DNA from: Candidatus Micrarchaeota archaeon
GTDB taxonomy: Archaea; Micrarchaeota; Micrarchaeia; Anstonellales; Bilamarchaeaceae
Direction of reading: 5' to 3'
DNA: 64,000 bases
NCBI GenBank assembly: GCA_018304385.1
Contig: JAGVWJ010000014.1
Span: 13,621-77,620, forward strand
Each line of letters begins with the position of its first letter. The first letter of the stretch is position 1. A program made the position numbers and the translations under genes. Positions 1 through 64,000 of this stretch are shown here, in pieces. The notes below the pieces were generated by a model that had not been told where the DNA came from, did no database searches, and was given only the letters and a program-made list of their open reading frames with translations.

Positions 1-1
1 A

Positions 2-823
2 ACTACAATTAAATTTCTTGAAGGAATTTCAAACAGCGCTGAAGGAACTCTGCCTGCCCCAACTGGCGCGCTCAAAGAAGCATTTGCTGAAGGAAGGCAA
101 GTTTCTGAACCTGAGATTTCAGATAAGGCTAACCTAGCTAATGCTGCAAAAAATGAATTGGAAGTACTTACTAAGCGATACGAAAATATTATAAAAAATT
201 TAATTGAGATTATAAAAAAGAATGGTATTAACGGAAAAATTAAGCAATATATACTCGAGGCTCTTTGTAATCATTTCATGGATAAAGGTAAATTTAAAGA
301 CTTGGGATTTTTGCTTGACCATAATGACCCTTTCATAAGAGTTAAGACAGCGCATTATTTAGTAGGCGTTGCTACCCTAGATGCTCCAGTAACAAAACTA
401 ATACACATCCCACCAGAGTTAAGAGAAAAGTTTAAGGTTGATTTTAATAAATTAATAAAGGTTTTCTTTGAGGTGCTATCTCCTGCTGCCAGTGCAATTG
501 ATGATCCCACAAGAATAGACATCAGATATACCGCGATCTATGGATTGAAGGTACTTGCAGGTAGAATAAAACCTGAAACGCTTAAAGAGAATATCTCTAA
601 CATTTTAGATATACTTAAAGAGGAAAAACTTGAATATGATGTTTATTGGCTTCTTAGAGATCTCATAGTAGATAAGAAGAAGAAAGAGGAGAAAGAAAAA
701 AATGCAAAAATAATTCTTAATGAGATAGAAAAACTTGATGAGAAAAGAAGGGAGATTCTCTCTAAATATGAAAACAAATATTGGTCTTTTTTAGAACTCA
801 AAGAAGGAAAAGGAGTGAGTTGA
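2..823 (+). CDS. hypothetical helical-repeat protein, 5' end outside window
   Basis: The frame of the 158..823 ORF stays open back to base 2, so the gene enters from upstream. It has HEAT-like helical segments (DPFIRVKTAHYLVG) and a K/E-rich tail, with no catalytic motif seen. Confidence 0.45.
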   Translation, partial: TTIKFLEGISNSAEGTLPAPTGALKEAFAEGRQVSEPEISDKANLANAAKNELEVLTKRYENIIKNLIEIIKKNGINGKIKQYILEALCNHFMDKGKFKDLGFLLDHNDPFIRVKTAHYLVGVATLDAPVTKLIHIPPELREKFKVDFNKLIKVFFEVLSPAASAIDDPTRIDIRYTAIYGLKVLAGRIKPETLKENISNILDILKEEKLEYDVYWLLRDLIVDKKKKEEKEKNAKIILNEIEKLDEKRREILSKYENKYWSFLELKEGKGVS

Positions 824-826
824 ATT

Positions 827-2149
827 TTACCCCACCATCATATTGCTAACGCGAATATGCGGGCCACCATCGCTAACTGGCGCTTCCTGATTAAACTTTC
901 CGCAAATACCTGGACTTGTATCGAAATCTTTGCCTACTAGTTCTACATGATTTAATGTTTCTAGAATATTCCCGCTAAGCGTAACATCGCGCAATAGCTT
1001 GCCGAGCTCTCCATTTTTTATTTCATATGCCTCTTCTGCCTTAAACATAAACCCTCCGCTAAAAATATCTACGCTTCCGCCTTTCATTCCTTTAAGATAT
1101 ATCCCATGTTTGATATCAAAAACATCTTCTCTGCTTGCCTTGCCTTGCATGAAATAGGTATTGCTCATGCGCACTATTGGTACTGCGTCAAAGCTATCTG
1201 CACGCGCGTGACCATTTGGCATAATGTTTAATCGCTCAGAAGTCTCGCGAGAATTTAGATAACCTTTAAGAATTCCATTCCTAACTAGCTCTGTTTTTTC
1301 TGCCTTAACACCTTCATCATCATAAGTGTAATTACCAAAATCTTCAGCTGTTGGGTCATCAATAATATTCACTAGCTCATTACCGATTTTTTTATTTAGT
1401 TTTCCTGCAAGAATTGATTCACGGTCTATAATGCTATCTGCCTCAGTTGCGTGGCCCAATGCCTCATGACTAAATACGCCAGTCATTTCTGGATCAAGAA
1501 CAACTGTGAATCTACCTTTTGGCGGTGCAACCGCATATAGCAATCGCTCTGCTTTTTCATCTGCTATTTTCGCAATCTTATAAAGATCTATTTTATCAAA
1601 TCCTTTAATTGATGCTGCATTTTCATAACCGCGTTGAACAAGCTCTCCGCTCTTTGTAATCGCAGTATAAGAAAGATAGGTGTAATCCTGTTCTTGAACG
1701 ATTTCACTGCCAGTGGGATTGTGAAATTCTTTATTTAGATTAAAACTACTGCAAGAAATAATAGTACTTATAACGTGCTTGCCAGAGATTTCTTTTTTGG
1801 CATCAAGTAAAGAATTCAGTTTCTCTTCTATTGGTGTTTCCTTTGTTTTATTTTTAATTGTTTTTATCTCGCTTTTTGTTTCTTTTAATTTTATATTTCC
1901 TTTTTCCAATCTTGCTAGCTTGGTGGCTCTTTCTAAGAGCACAGCAACATCACAATTAATATTATTACTAGAAGCAAACCCCCAAGAATTACTTTCAAGC
2001 ACGCGCGCAGATATTCCATAAAATGTTCCAGAAGAGGATTTTATTTCGTCATTAGTTATTCTTATTGCAGATTCACTGCCGTGGTGTATGCGTAGTTCTG
2101 CGTATTGATATTTAGAAAGTAAATTAGAGTAATCAGAACCCATAACCAA
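827..2149 (-). CDS. tldD: TldD/PmbA-family metalloprotease
   Basis: 440 aa with an HEALGH metal-binding motif, a GHARADSF segment and a C-terminal GICGK...GGPHIRV typical of TldD/PmbA. Confidence 0.85.
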   Translation of the reverse strand: MVMGSDYSNLLSKYQYAELRIHHGSESAIRITNDEIKSSSGTFYGISARVLESNSWGFASSNNINCDVAVLLERATKLARLEKGNIKLKETKSEIKTIKNKTKETPIEEKLNSLLDAKKEISGKHVISTIISCSSFNLNKEFHNPTGSEIVQEQDYTYLSYTAITKSGELVQRGYENAASIKGFDKIDLYKIAKIADEKAERLLYAVAPPKGRFTVVLDPEMTGVFSHEALGHATEADSIIDRESILAGKLNKKIGNELVNIIDDPTAEDFGNYTYDDEGVKAEKTELVRNGILKGYLNSRETSERLNIMPNGHARADSFDAVPIVRMSNTYFMQGKASREDVFDIKHGIYLKGMKGGSVDIFSGGFMFKAEEAYEIKNGELGKLLRDVTLSGNILETLNHVELVGKDFDTSPGICGKFNQEAPVSDGGPHIRVSNMMVG

Positions 2150-2166
2150 AAACTCCTAACCAAAAA

Positions 2167-2496
2167 CTAAACTATTTGTTTCAACTTATCTGCATATTCC
2201 TTTAACATTTTTTTCTGGTCTCTGCTTTTTACAACCCCACATAATAAGTAGCTTCCTACTGGTAATAGCACAAGAAATAGCCCTCCTGCGGATATTTCTA
2301 TTTCTCGTTGTGTATCTTTTAATGTTTTAAGCAAGGCATCACATACATTTGAAAGCGAGGCAAATGTACTCGCACCGCTTTCGCTAAGCGAGATAGTAGA
2401 ACTAATAAGAATACCGTCGTTTCGAACAACCGCACCAGTTATTCCATTATTGCGCATCTCTGCAAGCAAATCGTCAACACTTTTAGTTTCTGCCAT
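2167..2496 (-). CDS. Roadblock/LC7 (MglB-like) domain protein
   Basis: 109 aa. The GITGAVVRNDGILISS...LFLVLLPVG pattern is typical of the Roadblock/LC7 fold. It is preceded by a copy of the leader repeat. Confidence 0.55.
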   Translation of the reverse strand: MAETKSVDDLLAEMRNNGITGAVVRNDGILISSTISLSESGASTFASLSNVCDALLKTLKDTQREIEISAGGLFLVLLPVGSYLLCGVVKSRDQKKMLKEYADKLKQIV

Positions 2497-2620
2497 CTAT
2501 GTTCTCCCCCTATTTTCTCCTTATTACGAAGCCGTCATTTTACTTATATTTTCTATAGTGACGCAGTCTTTTATAATCCTATGCTGCGTCGGCCGTCTTC
2601 ATGTTTTATATGTAAATAAA
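2497..2620 (-). repeat. promoter-leader repeat, copy 1 (upstream of Roadblock gene)
   Basis: Read on the minus strand: tttttatttacata..gacggccGACGCAG-cataggattataaaaga-CTGCGTCactatagaaaatataagtaaaatgacgg...aaggag..acatagATG. The hairpin arms are 2560-66 and 2584-90. Confidence 0.75.
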
Positions 2621-2623
2621 AAC

Positions 2624-2651
2624 TAATGGCTCATTGCTGAATGCTCATTGC
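2624..2651 (-). repeat. heptamer array, GC type, 4 units
   Basis: Minus strand: gcaatga gcattca gcaatga gccatta, followed directly by the tttttatttacata of leader copy 1. Confidence 0.75.
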
Positions 2652-2656
2652 AGCAG

Positions 2657-3373
2657 TTATAATACCATTAGTCCACTTGGTCCAAGCTTAATTGGTAAGA
2701 ATAAACTTTGCCCTGGAATATCCAACTCAAAGGATCCTCCTTTATCGACTATTATGTATTTTTCATCGATCATATGTTCAACCATGCCTAGTAATTGCTT
2801 ATCGTGCACCCCTTCTTCAACTAAGAATAAAACAGTTGCTCCAGCATTGCGCAGCCTACCGCTTACTACTTGTAAAAATTTAAGCATGGAATCTTTTGGA
2901 TTATAAAGTAATAATGTCGAGAGCGAGCTGAATATAACGCGTAGTTTTTTTCCTGCAGTTTTATTTATGATATCTCCTATGTTAAATGACATGTCCTCAA
3001 GTGCTTGCGGTCCAGAAACACTAGTAACGTTTGGCTCTTTGGAAGGACTACCTATTGTTTGTGAATAACAATCAACGAAACTTATTTCTCCATTTAGATC
3101 AAGATCTATTGAAGATGCTTTTTCTTTAATGGCGGATGGAGTCAAATCTGAAGTTATAAATAGGATGTGCTCGTTCTTTGATTTTAGACCTGCTGCTGCA
3201 AAATGGTAAGCTAATGCTGTTTTCTCTGTACAACTGGGGCCTAAAACCAAAACATTACCTGGATTAAGATAACCGCCTTCTAGGATTATATCTAAATCCT
3301 TAATGCCAGTAGATAGCCTATTTTTCTTTATTATTGGTAGATTTTCGTCTACACCTAATGGGGGTAATTCCAT
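2657..3373 (-). CDS. KaiC/RecA-superfamily ATPase-like protein (deviant Walker motifs)
   Basis: Start trimmed to MELPPLGV (ATG at 3373), because the longer ORF runs through the divergent promoter and leader repeat. It has the GIKDLDIILEGG + LGPSCTEKT layout of KaiC-like proteins. Walker A carries E where G is expected, and the Walker B strand reads RVIFSSLS, lacking Asp. Confidence 0.6.
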   Translation of the reverse strand: MELPPLGVDENLPIIKKNRLSTGIKDLDIILEGGYLNPGNVLVLGPSCTEKTALAYHFAAAGLKSKNEHILFITSDLTPSAIKEKASSIDLDLNGEISFVDCYSQTIGSPSKEPNVTSVSGPQALEDMSFNIGDIINKTAGKKLRVIFSSLSTLLLYNPKDSMLKFLQVVSGRLRNAGATVLFLVEEGVHDKQLLGMVEHMIDEKYIIVDKGGSFELDIPGQSLFLPIKLGPSGLMVL

Positions 3374-3427
3374 AAAAGTGATATACAGCAATCGCTTAAA
3401 AATCTTTCCACAGAAAGTCATTAAATT

Positions 3428-3524
3428 GCCGACGCAGTATACGAAACCATAAGACTGCGTCACCATAGAAAACATAAGTAGAACGACTGCTTTATAAAAA
3501 TGAGAAACAAGGAGGAGGACATAG
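3428..3524 (+). repeat. promoter-leader repeat, copy 2 (upstream of FNR-like gene; 5' part divergent)
   Basis: gccGACGCAG-tatacgaaaccataaga-CTGCGTCaccatagaaaacataagtagaacgac...aaaatgagaaacaaggaggaggacatagATG. The arms are 3431-37 and 3455-61. Confidence 0.75.
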
Positions 3525-4229
3525 ATGGAGATAAAAAAATATAAGATTTCTAGTGTTAGAAATGATGGTACAAATGTAAAGATATTTACTTTAGAGAGTA
3601 CCAATGGCCATAACGTACAGTTTAAACCCGGACAGTTTGTAAACCTTTACTTACTTGAAAATGGAAACTTTTCTATTTTTAGGCAGTTTTCTATTGCATC
3701 CGGCCCAAGCAGTGCTCAGTTGGAATTCTGTATAAAGATATTACAAGATGGAAAATTTACTAGCGCACTTGATAAACTATCTATTGGTGCTGAGATCGGA
3801 TTGGCTGGGCCATTTGGCCATTTCGTATACCAAGGGCAAAAAGAATGCGTGTTTATTGCTGCTGGCACAGGAATTGCACCTATGATGAGCATGCTCCGCT
3901 ACATTAATGAGAATAAAATAGATGGCGAATTTATAGTATTATATACTAACAAAACAGAAGACTCTATAATATATTATAATGAATTAAAGAAACTTCAGGC
4001 AGAGAATAAAAATATTAAAGTAGTGTTTACGCTTACCCAAGAGACGCCTGCACATTGGCAAGGAGAACTTGGAAGAATAAGCAGTGAGATGGTTGAAAAA
4101 TACGTAACTAAGTCTAATGAAAGGATGTGGTTTTTCTGCGGGCCAGTGGAATTTGTTAAAACTATTAAAGAGCACGCATTAGGCAAGGGCGCTCAGCCTG
4201 ATAAGATGAAAATAGAGGGATGGGGATAA
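3525..4229 (+). CDS. ferredoxin-NADP reductase-like FAD/NAD(P)-binding oxidoreductase
   Basis: RQFSIAS (RxYS-type FAD motif), GTGIAPMMSM NAD(P)-binding motif and a C-terminal FFCGPVEF. There is a GGAGG 8 nt upstream of the ATG. Confidence 0.8.
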   Translation: MEIKKYKISSVRNDGTNVKIFTLESTNGHNVQFKPGQFVNLYLLENGNFSIFRQFSIASGPSSAQLEFCIKILQDGKFTSALDKLSIGAEIGLAGPFGHFVYQGQKECVFIAAGTGIAPMMSMLRYINENKIDGEFIVLYTNKTEDSIIYYNELKKLQAENKNIKVVFTLTQETPAHWQGELGRISSEMVEKYVTKSNERMWFFCGPVEFVKTIKEHALGKGAQPDKMKIEGWG

Positions 4230-4251
4230 AACATAAGCTTTTAAACTCTTT

Positions 4252-4261
4252 TTACCACAAT
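4252..4261 (+). promoter_or_regulatory. fourth TTACCACAAT occurrence, fused to a TATA-like box
   Basis: ctctttttaccacaatatatac, 107 nt upstream of the ATG of the Arg-rich membrane protein gene. Confidence 0.35.
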
Positions 4262-4367
4262 ATATACTATACTGAACCTCCAAAAAAAGTCGGATCAGTC
4301 TATTCATAACCAAAGAGATGACTTCCTCGGTTGTGAATTGACCAGAAAAAGGTAGTAGGTTGTGAAT

Positions 4368-5714
4368 ATGATTAGAATTAATCTTAGCCCTCCGCAACAG
4401 CAAACACGACACCGTAGAGCTGGTGCTGTCCTGGCATTCGGTGCAGCTGCATTATTAGCTAGTGCCATAGGAATAGGAACTGCTCATTATTTCAAATCTA
4501 GGGCACCTGCACAAGAACTTATACAACTAATAGATTTAGGAGAACCAATAGCTGAAGACCCAAATAAACCAAGATGCGAAGGCGAAGCAAAGAAAATAGT
4601 TGATATTTATGCAGATGGTATTGCAAGTTCAAGCAAACATAGAGTAAATAGGGCATTAGAGCAGATTGAAAAAAAGAGTAATGACCCTAATGCTAAACAA
4701 TTCCTTCATGAACTAGGATTATGTCTAAAAGAAAATGAGTATGTAGGCCCAATTGTAAATGCGTACTCATTTTCACGTGGCACGCCTGCAGGCGCTACCA
4801 ATCTTGAACGGATAGCAGATGCAACCCTAGAAGTAAGAACTAATCCTGATGCAGAAAGAAGATATGGGAAAAAATTCTTTGAAGCAACTACAAAACCAAA
4901 AAAGGCAGAGAAAAAAGATGAAAATGGGCTAAGTTGGTACCATTTACTATTTGTTGGCATTATTGCTGCAGGATACGCAGTAATACGCATGATTACAAAC
5001 ATAAAACCTGAAGAAAAGAAAACAAAGGAACCTGATGTAGGCCACGAGGATATAGATACAGAACAACCACTTGATAGAACTAGGGCAACAAGAAAGTTAG
5101 GAGGAAGTGAAACAGAAGCAGATCGATTATTACATGAAATATTTGATGATTTGGCGCCTCAAGAAAGACAGGAATTATTACAAATCCAATACATGCTTTC
5201 ATATCAAAGAACATTAGAGGAGTATCTATCAATGGAAGGGGTAATAGAACGGGGAGTTGCTGAAGTAACACTAAGAAGGGCAAAATATTTTGTAAAACTA
5301 TCAGAAGATGCAAAGAGAGAGGTAATAGTGCTTACTGAGCAATTAGCAGACAGATTGCTAAGTTGGGCTAGAAGCGAATCAATAGATAGGTCTTTTAATT
5401 ATCAAAGAGAAAAATACATATCTGCAATGCTCTGGGACATATTAAAATACGATGCGCACGTTGATGGCGCTGTTACAATTAAAAACCAAAGAAAGCCAGT
5501 ATTTAATAATATCTCGGACTTGCAAGAAGCTTCTTTTATTAGAGATGCTGGAATAGATTTAAGTGTGCCAGAGCGATTAACCGAAAGCGAGTTACAAACA
5601 ATCATTGATAACTGCTATTTCGATGTCTCTCCAATCGGCCGTGGGCCAGATGTAAGGCTAAGGCAAGAGCTAACAATTCAGAGAATGAAGCAATGGTTTA
5701 AAAATGAGCAATAA
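4368..5714 (+). CDS. hypothetical membrane-anchored protein, Arg/Ala-rich
   Basis: ATG at 4368, two codons inside the GTG-started ORF. It has an N-terminal TM (AVLAFGAAALLASAIGIG) and a second TM near residue 190. Composition is unlike its neighbours, and I recognised no family. Confidence 0.45.
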   Translation: MIRINLSPPQQQTRHRRAGAVLAFGAAALLASAIGIGTAHYFKSRAPAQELIQLIDLGEPIAEDPNKPRCEGEAKKIVDIYADGIASSSKHRVNRALEQIEKKSNDPNAKQFLHELGLCLKENEYVGPIVNAYSFSRGTPAGATNLERIADATLEVRTNPDAERRYGKKFFEATTKPKKAEKKDENGLSWYHLLFVGIIAAGYAVIRMITNIKPEEKKTKEPDVGHEDIDTEQPLDRTRATRKLGGSETEADRLLHEIFDDLAPQERQELLQIQYMLSYQRTLEEYLSMEGVIERGVAEVTLRRAKYFVKLSEDAKREVIVLTEQLADRLLSWARSESIDRSFNYQREKYISAMLWDILKYDAHVDGAVTIKNQRKPVFNNISDLQEASFIRDAGIDLSVPERLTESELQTIIDNCYFDVSPIGRGPDVRLRQELTIQRMKQWFKNEQ

Positions 5715-5774
5715 TTAACTTTAAAAATCGAATATAATATACTAGTATCAACTAATTATTTAACAGGTGAATTT

Positions 5775-6245
5775 ATGGATAAAACTATTGATGCAATTGT
5801 AGATGGCGGTAAAGCAACATCTGGCCCACCTTTAGGACCGGCACTTGGACCATTAGGTGTAAATGCGGGTCAGGTAGTTGCGAAAATAAACGAGGCAACA
5901 AGCTCATTCTCTGGTATGAAAGTACCAGTAAAAGTAATAGTAAATACCAAAACAAAGGAATTCAAAATTGAAATTGGCACTCCACCAACAGCTGAGATAA
6001 TCAAAAAAGAAGCTGGGATAGCAAAGGGAGCAGCTAGTAAAGATGCAAAGGCAGGGAATATTGAATTAGAAAAAATTATAAAAATCGCAAAACAAAAGAG
6101 CAACTCGCTAGGCAAAGACACAAAATCAGTTGTTAATGAAATACTGGGTACTTGCGTAAGCATGGGCGTTACTGTTAACGGAAAAGATGCCAAGTTGGTT
6201 ATAAAAGAAATGAAAGAAGGAAAACATGAACCTTTACTGCCATGA
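5775..6245 (+). CDS. rpl11: 50S ribosomal protein L11 (uL11)
   Basis: GGKATSGPPLGPALGPLGVN signature, 156 aa. Confidence 0.95.
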   Translation: MDKTIDAIVDGGKATSGPPLGPALGPLGVNAGQVVAKINEATSSFSGMKVPVKVIVNTKTKEFKIEIGTPPTAEIIKKEAGIAKGAASKDAKAGNIELEKIIKIAKQKSNSLGKDTKSVVNEILGTCVSMGVTVNGKDAKLVIKEMKEGKHEPLLP

Positions 6246-6287
6246 GCTGTGAGCAGTCAGCAATGGGCCCATGGCTCAGGGCAACAA
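6239..6287 (+). repeat. heptamer array, GC type, 7 units
   Basis: gccatga gctgtga gcagtca gcaatgg gcccatg gctcagg gcaacaa. It starts on the L11 stop codon and ends at the tatttaaatatta box 16 nt before the propeller-protein ATG. Confidence 0.85.
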
Positions 6288-6316
6288 TATTTAAATATTA
6301 TTTACTAGTTAATCTC

Positions 6317-7957
6317 ATGCAAAAAACAATACTCACAGCTTTTATCCTAATTTTATTTATATCCGCAGCCTTTGCAGAGGTTGAATGGGAGTATCATGCA
6401 GACGCAGGGATTTCATTAAAACCAATAGTATCAGGTAATAAAATATTTATTGCATCACAAGATGGCATTCTACATGCAGTATCATTGAATACAGGAAAAA
6501 TGCTATGGAAGCGGGCAATTGGAAAATTTGTATTACAACCTATTCTGTTTCAAAGTAATATAATTGTTGCAAATAACAACGGTACAATAGCAAAAATAAA
6601 GCAGGACGGCACAGTTGAATCACAATTAAACATACCCTCGATTAATTCAAAAGTAACTACAATATACGGAATTGATAGTGCCACAAACAAGATATATCTA
6701 ACAACAGATGGAGGAGTTTTTACATTAGAAGAGAATAATGTTTCTTCATTTTTTAACGCAACATCTTCAAAGACGTACACAAGTCCAACTGTAAGCGGTT
6801 CTAAGATAGTTTTCGGTGCAGGTGATGAACTTATCGTCTTAAATACAAATAAACAAGTAGCCTGGCGAAAAAAGGTTGCTGAATTTTGGACTTCTAAACC
6901 AATAGTAGAGGGTTCTGTGATATATATAGGGGCACTGGATAATGCTATATACGCATTTGATTTAGATGACGGGAATTTACTTTGGAGGTATGAAACCGAT
7001 GGATGGGTTGCAAGCACACCATATATAGAAGGAAGCACCGTATACGTAGGAAGCAATGATGGATATGTTTACGCAATATCAAATGGATATTTACAATGGA
7101 AGGCAAAAACAGATCAGGCTGTTCAAACCATGCCAATAAGCGGGAGTTTTGCTGGTAGAGATGCTTTATTTGTTGGTAGTAGTGATGGAAAGCTTTATGC
7201 CGTAGAAAAAAATACAGGGAAAATATTATGGAGATTCTTAGCAGGAGACTGGGTTGCAAGCCCCGCAATTAGCGTGGATAAAATAATTGTAGGATCAAGA
7301 AATGGAATTGTATACAGTATAAAAACTGAAAGAGGTTGTACGATAAACGAGCCAGAAGAAAAATCAACAGTTGGTCAAAAAGAGGTAAGGTTAAAGGGCA
7401 TTGCATTATCTAATAGCGGCTCTCCAAGTGTTAGTGTACGCATTGGCAATGATGGACCATGGAAATCAGCAAGCGTAAGCGGGGATGAATGGAAACTTAA
7501 GTTAGATCCTTCTGAAATGCGTGCTGGGCCAAATCGCATATTTTGCAAAGTAAGCGATGCTGGTGGCGAGGAAAGCGAGCCTTATTACTCTACAATATTA
7601 CTAAAAAATCCTAGTATACCAAAATCAAAACTCATTGTAACTGCGCCAAAAAGTGTTAATGCAAATAAATTATTTGTAATATCTGTAAATGATGGTGATG
7701 ATAATTCCCCAGTAGAAGAGTTTAAGATTATATACGAGGGTAAGGAAGAGATTGCCACTGGGAATATAACATTAAATATTACAAAGGAAGGAAAATTCTC
7801 TGGGAATATAACTAAGACTGGATTTGAGGATACAAGTGTGCAATTAGATATTAAGGTGCCGAATCCATTGGTTGATATGGCTGTGCCTGCGATTGGCGGG
7901 TTATTATTACTAGCGATATTATACTTCTTTGTAGTTAGGAGATTATTTAGAAGATGA
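6317..7957 (+). CDS. secreted PQQ-like beta-propeller repeat protein with C-terminal membrane anchor
   Basis: Start moved to MQKTILTAFILILFISAAFA (signal peptide), because the upstream part of the ORF is a heptamer array plus a TATA-like box. It has repeated G..YA.D..tG..lW motifs, Ig-like middle domains and a C-terminal TM followed by RRLFRR. Confidence 0.75.
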   Translation: MQKTILTAFILILFISAAFAEVEWEYHADAGISLKPIVSGNKIFIASQDGILHAVSLNTGKMLWKRAIGKFVLQPILFQSNIIVANNNGTIAKIKQDGTVESQLNIPSINSKVTTIYGIDSATNKIYLTTDGGVFTLEENNVSSFFNATSSKTYTSPTVSGSKIVFGAGDELIVLNTNKQVAWRKKVAEFWTSKPIVEGSVIYIGALDNAIYAFDLDDGNLLWRYETDGWVASTPYIEGSTVYVGSNDGYVYAISNGYLQWKAKTDQAVQTMPISGSFAGRDALFVGSSDGKLYAVEKNTGKILWRFLAGDWVASPAISVDKIIVGSRNGIVYSIKTERGCTINEPEEKSTVGQKEVRLKGIALSNSGSPSVSVRIGNDGPWKSASVSGDEWKLKLDPSEMRAGPNRIFCKVSDAGGEESEPYYSTILLKNPSIPKSKLIVTAPKSVNANKLFVISVNDGDDNSPVEEFKIIYEGKEEIATGNITLNITKEGKFSGNITKTGFEDTSVQLDIKVPNPLVDMAVPAIGGLLLLAILYFFVVRRLFRR

Positions 7958-8401
7958 TTATTGGCTGGAGCGATCTTCTTTTAAGACCGATAAAATTCGC
8001 AAAAATTCGGTTGGAGAAATAATTTTTATTCCTTCAAATTCCCTTAGCTTCAGCAGGTGCGCGGCATCGTACGTAATAATATAATCAGCTTTCGCTTCTA
8101 TCGCGCACTCCAAAACTTTGTTATCATCTGGATCATCCTTAACAAAATCAATTTTCCGTTTTGGATCAACTATTTCACAGCTTTCTAATAATTTGATAAT
8201 TACTGATTTTATTGCCAAATGCTTTTCTTCTATTTTTTCAATAATCTCTTCGCTATGCATAACTTTGTTGTATTCTTCCAAAATATCCTTAGAGAGAAAG
8301 CATCCTATCCTCTTCTGCTCGATTAATTGCATGATCTGATAGGCTTCACCTTCCCAAAACGTTCCGGATATGAGAACGTTGGTGTCCAAAACAACGTTCA
8401 T
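7958..8401 (-). CDS. vapC: PIN-domain toxin (VapC-like)
   Basis: VVLDTNVLIS N-terminal acidic motif, 147 aa. It overlaps the upstream antitoxin gene by 4 nt. Confidence 0.8.
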   Translation of the reverse strand: MNVVLDTNVLISGTFWEGEAYQIMQLIEQKRIGCFLSKDILEEYNKVMHSEEIIEKIEEKHLAIKSVIIKLLESCEIVDPKRKIDFVKDDPDDNKVLECAIEAKADYIITYDAAHLLKLREFEGIKIISPTEFLRILSVLKEDRSSQ

Positions 8402-8646
8402 TTCTTTCGCATCTCGTGGATTAGTTTATCTACCTCTGTTTCGTTAATCTTCTTTTTAGCTTCTCGTAATGGTTGGGTAACCTGCTTCCATGTCTGTACA
8501 CTTACTTTTTTGATAAGCAGTGTATCCTCTTCTAAAAAGAAAAACACTCTGGCTCCTTCCTCCAAACCCATTTCCTTGCGGATATCTACAGGTATGGCTA
8601 TCTGCCCTCTTGCACTTACTGTTCCCATCTCAAGCATCTCGCTCAT
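8398..8646 (-). CDS. vapB: AbrB/SpoVT-family antitoxin
   Basis: GQIAIPVDIRKEMGLEEG swapped-hairpin motif, 82 aa, translationally coupled to the PIN gene. Confidence 0.8.
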   Translation of the reverse strand: MSEMLEMGTVSARGQIAIPVDIRKEMGLEEGARVFFFLEEDTLLIKKVSVQTWKQVTQPLREAKKKINETEVDKLIHEMRKK

Positions 8647-8713
8647 ATAATCACCAAATCTTATTAGTAAGACAGGTCTTATAAATCTTACTACGGGCTT
8701 CTTAGTACCTCTT

Positions 8714-8727
8714 GTTTTGAGTAGGGT
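8714..8727 (+). repeat. short heptamer pair, GT type, abutting a TATA-like box
   Basis: gttttga gtagggt, then ataaaaatta. Only 2 units, so this is weak. Confidence 0.3.
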
Positions 8728-8848
8728 ATAAAAATTAGGTCAAGTGGATTTATTCTTTTATGCAAGATCTTCAAATTCTAGGAATTTGGAGAGATCGAGA
8801 ACGAAGTTCTCGGGATGGTTTATGTGTAGTAAACCAGAACAAGAAAAT

Positions 8849-9298
8849 TTATGCATATGCACAAGCTGCTGCAGGTGTTGGTTCCGTTACATCATTTGTA
8901 CCTTGGATTGGTTCAAGTTTCCGAACGTAAAGTCCCTCACGTCTTAAAACACGAGCTAAATTTTTAGCAAGTTGCAATTCTAATTCGCTATCGTACCGTA
9001 TTATCGGCCGCGAATCTTTCCAAACCCGTACCTGTAAAACAGTTTTTCCAGCTTCATTTTTTATATTAAGATCCGCACCAACAATTTCGTCATGTGGTTT
9101 TGAAGCCCAGTGACTAGAAGGACGACTTCTGTAATATAAGTCATGAGATATTAAAGTCGGCCCAAAACCATAACGGGCTATTGCAACTGCAATTGGTTCT
9201 ACCATTACCTTAAAACCAGAAGGTAATGCTTTTCTTACAATGGCTTCAGCACTTTCTTGTCTTCTTGTTAAATTCCATGAACGTAAACCAAGCATCAT
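8849..9298 (-). CDS. hypothetical protein (Arg-rich, atypical composition)
   Basis: 149-aa ORF without a recognisable motif. Supported only by its length and the lack of a competing gene. Confidence 0.35.
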   Translation of the reverse strand: MMLGLRSWNLTRRQESAEAIVRKALPSGFKVMVEPIAVAIARYGFGPTLISHDLYYRSRPSSHWASKPHDEIVGADLNIKNEAGKTVLQVRVWKDSRPIIRYDSELELQLAKNLARVLRREGLYVRKLEPIQGTNDVTEPTPAAACAYA

Positions 9299-9365
9299 CT
9301 ATACCACATATATATTTCAGGTAACCTCAATTTTAAATTCTTTCATTTTACCATTTTATTCGACT

Positions 9366-11135
9366 TTACTTAACAGTCACGGATTTCGCCAAATTTCTTG
9401 GTTTATCTACATCTCTTCCGAGCGCAAGCGCAGTATAATAAGCAATAAGTTGTAATGGAATGGTTTCAAGCAATGGATAAAGAATCTCGTCTTCTTTGCT
9501 AAGCTCCGGAAGCTGAATCCACATGTTAAACGAAGGATGTGGCTTATCGCTTATACCAATTAGATACGCTCCGCGAGCCTTTGTTTCCAATCCATTGCTT
9601 ATGCTATCATGGTAGGTATAATCTGTTGGGCAAATTAAAATAACTGGTACCCCGTGTTCTATTAATGCAAGCGTACCATGTTTAAGCTCGCCTGATGGCA
9701 TGCCTTCTGCATGAATATAACTGATCTCTTTAAGTTTAAGCGCACCTTCTAATGCAATAGGAAAGTTTACTCCTTTACCAAGAATATAAACATGAACTTT
9801 ATTCTTTAGATATTCTGCAATTTCTCGTGCTTTTAGATCAAAATAGGATATATTTTTATCGAGCATACCAATAACTGATTCTATTTTTTGTTTTTTAATT
9901 TCGCCAGAGAGTGCAAACGCAATTAAATAAAATGCCAAGATCTGATTGCTAAATGCTTTAGTAGATGCAACCGCTATTTCAGGTCCACAGTTTGTATAGA
10001 ATACCTTATTACTGTCTCTTGCTAAAGAAGAGGAAGGTACATTCACTATACTTATTATTTTCAATCCGCGCTTCTTTGCCTTGCGAACGCACTCCATGAC
10101 ATCTGCAGTTTCACCGCTTTGAGAAACTGCCAATATTACAGTATCTTTGTCAATCTCATCAACAAAATAAGAAAACTCATGCGCCATCATAACTTCGAGC
10201 GGGAATTTAGCGATCTTATTTAGAATATGTTTACCAATAACTGCAGAATGTCTCGCTGTTCCACAACCTATCGCAATTACTTTCTTATTATGCATCTCAT
10301 TTGCCAAATCCTGTGCTGAGTCTAGATTCATTCCTTGACGCATTACTACAGGTTGCTCAACTATCTCTTTTAGCATATAATGTTTATATTCTCCAAGCTC
10401 GATCTTCTGGTTTTTCCAATCTAATTTAGTTGATTGCTTGGTAACAGAATTATTAGTAAGGTAGTTAAAAAATTCAAACGTTATTTTATTACCAGATTTT
10501 TTTGCTAAAGCAATATCCCCTTCTGTCAAAAATATTGCATCATCTGTTTGATCAATAAATGCAAGAGGATCGCTTGCAAATATAGCTTCTTTTTCTGCAA
10601 TGCCAATGGCTAACGGGCTCTCGTTCTTAATTGCCACAAGCTGATCGCTATATCTTGCATCCATGATAACAAGAGAAAAGGAACCTCTTAACATTGGCGC
10701 GATTTGTTTTGCACGTTCGAATAGATCGCCTTGTAATTTTTCGAAAAGATGTGTAACAACCTCACTGTCAGTTTGTGATTTGAAAGTGTGGCCTTCCTTA
10801 ATGAGCTGCTCACGAAGTTCTAAGTAGTTTTCAATTATCCCATTGTGTACTATAGCGATCTGATTATTGCAATCAAGATGCGGGTGGGCGTTTGCCTCGG
10901 TTACATTTCCATGAGTTGCCCATCTTGTATGCCCTATAATAATACTAGCAGGATGATTAAATGTTGCTTTAGTTATCCTGCCTATTTTCTTTTCCATTAC
11001 TATCCCTGAGCTATTGATTGATGCATAACCCCAGCTATCATACCCGCGATATTCTAGCCTCTTTAGGCCTTCCACAATATCGTGTATACCTGAATCGCTT
11101 TCATTTAATTTTAGTAAACCTATAATTCCACACAT
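9366..11135 (-). CDS. glmS: glutamine--fructose-6-phosphate aminotransferase
   Basis: N-terminal MCGIIG nucleophile, two SIS domains and a C-terminal LAKSVTVK. 589 aa. Confidence 0.95.
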   Translation of the reverse strand: MCGIIGLLKLNESDSGIHDIVEGLKRLEYRGYDSWGYASINSSGIVMEKKIGRITKATFNHPASIIIGHTRWATHGNVTEANAHPHLDCNNQIAIVHNGIIENYLELREQLIKEGHTFKSQTDSEVVTHLFEKLQGDLFERAKQIAPMLRGSFSLVIMDARYSDQLVAIKNESPLAIGIAEKEAIFASDPLAFIDQTDDAIFLTEGDIALAKKSGNKITFEFFNYLTNNSVTKQSTKLDWKNQKIELGEYKHYMLKEIVEQPVVMRQGMNLDSAQDLANEMHNKKVIAIGCGTARHSAVIGKHILNKIAKFPLEVMMAHEFSYFVDEIDKDTVILAVSQSGETADVMECVRKAKKRGLKIISIVNVPSSSLARDSNKVFYTNCGPEIAVASTKAFSNQILAFYLIAFALSGEIKKQKIESVIGMLDKNISYFDLKAREIAEYLKNKVHVYILGKGVNFPIALEGALKLKEISYIHAEGMPSGELKHGTLALIEHGVPVILICPTDYTYHDSISNGLETKARGAYLIGISDKPHPSFNMWIQLPELSKEDEILYPLLETIPLQLIAYYTALALGRDVDKPRNLAKSVTVK

Positions 11136-11270
11136 GCTATGTTCTACCCCTGTTTTCTCATTCTTATATAGACGTCGTACTACTTATGTTCTCTATAGGG
11201 ACGTGGTCTTATATATTCTGCATGCCACGTCGGCCGTTCTATGTCCTCCTCATGGAAGATAAAAACTTAG
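11136..11270 (-). repeat. promoter-leader repeat, copy 3 (upstream of glmS)
   Basis: Minus strand: gtttttatcttcc..catagaacggccGACGTGG-catgcagaatatataaga-CCACGTCcctatagagaacataagtagtacgacg..aagaatgagaaaaca..catagcATG. The arms are 11200-06 and 11225-31. Confidence 0.8.
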
Positions 11271-11340
11271 AAACAAAACCTTTATAAAACCTATGTAAAA
11301 AAATTTTTATAACTACTAAAAAAATATTTTAGGTGGTAAC

Positions 11341-12234
11341 ATGAGACTAGTAAATGAAAATGGGGAAGCCCTTAGCTGTATGGAAATAGATAACCAAAAG
11401 ATTGCTGCATTATCCGAAGAAAGATTACAGATACTAAGGATGTTAACAAAGCAGCCCATGTACGCAGCAGAGATTGCGCGAGCACTTGGTATGGAGGAAC
11501 AGGCGCTCTATTACCATATAAAGCTGCTACAAAAGGCAAGGTTAGTGAAGTTCACTGATTATGAAGAGAAAAAAGGAGGGGTGGCAAAAAAATTTATTGC
11601 TAGCTCTGAGAGTATTGCATTAGTGATAAGTAATAATTGGAAGCACTATACACATTCACAAATCTCAGTCCCAAAAATATTCACTCAATTTATTGATGAT
11701 GGAGCATTCAATGGAAAATTTATTGTTGGTTCTCCTGACCCACATGGAAAATATCGCGCACGTGCAAGCGAATTTCCAATTTTAGAGTTGGCAATGCTAC
11801 TGGGAAGCTATGCAACATTTTCTTTTCCACTTTATGTACTTGACACACAACTAAGTGAAGCTGATAAAAAACAGAATCTGATAATAGCTGGTGGACCAAA
11901 GGTAAACATGCTAACTGCGGAAATAAATGATACATTGCCATTGCGCTTTGATAAAGCAACATTTGAAATTTATAGTAAATTTTCCAAGAAAAGATATAGT
12001 GGGAACATTGGTGTTATAGAGCTATTGCCAAATCCATTTGCAAAAAATAAGCGAATAATGGTTGTTGGTGGATTGAATCATCATGGCACGCGTGCTGCAA
12101 TATTTGCGATAATTAAAAAGATGAAGGAAGTAGAATCAGGAAACATGCATAATCCCAAGGCAATCGCAAAAGTCGTCGAAGGTTTTGATGAGAATGGAGA
12201 TGGAATAGTTGATGCTGTTGAGGTATTGGAATAG
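11341..12234 (+). CDS. ArsR-type winged-HTH regulator with uncharacterised C-terminal domain
   Basis: RLQILRMLTKQPMYAAEIARALGMEEQALYYHIKLL is a classic ArsR/SmtB HTH. The C-terminal 200 aa could not be assigned. Confidence 0.65.
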   Translation: MRLVNENGEALSCMEIDNQKIAALSEERLQILRMLTKQPMYAAEIARALGMEEQALYYHIKLLQKARLVKFTDYEEKKGGVAKKFIASSESIALVISNNWKHYTHSQISVPKIFTQFIDDGAFNGKFIVGSPDPHGKYRARASEFPILELAMLLGSYATFSFPLYVLDTQLSEADKKQNLIIAGGPKVNMLTAEINDTLPLRFDKATFEIYSKFSKKRYSGNIGVIELLPNPFAKNKRIMVVGGLNHHGTRAAIFAIIKKMKEVESGNMHNPKAIAKVVEGFDENGDGIVDAVEVLE

Positions 12235-12239
12235 TTACT

Positions 12240-12267
12240 GCCATGAGCTTTGGGCATTGAGCCAATG
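12240..12267 (+). repeat. heptamer array, GC type, 4 units
   Basis: gccatga gctttgg gcattga gccaatg, followed directly by the paralog-1 promoter motif. Confidence 0.8.
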
Positions 12268-12268
12268 C

Positions 12269-12297
12269 CTACCTTCTTAATCCCTTGTTACCACAAC
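12269..12297 (+). promoter_or_regulatory. conserved promoter motif of the repeat-protein family (paralog 1)
   Basis: ctaccttcttaatcccttgttaccacaac, ending 6 nt before the ATG. Confidence 0.6.
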
Positions 12298-12303
12298 TTC
12301 ATC

Positions 12304-13254
12304 ATGCATAAAGCTTCAGTAACAGTAGTATTTGGTAGAGAACACGAAACAAGACGTATTAGAGCCCCACATTTAAGACTAATTCAGGGTGGTTTAGCCA
12401 ATCATAAACCAGAACCAGAAGAAAGGTCAATTAACTCTTCAAGAACCGTAGAAACAGAATTCAAACGTTGGCTAGCCTTGTTTTTTATTAAGCGAGGATA
12501 TTTTTGTATTACCAAGAAAGGTTGTGATGAGCTAGCGGAAATTATAAGAAATCGATATATGGAGAATGCAAGAGAATATTTAGGTATAAACCCTACTGAT
12601 TCGTATAGGGATAATTATGTAATTACGGTAGTGGGAGTTTTAACAGATAGCAAGATTAAGGAAAGAATAAAAAGGCACATTAAAAAAATGCTAGAAGAAG
12701 GAAAAGCTGAAGAATTATATGATAAAGGGTACATTGATCGTGCTAATGAAGTAGATTGGGAAAAAAAAGAGGTACGTATTGTTGTAATAAGAAAACTCCT
12801 AGAGATAACTAGCATTGAACCTAAGGATAGTAGTTATGACCTTTTTAATAATAGTGGTTTAGTTAGAGTACTTAAAAAATATCATAAAGATTCTCACTAT
12901 AATGCTCTGGTAGAAGCAGGTTACGCATATTCTGAAGATGAGATTAAAGAACATGCAAGAACTATGCAATTTGGAACTGAAAGAATATATAAATGGGAGA
13001 TGAAAAGCGTTGGAAATTACTTTTGGGAAAGTATAGACATGAGAACTGCCGCAACTAGATGGGTCATATGGAAATTAAATAAAAATTCAAGAGAGATAAT
13101 ATTGGGTGATTTTAAAAATAATGGATTAGGCGGATTGTTAACTCATCATTACAAAGATTCTCCTTATGAAGCGCTTCTAGAAGCAGGTCTTGTCACTCCA
13201 GCAGATGAAGCACATATGCGCCGCTATGGCCAAGCAAGATTCAAAGAGGTCTAA
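12304..13254 (+). CDS. 87-aa-repeat family protein, paralog 1 (1.5 repeat units)
   Basis: Shares the EFKRWLALFFI..G...IT.KG..ELA N-domain and the DF.NNGL.GLL..Y..SPY.AL.EAGYAYSE.EI.EHA...F.T..IY.WE repeat with 18933..20459 and 23200..24474. Start chosen 7 nt after the conserved promoter motif. Confidence 0.6.
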   Translation: MHKASVTVVFGREHETRRIRAPHLRLIQGGLANHKPEPEERSINSSRTVETEFKRWLALFFIKRGYFCITKKGCDELAEIIRNRYMENAREYLGINPTDSYRDNYVITVVGVLTDSKIKERIKRHIKKMLEEGKAEELYDKGYIDRANEVDWEKKEVRIVVIRKLLEITSIEPKDSSYDLFNNSGLVRVLKKYHKDSHYNALVEAGYAYSEDEIKEHARTMQFGTERIYKWEMKSVGNYFWESIDMRTAATRWVIWKLNKNSREIILGDFKNNGLGGLLTHHYKDSPYEALLEAGLVTPADEAHMRRYGQARFKEV

Positions 13255-13307
13255 TTAACCTATAACATTTATAAATAAACAAAGGAATAAGATAACTAGG
13301 TGGAATT

Positions 13308-13526
13308 ATGGAATACGTTCAAATTTCTAAAGAAGAATATGAAAAATTGCTAAAATACCGAGACATTGTAAACAACATTGAAGAGGATATTCATGAAGAG
13401 CTAAATGTAAAACCTATAACTGATAAGCGAGCAATAGAGAAACTAAAGCGATTGGATAAGGAGGTAAAGGAAGGCAAAAGAAAAACTTTTTCTAAGGAAG
13501 AATTCCTAGCTGAATTCGGTAAATGA
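13308..13526 (+). CDS. putative antitoxin
   Basis: 72-aa charged helical protein, 9 nt upstream of a RelE/ParE-like gene. Confidence 0.45.
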   Translation: MEYVQISKEEYEKLLKYRDIVNNIEEDIHEELNVKPITDKRAIEKLKRLDKEVKEGKRKTFSKEEFLAEFGK

Positions 13527-13535
13527 GTAGGTCTA

Positions 13536-13805
13536 ATGTATAACTTGGAATTCGAAAATGACTGGAGATCATATTTCAGAAATGTTCCCCTAGATATTCA
13601 AAATCGATTTAAGAAAAGACTAGACAAATATGAAACTTTTCCTAGCTTTGCTTTCAGACATGAAAAGCATGGTTTGGATTTCTTTGTAGATGAAATAAAT
13701 CAGTATCGAGTTTTATTTACATCAGACGAAAAGTCAAAAATTAGAAGATTCTATTTTATTGGGGATCATAAAGAATATGAGAAATTTCTAGGGACTAGAA
13801 AATAG
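13536..13805 (+). CDS. RelE/ParE-family toxin
   Basis: 89 aa. The YRVLFTSDEKSKIRRFYFIGDHKEYEKFL C-terminal pattern is typical of RelE/ParE. Confidence 0.6.
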   Translation: MYNLEFENDWRSYFRNVPLDIQNRFKKRLDKYETFPSFAFRHEKHGLDFFVDEINQYRVLFTSDEKSKIRRFYFIGDHKEYEKFLGTRK

Positions 13806-13813
13806 TTGATCTT

Positions 13814-15016
13814 ATGGCCGAAAGTCAGCAACTCTACGAATTCAAGAAAGCACTTAAACGCTTGGGTGAATTTCGAGGAAGCGGAACAGAATTAATATCT
13901 GCATACATAAACTCAGGCTCACCCTTGCATGATATGTCGAACCGCTTAAGAGAAGAAATGAATCAGGCAAGCAATATAAAATCCAAAAGCACTAGGACAA
14001 ATGTTATTGGCGCGCTAGAGCGCATCCTACAGCATTTCAAAATATACAAACAAACACCGCCAAATGGCTTAGCTGTTTTCTGCGGCAATATAAGCGATAA
14101 TCCTTCAAAAACAGATATAGACATATTCGCAATAGAACCGCCATTCAAATTAGGTATTGGAACATACCGCTGCGATAGCAAATTCTTTTTAGAACCATTG
14201 CAAAAAATGATTGAAAATACTGATACATACGGTATAGTAGTATTAGATGGAAGAGAGGCAACGCTTGCAATTCTTAGAGGCACACAGGTTGATATACTTA
14301 AAAAAGTTACTTCAATGGCGCATGCAAAAATTAAGGTGGGTGGACAATCAGCTAGGAGATACCAACGCCTCATAGAAGAAAGCATAGAATATTATTATAA
14401 AAAAGTTGGAGAAAATATGGATGAATTTTTTGTTGGAAAAACAAAAGGCGTTATCGTTGGTGGACCAGGGCCTACCAAGGAATTTTTTATGAAAATGAAG
14501 CCTTTCAATTATCAAATAAAAGTTTTAGGGGTGGTTGATACTGGGTACACTGACGAATATGGTGTAAGCGAGGTCCTCACAAAAAGCACAGATATACTCG
14601 CAGAACAAGAGACAATAAAAGAGAAAAAACTTATTGAAAACTTTATTAGGGAAATAGTAAATGATAGGCTAGCAACATATGGAGAAAAACAAGTTAGAGA
14701 TGCAATAGAAAATAATCAAGCAGACAAGGTATTGATATCTGAGGGATTAGAATACAAAAAAGCTACATACTCATGCAACGCTTGCGGTGCAAAACAGGAT
14801 AAATTAACAAAAGAAAAAGCACAAGACAGGATTTCATGCAAATGCGGAAGTGAAATGAAACTAGAAAAAGAAACAGAACTATTGGAAGAAATTGTAGAAT
14901 TAGCTAGAGCACACAATATTGAGGTTGAAATTATATCAACAAATACTAGTGAAGGGTTGCAACTACTAAATGGATTTGGAGGGATTGGTGCATTTTTAAG
15001 ATACCGAACCAAGTGA
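13814..15016 (+). CDS. prf1: peptide chain release factor aRF1
   Basis: NIKS motif (ASNIKSKS) and GGQ motif (KVGGQSARRYQR). The C-domain carries a CxxC...CxC ribbon. 400 aa. Confidence 0.95.
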   Translation: MAESQQLYEFKKALKRLGEFRGSGTELISAYINSGSPLHDMSNRLREEMNQASNIKSKSTRTNVIGALERILQHFKIYKQTPPNGLAVFCGNISDNPSKTDIDIFAIEPPFKLGIGTYRCDSKFFLEPLQKMIENTDTYGIVVLDGREATLAILRGTQVDILKKVTSMAHAKIKVGGQSARRYQRLIEESIEYYYKKVGENMDEFFVGKTKGVIVGGPGPTKEFFMKMKPFNYQIKVLGVVDTGYTDEYGVSEVLTKSTDILAEQETIKEKKLIENFIREIVNDRLATYGEKQVRDAIENNQADKVLISEGLEYKKATYSCNACGAKQDKLTKEKAQDRISCKCGSEMKLEKETELLEEIVELARAHNIEVEIISTNTSEGLQLLNGFGGIGAFLRYRTK

Positions 15017-15020
15017 GGTT

Positions 15021-15056
15021 CTTAAAAAGCTTGTGATGCATCACAGGATTTTTAAG
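15021..15056. terminator. palindromic hairpin between convergent genes
   Basis: cttaaaaa (15021-15028) pairs with tttttaag (15049-15056), enclosing the perfect palindrome tgtgatgcatcaca (15032-15045). It lies between the aRF1 stop and the stop of 15069..15641. Confidence 0.6.
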
Positions 15057-15068
15057 ATATAAGAAGAA

Positions 15069-15641
15069 CTAAGATGAATTTGTTTGATTATTTGGCTGAG
15101 AAGTGGGCACAGGTTCTGGCTGTGGGGTAGGCTCAGGTAATTTTATATTTATATTACACGAATTAGGCGCATACCCCTCGCTAATGCCAACCTCTAGTTT
15201 GGTTTTATAGAATTTACTTTGGTTTCCTTGTTTTATATTGATAATTGGGTTTGTTGCAGCATTTATTTTATTTAGACAGCTATTAAGATCAACAACACCA
15301 TCTAATGTTGTGCATTCACTACCTTCTAAAGCAAAAATGGTTATGTTCTTTCCTACCAAACCTGTACTACCCGCAAAATCAATGCCGCATTGCTGAATAT
15401 TTTTTCTAATTACATCACTATTAACATCCCGAAGATCTTGAATTATAAAAACATCACTAGATGCTAATAGCCCTTCAGCGAATACATCTGGTTCTACTGA
15501 ACCATCACTGTTATCAGTTTTATTAATAGTATCATTAATTTTATTGTCATCAGCTTGTATGGATTTTGAGGGGTTTGCAAGAATCAGATAAGCAGCCACT
15601 AATGCCAGTACTACTAGTAAAATAGTTACAGTATTTTTCAT
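15069..15641 (-). CDS. secreted 4-Cys domain protein
   Basis: N-terminal signal/anchor (TILLVVLALVAAYLILA) and a P/Q-rich C-terminus. Its Cys-spaced domain resembles the C-terminal domain of the upstream 705-aa protein. Confidence 0.5.
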   Translation of the reverse strand: MKNTVTILLVVLALVAAYLILANPSKSIQADDNKINDTINKTDNSDGSVEPDVFAEGLLASSDVFIIQDLRDVNSDVIRKNIQQCGIDFAGSTGLVGKNITIFALEGSECTTLDGVVDLNSCLNKINAATNPIINIKQGNQSKFYKTKLEVGISEGYAPNSCNINIKLPEPTPQPEPVPTSQPNNQTNSS

Positions 15642-15650
15642 ATGTCTCCC

Positions 15651-17768
15651 TTATTTAAACAATGTTGATATGGTGCAGGATTTATAATAAGCACTGTCAC
15701 CATGCAAAAATGCTTTAGTATCATATATAGTTGAAAGAGCAGGTTTTTCTGGAACTGCAGAATAAGCAAGCACAAACGAGGTAGTATTCTTAAGCTCAAT
15801 CTTGCAATCTGATTTATCTTTTACTATGTCAGCAGAGGAAGACTTAACAGTACACGTATCACCAAGCTCATAGATAAGCACAGACTTATTATTAGCACGT
15901 AAACTATCTGCAATCATGTTGGCGCAGGATTTCATATTGTTGGCAGCATCATAATTAACACCCTGCAATTCTAGAGCAATTGCAGAGGACTTTTTAGTAT
16001 TAATATCATATATAAACTCTTCAATATCAGCTGCTGATGCAGTTTTAGTTAAGAATACATATAAAAAGACAGAGAATATTAAAAGGCCAATAATAAATAT
16101 TCCATATCCGCCTAATAATACAAATTTTACTAAACCAGTTGCTAGTCTGAATTTTGCAAAGATACCAAAGAAAACAAATAAAGATAGGGCTGCTAGAGAT
16201 AAGAATGTAATAGCTGCTACGCCTCCAAAAGAAAATAGCTTGTTAGATGCGAAATCACTTAGTGAAGTCAATTTAGTCAGAGATACAAGGCTTGCTAAAC
16301 CGCTATTTATGCGTCTTGCGAATGACCTGAATTTAGAGCTTGCTAATTGGAATAAACCCTCTTTTTGTATCTTTAACAATTCACTTGCCTGCTGTGAAAC
16401 ATTTGAATATGAAGCTGAAAGCTGCTGCAGCTCATTATCTGTTAGCCCTTTTGAAAAACTTGCATCTAAATTATTACTAACATTTTTCAATTCATCTAGT
16501 CTTTTTCTATCTTTGCTACTCAAATCTTTTGTATCTAGAAGGAAGATTATTGCATTGGCAGTACTCTTTGTACTTAAAGATTGGTTGTACAGTTGTAATA
16601 CCTTTGGAATTAAAAGTTTGGTTTCAGAAATAGCCTCTTCATAGTCTGCAAGATCCTGCTCGATTGTTGAAAAATTGCGAAGTTCAATACTATTGTTTAT
16701 TTTATTTGTAAGGTCATTTATTTTATTTAGGTTTATTCTTAAGGATTCATTGGAAACACTGTTTAATGCAGCAGATGTATCTGCAGAAACTTCACCTGCA
16801 CTTACTGATAATGGATCAAATAATGAAGAAAACTGGATTGCCTTTGTTTCAGAGGTCCTAAACAAGAATCTGGAAACTGTGTGGTTGTACACCTCAAAAC
16901 TTATAGATTTGTGATTTACATAAGGTGCAGATTTGCTTAAAATTGAATTCGCATTGTTTTCTAAAAGATTAAGTTGACTACCATTAAAAGATATGTCTGG
17001 GCACATCGCAAAACACTTTTCATCAATACATCTCTGAACTTCTGCAGGGTCAGTAGTTGGTGTTCTGACTCTTGTATTTTCTAAGGTAGATTTATGCGTT
17101 CTTAATTGAGGGACAATTGATTTTAGTTCGGTTAATGAGGATGCCAAGTTTTCATCGTTTATGTTTTCCATTAAAGATAACGCATTTCTAACTAGTTTAT
17201 CTGTTTCATCGCTTGCCTTTCCATATTCTTTTATTAAAGCAATCGTATCTTCAAAGCTTATTGTTTTTTTAATGCCTTTTGCATAACTCGCTGAATATAA
17301 GACTAGCGCTACTTTATAACAACCTTCATCACTATCACAATATATATACCCTGAACCATATTTGATCCCATTTAAAAGTAAAATTTGTCTACAAGCATAT
17401 TCTTCTTTGCCAAGAAATCTTCCACCATCATTTCTACTAAGATTATAATCTAAAATTGCCTGTTTTAAAGATGCCAACTCCTCTGTTGAAGGATATGTTG
17501 TTTGCTTATAATACGCACCAAGAACACTTTTTATGTCGTTTTCAGTCTGCAATGGCTCTCCATTTTTTAGAAGGAAGAGGGGTTTTCCATCTAATTGGAC
17601 TATAGAATAATTAATATTATCCAAGGTAAAGCTGCTTGCATTTAGTCTAGTTGCATTTTCTTTGTCATACAAAAAGTTTTTAGCATCAAAAGCAGCAAAA
17701 CTAAAATAGGATAAAAGTAAAAGATAAAATATACACCTTGCCGCCTTGAACATACACATATTCCCCAC
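15651..17768 (-). CDS. large membrane protein (extracellular domain + 4 TM + C-terminal 4-Cys domain)
   Basis: 705 aa with an N-terminal signal, a hydrophobic block around residues 500-590, and Cys-containing N- and C-terminal ectodomains. No family recognised. Confidence 0.55.
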   Translation of the reverse strand: MGNMCMFKAARCIFYLLLLSYFSFAAFDAKNFLYDKENATRLNASSFTLDNINYSIVQLDGKPLFLLKNGEPLQTENDIKSVLGAYYKQTTYPSTEELASLKQAILDYNLSRNDGGRFLGKEEYACRQILLLNGIKYGSGYIYCDSDEGCYKVALVLYSASYAKGIKKTISFEDTIALIKEYGKASDETDKLVRNALSLMENINDENLASSLTELKSIVPQLRTHKSTLENTRVRTPTTDPAEVQRCIDEKCFAMCPDISFNGSQLNLLENNANSILSKSAPYVNHKSISFEVYNHTVSRFLFRTSETKAIQFSSLFDPLSVSAGEVSADTSAALNSVSNESLRINLNKINDLTNKINNSIELRNFSTIEQDLADYEEAISETKLLIPKVLQLYNQSLSTKSTANAIIFLLDTKDLSSKDRKRLDELKNVSNNLDASFSKGLTDNELQQLSASYSNVSQQASELLKIQKEGLFQLASSKFRSFARRINSGLASLVSLTKLTSLSDFASNKLFSFGGVAAITFLSLAALSLFVFFGIFAKFRLATGLVKFVLLGGYGIFIIGLLIFSVFLYVFLTKTASAADIEEFIYDINTKKSSAIALELQGVNYDAANNMKSCANMIADSLRANNKSVLIYELGDTCTVKSSSADIVKDKSDCKIELKNTTSFVLAYSAVPEKPALSTIYDTKAFLHGDSAYYKSCTISTLFK

Positions 17769-17784
17769 ACAATATTTAAATTAC

Positions 17785-18771
17785 TTATCCTTCGCGATTA
17801 ATTACATATTCTGCAAGTTGGTTTAATGCTTTTTTTGCTTCAGAATCTTTTAAACCTTCTAATATCTTAAATGCCTTTGATTTAAATTCCTCTGCTTTTT
17901 TATTTGCATAATCAATCGCACCAATACTTTTGAGTATTGATATGACCTTTTTTAAATCATCTTGATTTTTAGAATGAGAGGATAGAATTTTCTTTATAAA
18001 CTGTTTTTCTTGTTCATTTGCATTTTTTAATGCATATATTATCATAAGTGTTCGCTTGCCTTCTGAGATGTCGCCTCCAATCTCTTTTTTATACTTTTCA
18101 AAATCCCCAATAAGATTCAAAACATCATCTTTGATTTGAAAAGAAAACCCAAGATATTCACCGGCAGATTTTAGATTATTTATATCACTCTTATTTGCGC
18201 CGCCTAAGTAAGCACCGATTTCGCACGCTAAGCCAAGTAGCGCTGCTGTTTTTCCACTAATCATATTGATATAATCGCTTTCTGAGATATCAAAGTTATT
18301 TTTTGTATGCCAATTAAGCTCTATCCCTTGACCTTCGACTACGCGTCTAAAAGCGGTTCCATATAACTGAGCTATATGTAATTTTTCCTTTTCTTTTAAT
18401 TCTAAATTAATTATTTCCTGCCAAATAGATGTATAAAATGCATCGCCTGAGTTAAGCGCAACTGGTATACCATAAATCTTATGAAGCGTCGGTTCGCCTC
18501 TTCGCATGTCAGAATTATCTTCTATATCGTCATGAATTAATGTAAAATTATGAAACAATTCGATAATGGCTGCTGGCTTGATTATTTTTTTACTATCGCT
18601 GCCAAATGCTTCGCAGCATAGAAAAGTTAGAATAGGGCGAATGCGCTTTCCACCCCTCTTTATGTAAGGTAAGAGCATATTATAGACTTCTTTAGGCTCT
18701 GCTGGAACCATTCTTTCAATTTCTTTCTCTAGTAATTCTAGCTCTTCTTTTACTAAATCATAAAATTGCAT
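17785..18771 (-). CDS. idsA: geranylgeranyl diphosphate synthase (polyprenyl synthetase)
   Basis: First Asp-rich motif LIHDDIEDNSDMRRG and second motif KDDVLN. Confidence 0.9.
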   Translation of the reverse strand: MQFYDLVKEELELLEKEIERMVPAEPKEVYNMLLPYIKRGGKRIRPILTFLCCEAFGSDSKKIIKPAAIIELFHNFTLIHDDIEDNSDMRRGEPTLHKIYGIPVALNSGDAFYTSIWQEIINLELKEKEKLHIAQLYGTAFRRVVEGQGIELNWHTKNNFDISESDYINMISGKTAALLGLACEIGAYLGGANKSDINNLKSAGEYLGFSFQIKDDVLNLIGDFEKYKKEIGGDISEGKRTLMIIYALKNANEQEKQFIKKILSSHSKNQDDLKKVISILKSIGAIDYANKKAEEFKSKAFKILEGLKDSEAKKALNQLAEYVINREG

Positions 18772-18811
18772 GAGAAAAATAAGCGAAGAGGGGTTTATAA
18801 TTATTGCTTTG

Positions 18812-18865
18812 CAACAAGGTTTAGCCCCTAGGAAAGTTATTTTGATTATGAGCTAAACCTCGTTG
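18812..18865. promoter_or_regulatory. 14-bp-stem inverted repeat in divergent promoter region
   Basis: caacaaggtttagc (18812-18825) matches the reverse complement of gctaaacctcgttg (18852-18865) at 13 of 14 positions, with a 26-nt spacer. It lies between the idsA start and paralog 2. Confidence 0.55.
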
Positions 18866-18896
18866 TGAGCACTGAGCCATGAGCAGTGGGCAAAGA
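18862..18896 (+). repeat. heptamer array, 5 units
   Basis: gttgtga gcactga gccatga gcagtgg gcaaaga, followed directly by the paralog-2 promoter motif. Confidence 0.8.
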
Positions 18897-18925
18897 CTAC
18901 CTTTTTAATCCCTTGTTACCACAAT
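18897..18925 (+). promoter_or_regulatory. conserved promoter motif of the repeat-protein family (paralog 2)
   Basis: ctacctttttaatcccttgttaccacaat, ending 7 nt before the ATG. Confidence 0.6.
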
Positions 18926-18932
18926 TAATGAT

Positions 18933-20459
18933 ATGAGAAGACAGGCAATTGGCAGTGGGCAATGTGCAGTGAGCCAAAGGCCAATAGCTAAGAGCCAAGT
19001 GCCACTAACTGACAAAATAGATAAATCAACTGAATTCAAACGTTGGTTAGCTTTATTCTTTATTGAAAGAGGGAGATATAAAATTACTGGTAAAGGTTAT
19101 ACTGAACTAGCGCCACAAGTTATTAGACAAAACCTAGAATTTGGAGAACCAGTCAGCGATAGAAAAAGAGAACCTAGGTTAGAAAGCACAAGACCATTAA
19201 CTCCAAAAGAGATTAAGGAAACAGTAGCAGCCAGAGTAGAAGGAATGATTAGAGAGGGAAAGACTGAAGAATTACTTGATGAAGGACATCTAGCTTATAA
19301 ATCAAATTGGAAAAATAAACAAACTAGAATAACAGTAATAAAAAAACTATTAGAATTTTTAGGCGCTAGTCCTGCTAGACTGGATAAATTAAGAGAAGAA
19401 TTAGGTGAACTTATTCTAAAATCTGCAAGAGAAGAACCAACAGACACAAAAAGAATGCAAGAAGTTTTAGAAGAGATAAAAAGTAATTTAGAAAGAATTA
19501 GAAAACTAAGTTTCAACAATTTTAGATTTTATGGAATTTCTGGTATGACTGGTAAATACCATAGGAACTCTCCTTATTTAGTTTTAGTAGAAATAGGTTA
19601 CGCTTATTCTGAGGAAGAAATTAGAGAACATGCTAGAACTGGAAAGTTTGGAACTGATAAAATATATCCTTGGGAAATGCAAAAAGTCGGAAGTGAAGTT
19701 TATAAAAATAATTCAATTAGGGTAGCTGCAATAAAATGGGTAGTTTGGAAATTGAAAAAGAAACCATCAGATATAAATACAATTGATTTTCAAAGTAATT
19801 TAGGTGGATTATTAAGGTACTATAATGATTCTGTTTATTCTGCACTAGTCGACGCAGAATATGCACATACCACTGAAGAAATATTAACCCAATCTAAAAT
19901 TGGTATATTTAATGATAACAAAGCATACCCATGGGAACTAGAGAGAATGCCTTTTGGTCTATGGCCGAATAAAGAAATTAGAATAGCTGCTACTAAATGG
20001 TTAGTTTGGAAAACTAAAAAAGATCCAAGGGAGATAACTCATAAGGATTTTAACAATAATAGATTAAACGGATTATTAAATCATTGCGAAGAATATGCTT
20101 ATAGGGCATTAGTAGAAGCGGGTTATGTTTATTCTGAAGATAAAATTAAAGAGCATGCAGGAACTGGAGAATTTAAAACTGAAAAAATTTATCCCTGGGA
20201 GATGGACCCTGCTCCACATGGATTTTACGAAGAAAAAGAAAATAGAATAGCTGTAATAAAGTGGCTATTCTGGAAAACTAGAAAACAAGCAAAGGATATA
20301 ATTCAACAGGATTTTATCAATAATGGGATTGCTACTATACTAAAATATTATAATGGCTCCCCCTATGAAGCACTTTTAGAAGCAGATCTAATAAGACCAG
20401 AAAATGAATCATACATGCGAAAGCGTGGATATCTAAATCTACAAAAAAGACACAGTTAA
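18933..20459 (+). CDS. 87-aa-repeat family protein, paralog 2 (3.5 repeat units)
   Basis: Same family as 12304..13254 and 23200..24474. The N-terminal roughly 200 codons are near-identical at DNA level to paralog 3. Codons 5-25 are encoded by a 9-unit heptamer array. Confidence 0.6.
   Translation: MRRQAIGSGQCAVSQRPIAKSQVPLTDKIDKSTEFKRWLALFFIERGRYKITGKGYTELAPQVIRQNLEFGEPVSDRKREPRLESTRPLTPKEIKETVAARVEGMIREGKTEELLDEGHLAYKSNWKNKQTRITVIKKLLEFLGASPARLDKLREELGELILKSAREEPTDTKRMQEVLEEIKSNLERIRKLSFNNFRFYGISGMTGKYHRNSPYLVLVEIGYAYSEEEIREHARTGKFGTDKIYPWEMQKVGSEVYKNNSIRVAAIKWVVWKLKKKPSDINTIDFQSNLGGLLRYYNDSVYSALVDAEYAHTTEEILTQSKIGIFNDNKAYPWELERMPFGLWPNKEIRIAATKWLVWKTKKDPREITHKDFNNNRLNGLLNHCEEYAYRALVEAGYVYSEDKIKEHAGTGEFKTEKIYPWEMDPAPHGFYEEKENRIAVIKWLFWKTRKQAKDIIQQDFINNGIATILKYYNGSPYEALLEADLIRPENESYMRKRGYLNLQKRHS
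18945..19007 (+). repeat. heptamer array, GC type, 9 units, inside the 5' coding region of paralog 2
   Basis: gcaattg gcagtgg gcaatgt gcagtga gccaaag gccaata gctaaga gccaagt gccacta. Every unit starts with GC at an exact 7-nt spacing. Confidence 0.85.
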
Positions 20460-20758
20460 ATTCTCCTCTTATTTCCGCATTTTCCACACTTTAAGTAAAA
20501 TGAATTATGCTTTGCATCAAAAATAGCTTTGGCATTGCCATTAACTATCAAAAATGATAAACATTTCCTACAGAATTTTTTCTTCTGATCCTTGGTTAAT
20601 CTAATTTTATATTTCTTTACCAATGCCCAGAGCATTTCTATGTAGCGCTTTGTACGATCAGGGTGCGAAGCTGTATTTTCTTCTGCTTGCGCTAGCAAAA
20701 TTGCAATTGCATCTTTAGTTGTATTTTTTATCAGGCGTTTCTTAGCTTGAATGTTCAT
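20456..20758 (-). CDS. rnp4: RNase P protein component 4 (Rpr2/RPP21)
   Basis: 100 aa, basic, with a zinc ribbon FCRKC...CGKCG. Confidence 0.8.
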   Translation of the reverse strand: MNIQAKKRLIKNTTKDAIAILLAQAEENTASHPDRTKRYIEMLWALVKKYKIRLTKDQKKKFCRKCLSFLIVNGNAKAIFDAKHNSFYLKCGKCGNKRRI

Positions 20759-20793
20759 TGCTTTCGAAATATTGGTCTAATATTATAAATCTT

Positions 20794-21669
20794 ATGATTG
20801 ATCATTATGATATGACTGGACCCGTAGGCAACACTGGGAATTTTATAGAGGATTATTTCATTCACCCATTAGTTTCACAAACTGGGTATAATCCAGTAAA
20901 TACTGCAGTATATGCGATAATTGCAATAATTGCCCTTTATTTTATTTGGGATATCTTTAAACGCAAAAAAATAGTTATTGACAAAAAATTTGTTTATGCT
21001 GTTTTACCTTTTATTTTATTAGGATCGACAATGCGTGTTGTAACTGATTCAATAGATAATAATAAATTCAAGGCAATAACACCTATCCATGAGGCAATAA
21101 TAAATTCTCACATTTATGACTATGGTTACCTTACTGTTACCCCGGGAGTATATTTAGTTACTGCAGCGATATTATTTATATCAATGGGAGTTCTGCACTT
21201 AATTAAAAAATCGCAATATCTTGGACATGTTGGATTAATTCTGTGGCTATTCCATTTTCTTTTATTAGTACCGTTTATGCAGTATATTATGGATGCAATC
21301 CCAATATTGATTCTAGCTCTAATTCCAACAATAATCGCTTGGAAATATTTAAAGAATGAGATTTACGCATTAATTGTTGCTGGACACGCACTTGACGGCG
21401 CTGCAACTTTTTATGTTATTGATGTTTTTGGACCAAAGATTGGCAAGCTGTATTTTGAACAACACGTTGTTGGTGGATTTATTGGTGCAGTATTTGGAAC
21501 ATTTTTTGCATTTTATTTAGTAAAGTTAGCAATAAGCTTTGGAGTTGCGCATCTGCTTAAGAAAGAAAAGGAAGACGAAAATTTCAAGAACTTTATCGCA
21601 TTAGCAATTATGATAATGGGTTTTGCACCAGGCATAAGAGATGTGCTTAGAATGGTTGTTGGTGCGTAA
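20794..21669 (+). CDS. DUF63-like archaeal membrane protein
   Basis: Multi-TM protein with GHALDGAATFYVID, which I recall as the DUF63 signature. The ATG at 20794 is preferred over the TTG at 20758. Confidence 0.55.
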   Translation: MIDHYDMTGPVGNTGNFIEDYFIHPLVSQTGYNPVNTAVYAIIAIIALYFIWDIFKRKKIVIDKKFVYAVLPFILLGSTMRVVTDSIDNNKFKAITPIHEAIINSHIYDYGYLTVTPGVYLVTAAILFISMGVLHLIKKSQYLGHVGLILWLFHFLLLVPFMQYIMDAIPILILALIPTIIAWKYLKNEIYALIVAGHALDGAATFYVIDVFGPKIGKLYFEQHVVGGFIGAVFGTFFAFYLVKLAISFGVAHLLKKEKEDENFKNFIALAIMIMGFAPGIRDVLRMVVGA

Positions 21670-21672
21670 TTA

Positions 21673-22410
21673 ATGCAAATAAATAACGAACGCTTTCTAG
21701 AAATAGACTTTCTACGCGGCATCGGAATAGTAATGGTTGTAATTTTTCATTTATTTTTTGATTTTGATTATTTTGGAATTTTGCAAAATGAGATGTACGA
21801 AGGATCTTGGTTAATCTTCCAAAGAAGTACCGCTAGCTTACTAATTTTGGTATTCGGTATTTCACTGGTATTGAGTTATGATAGGGTAAAAGATAAAATA
21901 GAGAACCCATTCCTAAAATTTGGGAAACGCGCATTATTTCTTGCTGGAATAGCATCGTTAATCACATTAATAACTTGGATTTATCCGCATAAAGGGTTTA
22001 TAGTATTTGGAATAATTCATTTCTTAGCAATATCAGTTATTCTTGGGTATTTTTTCCTTAGATACTATTATATTAATTTATTGCTGGGCATTGCAACAGT
22101 TATTATTGGCCTGCAATTTAGTGAGTTAACAGTAGATACTAATTTATTATTTTGGCTTGGTCTGTCTTTCAAAGGATTTTATACATTAGACTACTTTCCT
22201 ATTTTTCCATGGTTTGGGATTGTTTTAATTGGAATGTTCTTTGGTAAGCGCTTTTATATTGGTGCTAAGAAAAACTTGGATTCTGGTATTGGGCAATCTT
22301 GGATCACAGATATGCTATCTTACTTAGGAAGAAAATCACTTCTAATTTATTTAATCCATCAGCCAATAATAATTGGGCTTTTACAGGTTTATTTGATAGC
22401 GAGCGGTTAG
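21673..22410 (+). CDS. DUF1624 / heparan-alpha-glucosaminide N-acetyltransferase-like membrane protein
   Basis: N-terminal RFLEIDFLRGIGIVMVVIFH motif and about 8 TM segments. Confidence 0.6.
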   Translation: MQINNERFLEIDFLRGIGIVMVVIFHLFFDFDYFGILQNEMYEGSWLIFQRSTASLLILVFGISLVLSYDRVKDKIENPFLKFGKRALFLAGIASLITLITWIYPHKGFIVFGIIHFLAISVILGYFFLRYYYINLLLGIATVIIGLQFSELTVDTNLLFWLGLSFKGFYTLDYFPIFPWFGIVLIGMFFGKRFYIGAKKNLDSGIGQSWITDMLSYLGRKSLLIYLIHQPIIIGLLQVYLIASG

Positions 22411-22448
22411 CCAGAGAGGATTAAAAATATTGTGCTGGAATTGGTATA

Positions 22449-23147
22449 ATGCGACTTGAAATTTTAGAAATTTCAAGGCTATTGGCCCGCAGGCCAATCA
22501 GCCCTGATAAAAACAATTTAGTCCCTAATATTTTAGCGATAGGTGGTCTGCTTCTTATATTTCTAGTGCCTTATTTTTACGCACAAGATACCGCTAACAA
22601 GCTACCTGAGATTCTACTTCTATTATACTTCGTACCTACATTTTTCGTATATTCAAACATGGATGAACGTAAATTTATCCTTGCAGTAATATTTATCGCT
22701 GGGATGGCAGAATCAATGAACGTTGGTTTTGGAGATTATAAATATCTAGATGCAATAAAGGTTCCGAATTGGGTATTCATAGGATGGGCGGATACTGCCT
22801 GGGCATTGATAACATTAAATAAAATGCTAAAACCAAATACAAACCGAAATTTAACGTTAGGAGCAATAGTTACTATTTTTGCTATTTACGCGATATTTGC
22901 TTCGCATTCTATTGAAGGATTTTTTATAAATTGCTTTATAATGTCAGCTATATTCTTTGCGATCAAGCCAAAATCATATAATATATTCCTAATCGCTGTT
23001 GTATTTGGAATGGTTATAGAATACTCTGGTGTCTTCCTTTTTGGAGCATGGAGTTATGCAATTAGCCCACCAGATCTAAGCAGGCTTGGTGCAATGTATT
23101 CTTTTATTTATTTCTTAGCTGCTATGATTTCGAGATATGAATTATAG
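22449..23147 (+). CDS. hypothetical polytopic membrane protein
   Basis: 232 aa with 6-7 hydrophobic segments. No motif recognised. Confidence 0.45.
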   Translation: MRLEILEISRLLARRPISPDKNNLVPNILAIGGLLLIFLVPYFYAQDTANKLPEILLLLYFVPTFFVYSNMDERKFILAVIFIAGMAESMNVGFGDYKYLDAIKVPNWVFIGWADTAWALITLNKMLKPNTNRNLTLGAIVTIFAIYAIFASHSIEGFFINCFIMSAIFFAIKPKSYNIFLIAVVFGMVIEYSGVFLFGAWSYAISPPDLSRLGAMYSFIYFLAAMISRYEL

Positions 23148-23163
23148 AAGCATTGAGTATATA

Positions 23164-23191
23164 CTACCTTTTATTCCTTTGTTACCACAAT
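23164..23191 (+). promoter_or_regulatory. conserved promoter motif of the repeat-protein family (paralog 3)
   Basis: ctaccttttattcctttgttaccacaat, ending 8 nt before the ATG. Confidence 0.6.
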
Positions 23192-23199
23192 TTATAGGT

Positions 23200-24474
23200 A
23201 TGACAAGACGTACTGCAATGAGCCATGAGCCTTGGGCAGTGGGCAAAACACGAAACGCTGGACGTGAGACTACAATAAGCCAACAGCCACTAACTGATCA
23301 AATAGAAAAATCAGCAGAATTTAAGCGACGGTTAGCTTTATTCTTTATTGAAATAGGGAGATACAAGATTACTGATAAAGGATATGAAGAACTAGCACCT
23401 GTAGTATTTAGGCAAAATCTAGAATTTGGAGAACCTGTTAGTGATAGAGTTAGAGAACCAAGGTTAGAAAGTAAAAGACCATTAACTCCAAAAGAGATTA
23501 AGGAAACAGTAGCAGCGAAAGTAGAAGGAATGATTAGAGAGGGAAAGACTGAAGAATTACTTGATGAGGGGCATATAATATATAAAGCAGATTGGAAAGA
23601 AAAAAGAACTAGAATTAAAGTAATAAAAAAACTATTAGAATTTTTAGGAGCTAGTCCTGTTAGATTGGATGGATTAAGAGAAGAATTAAGCGAACTTATT
23701 CTAAAATCTGCCAGAGAAGAAAAGACAGATACAAAAAGAATGCAAGAGGTTTTAGAAGAGATTCAAAGAAATTTGGAGAGAGTTAGAAAAATAACCAAAG
23801 ATGATTTTATTAACAATGGATTAGGTGGGTTGTTAATAAGTCATTACAAAAACTCTCCGCATTCTGCGTTAGTAGAAGCTGGATATGCTTACTCTGAAAA
23901 TGAAATAAAGGAGCATGCTAGAACTGGAGAATTTGGAACTGATAAGATATATCCTTGGGAACATAACCAAACCGTACATAAGTTTTATAAAAAATCTGAA
24001 ATTAGGGTGGCAGCTATTGAATGGCTTATTTGGAGACTAAAGAAAGATCCAAAGGAAATAAATACTGACGATTTCAGGAACAATGGGTTAAGTGGATTGC
24101 TAAATCACTATAATGGTTCTCCCTATGCTGCACTACTAGAAGCTGGTTATGCTTATTCTGAAGATGAAATCTTAGAACATGCTAAAAAAATGGAGTTCAG
24201 AACTGATAGGATTTATCCTTGGGAACTAACAAAAATGCCTGTTGAACTATGGCCTAATAAAGAAATCAGAATAGCAGCAACCAAATGGTTGCTTTGGAAG
24301 TTAAAAAAAGAAGAACCAAGAGAAATAACCAGAAGGGATTTTATTAAAAACGGGCTCCAAGGCTTATTAGATAGATACGATGGCTCTCCCTATGAAGCAC
24401 TTCTAGAAGCCAGCCTAGTAGCGCCCACAGATGAATCTTACATGCGAGAACGAGGATACAGAAACTTAATATAG
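23200..24474 (+). CDS. 87-aa-repeat family protein, paralog 3 (2.5 repeat units)
   Basis: Start moved to MTRRTAMSHEP (ATG 23200), 9 nt after the conserved promoter motif, which removes the overlap with 22449..23147. Codons 6-17 are encoded by a 5-unit heptamer array. Confidence 0.6.
   Translation: MTRRTAMSHEPWAVGKTRNAGRETTISQQPLTDQIEKSAEFKRRLALFFIEIGRYKITDKGYEELAPVVFRQNLEFGEPVSDRVREPRLESKRPLTPKEIKETVAAKVEGMIREGKTEELLDEGHIIYKADWKEKRTRIKVIKKLLEFLGASPVRLDGLREELSELILKSAREEKTDTKRMQEVLEEIQRNLERVRKITKDDFINNGLGGLLISHYKNSPHSALVEAGYAYSENEIKEHARTGEFGTDKIYPWEHNQTVHKFYKKSEIRVAAIEWLIWRLKKDPKEINTDDFRNNGLSGLLNHYNGSPYAALLEAGYAYSEDEILEHAKKMEFRTDRIYPWELTKMPVELWPNKEIRIAATKWLLWKLKKEEPREITRRDFIKNGLQGLLDRYDGSPYEALLEASLVAPTDESYMRERGYRNLI
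23215..23249 (+). repeat. heptamer array, GC type, 5 units, inside the 5' coding region of paralog 3
   Basis: gcaatga gccatga gccttgg gcagtgg gcaaaac. Confidence 0.8.
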
Positions 24475-24482
24475 CCAGAATA

Positions 24483-24857
24483 CTACTTAGAAATCGATTT
24501 TTTCAAAACCTCTAAGCTAAGCAATGCACACTTAAGTCGCGAAGGATTTTTACTAAGATCAACCTTTATCATTTGTAAAATATCCTCTTTTTGCATTTTT
24601 GCAAGCTCATCTAATGTTTTTCCTTTTATTTCTTCTGTGAGCAGGCTTGCAGATGCTTGACTAATCGCACACCCACTACCAATGAACTTTACTTCTGATA
24701 CTTTTTTCTCACCATTGAGTTTAACAAAAATTTCTACCTTGTCACCGCATAGTGGATTAAAGCTTTCAGCATGCAGATCTGCATTTTCCATTTTCCCAAA
24801 ATTAATTGGGTTCTTGTATAATTCTAAAATGAATTCTTGATATATCTCAGAAGACAT
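24483..24857 (-). CDS. sufU: SUF-type Fe-S scaffold, SufU/IscU (NifU N-terminal) family
   Basis: NPLCGD, GSGCAISQASAS and RLKCALL motifs. 124 aa, abutting sufS. Confidence 0.85.
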   Translation of the reverse strand: MSSEIYQEFILELYKNPINFGKMENADLHAESFNPLCGDKVEIFVKLNGEKKVSEVKFIGSGCAISQASASLLTEEIKGKTLDELAKMQKEDILQMIKVDLSKNPSRLKCALLSLEVLKKSISK

Positions 24858-26078
24858 TTAATCAACTTTAAATATTTTTTTCGCTTCTTTAATCCCATCA
24901 CAAAGCTTATCCACATCTTTTTTATCATTATAAATATAGAAACTAGCTCTACTGCTAGCTGGCAATGCTAAACGCTCGTGCAATGGCATAGCACAATGAT
25001 GACCACTTCTAATAGCTACATTATATTCATCTAAGATGGAGGCAAGATCATGCGGATGAACACCATTAACAGTAAATGCAATAACACCTGCACGCTTTTC
25101 TGGATTTTTAGGACCAAAAATATTAACCCCGTTTATTTCTGTCATTTTTTGCAGTGCGTATTGAGTAATAATCTGTTCATGTTTTCTTATATTTTCCATT
25201 CCAAGTTTTCCAAGATAATCTATTGCAGCTCCTAAGCCAATCACACTGGAAGCTGGAGGCGTGCCTGACTCAAACTTAAACGGTAATTCGTTCCATTTTG
25301 ACTCTTCCACATGTACTTCAGAAATCATGTCCCCACCATACAAAAACGGATCCGTCTCTTCCAGCACTTGCTCTTTGCCGTATAATATACCTACACCAGT
25401 TGGACCAAGCATTTTATGACCTGAAAAAGCAAAAAAATCGCAATCAATTGCGCTAGCGTCTATTTGCATATGAGGGATACTTTGTGCGCCATCAACTAAT
25501 ACTTTTGCGCCCGCATCATGAGCAAGCTTACACAGTTTATTTACATTATTTAGAGTTCCAAGAACATTAGACACATGTGTGATCGCTAGTAATTTTGCAC
25601 CTTTTATTTTTTCAAAATCAGATTCTTTTAGTTCGCCTTCTTCATTTATGTCAATTATCTCAAGTTTTGCGCCTTTTTGTTTTGCTAATTGCTGCCATGG
25701 CACGAAATTACTATGATGCTCCATTATTGAAATAACTATTTTATCTCCTTTTTTGATATTTTTTTCTCCCCAACCGCGCATAACTAGATTTATGGATTCA
25801 GTAGTATTTTTCGTGAAAATAATCTCTTGCTCGCTTTTGGCAGATATAAAATCACGAACCTTGGTTCTTACATTCTCAAATTTCTCGCTAGCTTCTTCAC
25901 TTATTTTGTATATCCCGCGGTGTACATTTGCATTATAATTAGTATAAAATTCATTTACTGCATCTATTACTTGTTGCGGTCGCTGAGAGGTGGCTGCAGA
26001 ATCCAGATAAACAAGTGTGGGATTATTTTTAAAAATAGGAAAATCTTCTTTTATTTTATCGATGTTCATATTGCTCAT
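24858..26078 (-). CDS. sufS: cysteine desulfurase SufS
   Basis: PLP-lysine motif FSGHKMLGPTG and active-site RSGHHCAMP. 406 aa. Confidence 0.95.
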   Translation of the reverse strand: MSNMNIDKIKEDFPIFKNNPTLVYLDSAATSQRPQQVIDAVNEFYTNYNANVHRGIYKISEEASEKFENVRTKVRDFISAKSEQEIIFTKNTTESINLVMRGWGEKNIKKGDKIVISIMEHHSNFVPWQQLAKQKGAKLEIIDINEEGELKESDFEKIKGAKLLAITHVSNVLGTLNNVNKLCKLAHDAGAKVLVDGAQSIPHMQIDASAIDCDFFAFSGHKMLGPTGVGILYGKEQVLEETDPFLYGGDMISEVHVEESKWNELPFKFESGTPPASSVIGLGAAIDYLGKLGMENIRKHEQIITQYALQKMTEINGVNIFGPKNPEKRAGVIAFTVNGVHPHDLASILDEYNVAIRSGHHCAMPLHERLALPASSRASFYIYNDKKDVDKLCDGIKEAKKIFKVD

Positions 26079-26102
26079 TGCTCAAAGCCCATTGCTCACG
26101 GC
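26068..26102 (-). repeat. heptamer array, GC type, 5 units, spanning the sufC stop and sufS start
   Basis: Minus strand: gccgtga gcaatgg gctttga gcaatga gcaatat. It encodes the last residues of SufC (TAVSNGL-stop) and the first codons of SufS (MSN). Confidence 0.8.
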
Positions 26103-26834
26103 AGTTAAACCTTTGTATCCTTTCTCTTCTAGTTCGTGTGCTAATTTCGCATCTCCAGATTTTACTATCTTTCCATCGACCATAATATGTACAAAATCTG
26201 GTATGATATATTCTAATATTCTTTTATAATGTGTTATTAATAAAAAGCAACGGTCTATAGAACGCATTTCATTGATTGTTTTTGCAACATGCTTTAATGC
26301 ATCTATATCTAAGCCAGAATCAATTTCATCAAGTATAATCACTTTTGGTTTTAAAACTGCCATTTGTAGTATTTCATTACGTTTTTTCTCCCCGCCAGAA
26401 AAACCAACATTTAAATCACGCTTTGCAAAATCTTTTGATATCCCAATGTTATGCGTTGCTTCATCAATTTCTTTTTGTATCTTCAGCATCTCATCTAAAA
26501 CTTTTCTTTTGTCCTTTTCTTCTCCAAGCTTTGCTTTTCTTAACAAATTAGCAACTGTCACGCCTTCTATCTCTTGAGGATTTTGAAATGCTAGGAACAT
26601 GCCTTTTCTTGCACGCTCATCTGTTCGCAAATGAGAAACATTTTCACCATTAAGCAATATTTCACCGCTAATATCAAATGTAGGATTACCAAGTAATGAA
26701 GACGCTAACGTACTTTTGCCTGCGCCATTCGGCCCCATGATTGCATGGAGCTCTCCATTTTTTATTTTTAGATTTAAGTCCTTGATAATCTGCTTATCCC
26801 CAATGCTAACAGTAAAGTTTTTGATTTCAAACAT
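26082..26834 (-). CDS. sufC: Fe-S cluster assembly ATPase SufC
   Basis: Walker A GPNGAGKST, ABC signature FSGGEKKR and Walker B ILDEIDSGLD. Confidence 0.95.
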   Translation of the reverse strand: MFEIKNFTVSIGDKQIIKDLNLKIKNGELHAIMGPNGAGKSTLASSLLGNPTFDISGEILLNGENVSHLRTDERARKGMFLAFQNPQEIEGVTVANLLRKAKLGEEKDKRKVLDEMLKIQKEIDEATHNIGISKDFAKRDLNVGFSGGEKKRNEILQMAVLKPKVIILDEIDSGLDIDALKHVAKTINEMRSIDRCFLLITHYKRILEYIIPDFVHIMVDGKIVKSGDAKLAHELEEKGYKGLTAVSNGL

Positions 26835-26950
26835 CGTCTTATGCCCTCCTTATGCTCAAGCACTAGAGTATCTCTTAGGTTAGCCGCAGGACCCACCGCA
26901 AAGCGGTTCCCCCGCGGCGGCCTTCTTATGTATTCATTATGTAAATAAAA
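26835..26950 (-). repeat. promoter-leader repeat, copy 4 (divergent variant upstream of sufC)
   Basis: It shares the 5' ttttatttacataatgaatacataagaaggccg and the 3' aaggagggcata..ATG. The central hairpin is replaced by a GC-rich structure (accgc-ttt-gcggt nested in gccgc...gcggc). Confidence 0.5.
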
Positions 26951-26985
26951 CCTTGGCCCAAAGCTCATGGCTCATTGCTCATGGC
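26951..26985 (-). repeat. heptamer array, GC type, 5 units, centre of the sufC/sufB divergent region
   Basis: Minus strand: gccatga gcaatga gccatga gctttgg gccaagg, followed directly by the ttttatttacata of leader copy 4. Confidence 0.85.
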
Positions 26986-27047
26986 AGTATAATTTAGGTA
27001 TGCCTAAATTTTTAAACTTAAGCATAGATATTCATATAGTTGATTTT

Positions 27048-28439
27048 ATGGCACTGGAAGAACTGCAGGATTATAAGTATGGTTTTAGTGATGACCACAA
27101 ATATACTTACAAAACTGAGAAGGGATTAAACGAGGAAATAGTAAAACAAATTTCAAAAATAAAGGGTGAACCAGAGTGGATGCTAGAAAAGCGCTTACTA
27201 GCTTATAAAATATTTAGGAGCAAACCAATGCCAACGTGGGGTGCTGACTTAAGTCCAATTAACTTTGATGATATTACCTATTATGCTAGACCAACTGATA
27301 AGAACGTTGATGCATGGGAAATGGTTCCAGATGATATAAAGAAAACATTTGATAAGATTGGAATTCCAGAAGCAGAAAAAAAATTTTTAGGCGGTGCGAG
27401 CGCACAATATGATAGCGAAGTTGTGTACCATAACTTAAAGAAAGAATGGGAAGAACAAGGAGTTATATTCACGGATATGGACTCTGGATTAAGAGAATAC
27501 CCTGAAATAGTAAAAAAATATTTTGGAACAGTTATACCGATTACAGATAATAAATTCGCTGCGCTTAATACCTCCGTATGGAGTGGTGGCAGTTTTGTTT
27601 ATGTCCCAGAAGGCGTACATGTTGAAATTCCATTGCAGGCATATTTTAGAATAAATGCAGAGAAAGTCGGGCAGTTTGAAAGAACTTTGATTATTGCTGA
27701 GAAAGGAAGTAAAGTACATTACGTGGAGGGGTGTACCGCGCCAATCTATTCCGCTTCTTCTTTGCATAGTGCAGTAGTTGAATTACTCGCAATGGAAAAT
27801 TCGCATATACGATATACTACCATTCAAAACTGGAGCAATAATGTTTTCAATCTAGTTACGAAACGCGCAGTTGCTTATAAGAATGCATTTGTTGAATGGC
27901 TCGATGGGAATATAGGTTCTCAAATCACAATGAAATTTCCATGTGTTATGCTTAAGGGTGAAGGAGCACGCGGTGATGTAGTCAGCGTTGCATATGCTGG
28001 CAAAGGACAATGCCAAGACGCTGGCGGGAAAATGATTCATCTTGCACCAAATACTACTTCTAGAATTATTTCGAAAAGTATTTCGCAGGGTGGTGGACGC
28101 ACTAGCTATCGCGGTCTTGTTAAAATTGTTAAAGGTGCAAAGAACTGCAAAAACTTTGTACAATGCGATGCATACATGCTTGATGAAAAATCAAGAAGCG
28201 ATACCTATCCAACCGTGCAGGTAGATGAGGATACTGCAACTATTGGCCATGAAGCAAAAGTAGGCAAAATTGGCAATGATAAACTATTCTACTTAATGTC
28301 TCGCGGAATTCCAGAACAAGAGGCACTCGCAATGATTGTACAGGGATTCTTAGAACCATTCACAAAGGAATTGCCAATGGAATATGCTGTTGAATTGAAT
28401 AGATTAATTCAAATACAATTAGAAAATGCTGTTGGATAG
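27048..28439 (+). CDS. sufB: Fe-S cluster assembly protein SufB
   Basis: Start trimmed to [13 protein letters not shown], because the upstream ORF part is a heptamer array plus a TATA-like box. SufB motifs run throughout ([17 protein letters not shown]). Confidence 0.93.
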
Positions 28440-28448
28440 GCAAGTTTT

Positions 28449-29198
28449 ATGGATATTGAAAATAATTCTAATATAACTATTAGCATAAATGATGTCAAAG
28501 ATGGACAAATAGCTATAGGTACTAATGCAAAAGTAAATCTAATTGGCGAGCTCGATAACGATCGTAAAATTGAAATTATTGTTGGCGAGAACAGCGAATT
28601 AAAAAGCTACATAATCCAAAAAAATGGATCGCTCGAGCAACGCAACATTGCGAAACAATATGCGCGCATCTATACAAATATTATTTATTTTGGAGGAGGA
28701 AACGCGAAAATTGTTAATACACTTGAAGGCGACAGCAGTGAAGCTTACGATTTGCAAGTATTTGCAATTGATGATGGAAAAAGATTAGTTATTGACACTA
28801 CACTACTACATATTGGAAAGAATACTAGCGGGAATATTCTAGTAAAAGGAACTGCAAAGGATACTGCAATTGCAAAAATAGATGGAATGATAAAAATTGA
28901 AAAACATGCAAGCGGTTCAAACTCATTTTTAGATGAACATGTTATGCTGCTTAATCCTGGCGCAAGAGCAGATACTAACCCGCAATTAGAAATAGAAAAC
29001 AATGATGTAAGCTCCAGGCATGCGGCTTCAGTTAGCCAGATAGATGAGAACAAAATATTCTATATGATGGCACGTGGATTAAAGCGTGAGGATGCGAGAA
29101 AACTAATCGTTGAAGGGTTTTTAGGTTCTGCTGTTGAAAAAATTGATAATAAAGAAATTAAAGAAAAGGTTAGCGAACTGATTGCAGAGAGTTTTTAA
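28449..29198 (+). CDS. sufD: SufD-like Fe-S assembly protein (short form)
   Basis: SufB/D beta-helix C-terminal pattern (SRHAASVSQIDENKIFYMMARGL) directly after sufB. Confidence 0.75.
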   Translation: MDIENNSNITISINDVKDGQIAIGTNAKVNLIGELDNDRKIEIIVGENSELKSYIIQKNGSLEQRNIAKQYARIYTNIIYFGGGNAKIVNTLEGDSSEAYDLQVFAIDDGKRLVIDTTLLHIGKNTSGNILVKGTAKDTAIAKIDGMIKIEKHASGSNSFLDEHVMLLNPGARADTNPQLEIENNDVSSRHAASVSQIDENKIFYMMARGLKREDARKLIVEGFLGSAVEKIDNKEIKEKVSELIAESF

Positions 29199-29276
29199 AT
29201 CTATCCAATCAAATTAATCTTACTTATTTCTAGTCACATTTTTGTGGCGAGCCTTATTGGCGAAAGAGTGATAACA

Positions 29277-29642
29277 ATGTCCAAAAATAAAATTCGATTC
29301 ATTAGAAAGGATAACTCACAGCTAGTATCTCTAATCCAAAAACTGCGCATTGCGAATAAGCTTATTTGGAAAAAAGTAGCTTATGAACTTGCTAAGCCAA
29401 GGCGCATGCGCATTGAGGTTAATCTAAACAAACTCGATGAATATGCCAAAAACGGTGAAACAGTTTTAGTACCTGGAAAGGTATTGGGCTCTGGCCAGAT
29501 ATCTAAAAAAGCAACTGTAGCTGCATTTGCTTTCAGCGAAAGCGCGAAACAGCTTATTGCGCAAGCAGGTGGAAAAACCATTTCGGTTGAAGAACTCTTT
29601 GCATCAAATCCAGAAGGAAAAAATGTATTAATATTAACGTGA
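29277..29642 (+). CDS. rpl18e: 50S ribosomal protein L18e (eL18)
   Basis: VLVPGKVLGSG and the NPEGKNVLIL C-terminus. Its position ahead of L13-S9-RpoN matches the conserved archaeal order. The ATG at 29277 is preferred to the GTG at 29244. Confidence 0.85.
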   Translation: MSKNKIRFIRKDNSQLVSLIQKLRIANKLIWKKVAYELAKPRRMRIEVNLNKLDEYAKNGETVLVPGKVLGSGQISKKATVAAFAFSESAKQLIAQAGGKTISVEELFASNPEGKNVLILT

Positions 29643-29647
29643 TAAAC

Positions 29648-30058
29648 ATGCTCGCTATAGATGGAACAAATCTTGTACTCGGACGCGCTGCCTCGCAGAT
29701 TGCAAAAAAACTATTGCAAGGCGAGCAAGTGCATTTAGTAAACGCTGAGAGTATGATTATACATGGGAATCCAAAACAAATTATAGAGAAATATACACAA
29801 CGAAGACGCATTCAGCATAAAGGAACTCCAGAAAAATCGCCATCCTGGCCAAAGATACCAAATTTGCTCGTTAGAAGAATAATCAGAGGTATGCTACCTT
29901 GGAAAAGATCAAGAGGGAAAGATGCTTATAAGAAATTATTTGTTTATGTTGGCAATCCGAAAAAATTAGAAGCAAAAAAATTAGATAATGCGGAATTTAA
30001 ATCTGCAAACCGCCATATAACGATTTTGGAGCTTTGTAAGAATTTTGGTTATGCATAA
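29648..30058 (+). CDS. rpl13: 50S ribosomal protein L13 (uL13)
   Basis: IDGTNLVLGRAASQIAKKLLQGE N-terminus, typical of uL13. Confidence 0.9.
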   Translation: MLAIDGTNLVLGRAASQIAKKLLQGEQVHLVNAESMIIHGNPKQIIEKYTQRRRIQHKGTPEKSPSWPKIPNLLVRRIIRGMLPWKRSRGKDAYKKLFVYVGNPKKLEAKKLDNAEFKSANRHITILELCKNFGYA

Positions 30059-30068
30059 AGTGATTTTT

Positions 30069-30632
30069 ATGGAAGAAACAAAAAAAGAGGAGATAAAGGA
30101 AGAAGCAGTAGCACCAACAACAGCTAAAAAAGAGCGAAAGCCAAGAAAAAAGAAAGAAGAAACAGTAAAAAGCGAGGCTGGAGCAGAAGAACCTAAAAAA
30201 GAGGAAACGAAATCAAAGAAAAAAAAGAAAAAACAGGCTTTGGTTCTACGTGGCAAAAGAAAAGAGAGCATTGCACGAGCAACAATACGTGCAGGAAAAG
30301 GAAATGTTCGCATAAATCATATGAAATTAGAAGCTTATTATTCTAACAAATATATTAGAGATATAGTAAGACAACCATTAAGCTATCTTGGCCCAGAGAC
30401 ACTTAGCATTGATATCAGTATAGATGTAATTGGTGGCGGTATGATGGGCCAAGCACAGGCAGCAAGAACTGCTATTGCAAATGCGCTAGTTGAATATTTC
30501 CCAGATCAAAATCTAAAAGAAAAATTCTTAAGTATAGATAGGTCACTATTAATAGAAGATGTTAGACGCGTTGAACCAAAGAAATTCAAAGGGCCAAAGG
30601 CTCGAGCAAGATTCCAGAAGTCGTACAGGTGA
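30069..30632 (+). CDS. rps9: 30S ribosomal protein S9 (uS9) with K/E-rich N-terminal extension
   Basis: GKRKESIARATIR core and a C-terminal ARARFQKSYR. About 60 extra low-complexity K/E residues sit at the N-terminus. Confidence 0.9.
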   Translation: MEETKKEEIKEEAVAPTTAKKERKPRKKKEETVKSEAGAEEPKKEETKSKKKKKKQALVLRGKRKESIARATIRAGKGNVRINHMKLEAYYSNKYIRDIVRQPLSYLGPETLSIDISIDVIGGGMMGQAQAARTAIANALVEYFPDQNLKEKFLSIDRSLLIEDVRRVEPKKFKGPKARARFQKSYR

Positions 30633-30634
30633 CT

Positions 30635-30655
30635 GCCTTGGGCAGTGAGCCATTG
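30635..30655 (+). repeat. heptamer array, GC type, 3 units
   Basis: gccttgg gcagtga gccattg, then ggttttatattacata (leader copy 5). It begins 3 nt after the S9 stop. Confidence 0.7.
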
Positions 30656-30787
30656 GGTTTTATATTACATAAGGTTTCATAGAACGGCCGACGCGACCAT
30701 AAAGAAAATACGTGTGTCGCGTCCCTAAAGGTTTCATAGGTAAAACGACGGCTTTGTTAGAATGGGAGAACAGAAGGAGGTCATAGC
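30656..30787 (+). repeat. promoter-leader repeat, copy 5 (upstream of rpoN)
   Basis: ttttatattacataaggtttcatagaacggccGACGCGAC-cataaagaaaatacgtgt-GTCGCGTCcctaaaggtttcataggtaaaacgacgg..agaatgggagaacagaaggaggtcatagcATG. The arms are 30690-97 and 30716-23. Confidence 0.8.
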
Positions 30788-30982
30788 ATGGAATTCCCAA
30801 TAAGATGTTTTAGTTGTGGCGGAGTTATCGGAGATTTATACGAACAATACAAATCATTATCAAAAGATAAAGGTCCTGAAGCAGCACTTAACGATCTTGG
30901 ATTAGATAGATATTGTTGTAGAAGAATGTTTGTTTCACATATCGAAATTACAGATAAGATATCGAAGTATCCAAGAATTTAG
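30788..30982 (+). CDS. rpoN: DNA-directed RNA polymerase subunit N (Rpo10)
   Basis: PIRCFSCG...RYCCRRM zinc motif, 64 aa. Confidence 0.95.
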   Translation: MEFPIRCFSCGGVIGDLYEQYKSLSKDKGPEAALNDLGLDRYCCRRMFVSHIEITDKISKYPRI

Positions 30983-31016
30983 CAGTGAGCTTTGGGCAGT
31001 GGGCCTTGAGCCACTG
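30982..31016 (+). repeat. heptamer array, GC type, 5 units
   Basis: gcagtga gctttgg gcagtgg gccttga gccactg, then ggttttattaacata (leader copy 6). It begins on the last base of the rpoN stop. Confidence 0.85.
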
Positions 31017-31146
31017 GGTTTTATTAACATAAGTAATACCTAGGACGACCGACGTGGCATTAAGAAAATATAAGACCACGTCCCTATAGAGAATATAAGT
31101 AGAACGACGAATATGTAAGAATGAGAAAACAAAAGTATAATACAGC
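31017..31146 (+). repeat. promoter-leader repeat, copy 6 (immediately upstream of tRNA-Pro)
   Basis: ttttattaacataag..gaccGACGTGG-cattaagaaaatataaga-CCACGTCcctatagagaatataagtagaacgacg..aagaatgagaaaacaaaag, then tRNA +1 at 31147. The arms are 31051-57 and 31076-82. It lacks the GGAGG..catagATG tail of the protein-gene copies. Confidence 0.8.
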
Positions 31147-31278
31147 GGGATCGTGAGGTAACCTGGCATCCTGCGAGCTTGGGGTGTTCGTTATCTGAGT
31201 GCGCTTTTTAGGTAAAAAGTGCCCAAAAACTGGGACGCTAACTAAAAAGTCCCAGAAATTCAAATCTCAGCGGTCCCA
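31147..31278 (+). tRNA. tRNA-Pro(GGG) with a 59-nt non-canonical intron in the T-arm/T-loop
   Basis: Hand fold. Acceptor GGGATCG (31147-53) pairs with CGGTCCC (31271-77), followed by discriminator A. The D-arm is AGG..GG..CCT. The anticodon arm is CGAGC-TTGGGGT-GTTCG (anticodon GGG at 31181-83, G37). The variable loop is TTAT. T-stem CTGAG (31195-99) pairs with CTCAG (31266-70), with T-loop TTCAAAT (31259-65). The 59 nt at 31200-31258 interrupt position 53/54 (or 54/55). The mature length is 73 nt. Confidence 0.8.
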
Positions 31279-31371
31279 TTTATTTTAATAAACTCACTAC
31301 AAAGACAAGGTAAATGACCTTAGTAAAGGATCGCAGTATACTAAATTTGGAGTTTAATAGAGGTGCATAAA

Positions 31372-31998
31372 ATGGTAGAGAAAACAGGATTGTTAGTAAA
31401 GCAGGAAAATTATTTGGAAGCAGGAATACATATAGGAACGAAAATACGAACGTATGATATGCGCAGATTCGTATTTAAACGCAGGGATGATGGCTTATTT
31501 ATCTTGGATTTACGTAAAGCTGATCAAAAACTTTTGCACGCTGCAAAGCTTCTTGCAAGATATAAACCAGAGGAAGTTTTAATAGTTGCGTCACGCGCAT
31601 ATTCTGGAAACCCAGCTGCAAAATTTTCTAAATTAACTGGAATCAGTACATGTAAAGGAAGATATACTCCAGGAACTATGACAAATCTTTCATATAAACA
31701 ATTTGCAGAGCCAAAAATATTATTTGTATGCGATCCAAAAGGTGAGAGGCAAGCTATTGCTGAAGCAGCGGCAAATGGAGTGCCAGTTATTGCGCTCTGT
31801 GATACAGATAATGAAACAAAGTTTATTGATTTAATAGTTCCGGTAAATAATAAAGGAAAACGCTCGCTAGCGCTTATCTTTTACATATTAACTAGAGAGA
31901 TAATGCTTGCACAAGGAAAAATTAATTCTTATGAAGAATTTACTCATGATATGAGCTATTTCGAGCAGGCAGAAGAAGCAGCGAAGAAAGCAGAATAG
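31372..31998 (+). CDS. rps2: 30S ribosomal protein S2 (uS2)
   Basis: YLEAGIHIGTK, VPVIALCDTDN and a GAGGTG 6 nt upstream of ATG 31372. Confidence 0.93.
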   Translation: MVEKTGLLVKQENYLEAGIHIGTKIRTYDMRRFVFKRRDDGLFILDLRKADQKLLHAAKLLARYKPEEVLIVASRAYSGNPAAKFSKLTGISTCKGRYTPGTMTNLSYKQFAEPKILFVCDPKGERQAIAEAAANGVPVIALCDTDNETKFIDLIVPVNNKGKRSLALIFYILTREIMLAQGKINSYEEFTHDMSYFEQAEEAAKKAE

Positions 31999-31999
31999 A

Positions 32000-33262
32000 T
32001 TATTTATAATTAGTCCTGCAGAAGTTTACATCAACTTGGTTATCTTGTAGATCGCAAACAGTTACATTCTGCTCTAATTTTGCAGCATTTGTATAACATC
32101 TAACATCCCATTCATCGCTAGAAAGATTTGCACAGTTTTCATGCCTTAATTTTAGATTATCTTGAATTGATGCTCGATAGCAGACATCCCTGGAACCTGG
32201 GTCAAAATTTAAATATTCGCATGCCTGCGGATTTCCGTATTCCTTTCCAACATCAATAAAACAATGCTCCTTTGCGATAGGCGCATATCTAGTAATCTGA
32301 ATACATCCTTGTAAATCGCTAGTCTCAATTGCATATTTTTTGTAGCAATCCCATCGCTTTAGAAGTTCTACTCCGTCACAAACAGCAGGATTCTTATCTC
32401 TTTTTGCAAAATGCGCGTAACAATTAACTGCATAAATCGTATCTTTTTTAGTTAGATCGTCACATGCACCGGGTCTATCTGTTTTTACTGCGTAAAGCGC
32501 TCGGCATGCATCAATTTCATCATCCTTTGGTAACCCATTACATTCATCCTTTTTTAAGGCAATACTAACACAAGCGTTCTGCTTGAAACGAATACCTAAA
32601 TCAGCACAAGCTTCAGCATTCACTGTTTGCTGCGCATATGCAAAGATGCATTCTTCATTTTTTTCACAGAAACTATAATTGTTATTTGCAAGTGCCTTGC
32701 ATAATGGTTTCTCATCAAGTTTTTTATAGAAACAAGAATCCACCTTTTCTATACACGGTCTTCTATCGTCCATTTCTAGATTACTACACAAATCAAGATT
32801 ATCCAATTTTACAGCGTGGGACCCAACACAAGTTTTCTTCTGGCTATAATCTGCTAGTTTCAGGCACGCCTCAACTGAATCTGTTGCTAATGCAACGAAG
32901 CAGTCTTGCTTCTTAGTTTCATTGGATATACTATCACAGGTTGTTGCGACTTTGGTTGATAACGCATTTTGCAATTGACAATCATCATCACAAACAGTGC
33001 TAACTGAAACATTTGGTTTTGTTACATTAGGGATAGCAATATTAGTACTTCCATTATCTGCTGGTTTTTTTCCAAAAAATAAGAAAAATATTGCGATTGT
33101 AATTATTAGAATAACTACAACAGTACCTAAATTAGTATATACTTTTCTTTTTTGTTTTTCTACTGGTTTCATATACTTGTATTTTTTTCCTTTGCTTGTT
33201 GGGATAATGGGAGAGATACTAAGTATGTCATCTTCTACCTTAGGGATCTGGTCTTTTGGCAT
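32000..33262 (-). CDS. cysteine-rich repeat surface protein (N-terminal membrane anchor)
   Basis: Start trimmed to MPKDQIPK, because the upstream ORF part is an inverted heptamer array. It has one TM (TVVVILIITIAIFFLFF) followed by more than 30 Cys in a roughly 20-25 aa periodic pattern (C...A/Y...C). Confidence 0.55.
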   Translation of the reverse strand: MPKDQIPKVEDDILSISPIIPTSKGKKYKYMKPVEKQKRKVYTNLGTVVVILIITIAIFFLFFGKKPADNGSTNIAIPNVTKPNVSVSTVCDDDCQLQNALSTKVATTCDSISNETKKQDCFVALATDSVEACLKLADYSQKKTCVGSHAVKLDNLDLCSNLEMDDRRPCIEKVDSCFYKKLDEKPLCKALANNNYSFCEKNEECIFAYAQQTVNAEACADLGIRFKQNACVSIALKKDECNGLPKDDEIDACRALYAVKTDRPGACDDLTKKDTIYAVNCYAHFAKRDKNPAVCDGVELLKRWDCYKKYAIETSDLQGCIQITRYAPIAKEHCFIDVGKEYGNPQACEYLNFDPGSRDVCYRASIQDNLKLRHENCANLSSDEWDVRCYTNAAKLEQNVTVCDLQDNQVDVNFCRTNYK

Positions 33263-33292
33263 GTTTAATACTAAAAAGTAAATATTTAATAA

Positions 33293-33366
33293 GCCATGAG
33301 CAGTGGGCAGTGAGCCGTGGGCCAACTCGTTTGGTGGCTCACTGCTCATGGCCCAATGCCCAAGGC
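33293..33366. repeat. inverted pair of GC-type heptamer arrays (5 + 5 units)
   Basis: Forward: gccatga gcagtgg gcagtga gccgtgg gccaact (33293-327). Reverse-oriented: tggtggc tcactgc tcatggc ccaatgc ccaaggc (33332-366). Confidence 0.85.
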
Positions 33367-33485
33367 AGAAATTATAATTTATGTTCTTTTGTTATTTTAA
33401 ATCTACGAATAAAAAGGGGAACTATATAAATATTTTCTTGAAAGAAATGATGCTCAAAAGATTTAGAGAGAATTTAAAGTGGGAG

Positions 33486-33515
33486 GTGAGGTGGAGCTTC
33501 GGCAAACCACCTCGC
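33486..33515 (-). terminator. hairpin immediately 3' of the 33517..33843 gene
   Basis: gtgaggtgg (33486-94) pairs with ccacctcgc (33507-15), with an inner gc-ttcg-gc tetraloop-like apex. It begins 2 nt after the stop codon on the minus strand. Confidence 0.5.
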
Positions 33516-33516
33516 T

Positions 33517-33843
33517 TCAAAAAACTGAAAAAAAGTAAAGAATTAGAATAAAAAGGGACAAAAACAACTTTACCAACCAAAAATCAAATCTGTGTTTATT
33601 TTTCATATCGCAAAATTTTGGTGACCAAACTAAAAACGCTATACCTGCCAAAAGGATGCGGCTTATTAATTTGAAATTGAACCCAAATACAAAAACTTCA
33701 AAAATAGACTCTATTACTAAAAAAAACAAAATTAATTGTATAAATAACGGAAGACGATTAGCTGAATGATAAAGCACATCATTCGTATTATAAAACCAGG
33801 GCTTGCCTTTATCCCAATAGTCAAACATAATATTTGATCTCAA
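33517..33843 (-). CDS. hypothetical small membrane protein
   Basis: 108 aa with 3 hydrophobic segments. No motif recognised. Confidence 0.4.
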   Translation of the reverse strand: MRSNIMFDYWDKGKPWFYNTNDVLYHSANRLPLFIQLILFFLVIESIFEVFVFGFNFKLISRILLAGIAFLVWSPKFCDMKNKHRFDFWLVKLFLSLFILILYFFSVF

Positions 33844-33958
33844 AGGTTAGATTTAAAAACATCTCGTTACTATATTCTGTTATCTATTTTTAGGTCGATA
33901 AGCATATATCACCTAGAAAATATTACTATTTAGAATATTTAATGGAGGAAAGATTAAT

Positions 33959-35236
33959 ATGGCAAAGAAAGAACACCTAAACATAGTATTTATCGGACAT
34001 GTTGACTCAGGTAAATCAACAACAGTTGGAAGAGTGCTATATGAAACTGGAGCTATTAGCGAGCAGGTTTTGAACAAATTAAAGGATGAAGCAGCCAAAG
34101 TAGGTAAGGCAACATTTGAATTCGCGTTCGTTATGGATGAGCTAAAAGAAGAACGTGAACGCGGCGTTACCATTGACATTTCGCACAGAGAATTCGAAAC
34201 TGCTAAATATTATTTCACAATTATAGATGCACCTGGTCACAGAGACTTTGTTAAAAACATGATTACTGGTACATCACAGGCAGATGCTGCAGTACTTGTA
34301 GTTTCTGTTAAAGATGGCATCCAACCACAAACAAGAGAACACGCATTCTTAGCAAAGGTTCTTGGTCTTAATCAACTAATTGTAAACTTAAACAAAATGG
34401 ATGCAGTTGGGTATAAACAAGAAGAATATAACAAAGTAAAAGGAGAGGTTGAGAAACTCCTAACTGGCATTGGATACAAAACTGCAGGAGTGCACTTTGT
34501 ACCTTGTTCAGGATATGTAGGTGACAACGTAACAAAGAAATCTCCAAATATGGCGTGGTATACTGGCCCTTCATTAATAGAAGTTTTAGATTCATTAATT
34601 GCTCCACCAAAACCAACTGATAAACCATTGAGGCTTCCAATTCAGGATGTTTTAACAGTAACTGGACATGGTACTGTCCCAGTAGGTAGAATAGAAACAG
34701 GTAAATTAAAACCAGGTGATCAATTAGTGTTTATGCCATCTGGTGCAAAAGGAGAAGTAAAGAAAATTGAAATGCATCACAAGGAATTACCTGAAGGATT
34801 ACCTGGCGACAATGTTGGATTTAACGTTAAGGGTGTTGAAAAGAAAGACATTAAAAGAGGAGATGTTGCAGGCCCAGTTAGCGCACCACCAACAGTTGCT
34901 GCAGAGTTTACTGCGCAGATAGTAGTTCTAAACCATCCAACAGCAATTGCAGCTGGCTACACACCTGTGTTTCACATTTGTACAGCGCAGTTCGCTGGGC
35001 AAATTGTCGAGATTGTTGAAAAGAAAGACCCAAAAACTGGCCAAACACTACAACAAAAACCAGACTTTATTAAAACAGGTGATGTTGCGATAGTAAAAAT
35101 AAAACCAATGAAGCCTGTTGTTGTGGAAAAATTCCAAGAATACGCACCATTAGGCAGATTGGCTATCCGTGATATGGGTCAGACCGTTGCAGCAGGCGTA
35201 GTACTAAGCATAGTACCAAAAGCTGCAGAGAAATAA
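33959..35236 (+). CDS. tuf: translation elongation factor EF-1alpha
   Basis: [17 protein letters not shown] and NKMD GTPase motifs. 425 aa. Confidence 0.97.
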
Positions 35237-35304
35237 TCTTCTAATTTTTAAATTTTCTTTTTCTCTTTTATTTATTTTCTTTAATTAGCTAATAGTGTAG
35301 TTTT

Positions 35305-36615
35305 TTATTCCCCATCAGTTCCTGTTGGTCGGGAATCAATAAAATCAGCTCTAAGAGATTCAGCTGCTGGATCAATAATTTGTGCTCGTCTTTTTGCAGC
35401 TAGTTCTTCTTGCAATTTTCTTAATCTATCTAAAAACTTATCTATTCTCCTTCTTGTTTGCCTACGAGTATCTCCTGACAACCCAGTAACTGCATATATT
35501 GAATCTTTGGCATCAAGATCAAAATAACCTCTGAACAAACTTCTTCCGCTCCTAAACTCTAAATTAAGATCCGCACAAAGTGCCCTCAGTCTTTCCAAAT
35601 TATGCCCATTTCCTATCCTAGGTAAACCTATTTCTAAAAGATCATGCGCATAGACTCTGGCTAAATCTATATAAACAGTTATTACTGCATTGGTTGGATG
35701 TTGAATAGGGATTTCTTCACTTACCATTTTAAAATCTAATTGATCGCGTGGTCTACATACTACGACCTTTTTTTCTTGTTGTGCTGCAATCTCATCCCTA
35801 AGGTCTGGAACAGTCATACCATGCATAGCTAAGAAATGGGCCATTAGCTCATAGAGGTCCCAGTCTATTCTTGCTGCTATTTTTATTAGTTCTATGTCTT
35901 CTGCTAATTTTCTTGCCCTGCTAGCAGGTGATAAATGCTCAATATCAGATAGATTATCAATAGCATCAGCTAATTTTATTGGAAATGTAGAAATACCATC
36001 TGCACTTAAAAGACCGTCAAAATAGACTCTTCGCATTTCTCTGTAAACCTCAGGAGGATAAGATTCATCTTTGCTTCTATAAAAATCAGGAGCAAAATTA
36101 AATACGCTATGCGTAGCAGGTATCCAAATATGCGTGGTTTCTCCTTCTGTTGGATTAGGCCTTGGTCTAACGCACCTCGGCGTTGTTAGAAGTGCGACAC
36201 CTCTTGATATCTGCTCTCCAAATTCTAATCTAAGTGAAGCATAATTTACAGCTAGTCTCCTCTTTGGACCATCTTCAATTACATCATGCATTAGCGCTCG
36301 TGCACCAGAGATATAAGAACCGTTTAAAATCACCAAAACGTAAAATGCTACGCCTAACGGATGAAAAATAACATCTCGGTCCCCACCTTTTCTTTTTTGA
36401 CCATCAAAAATCTGCGAGGCTGTATCAAAAGCCTTTCTTAATGATGCTTCGCCTCCATTCCCGTTACGAACATTTGGTGCTTGTGCTAAAATCATTTCAA
36501 AAGTAGCGCGCGGATCATGAAGAGGCTCGAATAATTTGAAAGTACTATGTCTGGATGAGGTCCCGTTACCTCCTGCTGTTCTAACTGTGGCCCTAGCCAA
36601 GTGTCCTTCAACCAT
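35305..36615 (-). CDS. RelA/SpoT-type HD hydrolase domain protein with unknown C-terminal half
   Basis: FHPLGVAFYVL...ARALMHDVIEDG and KLADAIDNLSDI match the HD_4 (SpoT/Mesh1 hydrolase) pattern HP..VA...LHD..ED...KlADRl.N. Its Arg-rich composition is unlike its neighbours. Confidence 0.6.
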   Translation of the reverse strand: MVEGHLARATVRTAGGNGTSSRHSTFKLFEPLHDPRATFEMILAQAPNVRNGNGGEASLRKAFDTASQIFDGQKRKGGDRDVIFHPLGVAFYVLVILNGSYISGARALMHDVIEDGPKRRLAVNYASLRLEFGEQISRGVALLTTPRCVRPRPNPTEGETTHIWIPATHSVFNFAPDFYRSKDESYPPEVYREMRRVYFDGLLSADGISTFPIKLADAIDNLSDIEHLSPASRARKLAEDIELIKIAARIDWDLYELMAHFLAMHGMTVPDLRDEIAAQQEKKVVVCRPRDQLDFKMVSEEIPIQHPTNAVITVYIDLARVYAHDLLEIGLPRIGNGHNLERLRALCADLNLEFRSGRSLFRGYFDLDAKDSIYAVTGLSGDTRRQTRRRIDKFLDRLRKLQEELAAKRRAQIIDPAAESLRADFIDSRPTGTDGE

Positions 36616-36886
36616 AACCCCACCATAAAGCGCATAAATTCTTAAAAATTAGGGTTATATGCGCCTAATAAATTTTAAATAACGTTTTTTAAACCTAATG
36701 GTTTTAAACTTCGGCATTTGTCAAACGTCGAAAAATTTAACATATTAACACTTATCAACTGGCGCTAATGCCCTTTCTTAATTTTTAATTAATAACATAT
36801 ACACTAATAATCCTTTTAAATACTCGCTTTTACGCTTTTTTTAACACAAAATAACAAATATAATTATTACCAACCCATTATAGATC

Positions 36887-38194
36887 ATGGAAATTATTAA
36901 CATCTCAGATATACTTTTGGAAAAACTAGAAGGTAAACAAATAACCATACGTGGATGGGTTTATCGCCATCGTCTTGGTGGTGGAGGTAGCATGGTATTT
37001 GCTGTTTTGCGCGATGCAACAGGCATAATGCAAGCTACAGTTAAGAAAGAAAAAACAGATGAACAAAGTTTTAAGCACGCGAGCGATGCTTATGTTGAAA
37101 GCTCGGTAATTGCTAGCGGAACAGTTAAAAAAGATGATCGAGCGCCTGGCGGCTATGAGATTGCTGTTGAAAAATTTGAAACAGTGCACAGAGGCGAACC
37201 GTTTCCAGTTGCAAAAGATTTAAGCGAAGAATTCTTGCTTGATATTAGGCATCTTTGGATTCGCTCGCAAAAGCTAACAAGAATAATGAAAATAAGAAGC
37301 ACGCTTATACAAGCGATTCATGAATTTTTTCAAAAAAGAGGATATACACTATTCGATCCACCTCTATTAACACCCAATGCGTGTGAAGGTAAAATGACTT
37401 TATTCGAAGTGAAATATTTTGATAGTAAAATGTATCTAAGCCAGAGCTGGCAACTGTATGCAGAAGCAGCAATATTTGCACTAGGAAAAATTTATGATGT
37501 TGCACCAACTTTCAGGGCAGAGAAAAGTAAAACTGCAAAACATTTGGCAGAATTTTGGATGGCAGAAATGGAAGCTGCTTGGATGGAGCTTGATGAACTA
37601 GTGCAGATTGCAAAGGATGAAACAAAATTTCTTGTTGAACGAGTATTGGAAAAACATGAGGAAGATCTAAAGTTTCTTGGAAGGGACGTAGCGAAATTAA
37701 ATAGCCAAATTTCAAAGCCGTTTCCAACGATCACTTATACTGAAGCACTTAAAATGTTAAAAGAAAAAGAAGGAATGGATGTAAAATGGGGAGAAGATTT
37801 ACACGCAACTGAAGAGGAAAAACTAATGAAACATTTTGATACTCCGATAGTAATAACGAATTATCCAATAGAGATTATGGCATTCTATAAACCTCACGAT
37901 CCAAAAGATCCAAAAACTGCATTATGCTTTGATATGCTTGCACCAGAAGGATATGGTGAGATAGTTGGTGGGTCACAACGCAGCTTAGATGTTGAAGACA
38001 TTGTAAAAAGAATAGAAAAAGAGGGCGGGAGTATAAAAGATTATGCCTGGTATCTTGATCTAAGAAAATATGGAAGCGTTCCACACAGCGGGTATGGTGT
38101 TGGTGTTGAACGCGTGCTGCGCTGGATATGCGGATTAGATAATATAAAGGATACCATCGCTTTTCCTAGGACTATGAGCAGGAGTTATCCTTAG
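36887..38194 (+). CDS. asnS: asparagine--tRNA ligase (class IIb)
   Basis: N-terminal OB (IRGWVYRHR..FAVLRDATG), motif 2 PTFRAEKSKTAKHLAEFWMAEME, GGSQR, motif 3 GYGVGVERV and C-terminal AFPRTMSRSYP. At 435 aa it fits AsnRS better than AspRS. Confidence 0.78.
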   Translation: MEIINISDILLEKLEGKQITIRGWVYRHRLGGGGSMVFAVLRDATGIMQATVKKEKTDEQSFKHASDAYVESSVIASGTVKKDDRAPGGYEIAVEKFETVHRGEPFPVAKDLSEEFLLDIRHLWIRSQKLTRIMKIRSTLIQAIHEFFQKRGYTLFDPPLLTPNACEGKMTLFEVKYFDSKMYLSQSWQLYAEAAIFALGKIYDVAPTFRAEKSKTAKHLAEFWMAEMEAAWMELDELVQIAKDETKFLVERVLEKHEEDLKFLGRDVAKLNSQISKPFPTITYTEALKMLKEKEGMDVKWGEDLHATEEEKLMKHFDTPIVITNYPIEIMAFYKPHDPKDPKTALCFDMLAPEGYGEIVGGSQRSLDVEDIVKRIEKEGGSIKDYAWYLDLRKYGSVPHSGYGVGVERVLRWICGLDNIKDTIAFPRTMSRSYP

Positions 38195-38196
38195 TT

Positions 38197-39117
38197 TTAA
38201 TTACCATAAAAATCAATCAGATTCTGGATTCCCTCTTCTAGACTAATTTTTGACCTAAACCCCAATTCCTTTTCTGCCTTTTTTGTGTCCGCCATAGTTC
38301 TTGCAACATAATTAGTTACTTTGTTTTCTATATATTTTGGTTTTATTGCCTTTGCGAGCTTTTTATTAATAATTCCAATCATGTCATTAATACTTGTTTC
38401 CTTACCATTACCTACATTATAAATACCGAATTTTATGTTCGCTCTTGCTGCGAGTATATTCGCCTCGACAACATCAGTTACATAAGTAAAATCTCTTGTT
38501 TGTTTGCCATCACCATATATAACTGGTTGCTCATTATTTTTCATGGCTAATAAAAATTGAGTTACTAGGTTAGCATACTGCTTCTTTGATAATTCATTCG
38601 GACCATAAACACTGAAATACCTAAGGGCTATTATCGATAGCCCATATAGTTTATTATAGAGTTCGGCCATCCTCTCCATAGCATACCTTGCTTCCGTATA
38701 GTGGTCTGTTACTTTTACTTGCATTGACTCCTTATGGGGTGGATCATGACCATTGTATAGGGATGAAGTAGATGCCCATACAATTTTTATATCGTACCGC
38801 CTTGCGAATTCCAGCAATTTTAGAAAATCTTCGATACACCTTGCAGTAAGCAACGGATTTTCCTTGTACATTGGAGAAGACGAATATATCCCTTGATGAA
38901 ATAGAATGTCATAACTTTTTTCGAATTTTTCGCAATCTCCGCTTGAACACTTTATGATTTTTATACTATTTTTAAATTTTCTAAGATTGTCCTCGCTCCC
39001 AGTATGAAAATTATCAACAACAGTAATGTTATTTTTTTCTCTTGAAAGCCTTTCGACTAAGCTTGATCCAATAAAACCTGCGCCACCAGTTATCAATATA
39101 TCCACAAAAATCACCAA
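38197..39117 (-). CDS. NAD-dependent sugar-nucleotide epimerase/dehydratase
   Basis: ITGGAGFIGS Rossmann motif and YxxxK (YTEARYAMER region). 306 aa. Confidence 0.85.
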   Translation of the reverse strand: MVIFVDILITGGAGFIGSSLVERLSREKNNITVVDNFHTGSEDNLRKFKNSIKIIKCSSGDCEKFEKSYDILFHQGIYSSSPMYKENPLLTARCIEDFLKLLEFARRYDIKIVWASTSSLYNGHDPPHKESMQVKVTDHYTEARYAMERMAELYNKLYGLSIIALRYFSVYGPNELSKKQYANLVTQFLLAMKNNEQPVIYGDGKQTRDFTYVTDVVEANILAARANIKFGIYNVGNGKETSINDMIGIINKKLAKAIKPKYIENKVTNYVARTMADTKKAEKELGFRSKISLEEGIQNLIDFYGN

Positions 39118-39190
39118 TAATCAGATTATAATTAATGCATTAATATCTTCTATAGAGATAATTTTAAAAGGAACATTATTAAATCTTAAT

Positions 39191-39751
39191 ATGACCAAAA
39201 TTCGTGCTATTAGAAAAACAGATTCTGCAAAAGCATTGAAATCTATCAGATTTCAAAATTTGACGCGATTTTCTCGCCCTCGCGTCAAAGCTTTTCTGGA
39301 CTTTATCTGCGAGCTTATTGATGAAAACGTCTACATACAAATAAACAAAAAACCTACATTGAAATGGGAGAAAGCATGGCTAAAAGATTTGAAGAAAAAA
39401 ATAAAAGATGGAGAAGCTGTCTGGTTAGGCGCTTGGGAAGGAAAAAAACTGATTGCAAGCACACAAGCTCGTAGAGGACTTTGGAATGAAAGAGATAATG
39501 CAAGTATAGGTCTTTCAGTGCTGAAAAGTTATCGTCGCAAAGGTCTGGGAGAAAAACTAATGAGAATGATAATAAGGATAGCAAAGAAGAGATTAAACCC
39601 AAAAAACATCTATTTAAGTGTTGCAACTCCAAATCTACCAGCGCTTTCACTATATAGAAAAGTCGGATTCAAGAAATTTGCAAGATTTCCTAACTGGGCT
39701 AAGAAGAACAATAAATATTTTGATGTTTTGTATATGCTATTAAAGAAGTGA
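39191..39751 (+). CDS. GNAT-family N-acetyltransferase
   Basis: Start trimmed to MTKIRAIRK. It has the acetyl-CoA motif YRRKGLGEKLM and a C-terminal LYRKVGFK. Confidence 0.75.
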   Translation: MTKIRAIRKTDSAKALKSIRFQNLTRFSRPRVKAFLDFICELIDENVYIQINKKPTLKWEKAWLKDLKKKIKDGEAVWLGAWEGKKLIASTQARRGLWNERDNASIGLSVLKSYRRKGLGEKLMRMIIRIAKKRLNPKNIYLSVATPNLPALSLYRKVGFKKFARFPNWAKKNNKYFDVLYMLLKK

Positions 39752-39755
39752 AAAA

Positions 39756-40289
39756 ATGAAAGAAACAATCAAAAAACTTTATCTAATGCAAGTTCGCGAA
39801 AACGGTATTAGCAGCGAAAGCTATGAAAAGTTAAATGAAGATGAAAAAGCGCTTTTGGAAAAAGAGGCCAACGGCTACCAGCTAACAGCCAAAGGTAGAC
39901 AACAAATAAAAGTAGTAATGACAGGTGGGGCATTTGATATTCTGCATATGGGGCATGTTTACACGCTTAATGAAGCAAAAAAGCACGGTGATATTTTAGT
40001 TGTAAGTGTTGCTACGGATGAATTAATAAAAAAGAAAAAGGGCAAACTCGTGCACGCACAAGAGTATAGAGCAAAAATGGTCGAATTCTTAAAACCAGTT
40101 GATCTTGCTTTGCTTGGAATAGAATCACCAGAAAAAACATTAGAACGAGTGAAACCAGATGTAATTGTTTATGGTTATGACCAGAAATCATTTTTACAGC
40201 CAGAAGGTGTAAAGATTGTGCAATTAAAAGAAAATCTGGACGAGCATCAGCTTAAAACTAGTAAAATAATAAGGGAACTAGGATTATAA
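39756..40289 (+). CDS. ribL: cytidylyltransferase-fold protein, archaeal FAD synthase (RibL)-like
   Basis: MTGGAFDILHMGHVYTLNEAKKHGDILVVSVATDE (HxGH nucleotidyltransferase motif), plus a roughly 45-aa N-terminal extension. Confidence 0.7.
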   Translation: MKETIKKLYLMQVRENGISSESYEKLNEDEKALLEKEANGYQLTAKGRQQIKVVMTGGAFDILHMGHVYTLNEAKKHGDILVVSVATDELIKKKKGKLVHAQEYRAKMVEFLKPVDLALLGIESPEKTLERVKPDVIVYGYDQKSFLQPEGVKIVQLKENLDEHQLKTSKIIRELGL

Positions 40290-40691
40290 ATTGCTCTTTA
40301 TTCTCTCTGCAGTCATCTTAAAATCAGTCTCTTTATATTTTTCATGCGGGAACATCCTTACGCCATCATTTTCGTATCTTGGAATAATGTGCATATGATA
40401 ATGAAAAACCTCTTGCCCTGCTGCCTTTTTGTTTGAATTTAACAAGTTCACGCCGCTTGCATTTAAACCATGAAAAACAGCACTAGCAACTTTTTTTGCA
40501 GTTGCCATAACTGCCTTGGCATCTTCTTCTTTCATATCAAAAATATCAGTACAATGCTGCTTTGGAATAACCAACGTATGCCCTTTTGTTACTGGGTTTA
40601 TATCTAAAAAAGCAAGCGTATGCTCGTCTTCATAAACTTTAGACGAAGGAATCTCGCTTTTTATGATTTTACAAAAAATGCAGTCTGTCAT
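40284..40691 (-). CDS. HIT-family nucleotide hydrolase/transferase
   Basis: CIFCKI N-terminus and histidine triad HYHMHIIP. Confidence 0.9.
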   Translation of the reverse strand: MTDCIFCKIIKSEIPSSKVYEDEHTLAFLDINPVTKGHTLVIPKQHCTDIFDMKEEDAKAVMATAKKVASAVFHGLNASGVNLLNSNKKAAGQEVFHYHMHIIPRYENDGVRMFPHEKYKETDFKMTAERIKSNL

Positions 40692-40750
40692 AGCTTTTTT
40701 CTAAGGAGAAAGGCTTTTAAATGCTAAATTAATATTAATTTCGTGATCCC

Positions 40751-41092
40751 ATGGTACTCGCTTGGTTTTTAGGTTTGATGAAATTTAAAGAAAAGGATGA
40801 AGAAGAAAAAGAAGAAGTTAAAGTTACTCAGGAAAAATCAGAATCCTTTGATAAGTTTGTAAAAACTACGGAATCGAAAAAATTTGTTTCAGAATGGCAG
40901 GAAAAAAAGAAATTTACCAGAAGAGGCATTGAAAAATTACTTAAAGTACTATTTCTCCAGCATGATTCTAATAAAAAAGTACTAAAGGCTGCTAGTGATA
41001 TTTTATCATCATTAACAGGAGAAGATGGCTTGTTAAAAGTACTAACTGGATTCAAACTTGTGCCAGAGGGATTGAGAAAACTGCTTGGTTAG
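40751..41092 (+). CDS. hypothetical K/E-rich protein
   Basis: 113-aa ORF supported only by length and gene spacing. Confidence 0.35.
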   Translation: MVLAWFLGLMKFKEKDEEEKEEVKVTQEKSESFDKFVKTTESKKFVSEWQEKKKFTRRGIEKLLKVLFLQHDSNKKVLKAASDILSSLTGEDGLLKVLTGFKLVPEGLRKLLG

Positions 41093-41491
41093 ATGAAACA
41101 CATTTTATTTGTGTGCACTGAGAACTCCGCAAGAAGTCAGATGGCAGAAGGCTTCTTTAACTTTTATAATAAGAATCCAGAATACCTCGCAATTAGCGCT
41201 GGGATTAAACCTACTATTTCTGTAAAGTCCTCTGCTATAGAAGTTATGAAAGAAAAAGGAATTGATTTATCGAAACAAAGACCAAAAATGCTTACTCTAG
41301 AGATGGCTAAAAAAGCGCATAAGATTTACACTATGGGTTGTATTGAAAGCTGCCCACTAACCCCACCTGAAAAAACAGAAGATTGGAAACTAGAGAATCC
41401 TGCTGGCGGATCAATTGGTAAATTCAGAGAAGTAAGAGACGAAATAGAAAGAAGAATAAAAAAATTAATTTCTGAACTTAGACTTAGATAA
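41093..41491 (+). CDS. low-molecular-weight phosphatase / ArsC-type arsenate reductase family
   Basis: CTENSARSQMAEG (CX5R-S P-loop), 132 aa. Confidence 0.85.
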   Translation: MKHILFVCTENSARSQMAEGFFNFYNKNPEYLAISAGIKPTISVKSSAIEVMKEKGIDLSKQRPKMLTLEMAKKAHKIYTMGCIESCPLTPPEKTEDWKLENPAGGSIGKFREVRDEIERRIKKLISELRLR

Positions 41492-41635
41492 AATTATATG
41501 CTTTTTTATTTTTTCAAATCTGTTTCTGGAATCTCTACTATTATTGCATGGTCTGAGATAAACAAAAGGTAACGTAGTTTTCTATTTCGATAAGGTTTAA
41601 AAACAAGACAAAGCATAATAAAATTAGGTGAAACT

Positions 41636-41833
41636 ATGGGCGAATACGAAACTGTAACTCTAAATGATATCTATAAAGAATTAAAGTACATTCATAAAAA
41701 GGTAGACGAACTAGAGCATATAATGATTCCAATAGAAAAAATGACTGAAGAAGACAAAAATGATCTTGATGAAGCCGTTAAAGAATACAAGGCAGGGAAA
41801 ACAGTTAAATTTAGAGATATAAAGAAGGATTAA
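41636..41833 (+). CDS. putative antitoxin
   Basis: 65-aa acidic helical protein ending 1 nt before a RelE-like gene. Confidence 0.45.
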   Translation: MGEYETVTLNDIYKELKYIHKKVDELEHIMIPIEKMTEEDKNDLDEAVKEYKAGKTVKFRDIKKD

Positions 41834-41834
41834 A

Positions 41835-42101
41835 ATGTACGTCGTAAGATTAACCCGAAAAGCTCAGAAAGGTTATGATTCTCTTTTTCCTGTTGATTAC
41901 AGAAAAAAAGTTAATGAATTGCTAATTGTTCTTGAAACTAATATTCGACCGGCAAAACTTTATGACATGATCCAATTAGCCGGGAATACATACAGGGTAA
42001 GATTAGGTAGAATTAGGGTGCAATATAATATTTTCGAAGAAGATAAGGTGGTTTTAGTATACAAAATAGGTTTGCGTGATGATTCTACCTATAAACCATG
42101 A
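41835..42101 (+). CDS. RelE/ParE-like toxin
   Basis: 88 aa with a YRVRLGRIRVQYNIFEEDKVVLVYKIGLRDD pattern. Confidence 0.55.
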   Translation: MYVVRLTRKAQKGYDSLFPVDYRKKVNELLIVLETNIRPAKLYDMIQLAGNTYRVRLGRIRVQYNIFEEDKVVLVYKIGLRDDSTYKP

Positions 42102-42928
42102 TTGCTGATTCTATGAATGACACAAAATGGAGAATAATCCCACTAGAAGAGCACGACGCATTTACAAACATGGCTTTAGACGAAGCAGCTAGCGAAGCAT
42201 TGTCGCGAGGGCAAAAAAATCGCGACAATATTCGTCATGATGAACATGACGAAGCTATTGCCTCTGACAGCGAAGCACCAACGATCAGATTCTATAAATG
42301 GAAACCAAGCGCAGTTAGCATTGGCTGCTTTCAAAGCATGGAAGATGAGATAGACCTAGATGTTTGTAAAAAACTTAATGTTGATACTGTGCGACGCAGA
42401 ACTGGCGGCGGAGCAGTTTACCACGATAATTTTGGCGAGATCACGTATAGCGTTATTGCTCCAGAAAGTATGTTTCCAAAAAATATTATTGAAAGCTATA
42501 AGATTATTTGTGGTTGGATAATTGATAGCTTAGCACTCATTGGGTTACAAGCTAGCTTTATTCCAATAAATGATATCATTGTCAATAACAAAAAAATATC
42601 TGGAAATGCACAAACTAGACGAAATCGTATTTTACTTCAGCACGGTACAATCCTTTATGATGTAGATGTTAAGAAGATGTTCTCTTTGCTACGAGTGCCG
42701 GATGAAAAAATAAGGGACAAGATGATTGCTACAGTTGAAGAACGAGTAACTAGCATAACTAAACAGAATAATGCAATTACTAAGGACCATTTGTACGAAG
42801 CATTAGTGAAAGGATTTACAAATAACAAACAATGGCAATTCGGAAAATGGAGCGATAGCGAAATGCAACGGGCGCAAGAACTTGCTAAAATAAGATACTC
42901 AACTAAGGATTGGAACTTTAGTAGATGA
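42098..42928 (+). CDS. lplA: lipoate-protein ligase A
   Basis: RRRTGGGAVYHD and KISGNAQ motifs. A roughly 20-aa acidic/His insert (NIRHDEHDEAIASDSE) sits near the N-terminus. Confidence 0.85.
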   Translation: MIADSMNDTKWRIIPLEEHDAFTNMALDEAASEALSRGQKNRDNIRHDEHDEAIASDSEAPTIRFYKWKPSAVSIGCFQSMEDEIDLDVCKKLNVDTVRRRTGGGAVYHDNFGEITYSVIAPESMFPKNIIESYKIICGWIIDSLALIGLQASFIPINDIIVNNKKISGNAQTRRNRILLQHGTILYDVDVKKMFSLLRVPDEKIRDKMIATVEERVTSITKQNNAITKDHLYEALVKGFTNNKQWQFGKWSDSEMQRAQELAKIRYSTKDWNFSR

Positions 42929-42930
42929 AA

Positions 42931-44025
42931 CTAAGGAAGTACCAATACCCCACCAAAGTTCCTTGAAATTTCTTTTGCATGGCTATCTGGTGACTCATCA
43001 GAAGATAAATCTAATTTTAACCTGTTTTCCCTTCTAACAAATCTAGTAAACATAGGCTCAGTCATAGCCAAATCTAGTAAATCGTCTAATGTTATCATTC
43101 TTTCACGATTTAGTACTACTCGAGTCCTTACTCGCTCAACTAACTCCTTAGCGTTCTCTAAACTTATATTATAAATTCCTTTAAGTAAATATGGAAAAAG
43201 TAAAGGATCAACTTCTGTGCCAACAACTGTTAATGCAAATGCAATAGATTTTTCTAAGGTATCAACACTATCCGCTTCGTCATTAGGAACACGATAATAC
43301 CTTTTTAATCTAGCACTAAGTAAATCGCAAAGTTTTAGAATTCGTTGATGAAGCTGCAGTTCACTTCCTATTATCAGCTTTCCATCCATGCCGGGTAATT
43401 CGCCGTAACTTGGGCTTCTTGGATGATTAAGGCCACTGAAATTTATATGGTGGCACCCTACATTATCAGTAATAAGCCTACTTACAGAATCCCCATTGTC
43501 CTCTATTTGCAGTTCTTCTAATAACGCAACTCCGGCCTGTAGATGCCCGTATCTAATAAAATCTCTTTCAGAATCAGTTAACCTGCCCCAAAGCTCTTTT
43601 CCTAATAGACCACGAGGTATGAAACTCTTGCCAATATCATGAACATAGCCAGATAACTGCATAAGTGCAGCAATGTCTTCAGGTAAGTAATTAAGCAAAC
43701 CTGCTTGTTGAAGCTCTCTTGCTAAGATATATGCAAGATCACCAACTTCTCTGCAATGCATATATGTATAGGGAAGAAATGGAGACCGATCATTTGGGCC
43801 AACTAGCTCTCTTCTTGTAAAGGTTGAAAATGAGGATGTTGTAAAATGCTTATGGCCATCATCGAGTTGTTCTAGTCTGTCGAATACTCTTTTAAAAATA
43901 CCACGAAGAATCTTTTTTCTATATTCATCTGAAGAACTGGTTCTTTGTAATGTTGCTATATATAACCTTTCAGTAATTCTGGGCCTTCTGCCTTGCCACA
44001 CCCCCCTATGGTCAAGAAATTGCAT
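42931..44025 (-). CDS. HD-GYP-superfamily phosphohydrolase-like protein with degenerate GYP motif
   Basis: MHCREVG...GYVHDIGK...LTDSERDFIRYGHLQAG...CHHINFSGLNHPRSPSYG...LCDLLSARLKRYYR follows the HD-GYP layout. The HHExxDGxGYP block is replaced. The protein is Arg-rich. Confidence 0.55.
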   Translation of the reverse strand: MQFLDHRGVWQGRRPRITERLYIATLQRTSSSDEYRKKILRGIFKRVFDRLEQLDDGHKHFTTSSFSTFTRRELVGPNDRSPFLPYTYMHCREVGDLAYILARELQQAGLLNYLPEDIAALMQLSGYVHDIGKSFIPRGLLGKELWGRLTDSERDFIRYGHLQAGVALLEELQIEDNGDSVSRLITDNVGCHHINFSGLNHPRSPSYGELPGMDGKLIIGSELQLHQRILKLCDLLSARLKRYYRVPNDEADSVDTLEKSIAFALTVVGTEVDPLLFPYLLKGIYNISLENAKELVERVRTRVVLNRERMITLDDLLDLAMTEPMFTRFVRRENRLKLDLSSDESPDSHAKEISRNFGGVLVLP

Positions 44026-44081
44026 ATGGGTAGTATGTTACGTAAAAAATATAAAGATGTAGTCACTTTATTAGTTGTTAA

Positions 44082-44558
44082 TTATTTGAGATATCGAGAA
44101 CCTATAAATTTCGTTATCCAAAGATACGGGATATGAAGAAGGATAATCATTATAAGAACACCTATAAATTGTAGGGGAGAAGCACACATCGATAGAGAAT
44201 AAAGTGCTCTTCCTATACTACCTTCTGGATAATCCTCTTGCTTTGGACAACCGGAAGTATCAATATTAAGTGTTTTTACTATTACTGGCGCGAATAAATA
44301 AAACACAATTAATAATATTACAAAAATTCCCCAAAACTTTATTAATGAAGAGATAATAGATTTAGTTTCATCACTGGTATTAAAATGTCTGATAATCTTC
44401 CAGAATAAAAATGGACTGGTGATAAGTAAAATTAAAAAAAGCGAGTTAAGAGCTGTAAGAAAAATCATAAAAAAGAATAATATAATAAGTGGTAGACCAA
44501 TAACTGCAATCTTTATTTTCGAAATTTTTATTTTTTCTTTCTTTATTTCTTTTGCCAT
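44082..44558 (-). CDS. hypothetical membrane protein
   Basis: 158 aa with 4 hydrophobic segments. It overlaps the lpdA 3' end by 16 nt. Confidence 0.45.
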   Translation of the reverse strand: MAKEIKKEKIKISKIKIAVIGLPLIILFFFMIFLTALNSLFLILLITSPFLFWKIIRHFNTSDETKSIISSLIKFWGIFVILLIVFYLFAPVIVKTLNIDTSGCPKQEDYPEGSIGRALYSLSMCASPLQFIGVLIMIILLHIPYLWITKFIGSRYLK

Positions 44559-45967
44559 ACATGTATCGCCCTTCCTAATGTTGCTTCTGCAGCCTCCATT
44601 AATGCTTCTGGGAATGTTGGATGCGGATGGATTGTCAATGCTAAATCCTCTAATGTGAATCCCATTTCAATACCTAATGAAGCTGCACTTATCATATCCC
44701 CAGCATGCGGACCAACTATTTGTATTCCCAATATAAGCTGTGACTCATCTGCGATTATTTTTACAAATCCTTCGCTTTTTCCAACGCTTACTGCACGACC
44801 AAGAGCAGAGAATGGAAATCTGCCTACTTTAATCTTAATTCCTTGTTCTTGGGCTGCTCTTTCAGTTAAACCAACCTCTGCAATTTCCGGGTCAGAGAAT
44901 ATAACAGCAGGTACGCTTGCTGGATTATATGCAGAAGGCAAACCTGCAATGCATTCCGCAGCAATCTTACCTTCTAAAAACGCCTTATGCGCAAGCATTG
45001 GTCCAGGTGTTATGTCTCCTATTGCATAAATGAACGGGTCAGTTGTACGACGCTTTTCATCTACTTTCACAAATCCTTTTTCATCTAATTGAACTTTTGT
45101 TTTTTCCAACCCGATATTCTGCGTGTTTGGTTTGCGACCTATTGATAGCATAACGAGCTCTGCATCTACTGCGAATGAGCCTTTTTCTTTTGAATTAATA
45201 AAAATAGTTACTTTATCCTGATCTTTTACCATACGTTCTGGTGTTGCGTATTCGTAAATATCGACTCCAAGTTCTTTACACCGATCGTAAACTGGTTTTA
45301 CTAGATCGCGATCAAGATGTGATGCAAGCACACTACGCGCAAGAAATGTTACTTTCGTACCTAACTTTGCATACATAAGCCCCAATTCTAATGCAATATA
45401 TCCTGCACCAAGAACAATCATGCTTTTTGGTATATAATCAAGCTTAAGCGCCTCTGTTGATGTAATTATTTGTTTATTATCTACTTCAAATCCTGGAAGC
45501 GTTTGCGTTGAAGAACCTGTTGCAATTATTACCTTTTCATATTCAACATAAGTTGGGCCATGCGGAGTATTAACATGCAAACGCTTTGAGTTTTCGAAAA
45601 ATGCCTCACCTTGTATTACATTTATTCCATATTTTTTCATAAGCATTGCTATGCCGTTTGTTAATTTGTTTATGCTATCCTCTTTCCAAGCCTGGAGTTT
45701 TTTTAAATCAAAGTTTATTTTCTCGAATGTTAATCCGAATTGCGGGAAATCCTTTTGTGCTGAATGGTATTGATCTATTGCATAAATTAGTGCTTTGCTT
45801 GGGATACAACCATGATGCAAACATATTCCGCCTAAGCCATTCGCTTCTTTTTCGATTAGAATAACATCTTTGCCAAGCTGCGCTGCGCGTATTGCTGCTA
45901 CGTAGCCGCCTGGTCCGCCTCCAATAATTGCAACTTGACATCCGTTTGCTATGTCGCCTACTACCAT
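44543..45967 (-). CDS. lpdA: dihydrolipoyl dehydrogenase (E3)
   Basis: GGGPGGYVAA FAD motif, redox disulfide GGICLHHGCIPSK and a C-terminal HPHPTFPE. Confidence 0.95.
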   Translation of the reverse strand: MVVGDIANGCQVAIIGGGPGGYVAAIRAAQLGKDVILIEKEANGLGGICLHHGCIPSKALIYAIDQYHSAQKDFPQFGLTFEKINFDLKKLQAWKEDSINKLTNGIAMLMKKYGINVIQGEAFFENSKRLHVNTPHGPTYVEYEKVIIATGSSTQTLPGFEVDNKQIITSTEALKLDYIPKSMIVLGAGYIALELGLMYAKLGTKVTFLARSVLASHLDRDLVKPVYDRCKELGVDIYEYATPERMVKDQDKVTIFINSKEKGSFAVDAELVMLSIGRKPNTQNIGLEKTKVQLDEKGFVKVDEKRRTTDPFIYAIGDITPGPMLAHKAFLEGKIAAECIAGLPSAYNPASVPAVIFSDPEIAEVGLTERAAQEQGIKIKVGRFPFSALGRAVSVGKSEGFVKIIADESQLILGIQIVGPHAGDMISAASLGIEMGFTLEDLALTIHPHPTFPEALMEAAEATLGRAIHVWQKK

Positions 45968-45984
45968 ATGATGATCACCTAATC

Positions 45985-46019
45985 GTTTCCAGTTTTCAGT
46001 TTCGAGTCTTGAGTCCCCA
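45985..46019 (+). repeat. heptamer array, GT type, 5 units
   Basis: gtttcca gttttca gtttcga gtcttga gtcccca, lying 18 nt upstream (on the minus strand) of the lpdA start. Confidence 0.75.
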
Positions 46020-46043
46020 TGTATTACCTGTTTTGGGGTTGCG

Positions 46044-46088
46044 CTAGCCCTTTTTCCCTGATTTTTCTTGAGATTCTAAAAGGGCTGG
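46044..46088 (-). terminator. hairpin 3' of the TrmB-like gene
   Basis: ctagccctttt (46044-54) pairs with aaaagggctgg (46078-88), giving an 11-bp stem. It is followed on the minus strand by the GT-type heptamer array and the lpdA start. Confidence 0.5.
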
Positions 46089-46117
46089 CATTTGAGATTT
46101 ATTCGGAAATAAGGTAT

Positions 46118-46879
46118 TTAAGGTTTGGGTTCTTTCCCTAATCCCCATAAAAGATTAAAATAATGTAGATAACTATCAGCAATTTCCTTATTCTTTATTA
46201 GTATACAGAGTTTTTGTTTCTCAGTTACAACCATTACCCCAACATATTCTTTAAAGATATGGATAAATGCGGGTGTTCTTATGCCTTCAGGCAAATATCT
46301 TTGTTCTGCGTGTGACCTCGCCTCTCTTTTTTTCCAGAACCACGTATCATAATCATATAAAATTTTAGCACGTATACCTTTCTTTGCAATTTTTTTGTGA
46401 TAATCCTTAAAATAAGCATTTAATAGTTGGCTGGCTAATATAGGGTACCCCATGGTATACATTTCATCGCCTTTATGGGCAATATCTAGAGAAATATCAT
46501 AAACTGTTTTGATTCCTCTAAGCCCTTCCAGTAGCTCCACAGAATATTCTTTCTTCTCAGCAAGAAATTCTTGTTCTAGTGATGGCAAAATACTTTCTAA
46601 TTCCTGTTTCAACTTTTCAGTTTCTTGCTCACGGATGTCCAACAAATGCCTTAAAATAGCGGGTCTATTCGCCCTAAAGAGCTTGACCTTGCCCTCAATG
46701 ATATAACTAACAATACCTTTGCTTATCAACGAGTCTAACACATGATATATCTTGGATGATGGAATTGTGGATTTCTTAACTAAAGGTCCCGTAGTTGTTT
46801 GACCTAGCTCTAAAAGTGACAGGTAAATGCGAATTTCGTTACCGTCCAACCCTAATTTTCTTAATATTTCCGTGTTCAT
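46118..46879 (-). CDS. TrmB-family transcriptional regulator
   Basis: N-terminal LGLDGNEIRIYLSLLELGQTTTGPLVKKSTIPSSKIYHVLDSLISKGIVSY winged HTH typical of TrmB. Confidence 0.75.
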   Translation of the reverse strand: MNTEILRKLGLDGNEIRIYLSLLELGQTTTGPLVKKSTIPSSKIYHVLDSLISKGIVSYIIEGKVKLFRANRPAILRHLLDIREQETEKLKQELESILPSLEQEFLAEKKEYSVELLEGLRGIKTVYDISLDIAHKGDEMYTMGYPILASQLLNAYFKDYHKKIAKKGIRAKILYDYDTWFWKKREARSHAEQRYLPEGIRTPAFIHIFKEYVGVMVVTEKQKLCILIKNKEIADSYLHYFNLLWGLGKEPKP

Positions 46880-46936
46880 ACTACTACCTTATAGTAGTAG
46901 TAAACAAATATATTTTAAAGCGTACCCAACCTTATT

Positions 46937-47563
46937 ATGTCCTACACATACAATCCGATCTATACACATTTCAAAGGAGATAAAATTTCTCGCTGTGAAT
47001 TAATTGAGCGGAAAGTAATAGAGATAATTTTGAAAAGTAAAATGCAGGATGAAAAGCGCGCGTGGAGCAAAACTTTTGAACTGAAACATAGTTCAGCAGT
47101 AACGCAGATTGGACGGATTCTGGCACAAAAACGTGGACTAGACTCTGAACTCGGCGCTATTATTTGCACTATGCACGACATTTATGTCTTCACTACTGGC
47201 CGTGTTACTGACCATGCACATAAAGGCGCACCTATTGCTGAAAGAATATTACAGCAAACCAAAAAATTCACACCTAAAGAGATAAAACTCATTACTACGG
47301 CGATTTACAATCACAGTGATAAACACGTGGTTTCCAAAAATCCCTATGTTGAATTAGTTAAGGACGCTGATGTGCTGGACTGCGGCCTGTACGATGGGGT
47401 GCATGACGCATATGTATACGAAAAATCCCAAGAGAACTGCAAACGCTATTTTGCGCGTATTAAGAACGTTCGCAAAGAACTCGGTTTGCCTAGAGATCCA
47501 AAATGGGACAGTACTGACTACGTAGAGCAAGGAAAGACATATTATGAAAAGAATAAGAAATGA
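46937..47563 (+). CDS. HD-domain phosphohydrolase
   Basis: KHSSAVTQIGRILA...ICTMHDI (H...HD) and a later NHSDKH. Confidence 0.65.
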   Translation: MSYTYNPIYTHFKGDKISRCELIERKVIEIILKSKMQDEKRAWSKTFELKHSSAVTQIGRILAQKRGLDSELGAIICTMHDIYVFTTGRVTDHAHKGAPIAERILQQTKKFTPKEIKLITTAIYNHSDKHVVSKNPYVELVKDADVLDCGLYDGVHDAYVYEKSQENCKRYFARIKNVRKELGLPRDPKWDSTDYVEQGKTYYEKNKK

Positions 47564-47566
47564 TAT

Positions 47567-48967
47567 ATGAAAGATGTGATAGTTATGACTGAAAACATTT
47601 GGTTCCATTGGGAAAGAAATGCAACGTTCACGCCAATTTTTATGTGCATGGAGGCATGGGGCCAGCCTACCGCAAAATATTGGGGAGTTTCATGGCCAAC
47701 AACAATTTGCGTGTGGAAAAACGATATTATTTCCTGGAATAATAAAAACCAGGACTTCTATGAAATGGGAAAAATATTAGTTGAGAATTTTCTAAAGAAC
47801 GGTTGGGGTAAATTTGAAGATGAGATAAACGAAACAGCTATAAAAATAACTAAGTTTATGAGAGAATGTAATCCGATTGCTGACATGAGCGAACATGAAT
47901 TAGTAAGGAAATTTAAGGAATTGCACAACTTATGGATACACTGGTTTGTGCTAGGAGTTACAGAACCTCCAGGTGTTTACGGAGAAAAAATACTTGAAGA
48001 ATTATCAAAGGATAAAAAGAATTTTTCATTATTAACATCACCTATTAGAAAATCATTTTCAAGGAGAGAATTTGAAGATCTTTTACAAGTTAAAAATGAT
48101 AAAGAACTGGAGAATCATGCAAAAAAGTATTTTTGGCTTCATAATAATTATTTCACTACAGAAACCATTAGTAAGGAATTTTTCCAAGATGAATTGAAAA
48201 AACTAAGAGAGAAATATTCTGATTCAGCTAACTATCTAAATGAAGTAGAGAGAAATGATAAAGAGCTGTTAGTAGAAAAAGAAAAAATAATGAATCAGTT
48301 AAACTTTAGCGAACGAGAAAAGAAACTGGTGACCTTGATGGAATTCTTTGCATGGTTTCAGGATTATAGAAAAGAATACACAATGCAAATGCTTCACTAT
48401 CTAGATAAAATACTCGAGGCAATTGGCAAGATCCACGGACTTAGCCTAAAAGAGATGAAACATGTACTGCCAGAAGAAATATTGAATAACAAGATAGATA
48501 GAAATTTAATAAGAGAAAGAATGGAACATTTCATGGTTATATGGGACAGTGATCGCGCTAAGTTTGAATTAATCTTAGATACAGATGAAATTGAACAAAA
48601 GAAAAAACAAATTTTTGGAGAGAAGCAGCAAACTAAAGAGATAATAGAAATAGAAGGTCAGATAGCAAGCAAGGGCCGCTTAAAAGGAAGAGCTTTTGTA
48701 ACTATGAGTGCGCACGATGCTAAAAACATTAAACCAGGTGAGATACTCGTAACTTCAATGACATCACCTGATTTTATAGTTGCAATAAAAAGAGCAGCTG
48801 CAATAGTGACAAACGAAGGCGGGATACTCTGCCATGCAGCTATTGTTTCCAGAGAGTTTGGAATTCCATGCATTGTGGGAACACAAAATGCAACTCGATT
48901 AATTAAAAATGGGGATTTAATAGAAGTAGATGGGAATCATGGATTTGTGAGAATACTGAAAAATTAA
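47567..48967 (+). CDS. PEP-utilising-enzyme mobile (swivel phosphohistidine) domain protein with unknown N-terminal 350 aa
   Basis: C-terminal GEILVTSMTSPDFIVAIKRAAAIVTNEGGILCHAAIVSREFGIPCIVG matches the PEP-utiliser swivel domain, including the phospho-His. It starts 4 nt after the HD gene. Confidence 0.7.
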   Translation: MKDVIVMTENIWFHWERNATFTPIFMCMEAWGQPTAKYWGVSWPTTICVWKNDIISWNNKNQDFYEMGKILVENFLKNGWGKFEDEINETAIKITKFMRECNPIADMSEHELVRKFKELHNLWIHWFVLGVTEPPGVYGEKILEELSKDKKNFSLLTSPIRKSFSRREFEDLLQVKNDKELENHAKKYFWLHNNYFTTETISKEFFQDELKKLREKYSDSANYLNEVERNDKELLVEKEKIMNQLNFSEREKKLVTLMEFFAWFQDYRKEYTMQMLHYLDKILEAIGKIHGLSLKEMKHVLPEEILNNKIDRNLIRERMEHFMVIWDSDRAKFELILDTDEIEQKKKQIFGEKQQTKEIIEIEGQIASKGRLKGRAFVTMSAHDAKNIKPGEILVTSMTSPDFIVAIKRAAAIVTNEGGILCHAAIVSREFGIPCIVGTQNATRLIKNGDLIEVDGNHGFVRILKN

Positions 48968-49362
48968 TATCTAAAAACAGTTTTATTATCCTTAAAGGTT
49001 ATTTCAAAATTATCAAAAACGTCTTTTCTTCCCAGAACCAAAGGAACTTCCTCAATAAGACACCATGCAATATCTGCTTCGATTTTTTTATTACCAATCT
49101 GAAGATTTATTTTTTTAAGAACAATTTGAACATTCTGTTCACCAACACCTTTGACTTCTTTTATCGAATCATTATCAATCTTAAAACCAAGATAATCACC
49201 AACTGATTTTGGAATCAAAGTAAGATCAGCACCAGAGTCTACAATCATGTGATATAATAATTCCTTGCCCTCATTTTGCAGTATTACATCAGCGAACGGT
49301 CTTAAGATTTTTCCAAAAATTCGTGAATGGCCTTCTCTAAATTTGAATTCTATTTCTTGCAT
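48964..49362 (-). CDS. retropepsin-like aspartic protease
   Basis: VDSGADLTLIP (D-S-G-A) active-site loop, 132 aa. Confidence 0.7.
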   Translation of the reverse strand: MQEIEFKFREGHSRIFGKILRPFADVILQNEGKELLYHMIVDSGADLTLIPKSVGDYLGFKIDNDSIKEVKGVGEQNVQIVLKKINLQIGNKKIEADIAWCLIEEVPLVLGRKDVFDNFEITFKDNKTVFRY

Positions 49363-49565
49363 TTTATCGCCATAAAAATAAAGGTATCTTCAGTTGGAAC
49401 CTTAGCCAGCGTAGGTTTTTTACCAGTCTTTCTTTCTGCTTCTTCTATTACTTGCTTAGCATTATCTCCACTAGCAACTATACTCTCATCAACAATAGCG
49501 ATATATTTACCTTCGTATTTATGGAGATCAGCTTTTAAAAAAAATTCATATTCTTTGCTTGCCAT
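49350..49565 (-). CDS. small DUF5678-like protein paired with the retropepsin-like gene
   Basis: 71 aa. KYEGKYIAIVDESIVASGDNAKQVIEEAERK...LAKVP resembles the family I recall as DUF5678. It overlaps the protease gene by 13 nt. Confidence 0.45.
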   Translation of the reverse strand: MASKEYEFFLKADLHKYEGKYIAIVDESIVASGDNAKQVIEEAERKTGKKPTLAKVPTEDTFIFMAIKCKK

Positions 49566-49660
49566 AATATCTATATTAACTAATTAGACTTAAAACTTTA
49601 TCTTTTACTCATCCATCCGCCCATAGACAACTGAAGGTGGATTTCTGGGTGGGGTTTTGG

Positions 49661-51193
49661 TTAACCGTCATCGCCTTTTTTACGTGGTATCCATTTTAGA
49701 TATTCTGTACTCATAACCGTGTATTCCACACTTAAAATTTTTCCATCTTCCTGTAGTATGTATCTTTTTACGGCTGCTTCAATTTCGGGTGCAAAAAGAT
49801 GGGCATTCCATACGTCTGACATCATCTCGCCCATGGAATCACCTTTTGCCCCTGTAAAGCATGACTCCAATATCATTGTTGGATCATCCACAAAATATTT
49901 TCTTAGTTTGCTTAATTCTTGTTTATCCGTAAGGTCCAAGTTGCCCTTCTCACCATGTCTGCCATCCAATAATATGCTATCTATAGCACCATGGCCTCCT
50001 ATGATCATAGTATCTATCTGCCCATAATCTCTGGCAACTCCAGCTACAGAATCATAAAATGCATCTTCTGTACTTACCTCAACTACAACTATTCTATAAT
50101 ATTTTGTCAGCGTCTCAAGCTTTTCACTATCATGATAAAAAGCCCCGTTCTTATCGTCCTTATTATGTGCTACAAGCAAAACTGGTTTTTCTGAAGTTTG
50201 TTTGTCTTCGATTCTGTTATACATCTCGTCAAGCAACTTGTCACTATATCTGATAAAATATCCAATTCCAAAATTCTTGTAAAGTTCTGTAACCTTTTTT
50301 TTGCCCAGTTTCATTATTCCATATGTAAAATTGATGACTTCATCTCCTGTTGGGGTTGCTATTTTCAATTCTTTCATTAGTTTTCGGGTTTCTTCAAAAT
50401 TCGCACCACTAAGAAACGTTTCTCTATCTCTATCTGGAATTGCTGATAAAGCATGTTCGATTTTCTTATAATCGCCACCCATGTTGGCAGTTTGGATAAA
50501 TTTTTCATTATATTTGGCAAACAATTCCGAACTCCACACAACTAGTTGTTCACCTAAAAATCTAAATTTGGCCTTTGTTTTTACTTCACTCAGCATCTTC
50601 ATTAAAATATCATGGTGGTCCACAAAGAAATTCCCTACGTGTATAATAAGACTTCTAGTCATTTCAATTCCAAACGCATTGAAGCTTCCCACCAATGCCT
50701 CTGTCGCCTTTTTGCTTTCCTTATCAAAATATTCTGCAAAACGAATGTTTAAAAAAACCTCAAAAGCAGATCTAGTATAAGATGTTGCTACATTAGCAAT
50801 CTCTACGAATTCCTTAGCATGCCCATCAAACAATCTCATGACTGTCTTATCAGAAAGCGTTTCAAAAGCATCCTGAGTTCCGCCTCCTGCTGCTTTGGAA
50901 ATTTCTGCTAACTCCCCGGGGTGTCTAACAAACAATTTGGCATAATCATCTCTCGCCAACCATTCTAGAACACGTTCCGAGCCAGATTTTTTAGCTCTCC
51001 ATGATATCCATGAACCCCGCGATTCTAAGTTACTCGCCTTTACGATTTGTTCCAATGCTTTTTTGACAGCATTTATCTTTTCCTGCGGATTTTTGCTTTC
51101 TAATATTGCTTTTGCAACTGCATCAGGGCAATGACTGTTTACTAGCTCTTTGACCTTGTCAACCGTTATTGATGCGAGTTGGAATACAAACAT
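49661..51193 (-). CDS. hypothetical protein: helical N-terminal region + C-terminal caspase/CHAT-like His-Cys module
   Basis: The C-terminal strands are VLLVAHN, RIVVVEV, TMIIGGHG (His-Gly) and TMILESCFTGA (Cys). This is the order expected of a caspase-hemoglobinase fold dyad, and the assignment rests on pattern only. Confidence 0.45.
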   Translation of the reverse strand: MFVFQLASITVDKVKELVNSHCPDAVAKAILESKNPQEKINAVKKALEQIVKASNLESRGSWISWRAKKSGSERVLEWLARDDYAKLFVRHPGELAEISKAAGGGTQDAFETLSDKTVMRLFDGHAKEFVEIANVATSYTRSAFEVFLNIRFAEYFDKESKKATEALVGSFNAFGIEMTRSLIIHVGNFFVDHHDILMKMLSEVKTKAKFRFLGEQLVVWSSELFAKYNEKFIQTANMGGDYKKIEHALSAIPDRDRETFLSGANFEETRKLMKELKIATPTGDEVINFTYGIMKLGKKKVTELYKNFGIGYFIRYSDKLLDEMYNRIEDKQTSEKPVLLVAHNKDDKNGAFYHDSEKLETLTKYYRIVVVEVSTEDAFYDSVAGVARDYGQIDTMIIGGHGAIDSILLDGRHGEKGNLDLTDKQELSKLRKYFVDDPTMILESCFTGAKGDSMGEMMSDVWNAHLFAPEIEAAVKRYILQEDGKILSVEYTVMSTEYLKWIPRKKGDDG

Positions 51194-51274
51194 AATCAGT
51201 ATTTGCAGGGATACTTTAATTAAAGTGATTTGGCAAGAAACGGAGCAATTTAAGCCTTTTTCTGCAAATTAAAA

Positions 51275-52579
51275 TTATTCATCCACCAAAAGTAATCCCG
51301 GATCCTCTAAATGTTTCTTAACTGTAGATGCAAATTTGGCAGCAGTTGCACCATCAATTACACGATGATCGAATGTAATTGATATATTCATTATTCTTTT
51401 TATTTCAATCTTATCGCTTACTGCTACGGGCTTATCCTGCATTCTATAAATTCCAAGTATCGCTACTTCTGGATAATTAATTATAGGTGTTGCAAATATG
51501 CCGCCAAGGCTACCGATATTTGTAACAGTAAACGAACCGCCTCGTAATTGATCAAGCGTTAGCGTTCGAGATCTTGCTTTAGTTGCTAATTCAAAAATTT
51601 CTTTTCCCAAATCAATTATTGTTTTTTTATCTGCATTTTTAAGAACTGGAACAATCAATCCATCTTCTGTGTCTACTGCAATGCCAATGTTATAATATTT
51701 TTTAAGTACCATTTCGCTTTTCTCTTCATCCAAACTGGAATTAAAAACTGGAAATTCACGCAAGGCAGCAATTAGTGCCTTAATTATAAATGGTAAAAAT
51801 GTTAGCTTAACCCCTTTTTGCTCTGCATATGCTTTCTCTTGCTCGCGGATACGCACTAAATCGCTAACATCTACTTCATCAACATGCGTAACATGCATTG
51901 CTGTTTGCATGCTTGTAACCATATGCTCTGCAACTGTTCTTCTTACTCCTCTAAATGGTAAACGTTCAACTTCACCTTCGATTATTATGGGGATTTTTTG
52001 AATTGCTTTTGGAGGTTGGCTTATTGCCTCTTGCTTACTACTTACTGTGGGGGTTGTTGCTATCGGAACTCCGCCTGCTGCCGCAGCCTTAATATCCTGC
52101 TCTGTCACGCGCCCATGCTCTCCAGTTCCTTTTATTTTTTCAATGTCAACTCCAAGCTCGCGCGCTAGCTTACGCACAAATGGAGTTGCAATAGCACGGC
52201 CAGAATGTGTTTCTTGGGGAATGAGTATCTCTACCTTGGGTTGCGAGTCTTGTGTCTCGGAACTCGGAGCTGGAAACTGGGCACTGGAAACTGACTTGCT
52301 TATAGCAGATGGCGCAGGGCCTTTCATTTCATAAACTTCTCCTTCCTGCCCAATTACAATAAGTATCTGCCCAACTTTTATTTTATCTCCTTCTTTTCCA
52401 AAAATTTTAAGAACAACTCCAGTTTTCGGGCAGGGCATTTCAACTACTGCCTTATCCGTCTCAAGTTCAGCAATAGGTTGGTCTGATTTTACTTTATCGC
52501 CTTCTTTTACGAGCCATTTCTTAATCTCGCCTTCGTGAATACCTTCGCCTAAGTCTGGAAGTTTAAATTCGTAAACCAT
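51275..52579 (-). CDS. dihydrolipoamide acyltransferase (E2)
   Basis: Lipoyl domain [12 protein letters not shown], a peripheral-subunit-binding domain ([12 protein letters not shown]) and a catalytic FDHRVIDGA. Confidence 0.93.
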
Positions 52580-52588
52580 TTTATCACT

Positions 52589-52663
52589 GTTGTGAGTTTG
52601 GAGTTATGAGTTTTGAGTAATTGTCAGTGCACAACTCACAACCCACAACTCATTACTCATAAC
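52589..52663. repeat. inverted pair of GT-type heptamer arrays (5 + 5 units) upstream of E2
   Basis: Forward: gttgtga gtttgga gttatga gttttga gtaattg (52589-623). Reverse-oriented: gcacaac tcacaac ccacaac tcattac tcataac (52629-663). Confidence 0.85.
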
Positions 52664-52693
52664 TATAATATTAATTTATATTAAGCTTTCTAT

Positions 52694-53500
52694 TCAGTGG
52701 CCTGATGACTCACCTTCACTCCCTTGAGGCTGCTCAGAATGATCATCTCTATTATATTTAACTGGTAGGGTTTTTCTATCCAATTTTAAATCAATATTTT
52801 TGCTCTTATCATTTATCTTATATGTTATTTTAATTTTAACTGATTGTTTTGGGTTACTTGTAATATCCTGGCTAAATTGGTAGTGATAATGGATCTTTCC
52901 TTTTTGCCCAGGTTTTAAGATAAGCGGTGGCTCACCTGAATAGTAATTTGGATGAATATTTATATATTCTATTCTGTCCCAACTACTTCGTGATGGAAAT
53001 TTTTCCCATGTTCCACTATACTGATCGTAAGTATTACTATTAATAATAAATCTCATATCTGTAGAAGTTATTTGAACAGGTAAATTAGCATTATTATATA
53101 CTAATATCTCGGATTCGTCATCTTTCATATTTGGGGCATATTCATCTAAAGGCCAATAATGCTCAAATACTAAATTATCTTGTTCCAGAAACACTACTGG
53201 GTTTGTGTTGCTGCTTTTAACAATATCGTGTTCAATACTTTTGTTAATGGTTTGGGCGATAGTGGTATTTTCAATTGATTGATTTTTATTTATGTTAGGT
53301 GCTGGTTCTGAGGGAGGTGGTGGCTGTGGTGTGGGTGACTGTTGAGCAGGTATCTGTAAAGGAACTGGTTGTTGATTAGGTTGAGGGGTTGTATCCGGGA
53401 TAGGTTCATTCTGCTCTGGCATAGAAGTCTGTTTTTCTTTTGTCGAACAACCCAATAATAAAAAAGAAAGAAATATAAGAATGACTAAGATATTTTTCAT
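52694..53500 (-). CDS. putative lipoprotein with P/Q-rich linker
   Basis: Signal plus a lipobox-like LLLGCS, and a Pro/Gln-rich stretch. No family recognised. Confidence 0.5.
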   Translation of the reverse strand: MKNILVILIFLSFLLLGCSTKEKQTSMPEQNEPIPDTTPQPNQQPVPLQIPAQQSPTPQPPPPSEPAPNINKNQSIENTTIAQTINKSIEHDIVKSSNTNPVVFLEQDNLVFEHYWPLDEYAPNMKDDESEILVYNNANLPVQITSTDMRFIINSNTYDQYSGTWEKFPSRSSWDRIEYINIHPNYYSGEPPLILKPGQKGKIHYHYQFSQDITSNPKQSVKIKITYKINDKSKNIDLKLDRKTLPVKYNRDDHSEQPQGSEGESSGH

Positions 53501-53595
53501 AAGAATAGAACTATGATGAAATATAATAAATTATCTTTTTTAAGTCTCAGATTAGTACTTCCGAAGGTAATTAAATCTTAATGCTTTTTTTCATG

Positions 53596-53623
53596 GTCGC
53601 GAGTCTCGCGTTCTAGGTCTTGC
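53596..53623 (+). repeat. heptamer array, GT type, 4 units, inside the IS element
   Basis: gtcgcga gtctcgc gttctag gtcttgc. Confidence 0.6.
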
Positions 53624-53691
53624 CTGATATATAGGATCAAATAAGGAAAAACACAACCTAGTTTTCACTGTTAAAAAATTTTCTGAGCTAA

Positions 53692-54846
53692 CTACATTGC
53701 AATTTTAAGGGGTAAAACAACAAGATTATTTCTGAAGAAGTCTATTAGCTCATCTTTTATCTCATCAACTGTTATTTTTATCTCAAAATTTTCTATGTTA
53801 AAATCATTCATCAATAAATTTATATAAACCCAGAAATTGTAAAGAAGCATAGAAATTACAAAGAAAAAATACCTGACATTTCCTTCTTTGCATGAAGTTT
53901 TTATTCTAAACTGATCATGAACTCTATGAGCTGTTTCAATCCCCCAACGTTGTTTGTACAAATCACTTAAGAGTAAAACCTCATTCCTATATTCTGAAAC
54001 AGGAATATTTGTAACGTATCCATAAATTTTCTTTTCTTCATGCTCATTATCTTCGATAATTACAAGATCAATCCATTCAGATTCTTTGTCTGAATTACTT
54101 ATTTCATAGGCCTGAAAGACAGCAGGCAACCCTTTACATTCCTTTAGTACTCTTTCAAAATGAGAATCCTGTTTTGCTGGCATTAGAAAGTTAATTCTTT
54201 TTTCCCTAAACAGTGCAAAAACATCAGTTTCATAGAATTCCCTGTCAAGAAGAACCAAATCAGGCTTTATCCAATATGCATTAAGAAATTCCAGTGCTTT
54301 GTTTATTAGTGCAATTTTGTCATCTCCTCTGTAAACAGGATAAGCAAATAGAAGAAACCTTATTCCATTTACTACTAATGCAACTGTAAAAAACTTGAAA
54401 CAGTAGTAAGTGCCATCCTTTGGCTCATAGCCAGTTACATATTCACAGTTTTTATCTCCATAAAATGCTTCTGGGGTAAAATCAAACGCAATTACTACTT
54501 TTATGCTTGGGAATCTTCTCTGAATAAGCTTGATTGTTCTCCTACTTACAAATGTTCTCATCATTCTTTCTATGTTTTCTATTGTTGTTTTGTCTTTTAT
54601 ATGCAATAAAGCATCATCAGCAGAAGGATAATTACCTGTTTTTGATCTGTTTTCTGTTGATTTATTGCTTATAGCTGCATCAACAAACAGTTTCATTATC
54701 TGGGCTGAGTTATATCTTGCATTGGCTCTAAACTGGAAAAGATTGTAATTCAGCAGCTCACGGCTGAGCTTTTCCAGTATATTCTTCTCTTTTTCCTGTG
54801 AGCTAAAGGGTTTTAAGTTTTCTGGGAGGAAAACCATAGTAGCCAC
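53692..54846 (-). CDS. DDE transposase (IS4 superfamily, ISH3-like)
   Basis: C-terminal YKQRWGIETAHR (the Y-R-E-K region of IS4-type transposases) plus DREF and LLDREFY acidic motifs. The start is GTG at 54846 or ATG at 54837. Confidence 0.8.
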   Translation of the reverse strand: MATMVFLPENLKPFSSQEKEKNILEKLSRELLNYNLFQFRANARYNSAQIMKLFVDAAISNKSTENRSKTGNYPSADDALLHIKDKTTIENIERMMRTFVSRRTIKLIQRRFPSIKVVIAFDFTPEAFYGDKNCEYVTGYEPKDGTYYCFKFFTVALVVNGIRFLLFAYPVYRGDDKIALINKALEFLNAYWIKPDLVLLDREFYETDVFALFREKRINFLMPAKQDSHFERVLKECKGLPAVFQAYEISNSDKESEWIDLVIIEDNEHEEKKIYGYVTNIPVSEYRNEVLLLSDLYKQRWGIETAHRVHDQFRIKTSCKEGNVRYFFFVISMLLYNFWVYINLLMNDFNIENFEIKITVDEIKDELIDFFRNNLVVLPLKIAM

Positions 54847-54886
54847 CTGTTTATTTTGGTCGTTCTAATCAGAATAAACAGTGGCT
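54841..54886 (-). promoter_or_regulatory. hairpin covering the transposase start region
   Basis: agccac(c)tgtttatt (54841-55) pairs with aataaacagtggct (54873-86), leaving one bulged base. It overlaps the GTG start. Confidence 0.5.
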
Positions 54887-54970
54887 ATATTTTAATGTGT
54901 TAAAAGAAGTTCGGAACTACTGCAGATGCTGCTAGAATACTTTTTAAATATTAAAGGTAATGATAAAATA

Positions 54971-56059
54971 ATGATAAAAAATAAATTCATGTTTGTTATA
55001 TGCCTTCTCTTAATCAGCACACTTTTTGCTCCAGAGGGGGGTGGTGATGGTGGTGGATCAGTAAACCTCCCAACCGGATGCGGAGTGCAAAAATGCGAGA
55101 TGCTATCATTAGATTCAGTTTCTGTTATGTGCCCAGAAGGATTGAAGGCTGTTGTCAAAGATTCTAGAGGCATGCCAGTGGAGGGCGCATCTGTTTTTAT
55201 TGGTGGAAGATTTTTAGGATTGCCATCACGAACTACTGATGCCAAAGGAGAGGCTGTATTTGAAAAGGGATTTGTAGCACATCAAAGATATACCATATCT
55301 GCTTCAAAATCAGGAAAACCAGGTTATGATGATCTTTACGGATATCAGGCTGCGCAATCAAAAGATTTTGTTTTTGGTGAAGGAGAGTTCTCATGCGAAA
55401 GTGGCCCCAGCACAGATGGTAAAACTGGGGGTACTGATGGTGGCGGAGGCAGTGACAGTGGCGGAACAGTTAATCCACCTGCCCATTCTGAAGGATATTG
55501 CGAATCAGATAACGCATGTAAAGAAAACGAATTCTGCAAAGATAATCAATGTACAAAAATAAAGGATACGTATGGAGATAGCTGCTCACGCATAGAAAAT
55601 CATAAATTAATCAGAGATGCATGTTGCGATAGTTATGATATAAAAGTAACTGAAAGTGGAAAGGTTGGCGATTTTGTGCCTGTAATAGTAGAGCAGTGCA
55701 GTAAAGTAATACCCGCAAAAGATTTAACAATAACTGATCCAGATGGCTCATTAGCAACTGTAGTGACAAATGAAAATGGTACTGGAATTGTATTAAAAAA
55801 ACCTGGGGAGTATAGTGTTGCTTATAAACAGGCAGAGAGAAAAATAAAAGTAAAGGAAGAAGAGGTAAAGGAAAAACCATTACTTGCTTTCCTTGATGAT
55901 CCACTAATAAAAAATGTACTTATAGTAATTGTAGTTGTGATTATACTGGCTCTTCTCTATCTCAAAATGAGGGGCAAAAAAGAAGAAGTTAAACCTGTTA
56001 AAGAAGAATTGCAACCTGCGCCCTCAAGCTCGCAGTTTTCAACTCTACCGACACAATAA
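54971..56059 (+). CDS. secreted protein with carboxypeptidase-regulatory-like beta-sandwich domains and C-terminal anchor
   Basis: Start at MIKNKFMFVICLLLISTLFA (signal). It has two segments of the VKDSRGMPVEGASVFIGG / ITDPDGSLATVVTNENG type, a Gly-rich linker, and a C-terminal TM followed by a K-rich tail. Confidence 0.55.
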   Translation: MIKNKFMFVICLLLISTLFAPEGGGDGGGSVNLPTGCGVQKCEMLSLDSVSVMCPEGLKAVVKDSRGMPVEGASVFIGGRFLGLPSRTTDAKGEAVFEKGFVAHQRYTISASKSGKPGYDDLYGYQAAQSKDFVFGEGEFSCESGPSTDGKTGGTDGGGGSDSGGTVNPPAHSEGYCESDNACKENEFCKDNQCTKIKDTYGDSCSRIENHKLIRDACCDSYDIKVTESGKVGDFVPVIVEQCSKVIPAKDLTITDPDGSLATVVTNENGTGIVLKKPGEYSVAYKQAERKIKVKEEEVKEKPLLAFLDDPLIKNVLIVIVVVIILALLYLKMRGKKEEVKPVKEELQPAPSSSQFSTLPTQ

Positions 56060-56311
56060 CTATTTTTTCTTAGATTTAAAAATTAGAAAAATATTAATTA
56101 GAGGAATTATCGTAGCGCCAGCGTTTAATATCATAAAAACTAAATCGTTTAGGATCCAGCTATGGATAAAAAGCAAGAGACTCCCTGCTCCATATAATAA
56201 CGAAAATCCTAAAGGAATATGTGGTTTGCCTGCTTTTATTGCCCGTACTAGTTCGTAAATCCAGCCAATTAAAATCAATATTAAACCTGCAAGACCGTAT
56301 ATATCGCTCAT
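56060..56311 (-). CDS. small 3-TM membrane protein, paralog A
   Basis: 83 aa, similar in layout and sequence to 56314..56571 (GL..L.LI.WI.E....I......P..F..L.G.GSL.L). Confidence 0.5.
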   Translation of the reverse strand: MSDIYGLAGLILILIGWIYELVRAIKAGKPHIPLGFSLLYGAGSLLLFIHSWILNDLVFMILNAGATIIPLINIFLIFKSKKK

Positions 56312-56313
56312 AT

Positions 56314-56571
56314 CTATCTCTTTTTTCCTTTTTGCATTAAAAATAATAATTGGACAATAACTAATAAGGTAATAGAACTCATTAATAGAGTATAAGTGTT
56401 ATCCCCTAGTGACATAAGATTTTCAATAGCAAGAAATAGGCTACCTAACCCAGATAGAATAATAAAATAAATAGGTAATCTGCTCTGCCTTGTTCTAATA
56501 CTTTCTATAGTTTCAATTATCCAAGCAATAAGCAAAACTAACAAACCAAATAAACCAATCTGATTAAGCAT
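56314..56571 (-). CDS. small 3-TM membrane protein, paralog B
   Basis: 85 aa, in tandem with paralog A, 4 nt downstream of E1beta. Confidence 0.5.
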   Translation of the reverse strand: MLNQIGLFGLLVLLIAWIIETIESIRTRQSRLPIYFIILSGLGSLFLAIENLMSLGDNTYTLLMSSITLLVIVQLLFLMQKGKKR

Positions 56572-56575
56572 AGCC

Positions 56576-57553
56576 TCAGAAGCCCATAACGTAATTTACT
56601 GCATTAATTATTTTTTCTGCATTTGGGAAATGAAAATCTTCTAGCTTTGGCAATGGAGTAACCACATCATATGCAGTAACACGCTTAACTGGCGCCTTGA
56701 GGTCAAGCAATGCTTTTTCATTTATTCTTGCGCTGATTTCTGCGCCAATGCCCAAATTGCGTGGCGCTTCATGCACTACTACGCAACGACCTGTTTTTCT
56801 AACTGAAGAAATTATTGTTTCTGTATCTATTGGCGAAACTGTTCGCAGATCTACTATTTCGCAAGAGATATTTTTCTCTTTTAAAAGCTCTGCTGCTTCC
56901 ATGCTTACGCGAACCATTGCACCATACGTTATAATAGTTACATCATGACCTTCTTGCACTATTTTTGCCTGGCCAAATGGAATAGTATATCTTTCTTCTG
57001 GGACTTCTTCTTTGAATGCGCGATAAATACGCTTTGGCTCGAAGAATATTACTGGGTCTTCTGCTTGCAATGCATTTGATAATAATCCCTTAGCATCGTA
57101 TGGGCTAGAAGGAATAACAACTGTTAAGCCAGGTACATGCGCATAAAGCGTTTCTGGTGCCTCGCTATGGTGCTCTAAAGCACGTACACCTCCACCATAA
57201 GGTGATCTTAAAACTATTGGGCATTTGTATGAACCGTGCGATCGCGTGCGAATGCGTGCAATATGAGAAACAATCTGTTCATATGCTGGAAATATGAATC
57301 CTTCAAATTGAATCTCTGTAACTGGTTTTAATCCGTAAATAGCCATACCAATTGCTGCTCCAATAATTCCGCTTTCTGCTAAAGGAGTGTCAATAACGCG
57401 CTGCTCACCGAATTTTTTGATTAAACCTTCGGTAACGCGGAACACTCCGCCATCTACGCCTACGTCCTCGCCCATTACTACTATTTTATCGTTTAGTTCC
57501 ATTTCCTGGAAGAGCGTTGCATTAATTGCTTCAACTAAATTCATTTTTGGCAT
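56576..57553 (-). CDS. 2-oxoacid dehydrogenase E1 component beta subunit
   Basis: Transketolase-like pyrimidine-binding and C-terminal domains (VMGEDVGVDGGVFRVT, DTPLAESGI). 325 aa. Confidence 0.95.
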   Translation of the reverse strand: MPKMNLVEAINATLFQEMELNDKIVVMGEDVGVDGGVFRVTEGLIKKFGEQRVIDTPLAESGIIGAAIGMAIYGLKPVTEIQFEGFIFPAYEQIVSHIARIRTRSHGSYKCPIVLRSPYGGGVRALEHHSEAPETLYAHVPGLTVVIPSSPYDAKGLLSNALQAEDPVIFFEPKRIYRAFKEEVPEERYTIPFGQAKIVQEGHDVTIITYGAMVRVSMEAAELLKEKNISCEIVDLRTVSPIDTETIISSVRKTGRCVVVHEAPRNLGIGAEISARINEKALLDLKAPVKRVTAYDVVTPLPKLEDFHFPNAEKIINAVNYVMGF

Positions 57554-57588
57554 AAAATCAACCTATTATTTGACTCAAAACTTAGGGT

Positions 57589-57609
57589 CCATTGCCCACT
57601 GCTCATGAC
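57589..57609 (-). repeat. heptamer array, 3 units, spanning the E1alpha stop, between E1alpha and E1beta
   Basis: Minus strand: gtcatga gcagtgg gcaatgg. The TGA of the first unit is the E1alpha stop codon. Confidence 0.65.
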
Positions 57610-58682
57610 TTATTTTTCAAATATTCCATCAATTCATTCATCTGCTCAACCAGATGCGGTGGCATTTTCGAATAGGTATACATAAAAACATCTTCAGGAT
57701 TATCTAATTTCATTGACTCTGCCTCTTCTATTGCTTTTTCTATTTCGCTAGTCGCACGTTCAACAGTTTTCTTTTCTAAATCCTCATTCCAATAACCATT
57801 GCGCTCTAGATAAATCCTAAATCGTTTTACTGGATCGCGTTCCTTCCATTGCTCAACCTCGGCAGAATCTCTATATTTTGTCCAATCATCTGCCGTAGTA
57901 TGATGACTCATTCTATAAGTTAATGCCTCTATTAGTGTTGGGCCTTCACCTCGATGCGCTTTATCAATTGCTTCTTTTGTTGCCCTATACACCGCAAGAA
58001 CATCATTACCATCAACCTGCACACCTTCAAAGCCATATGCGAGCGCTTTTTGCGCAATTGTTTTGGCAGCAGTTTGTTTTTTACGCGGAACGCTTATCGC
58101 CCATTGATTATTCTGATTAAGAAAAACAGTTGGAGTTTTAAAAACGCCAGCAAAATTCATTGCCTCGTGAAAATCTCCTTCGCTTGTTGCTCCATCTCCA
58201 AAGTAAACCATGGTTGCAACTTTATGATTAAGAATTTTTGCAGCCCATGCTGCACCAACTGCATGCAATGTTTGTGTTGCAATAGGAATTGAAACTAAAA
58301 AATTATGCTTGCCTTCTGGTATCTTCATGCCAAGTTCGCTGCCCATTAAATATACAAACATCCATTTCATTTCTGTGCCACGCCATAAATAACCGCCATG
58401 CTCCCTATAGCTTGGGAAAAACCAGTCTTCTTCGTTTAGTGCTGCTATGCTGCCTATTTGCGCTGCTTCCTGACCAAGGCATGGTGGATAAGTATAAATC
58501 CTTCCTTGCCTTTGTAATTTAAGTGCCTTATCATCAAACATGCGCGTAACAACCATTGTTATATACATTCTCAGAAGTAGATCCTTTGGTAGTTTTGGGT
58601 CTAGCTTTTCATCAGCATTTCCATCTTTATCTATTACTTGTATATATTTTACTTTACCTTCAAAGACTGTTTCAATTGGCAT
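57603..58682 (-). CDS. 2-oxoacid dehydrogenase E1 component alpha subunit
   Basis: TPP motif YFGDGATSEGDFHEAMNFA. ATG at 58682 (MPIETVFEG), with GAAGGTG 8 nt upstream, is preferred over the TTG at 58697. Confidence 0.92.
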   Translation of the reverse strand: MPIETVFEGKVKYIQVIDKDGNADEKLDPKLPKDLLLRMYITMVVTRMFDDKALKLQRQGRIYTYPPCLGQEAAQIGSIAALNEEDWFFPSYREHGGYLWRGTEMKWMFVYLMGSELGMKIPEGKHNFLVSIPIATQTLHAVGAAWAAKILNHKVATMVYFGDGATSEGDFHEAMNFAGVFKTPTVFLNQNNQWAISVPRKKQTAAKTIAQKALAYGFEGVQVDGNDVLAVYRATKEAIDKAHRGEGPTLIEALTYRMSHHTTADDWTKYRDSAEVEQWKERDPVKRFRIYLERNGYWNEDLEKKTVERATSEIEKAIEEAESMKLDNPEDVFMYTYSKMPPHLVEQMNELMEYLKNKS

Positions 58683-58769
58683 GAGGAACACCTTCAACTG
58701 GAAATAAACTCACCATATATCAAAGAAAAATATTTAAATAGTTTCGTAATGCGGTTCGCGGATTGACGA

Positions 58770-59513
58770 TTACTCCAAATAAACCACAACCCATAAAATA
58801 AACATTATACCTATGACCATAGATATAAGTTGGATTACTGATTTTTTAATGTTTAATTCTTTCTGCAACTCAGGCATTAAGTCTGCAGCTGCAATGTATA
58901 TGAACATGCCTGCCGTAAATGCTAGGCCTAATGCTTCTAGATTTTCAATAAATGAAGATGAATAAAAGAAAATAAGCGCTCCTAAAACAGCAAGTAACGC
59001 ACTTGCTAAATTAAAAAGTAATGCCTTCTTCTTTGTGAATCCACTATAGATAAGAAGGCTAAAATCTCCGATTTCTTGTGGAATCTCGTGAGCAATTATT
59101 GCTATTGTAGTCGTCACACCTAACCCAGGATTAGCCATAAAACTAGCTGCAATCGCTGCACCGTCAAAGAAATTATGTATCCCGTCTCCGATAAGATTTA
59201 GGTATGCAAATGGTTTTTCTTTTTCTTCATGCGAGCTATGGTGATGATGATGCCAATATATAAATTTCTCAACAATGAAAAAAATAATTAGACCAAAAAG
59301 CACTGTAAATAAAGCATTATGCGCATCAGTTTTCTCAAGTGCCTCTGGGATTAGATCCAGAAACGCGCTGCCAAAAAGCGTTCCTGTTGCAAAGCTCATT
59401 AAAACAAACAGAAACGCATGCATTGTTCTATGTTTTAGAGATAGTACAAACACACCTACTAATGAGACCAAGCTAACTAATAACGTTGAGAGTATTATTT
59501 GTTCTAAGACCAT
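58770..59513 (-). CDS. ZIP-family divalent metal transporter
   Basis: HEIPQEIGDF motif, a His-rich loop (HHHHHSSHEE) and 8 TM segments. Confidence 0.9.
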   Translation of the reverse strand: MVLEQIILSTLLVSLVSLVGVFVLSLKHRTMHAFLFVLMSFATGTLFGSAFLDLIPEALEKTDAHNALFTVLFGLIIFFIVEKFIYWHHHHHSSHEEKEKPFAYLNLIGDGIHNFFDGAAIAASFMANPGLGVTTTIAIIAHEIPQEIGDFSLLIYSGFTKKKALLFNLASALLAVLGALIFFYSSSFIENLEALGLAFTAGMFIYIAAADLMPELQKELNIKKSVIQLISMVIGIMFILWVVVYLE

Positions 59514-59553
59514 ATCATTCTATGGTATGTATGTGGGATTATTTTTAAATTTA

Positions 59554-59589
59554 GTCATGAGCTCATACCCAAGGCTTATAGCCCAAGGT
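59554..59589. repeat. mixed-orientation heptamer units between the ZIP and patatin genes
   Basis: gtcatga gctcata, then the reverse-type units ccaaggc ttatagc ccaaggt. Confidence 0.5.
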
Positions 59590-59649
59590 CAACCACATGT
59601 ATCCCTTTATGGCATCATATTTAAAACATTTTTATACATAAATTATAGC

Positions 59650-61266
59650 ATGCCGCCTATAGAAGCAAGCGCTCCTAGGAGAAGAATGCCTGTGATTGAC
59701 CCAGAGAAAAGAGCACGAATCTTCCAAAGGATGCATGAGATAAGAGCAGACATAATAGAAAAATACCATAAAGACGTTATAATATTTGATTTAGCCAGAG
59801 AAATAGCAAGCGGGGATAGAACGGACATATTGAGAATATTAAGAAATGATATATTTGTAAAAAATGAACTTTACAATGATGACGGAAGATTAAGTAAGCA
59901 CTCTACTCTTTTACTCAAACATCTAAGAGAGCTTTATGTTGATGGTATATCACAAATAAGAAAAGCAGGTTTTGCAGAAATTGATAAGTATACTAAAAAG
60001 AGGAGAGAGTTAGAAGATTATTTAGAAACAATCAAAGATAGTTGTCCGCATACTTACAAATTAGTAAATGCTGCCTTAAACGTCTTACGAGAGGTTATGA
60101 CTGGGAAAACAAGAACACATGCATATGCATCCAATGTTGCATGGATTGGTGAGCAGATTGAGGAAGAACAAAAACCTGCAAAGATAGTACTTGCGCTATC
60201 AGGTGGGGCTGCAAAAGGAGTATTTTATGTTGGTTTCTTGAGAGCATTACAAGAAGCTGAAATATGGCCAGATTTTGTTGTTGGTACTTCAGCTGGTGCA
60301 TTGGCTGCTGCTGCACTTGCAACAGGAAACGGATATGAAAAAATAACAGAAGCATTCTCGCGAAATAAACTTAAAAAGATCTTTGGTTTTCTTTCAGTCC
60401 CATTTACCTTTATCTCCACTCTAGGTGGTGCGGTAATTGGGAAAAACTTTGGAAAACATCTAAAGAAAGTACTAGGCAACATAAGATTTTCAGATATAGC
60501 CGATGTATTTGTTATAGCTTCTGTCCAGCAACCAGTTAGCTTTGGAAAGACAGTTATTGGCAGGGCAAGTGAATTAAATAGAGGTTTGGAGTTAAGTAGT
60601 AATTTAGAGGTCTGGAAGGCAGTATGGGGATCCTGTGCAATGCAAGGCATTATCCCGCATCCAATCACTGGCCCATTCAGGGCAGAGCGATTAGCTGAGG
60701 GGGAATTTGATGTTGAACGGTATAGTATGTCACTCCCTTATGCAACGCTTGACGATGGCGGCGTTGTGGAAAACCTGCCACTATCAACTGCAGAACTAAT
60801 TTTAAGAGAGATTAAAGAACATGGATTAATAATATCTGTAAATCTCGCAGATCTAAATCCAACTGGAAAAACAGTTTCAGAATACTTAACAGTAAGACAA
60901 GCCATTATGGCTGAGGTAAAAAAACTCGAGGATAATGCAAAATGGTACAAAAGGCCAATTGCATTTTTCAAGGGTTTTTGGGCGTACATTAAAGAAGACT
61001 TAAAGAGATTTTATTATACAAGGGCGCCGTTAAGAGTATATATGGGATATGACGCAACTTTGTATCAAAGTGTTATCCATACAATGAGTTCAGCAAGAGG
61101 CACAGGTTTGAAAATTCTCCTTAACCCGAATGCAGATGGAAGTCTAAGTGATGGTGGGGTATTATCTTTTTCTGGAACTAATGAAATAATAAGAAGAGGA
61201 TATCAAGCTGGAAAAGAACTAGTAGATATATTAGTAAGAGATCAGTCTATTACTAAGATAGATTGA
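59650..61266 (+). CDS. patatin-like phospholipase with N-terminal helical extension
   Basis: The long ORF is antisense to the ZIP gene upstream of 59513, so the start was trimmed to ATG 59650 (59686 is also possible). It has the oxyanion LSGGAAKGVFYVG, the nucleophile GTSAGA (GxSxG) and the catalytic Asp in LDDGGVVENLP. Confidence 0.78.
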   Translation: MPPIEASAPRRRMPVIDPEKRARIFQRMHEIRADIIEKYHKDVIIFDLAREIASGDRTDILRILRNDIFVKNELYNDDGRLSKHSTLLLKHLRELYVDGISQIRKAGFAEIDKYTKKRRELEDYLETIKDSCPHTYKLVNAALNVLREVMTGKTRTHAYASNVAWIGEQIEEEQKPAKIVLALSGGAAKGVFYVGFLRALQEAEIWPDFVVGTSAGALAAAALATGNGYEKITEAFSRNKLKKIFGFLSVPFTFISTLGGAVIGKNFGKHLKKVLGNIRFSDIADVFVIASVQQPVSFGKTVIGRASELNRGLELSSNLEVWKAVWGSCAMQGIIPHPITGPFRAERLAEGEFDVERYSMSLPYATLDDGGVVENLPLSTAELILREIKEHGLIISVNLADLNPTGKTVSEYLTVRQAIMAEVKKLEDNAKWYKRPIAFFKGFWAYIKEDLKRFYYTRAPLRVYMGYDATLYQSVIHTMSSARGTGLKILLNPNADGSLSDGGVLSFSGTNEIIRRGYQAGKELVDILVRDQSITKID

Positions 61267-61680
61267 ATAAGCAAGCAAGGCAATTGCTACTATGCGAATT
61301 ATGCTAAAATATGGATACAGCGAAGCTAGGCTAACTGTTGCACCAAATATTGCGAATGGCAATAGCGGGCAGAATGGACAAACAATTGTCAGTACACCTA
61401 AGAACGTACCGCCATAAGAACACTTGAATACATTGCCCTCTTTTTTCTTATCATCAGCATATCGCGCGAGTGTTAATGCTATTGCTGCAAGCAGGGATAA
61501 TGAAATCGCAAATGCAATATCTATAATAGTAACCTGCTCCATTCTAACAGAATATATATTAAGTATCGGCAATGGATAAAGTCCTAAGGAAAAACCTGAT
61601 AGAAATAAAAATAGAGCGCCAATAAGAATGGCATTGTATAAATATTTTTTATAAGTAAAAACTTGGATTAGTTTATTCAT
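61231..61680 (-). CDS. hypothetical membrane protein with CPFCP motif
   Basis: 149 aa with 4 TM segments and VCPFCPLLPF in a TM. Its 3' end overlaps the patatin gene by 36 nt. Confidence 0.45.
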   Translation of the reverse strand: MNKLIQVFTYKKYLYNAILIGALFLFLSGFSLGLYPLPILNIYSVRMEQVTIIDIAFAISLSLLAAIALTLARYADDKKKEGNVFKCSYGGTFLGVLTIVCPFCPLLPFAIFGATVSLASLYPYFSIIRIVAIALLAYSIYLSNRLISY

Positions 61681-61710
61681 AAAAATTAAACGATGGTAAA
61701 ACTTTAATTA

Positions 61711-62859
61711 CTATTCCAAACCCTTATTAAGAATAGACCATGCAAGCAATGCATATACCGCAAATGAAGCAACAAGTGCTAAAAATACACTATGAAAACC
61801 AAAACTTGTTATTGCAAAACCAACTGCTGCGAGCGTTGCGAATTCTACTAGTCTATAAGGAATAATCAAAATAGATATATCAATTGAAGGCGTAACACTG
61901 CTTTTAACGATCCTTGCCATAATTGTTTCCATAATATTAACCAAACCTAATCCGCCTCCTATGCCGGATAAAAACAGGAACAATAAAAAAACATGCTCAA
62001 CATTCTGAATAAATAAAATAGGCAAAACACCGAAAAATATTGCACCAAGAACAATATTTTTTATATGCATACTGTGTTTCGCAGCAATATAGCTGGAAAG
62101 TGAAAAGGATAAAGAATAAAGTGCAAGTCCGAAGCCTATTATCGCAGGCGATGATTTCAAAACTTCTGCCATGTATAGTGGGATAACAATTGCAAGAAGC
62201 GGGGCTTCATAAATCGCAGCGATACTTAGAACTAGAGCTGCGGCCCAAAATTCCTTACTGTGCTTTTTCTTTAACTCTATCATAAATGCAGATAATTTTA
62301 ATTTCTTTTGTTCCTTTCCGTTTCTTACATTTAGAGAAAAATAAAATAATAAGGAACTAACTAAAACCAGCAGAAGAAAACTACTTTGAATCGATATAAA
62401 AATTAAGGCAATTGCTATAGCTACCCTTCCAAAAACTGTACTAAACGCTCTGGCAGCTCCCATTATTGATGCATTTTTCGCTGCCTGCTTCTCTTCTATA
62501 TGATATATCTCTGTTCTGTTTACTGACCAAAATGCTGCGGCGCGAAATCCTTCAACAACTTTACCAAATGCAAAGTGCAAAGGTGTTGATGATAAAGTAT
62601 AAACAACCAGAGTTAAAACATGCGCAATCGCGTTCCCAACAAAAATTAATCGCGTTCCAAGATAATCTGCGATAACTGCAAATATAAACCTAAAAATTAG
62701 CATTATTATTGAGAGAACGGAAAAAATTAATCCTATGCTTTCAATAGATACATTTTTCTCTAGTAAGTATAGTGGCAAAAGCACTGCAACAGCTGAAGCT
62801 ATGAAATTATGGATAAAGTTTATTGCTAAGGTTCTGAAAAACCCATTTTCCAGTGACAT
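61711..62859 (-). CDS. MFS-type transporter
   Basis: About 12 TM segments and an MFS-like loop (ADYLGTRL). ATG 62859 is preferred over the TTG at 62883. Confidence 0.72.
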   Translation of the reverse strand: MSLENGFFRTLAINFIHNFIASAVAVLLPLYLLEKNVSIESIGLIFSVLSIIMLIFRFIFAVIADYLGTRLIFVGNAIAHVLTLVVYTLSSTPLHFAFGKVVEGFRAAAFWSVNRTEIYHIEEKQAAKNASIMGAARAFSTVFGRVAIAIALIFISIQSSFLLLVLVSSLLFYFSLNVRNGKEQKKLKLSAFMIELKKKHSKEFWAAALVLSIAAIYEAPLLAIVIPLYMAEVLKSSPAIIGFGLALYSLSFSLSSYIAAKHSMHIKNIVLGAIFFGVLPILFIQNVEHVFLLFLFLSGIGGGLGLVNIMETIMARIVKSSVTPSIDISILIIPYRLVEFATLAAVGFAITSFGFHSVFLALVASFAVYALLAWSILNKGLE

Positions 62860-62899
62860 ATGAATATTTAAAATAGGTAACAATAAAAAATATAAATAG

Positions 62900-63079
62900 G
62901 CTCCTGTAATCTAGCCCGGTCAAAAGAGTTTACAGTCTCGAGTCTCGAGTCTTGAACTATTTACTGATAGGATGTCAGACTCTCACTCTGAATACCCGAG
63001 TTCAAATTCAAACTTTTAGGTAAAAGTTTGATCAAAACTGCTTCGTTAATAGAAGCTTATGGAAATCTCGGCAGGAGCG
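62900..63079 (+). tRNA. tRNA-Glu(CUC) with two non-canonical introns (D-loop about 46 nt, T-loop about 59 nt)
   Basis: Hand fold. Acceptor GCTCCTG (62900-06) is perfectly complementary to CAGGAGC (63072-78), followed by discriminator G. D-stem ATCT (62909-12) pairs with GGAT (62970-73). The D-loop AGCCCGGTCAA differs by 1 nt from the canonical archaeal tRNA-Glu D-loop as I recall it. The anticodon arm is TCAGA-CTCTCAC-TCTGA (CTC at 62982-84). T-stem CCGAG (62996-63000) pairs with CTCGG (63067-71), with TTCAAAT at 63001-07. The exons sum to 75 nt. Intervening blocks are about 62924-62969 and about 63008-63066, and the exact junctions are ambiguous by a few nt. Confidence 0.65.
62928..62955 (+). 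repeat. heptamer array, GT type, 4 units, inside tRNA-Glu intron 1
   Basis: gtttaca gtctcga gtctcga gtcttga. Confidence 0.75.
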
Positions 63080-63169
63080 CTTTCTTCTATTCCAGTAACT
63101 GGAATGAAATTGACTAAAATCATTCCACCAACTGGAACGTTTAAAAATCCTTCTATTCTATAACTACTT

Positions 63170-64000
63170 ATGAATGACGAGGAATTGCTGAACGAGCTTA
63201 TATCCCAAAACCCTTGGTGGAAAGCAGGAAAAATCGAACTACCAAAATACATAATAGAGCGTAACCTGTTTCCTTTGCTTAAAAAAGAATTAAGAGAAAA
63301 AGAGGTTATTGGGTTAGTTGGGTTAAGATCAGTTGGTAAGACTACACTCATGAAACAACTTATCAACCAGCTTCTATTAAATGAAATAGATTCAAAGAAC
63401 ATTATTTATTTCTCATTTGACGGATTCAAAAAAGAAGAAAAAATGATTAGAAGACTTCTTACACTATATTCTCATAACATACTAAAAAAAACCTTTGAAG
63501 AGCTTGACCAAAAAGTTTACTTATTCTTCGATGAAGTTCAGAAGATATCTGAATGGGGAGAAGAAATCAAAAGTTATTATGACAAGGGCCTAAAATTGAA
63601 GTTTGTTATTTCTGGTTCCTCTAGTATGAATATTCTTAAGGGAAGTGGGGAAAGTTTAGTCGGCAGGATCTTAATCCACAAAATTTATCCATTCGTATTT
63701 AGGGAATTCCTTAGGTACAAGGGTTTAGAACTTGAAAAAATTGATCTTTGGAATCCTGTTTACCCGGTGGAAGGGGAAAAATTGAGCATTTTGTTTGAAC
63801 AATATGCCGAATTAGGTGGGTTTCCTATTTTATATGATACAAGTGAAGAAAGAAAGAAACCATTATTAAAAAGCATGATTGATCTGACTTTTTATCGAGA
63901 CATAGTTAATATATTTGATATCAAAAGAACCGATATCCTAGAAGGCCTTTTCTATATTTTTACAAAAGAATCAGGAAATGTAATCAGTTACGCAAATCTT
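63170..64000 (+). CDS. AAA+ ATPase (archaeal ATPase / DUF4143-type), 3' end outside window
   Basis: Not in the ORF track because no stop is reached. The frame is open from ATG 63170 to the window end. It has NPWW, Walker A GLRSVGKTT and Walker B YLFFDEVQ. Confidence 0.8.
   Translation, partial: MNDEELLNELISQNPWWKAGKIELPKYIIERNLFPLLKKELREKEVIGLVGLRSVGKTTLMKQLINQLLLNEIDSKNIIYFSFDGFKKEEKMIRRLLTLYSHNILKKTFEELDQKVYLFFDEVQKISEWGEEIKSYYDKGLKLKFVISGSSSMNILKGSGESLVGRILIHKIYPFVFREFLRYKGLELEKIDLWNPVYPVEGEKLSILFEQYAELGGFPILYDTSEERKKPLLKSMIDLTFYRDIVNIFDIKRTDILEGLFYIFTKESGNVISYANL

Follow-up and report, generated by a model that had tools for sequence, protein, structure and literature searches.

In Thermoproteales, similar introns occurring in different tRNAs have been read as the outcome of transposition (2010, Mol Biol Evol 27:2233, as described in PMC4090602 and PMC4033280), and according to the accounts in those citing papers the hosts possess a broad-specificity splicing endonuclease. 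A second described system is ARMAN-2 (Candidatus Micrarchaeum acidiphilum), whose tRNA-Pro(GGG) carries introns at positions 53/54 and 59/60 (Fujishima et al. 2011, PMC3239211) and whose epsilon2 endonuclease cuts relaxed BHB motifs, as was shown at 59/60 (PMC3239211; Hirata et al. 2012, PMC3488258). Of the tRNA genes of ARMAN-2, 56% are disrupted, and 59/60 introns are present in other tRNAs too (PMC3239211, PMC3488258). BHB introns are also described in archaeal rRNA, some of them mobile via homing endonucleases, in the 16S rRNA of Thermoproteales (PMC4496867) and in the rRNA of Micrarchaeota (PMC6125680).

We analyzed two 59-nt introns in a 64-kb stretch of DNA (hereafter, the window) and conclude that they are probably members of one BHB intron family that has multiplied within a Micrarchaeota-like DPANN clade and is spliced by the host endonuclease. 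The spread of archaeal introns is of a known kind, and what is new here is the lineage and the unusual detail. As in Thermoproteales (PMC4090602, PMC4033280), similar introns occur across tRNA identities and at different positions, orthologs show gain, loss, and relocation, and recent gain by copying is implied. However, the lineage is Micrarchaeota-like DPANN rather than Crenarchaeota. Moreover, unlike the Thermoproteales introns as the citing papers describe them, the family is built around a defined structured core comprising a covarying hairpin capped by AGGT, an A-rich linker, and the motif CGYTAA, and this core also turns up inverted, between genes, and in an intron of a 23S rRNA. With ARMAN-2 the window shares its phylum-level group and T-loop introns at 53/54 and 59/60, both of which ARMAN-2 has in tRNA-Pro(GGG), but the 59/60 intron assayed from ARMAN-2 measures 13 nt, whereas the family introns span 52–61 nt and form two hairpins, and sequence-related intron families were not reported in that work (PMC3239211, PMC3488258). 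The rRNA insertion resembles archaeal rRNA BHB introns in that it is BHB-bounded and its removal restores consensus rRNA; unlike the homing introns, it is only 59 nt long, encodes no protein, and is the reverse complement of the tRNA-intron core. Finally, the core recalls MITEs and REP-type palindromic repeats in that it is short and non-coding, folds into a hairpin whose stem changes are compensated, and exists in multiple copies and both orientations, yet it is without terminal inverted repeats, target duplications, or a cognate transposase and is nearly confined to the introns of stable RNAs.

The two host genes were missed in their unspliced form by both ARAGORN and Rfam, which returned zero tRNAs for the whole 64-kb window; the intron mode of ARAGORN yielded nothing real. 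A crude, non-exhaustive scan of the window for acceptor and T-arm pairs and for GC peaks gave the following genes as the sole credible tRNAs.

31147..31278, + strand: tRNA-Pro(GGG) gene, discriminator A included, with one intron; called tRNA-Pro(ggg) by ARAGORN once 31200-31258 is removed
62900..63079, + strand: tRNA-Glu(CUC) gene with two introns; called tRNA-Glu(ctc) by ARAGORN once 62923-62968 and 63007-63065 are removed

The tRNA-Pro(GGG) gene is flanked by rpoN-like and S2 genes, as it is in relatives, and an independent assembly (L134; L numbers designate the loci compared here) has exactly the same tRNA-Glu(CUC) sequence. The introns and their parts are as follows.

31200..31258, + strand: Pro family intron, 59 nt, tRNA position 53/54 (BHB motif; covariance-model match)
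31201..31222, + strand: Pro hairpin 1, GCGCTTTTT / AGGT apex at 31210-31213 / AAAAAGTGC (RNAfold; family covariation)
31223..31232, + strand: Pro conserved linker CCAAAAACTG, with AAAACTG invariant in all aligned family copies
31230..31255, + strand: Pro hairpin 2, CTGGGAC / 12-nt loop with CGCTAA..CTAAAAAG / GTCCCAG (RNAfold)
62923..62968, + strand: Glu intron 1, 46 nt, in the D-loop, not of the family, with the heptamer array AGTCTCG x2.7 at 62934-62952 (BHB candidate; TRF)
63007..63065, + strand: Glu family intron, 59 nt, tRNA position 59/60, in the T-loop (BHB motif; covariance-model match of 57.6 bits)
63008..63031, + strand: Glu hairpin 1, TCAAACTTTT / AGGT apex at 63018-63021 / AAAAGTTTGA, starting 1 nt after the 5′ splice site
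63032..63041, + strand: Glu conserved linker TCAAAACTGC (family alignment)
63040..63056, + strand: Glu hairpin 2, GCTTC / GTTAATA / GAAGC, including the conserved CGTTAA (folding)

A first-pass annotation of this DNA had recognized two T-loop-region introns of 59 nt each, and both the lengths and the shared architecture it described hold: in each intron a 9–10 bp hairpin capped by AGGT is followed by an A-rich linker that ends in AAAACTG and then by a second hairpin. Its coordinates for the Glu intron, 63008-63066, give the same spliced product as ours because T63007 = T63066, but the BHB motif puts the intron at 63007-63065; the sequence by itself would allow a cut at any point from 56/57 through 60/61 with that same result. 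The annotation had further placed the two introns at the same tRNA position, which proved incorrect. In tRNA-Pro the insertion point falls at 53/54 (or 54/55), which is the 5′ edge of the T-loop; in tRNA-Glu it falls at 59/60, and no cut site is common to both genes.

The predicted splice motif of the Glu intron conforms strictly to h(5 bp)-B-H(4 bp)-B. Helix H is formed by exon TTCA (63001-63004) and intron TGGA (63060-63063), each bulge reads AA|T, and the T stem serves as the 5-bp outer helix h. Unconstrained folding for minimum free energy arrives at this same BHB (z = -4.0), with the h′ slot taken by hairpin 1, which with its outer pair is (T)CAAACTTTT-AGGT-AAAAGTTTG(A), in a three-way junction that leaves only 1 continuous bp. 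The Pro motif, in which exon TCTG (31194-31197) pairs with intron CAGA (31253-31256) between the bulges AG|T and AA|T, is weak, with outer helix h and inner helix h′ of 1 bp each. Its unconstrained fold retains the T stem and a 7-bp hairpin 2, whose 3′ strand overlaps H (CAGA), and the BHB conformer lies about 4 kcal/mol above this minimum-free-energy fold; when the BHB is imposed, the loop segment CTAAAAAG is able to pair instead with CTTTTTAG of hairpin 1. Both BHBs count as relaxed motifs, which are taken only by broad-specificity enzymes.

The other intron of tRNA-Glu also has a BHB candidate (H CGGT/ACTG, h = 2, h′ = 3). L136 carries a homologue and L135 a short form of it, and the intron is vertically inherited. 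The heptamer array that the first-pass annotation noted here does exist, but the proposed link between such repeats and the intron family is weak because the array sits in this separate D-loop intron, also found in L136, and similar arrays lie in ordinary intergenic DNA.

The Pro and Glu introns are homologous. They agree in 36 of 60 columns of a global alignment, a score that was reached by 6 of 5000 dinucleotide-preserving shuffles, and their local alignment score was reached by 35 of 5000; the similarity is therefore above chance, as had been proposed. A looser first contig scan with the pattern TTTTAGGTAAAAN{6,10}AAAACTG (19 specified bases) gave more than 113 loci, nearly all bacterial chance matches, and its archaeal matches (L011, L012, L018, L019, L041, and L076) were rejected as coding or AT-rich DNA without the hairpin. 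A stricter pattern of 23.5 bases found 6 loci in the whole metagenome collection, every one in or beside tRNA or rRNA genes, and zero matches in viral contigs. In Micrarchaeota loci, 11 copies reach E <= 1e-7 under covariance model R1. In the 64-kb window only the two known sites score that high (58.5 bits and E 1e-13 for the Pro intron), the next best match having 13 bits. Together, the pattern scan and the model provide at least 10 further copies in related genomes, so the first-pass proposal of homologous structured introns belonging to a mobile or duplicating family is borne out by both the shuffle test and the extra copies. Most of the family loci are metagenome contigs of unproven common origin. 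The hosts are six tRNA identities at three positions (53/54, 59/60, and 37/38), a 23S rRNA, and intergenic DNA.

Pro(GGG), 53/54: window and L114/L115; degenerate in L130
Glu(CUC), 59/60: window and L134
Glu, 37/38, with an inverted copy at 59/60: L135
Glu, 53/54, with an apex insertion: L136
Trp(CCA), 59/60: L123
Gly(GCC), 59/60: L124/L125
Gln(CUG), 59/60: L126
Leu(UAA), 37/38: L127
23S rRNA: L128
Intergenic copies: L127a, 3 nt upstream of tRNA-Leu, and a diverged copy at 5888-5925 of L114, upstream of EF-1alpha

About 12 of the 14 copies are inside tRNA or rRNA introns. Pairwise identity among family members is 57–90%, versus 37–51% between the family and unrelated introns, and the window Pro intron is as close to the Trp and Gly copies (68–69%) as to its own ortholog (69%). 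One metagenome contributed both the Gly and the Gln copy; these are 90% identical and differ only in the exon-pairing stretch formed by the last ~9 nt. A 20-nt stretch of the Glu intron, ACTGCTTCGTTAATAGAAGC, recurs unchanged in the tRNA-Gln of L126.

The ~45-nt core consists, in order, of a variable stem base, T4-6, AGGT, A4-6, CC(A)AAAACTG, NNN, and CGYTAA, and it is followed by the site-specific last ~9 nt that pair with the exon. Compensatory changes in the stem of hairpin 1, first noticed between the Pro and Glu introns, hold family-wide. Within copies 38 of 39 positions of the stem base are paired, versus 53% when strands are mixed between copies. This count uses a hand-made register, which we preferred because the covariance-model alignment (63% paired) puts the outer 3 bp out of register wherever the linker is longer. 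The covariation score of hairpin 1 is 0.346 versus 0.125 in shuffles, none of 500 shuffles reached it, and slid controls were all lower. Exceptions to the structure are L130, where the 3′ arm of hairpin 1 is gone, and L136, where ~60 nt are inserted in the hairpin apex. Helix H is present in the nine other copies checked, with 4/4 pairs in seven and 3/4 in L123 and in the inverted 59/60 copy of L135, and removal of the introns from the Trp, Gln, Leu, L135 Glu, and L136 Glu genes leaves tRNAs that ARAGORN accepts. Two other readings were considered and rejected. Derivation of the stem base from the flanking exon fails because the two show no consistent relation over the copies, and the small frames that would follow AGGT as a Shine-Dalgarno sequence differ between Pro and Glu.

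Orthologous loci differ in the position of the element. Beside the same MFS gene, tRNA-Glu(CUC) has it at 59/60 in the window and L134, at 37/38 and inverted at 59/60 in L135, and at 53/54 in L136. Beside S2, tRNA-Pro(GGG) has the family intron at 53/54 in the window, L114, and L130, and an unrelated 59/60 intron in L117, L118, L121, and L129; in the L114 ortholog helix H co-varies with the T stem, TCTG/CAGA having become TCCC/GGGA. Orientation also differs, since the core runs antisense to the host RNA in two cases, the L128 23S rRNA and the tRNA-Glu 59/60 intron of L135. The L128 rRNA is on the + strand according to Rfam and has 62 extra nt, whereas the core scores 59 bits on the - strand versus 13 bits on the + strand. 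The + strand nevertheless forms H AAGC/GCTT with an 11-bp h′, and cutting out exactly 59 nt restores the consensus loop with a 3-nt remainder.

From these structures we propose that each intron is transcribed inside the pre-tRNA and that four exon nucleotides (T-loop 54-57, TTCA, in Glu; 48-51, TCTG, in Pro) would pair with four nucleotides near the intron 3′ end to form H. A 3-nt bulge would follow each H strand, and a tRNA-splicing endonuclease, presumably the broad-specificity epsilon2 type of cultivated or sequenced Micrarchaeota, would cut after the second bulge nucleotide, leaving an RtcB-type ligase to join the exons. None of the 30 window ORFs (of 57) that were scanned against Pfam contains a splicing endonuclease domain. 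Hairpin 1, which starts 1–2 nt after the 5′ cut, would fill the place of the inner helix h′, and the A-rich linker and hairpin 2 would complete a three-way junction. Such a role would explain why pairing in hairpin 1 is always kept while its sequence drifts. Copying of the core between RNA genes would be rapid enough, on an evolutionary timescale, to leave it at different positions in orthologous tRNA genes of close relatives. Inverted copies are most simply accounted for by an in-situ inversion between the 5′ arm (..CTTTTTAG) and the distal inverted repeat (CTAAAAAG..), by which the intron length and splice-site flanks would be kept.

Some of these observations would also fit a different account, one we regard as possible but rather doubtful, namely that a non-autonomous DNA element of the MITE or REP-like type, able to insert in either orientation, persists mainly where a relaxed endonuclease excises it from the transcript, in introns already present or at BHB-competent sites of tRNA and rRNA genes, the core being the mobile unit and the intron its safe harbor. 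The presence of the core in both orientations (L128 and the 59/60 intron of L135) and outside introns (L127a and the copy near EF-1alpha in L114), the latter not predicted by purely splicing-linked spread, agrees with this account, as does the restriction of differences between the Gly and Gln copies to the exon-pairing part. Furthermore, the core is younger than the tRNA-Pro introns at 53/54 and 59/60, which in L132 and ARMAN-2 are without it, and the apex insertion in L136 is tolerated. However, the copies are not flanked by target-site duplications and have no terminal inverted repeats apart from the hairpin. They are mostly intronic even though intergenic DNA is far commoner (both of the 2 copies in the 64 kb are intronic), and the inverted intronic copies, including the preserved 59 nt in L128, are explicable by in-situ inversion between flanking inverted repeats. 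The one transposase-bearing IS in the window (DDE_Tnp_1, 53552-54922, target duplication CAGA) has the ends AGTAsTTCCGAA, unrelated to the core, and derivation of the core from it as a MITE was rejected. Perhaps, although we would not count it likely, the ~45-nt core is a selfish, protein-free sequence, mobile at the DNA level, whose persistence needs splicing out, which colonizes tRNA and rRNA genes and occasionally intergenic DNA, and which can flip and still be excised because the host endonuclease needs only a 4-bp helix with two bulges.

Convergence would dispense with copying altogether, since AT-rich T-loop BHB introns that are unrelated or anciently diverged might look alike through their need for a splice-bulge helix and a T-loop-complementary 3′ end. 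The 3′ ends (..GGAAA, ..AGAAA, and ..TGAAAA) are indeed constrained by pairing to TTCA/TTCG or the T stem, the unrelated tRNA-Pro 59/60 introns in L117, L118, L121, and L129 also end in AAACTGAAnn, and T-run/A-run hairpins are common in these introns. We nevertheless judge this explanation highly improbable: the conserved TTTTAGGTAAAA apex, the CC(A)AAAACTG linker, and CGYTAA lie outside the BHB pairing and are common to three tRNA positions and rRNA, the few loci found with the strict pattern all lie at tRNA or rRNA genes, with none in viral contigs, and copies in different tRNAs reach an identity far outside the range of non-family introns. Alternatively, the core might be functional itself, as a stable and possibly circular intron RNA or as a protein binding site on the pre-tRNA or DNA, in which case its conservation would reflect function and not recent copying. 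Excised archaeal BHB introns are often circularized and some host C/D-box RNAs, and a conserved apex and linker beside a stem base that varies with compensation are typical of selected RNA structures. However, this idea, already raised in the first-pass annotation as a functional intron-encoded RNA, found no positive evidence, and we consider it unlikely. Neither intron has a match in Rfam 15, group I/II introns and C/D-box sRNAs of tRNA introns included, at the gathering threshold or at E <= 5, inspection revealed no C/D boxes and no conserved ORF, and the inverted copies in the 23S rRNA and tRNA-Glu introns would give a different RNA. Orthologous tRNAs of close relatives are without the core or have it elsewhere, and therefore no tRNA depends on it; L130 is without the hairpin 1 3′ arm and L136 has its apex interrupted.

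The reading we prefer, a BHB intron family multiplied within the clade, has several consequences. To our knowledge, Thermoproteales is the only documented case of tRNA intron spread. The Micrarchaeota-like clade would thus add a second, independent case, which bears on how archaeal tRNA introns at non-canonical positions arise. Genomes like that of the window look tRNA-poor unless the tRNA finder is intron-aware, because ARAGORN and Rfam detected nothing in 64 kb, and the family introns provide concrete substrates for an epsilon2-type endonuclease. If the core proved to be a selfish element, new introns and moved intron positions would be in the course of being created in present-day DPANN archaea, and the clade would be a natural system for watching BHB intron gain. 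With a short recognizable core, relatives that differ in its position and orientation, an rRNA copy, and a stem-base 'barcode' by which sub-lineages are separable, the gain, loss, relocation, and inversion of these introns become countable on a phylogeny.

The window is AT-rich (35.8% GC), and its source is a Micrarchaeota-like DPANN archaeon: proteins labelled Candidatus Micrarchaeota, Bilamarchaeum or Iainarchaeum match its ribosomal protein S2 at 66-89% identity, and the archaeal cluster L18e-L13-S9-(RpoN)-tRNA-Pro-S2 and EF-1alpha are present. ARAGORN and Rfam found no tRNA in the unspliced sequence over the full 64 kb. By reading the sequence and applying a bulge-helix-bulge (BHB) rule (4-bp central helix H, each strand followed on its 3′ side by a 3-nt bulge, cleavage past the second bulge nucleotide), we found two intron-split tRNA genes, both of which ARAGORN recognised once the introns were removed in silico.

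31147-31278, tRNA-Pro(GGG), single intron 31200-31258
62900-63079, tRNA-Glu(CUC), introns 62923-62968 (46 nt, D-loop) and 63007-63065 (T-loop)

The tRNA-Glu sequence is not an assembly artefact, because L134, a 99%-identical strain assembled independently, carries an identical copy of the gene, both introns included.

The first-pass annotation had proposed that the T-region introns of these genes are homologous structured elements at the same tRNA position. Both are indeed 59 nt long (its Glu coordinates, 63008-63066, are equivalent to ours, both flanking bases being T), and each has the two-hairpin anatomy with an A-rich linker that had been described.

Elements of the two 59-nt introns
Hairpin 1, Pro: GCGCTTTTT / AGGT / AAAAAGTGC
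Hairpin 1, Glu: TCAAACTTTT / AGGT / AAAAGTTTGA
Linker, Pro and Glu: A-rich, AAAACTG at its end
Hairpin 2, Pro: CTGGGAC..GTCCCAG
Hairpin 2, Glu: GCTTC..GAAGC

The alignment is identical in 36 of 60 columns, and the similarity exceeds chance, with the global score matched by 6/5000 dinucleotide-preserving shuffles and the local score by 35/5000. However, the position is not shared. The Pro intron lies at 53/54, where exon TCTG and intron CAGA form H, and the Glu intron at 59/60, where H joins T-loop TTCA to intron TGGA; none of the alternative cuts that leave the product unchanged gives a site common to both genes.

Orthologous loci of relatives were retrieved via S2 homologs (RpoN-tRNA-Pro-S2) and MFS homologs (MFS-tRNA-Glu). 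In L114/L115 (S2 89% identical), tRNA-Pro carries the family intron at 53/54 with a wholly different yet fully paired hairpin base (CTGCC/GGCAG) and an H (TCCC/GGGA) co-varying with the T stem. In L130/L131 the intron is 49 nt long and lacks the 3′ arm of hairpin 1, and L117, L118-L120, L121 and L129 have an unrelated 59/60 intron in its place. The L132 tRNA-Pro(GGG) gene (1670-1870) has introns at 53/54 and 59/60, both without the core, and in the D-loop. Because ARMAN-2 tRNA-Pro(GGG) likewise has introns at both T-loop sites (PMC3239211), this arrangement suggests that both are ancestral in the group.

For tRNA-Glu, L135 and L114 come from one genome. The L135 tRNA-Glu(CUC) gene is interrupted at 37/38 by a family copy of 60 nt and at 59/60 by a 57-nt intron whose core is inverted: the family covariance model R1 gives 43.7 bits on the strand that does not encode the tRNA. 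The stem base of this inverted copy, CTGCC/GGCAG, is that of the Pro copy of the same genome. L136 has no intron at 37/38 and a 117-nt intron at 53/54, a family copy with ~60 nt inserted in the hairpin apex; without the insert, its alignment scores are matched by 0-2 of 2000 shuffles. Spliced in silico, both genes are tRNA-Glu(ctc) by ARAGORN. Thus, one gene in three related genomes presents three element positions and two orientations.

In the species-genome collection, a loose pattern gave nothing but chance matches. A stricter one (TTTTAG(N)TAAAA, 7-11 nt, AAAACTGNNNCGYTAA), drawn from blocks that the first ortholog has in common with the two copies in the window, had zero matches in viral contigs and matched six metagenome loci, all six within or adjoining stable-RNA genes. 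These further copies bear out the suggestion of a mobile or duplicating family.

L123, 59/60 of tRNA-Trp(CCA)
L124 and L125 (identical to each other), 59/60 of tRNA-Gly(GCC)
L126, 59/60 of tRNA-Gln(CUG)
L127a, antisense copy 3 nt upstream of tRNA-Leu(UAA)
L127b, diverged second copy at 37/38 within the same L127 tRNA-Leu(UAA) gene
L128, 23S rRNA gene

R1, built from seven cores, gave these loci 44-62 bits. Across the window only the Pro and Glu sites scored as copies (next best 13 bits); in L114 the model also detected, at 24 bits, a diverged copy in the intergenic DNA upstream of EF-1alpha. A hairpin, GGAGGTGAGGTGGAGCTTCGGCAAACCA.., is conserved upstream of EF-1alpha (window 33481-33520; L114 5846-5885), and in L114 the diverged core (GAAACTTTTGGGAAAAGTTTCATCAAAACT..) directly follows it. 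Of the three introns in the L127 tRNA-Leu gene (5760-6097, - strand, ~340 nt), one lies in the D-loop region, one is the family copy (37/38), and the third, 155 nt at 58/59, abounds in T-run/A-run hairpins.

The compensatory changes noted in hairpin 1 hold across nine copies, whose 4- to 6-bp bases comprise seven different sequences: 38/39 positions are paired within copies, versus 53% with arms exchanged among copies. In a model-derived alignment the covariation score is 0.346, versus 0.125 for shuffles (none of 500 as high) and no more than 0.133 for slid partners. T-run and A-run lengths vary jointly (4/4, 5/5, 6/6). The unconstrained minimum-free-energy fold of the Glu T arm plus intron (z = -4.0) leads from the 5-bp T stem to a 4-bp H with AAU bulges on both strands, and hairpin 1 begins one nucleotide past the 5′ cut. 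The Pro BHB conformer lies ~4 kcal/mol above the fold retaining the T stem; by this modelling, the Pro intron would be a relaxed BHB substrate. The hairpin 3′ arm is partly repeated in a conserved CGYTAA(AAAAG) block, which in Pro, L114, L130, L135 and L128 can form an uninterrupted inner helix h′ with the 5′ arm. We infer that family introns would be removed by the host splicing endonuclease and ligase, and that hairpin 1 would be retained because it supplies the helix adjoining the 5′ splice bulge.

In the Rfam alignment, L128 1-627 matches archaeal LSU rRNA at its 3′ end (+ strand), and a hairpin loop near model position 2848 is enlarged by 62 nucleotides. Here the core lies on the - strand (59 bits vs 13 bits on the + strand), but even so H on the + strand is AAGC/GCTT, with a 3-nt bulge and an h′ of 11 bp; excising exactly 59 nt leaves a 3-nt consensus remainder. 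The order is 5′ arm, inverted linker, inverted hairpin, distal arm, and the bracket TTTTAGG ... CCTAAAA also encloses the inverted L135 core. This layout is what would result if a sense copy had inverted between its two inverted-repeat arms, and such an event would also account for the retained intron length and splice flanks. A second insertion of 89 nt (L128 131-219, Rfam model position ~2628) is unrelated to the family and has no clean BHB motif under the simple rule.

The heptamer array noted in Glu intron 1 is real (AGTCTCG x2.7), but nothing was found tying heptamers to the hairpin family. Its intron is distinct from the family, shared vertically with L136 and shortened in L135. TRF placed period-7 arrays at seven further window sites; the arrays are short, differ in unit and are mostly intergenic.

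Period-7 arrays in the window
26070-26098
26963-26985
33300-33322
45985-46015
52270-52293
52589-52618
52630-52664
62934-62952 (Glu intron 1)

GAGTCTT/CAGTTTT-type heptamers also occur after tRNA-Gly in L124 and within the L136 tRNA-Glu D-loop intron. Several related genomes have a conserved ~110-nt module immediately 5′ of tRNA genes, absent upstream of the window tRNA-Glu, that may be a promoter, leader or small RNA gene. Within it, a hairpin GACGTGG..CCACGTC is followed in turn by TATAGAGAA, ..GAACGACGAA.. and a TAAGAATGAGAA-like box.

Locations of the ~110-nt module
Window 31040-31146
L114 3300-3444
L118 ~1170-1445
L135 5880-5990 (- strand)
L136 5830-5960 (- strand)
L124, downstream of tRNA-Gly

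Window 26860-26945, between divergent sufC-like and sufB-like genes, reaches 80% GC (..ccgcaggacccaccgcaaagcggttcccccgcggcggcc..) against 36% for the genome; it has no Rfam match and may be a small structured RNA.

These comparisons establish the family's membership, structure and polymorphism, for which the best-supported reading is a BHB intron family recently multiplied and relocated among RNA genes of the clade. Convergence of introns under BHB constraints is unlikely because the exon-pairing part does not include the conserved blocks and identity reaches 90% between copies hosted by different tRNAs. The elements could possibly be free DNA that uses introns as safe harbours, as two non-intronic copies and site-specific 3′ ends would suggest; against this, the location is almost exclusively intronic, transposon hallmarks are absent and the window IS is unrelated to the family. 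That IS (53552-54922, 1.37 kb; DDE_Tnp_1 transposase, ORF 53692-54843, - strand) ends in imperfect repeats AGTAsTTCCGAA, is flanked by a 4-bp CAGA target duplication, and is a recent insertion because the site is empty in L134. The further proposal that the excised intron is a functional RNA found no support: Rfam has no match, and the core also occurs inverted.

In Micrarchaeota, extensive disruption of tRNA genes is already documented, as are T-loop introns at positions 53/54 and 59/60 and an epsilon2 endonuclease of broad specificity (PMC3239211, PMC3488258, PMC5829648). Literature searches turned up no intron family defined by sequence in DPANN, nor one common to tRNA and rRNA genes. The closest precedent, as relayed by later papers, comes from Thermoproteales, where tRNA introns were inferred to have transposed on a large scale (Fujishima 2010, via PMC4090602 and PMC4033280). 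Relative to that precedent as relayed, the family described here goes further in its orientation flips, its rRNA copy and its intergenic copies.
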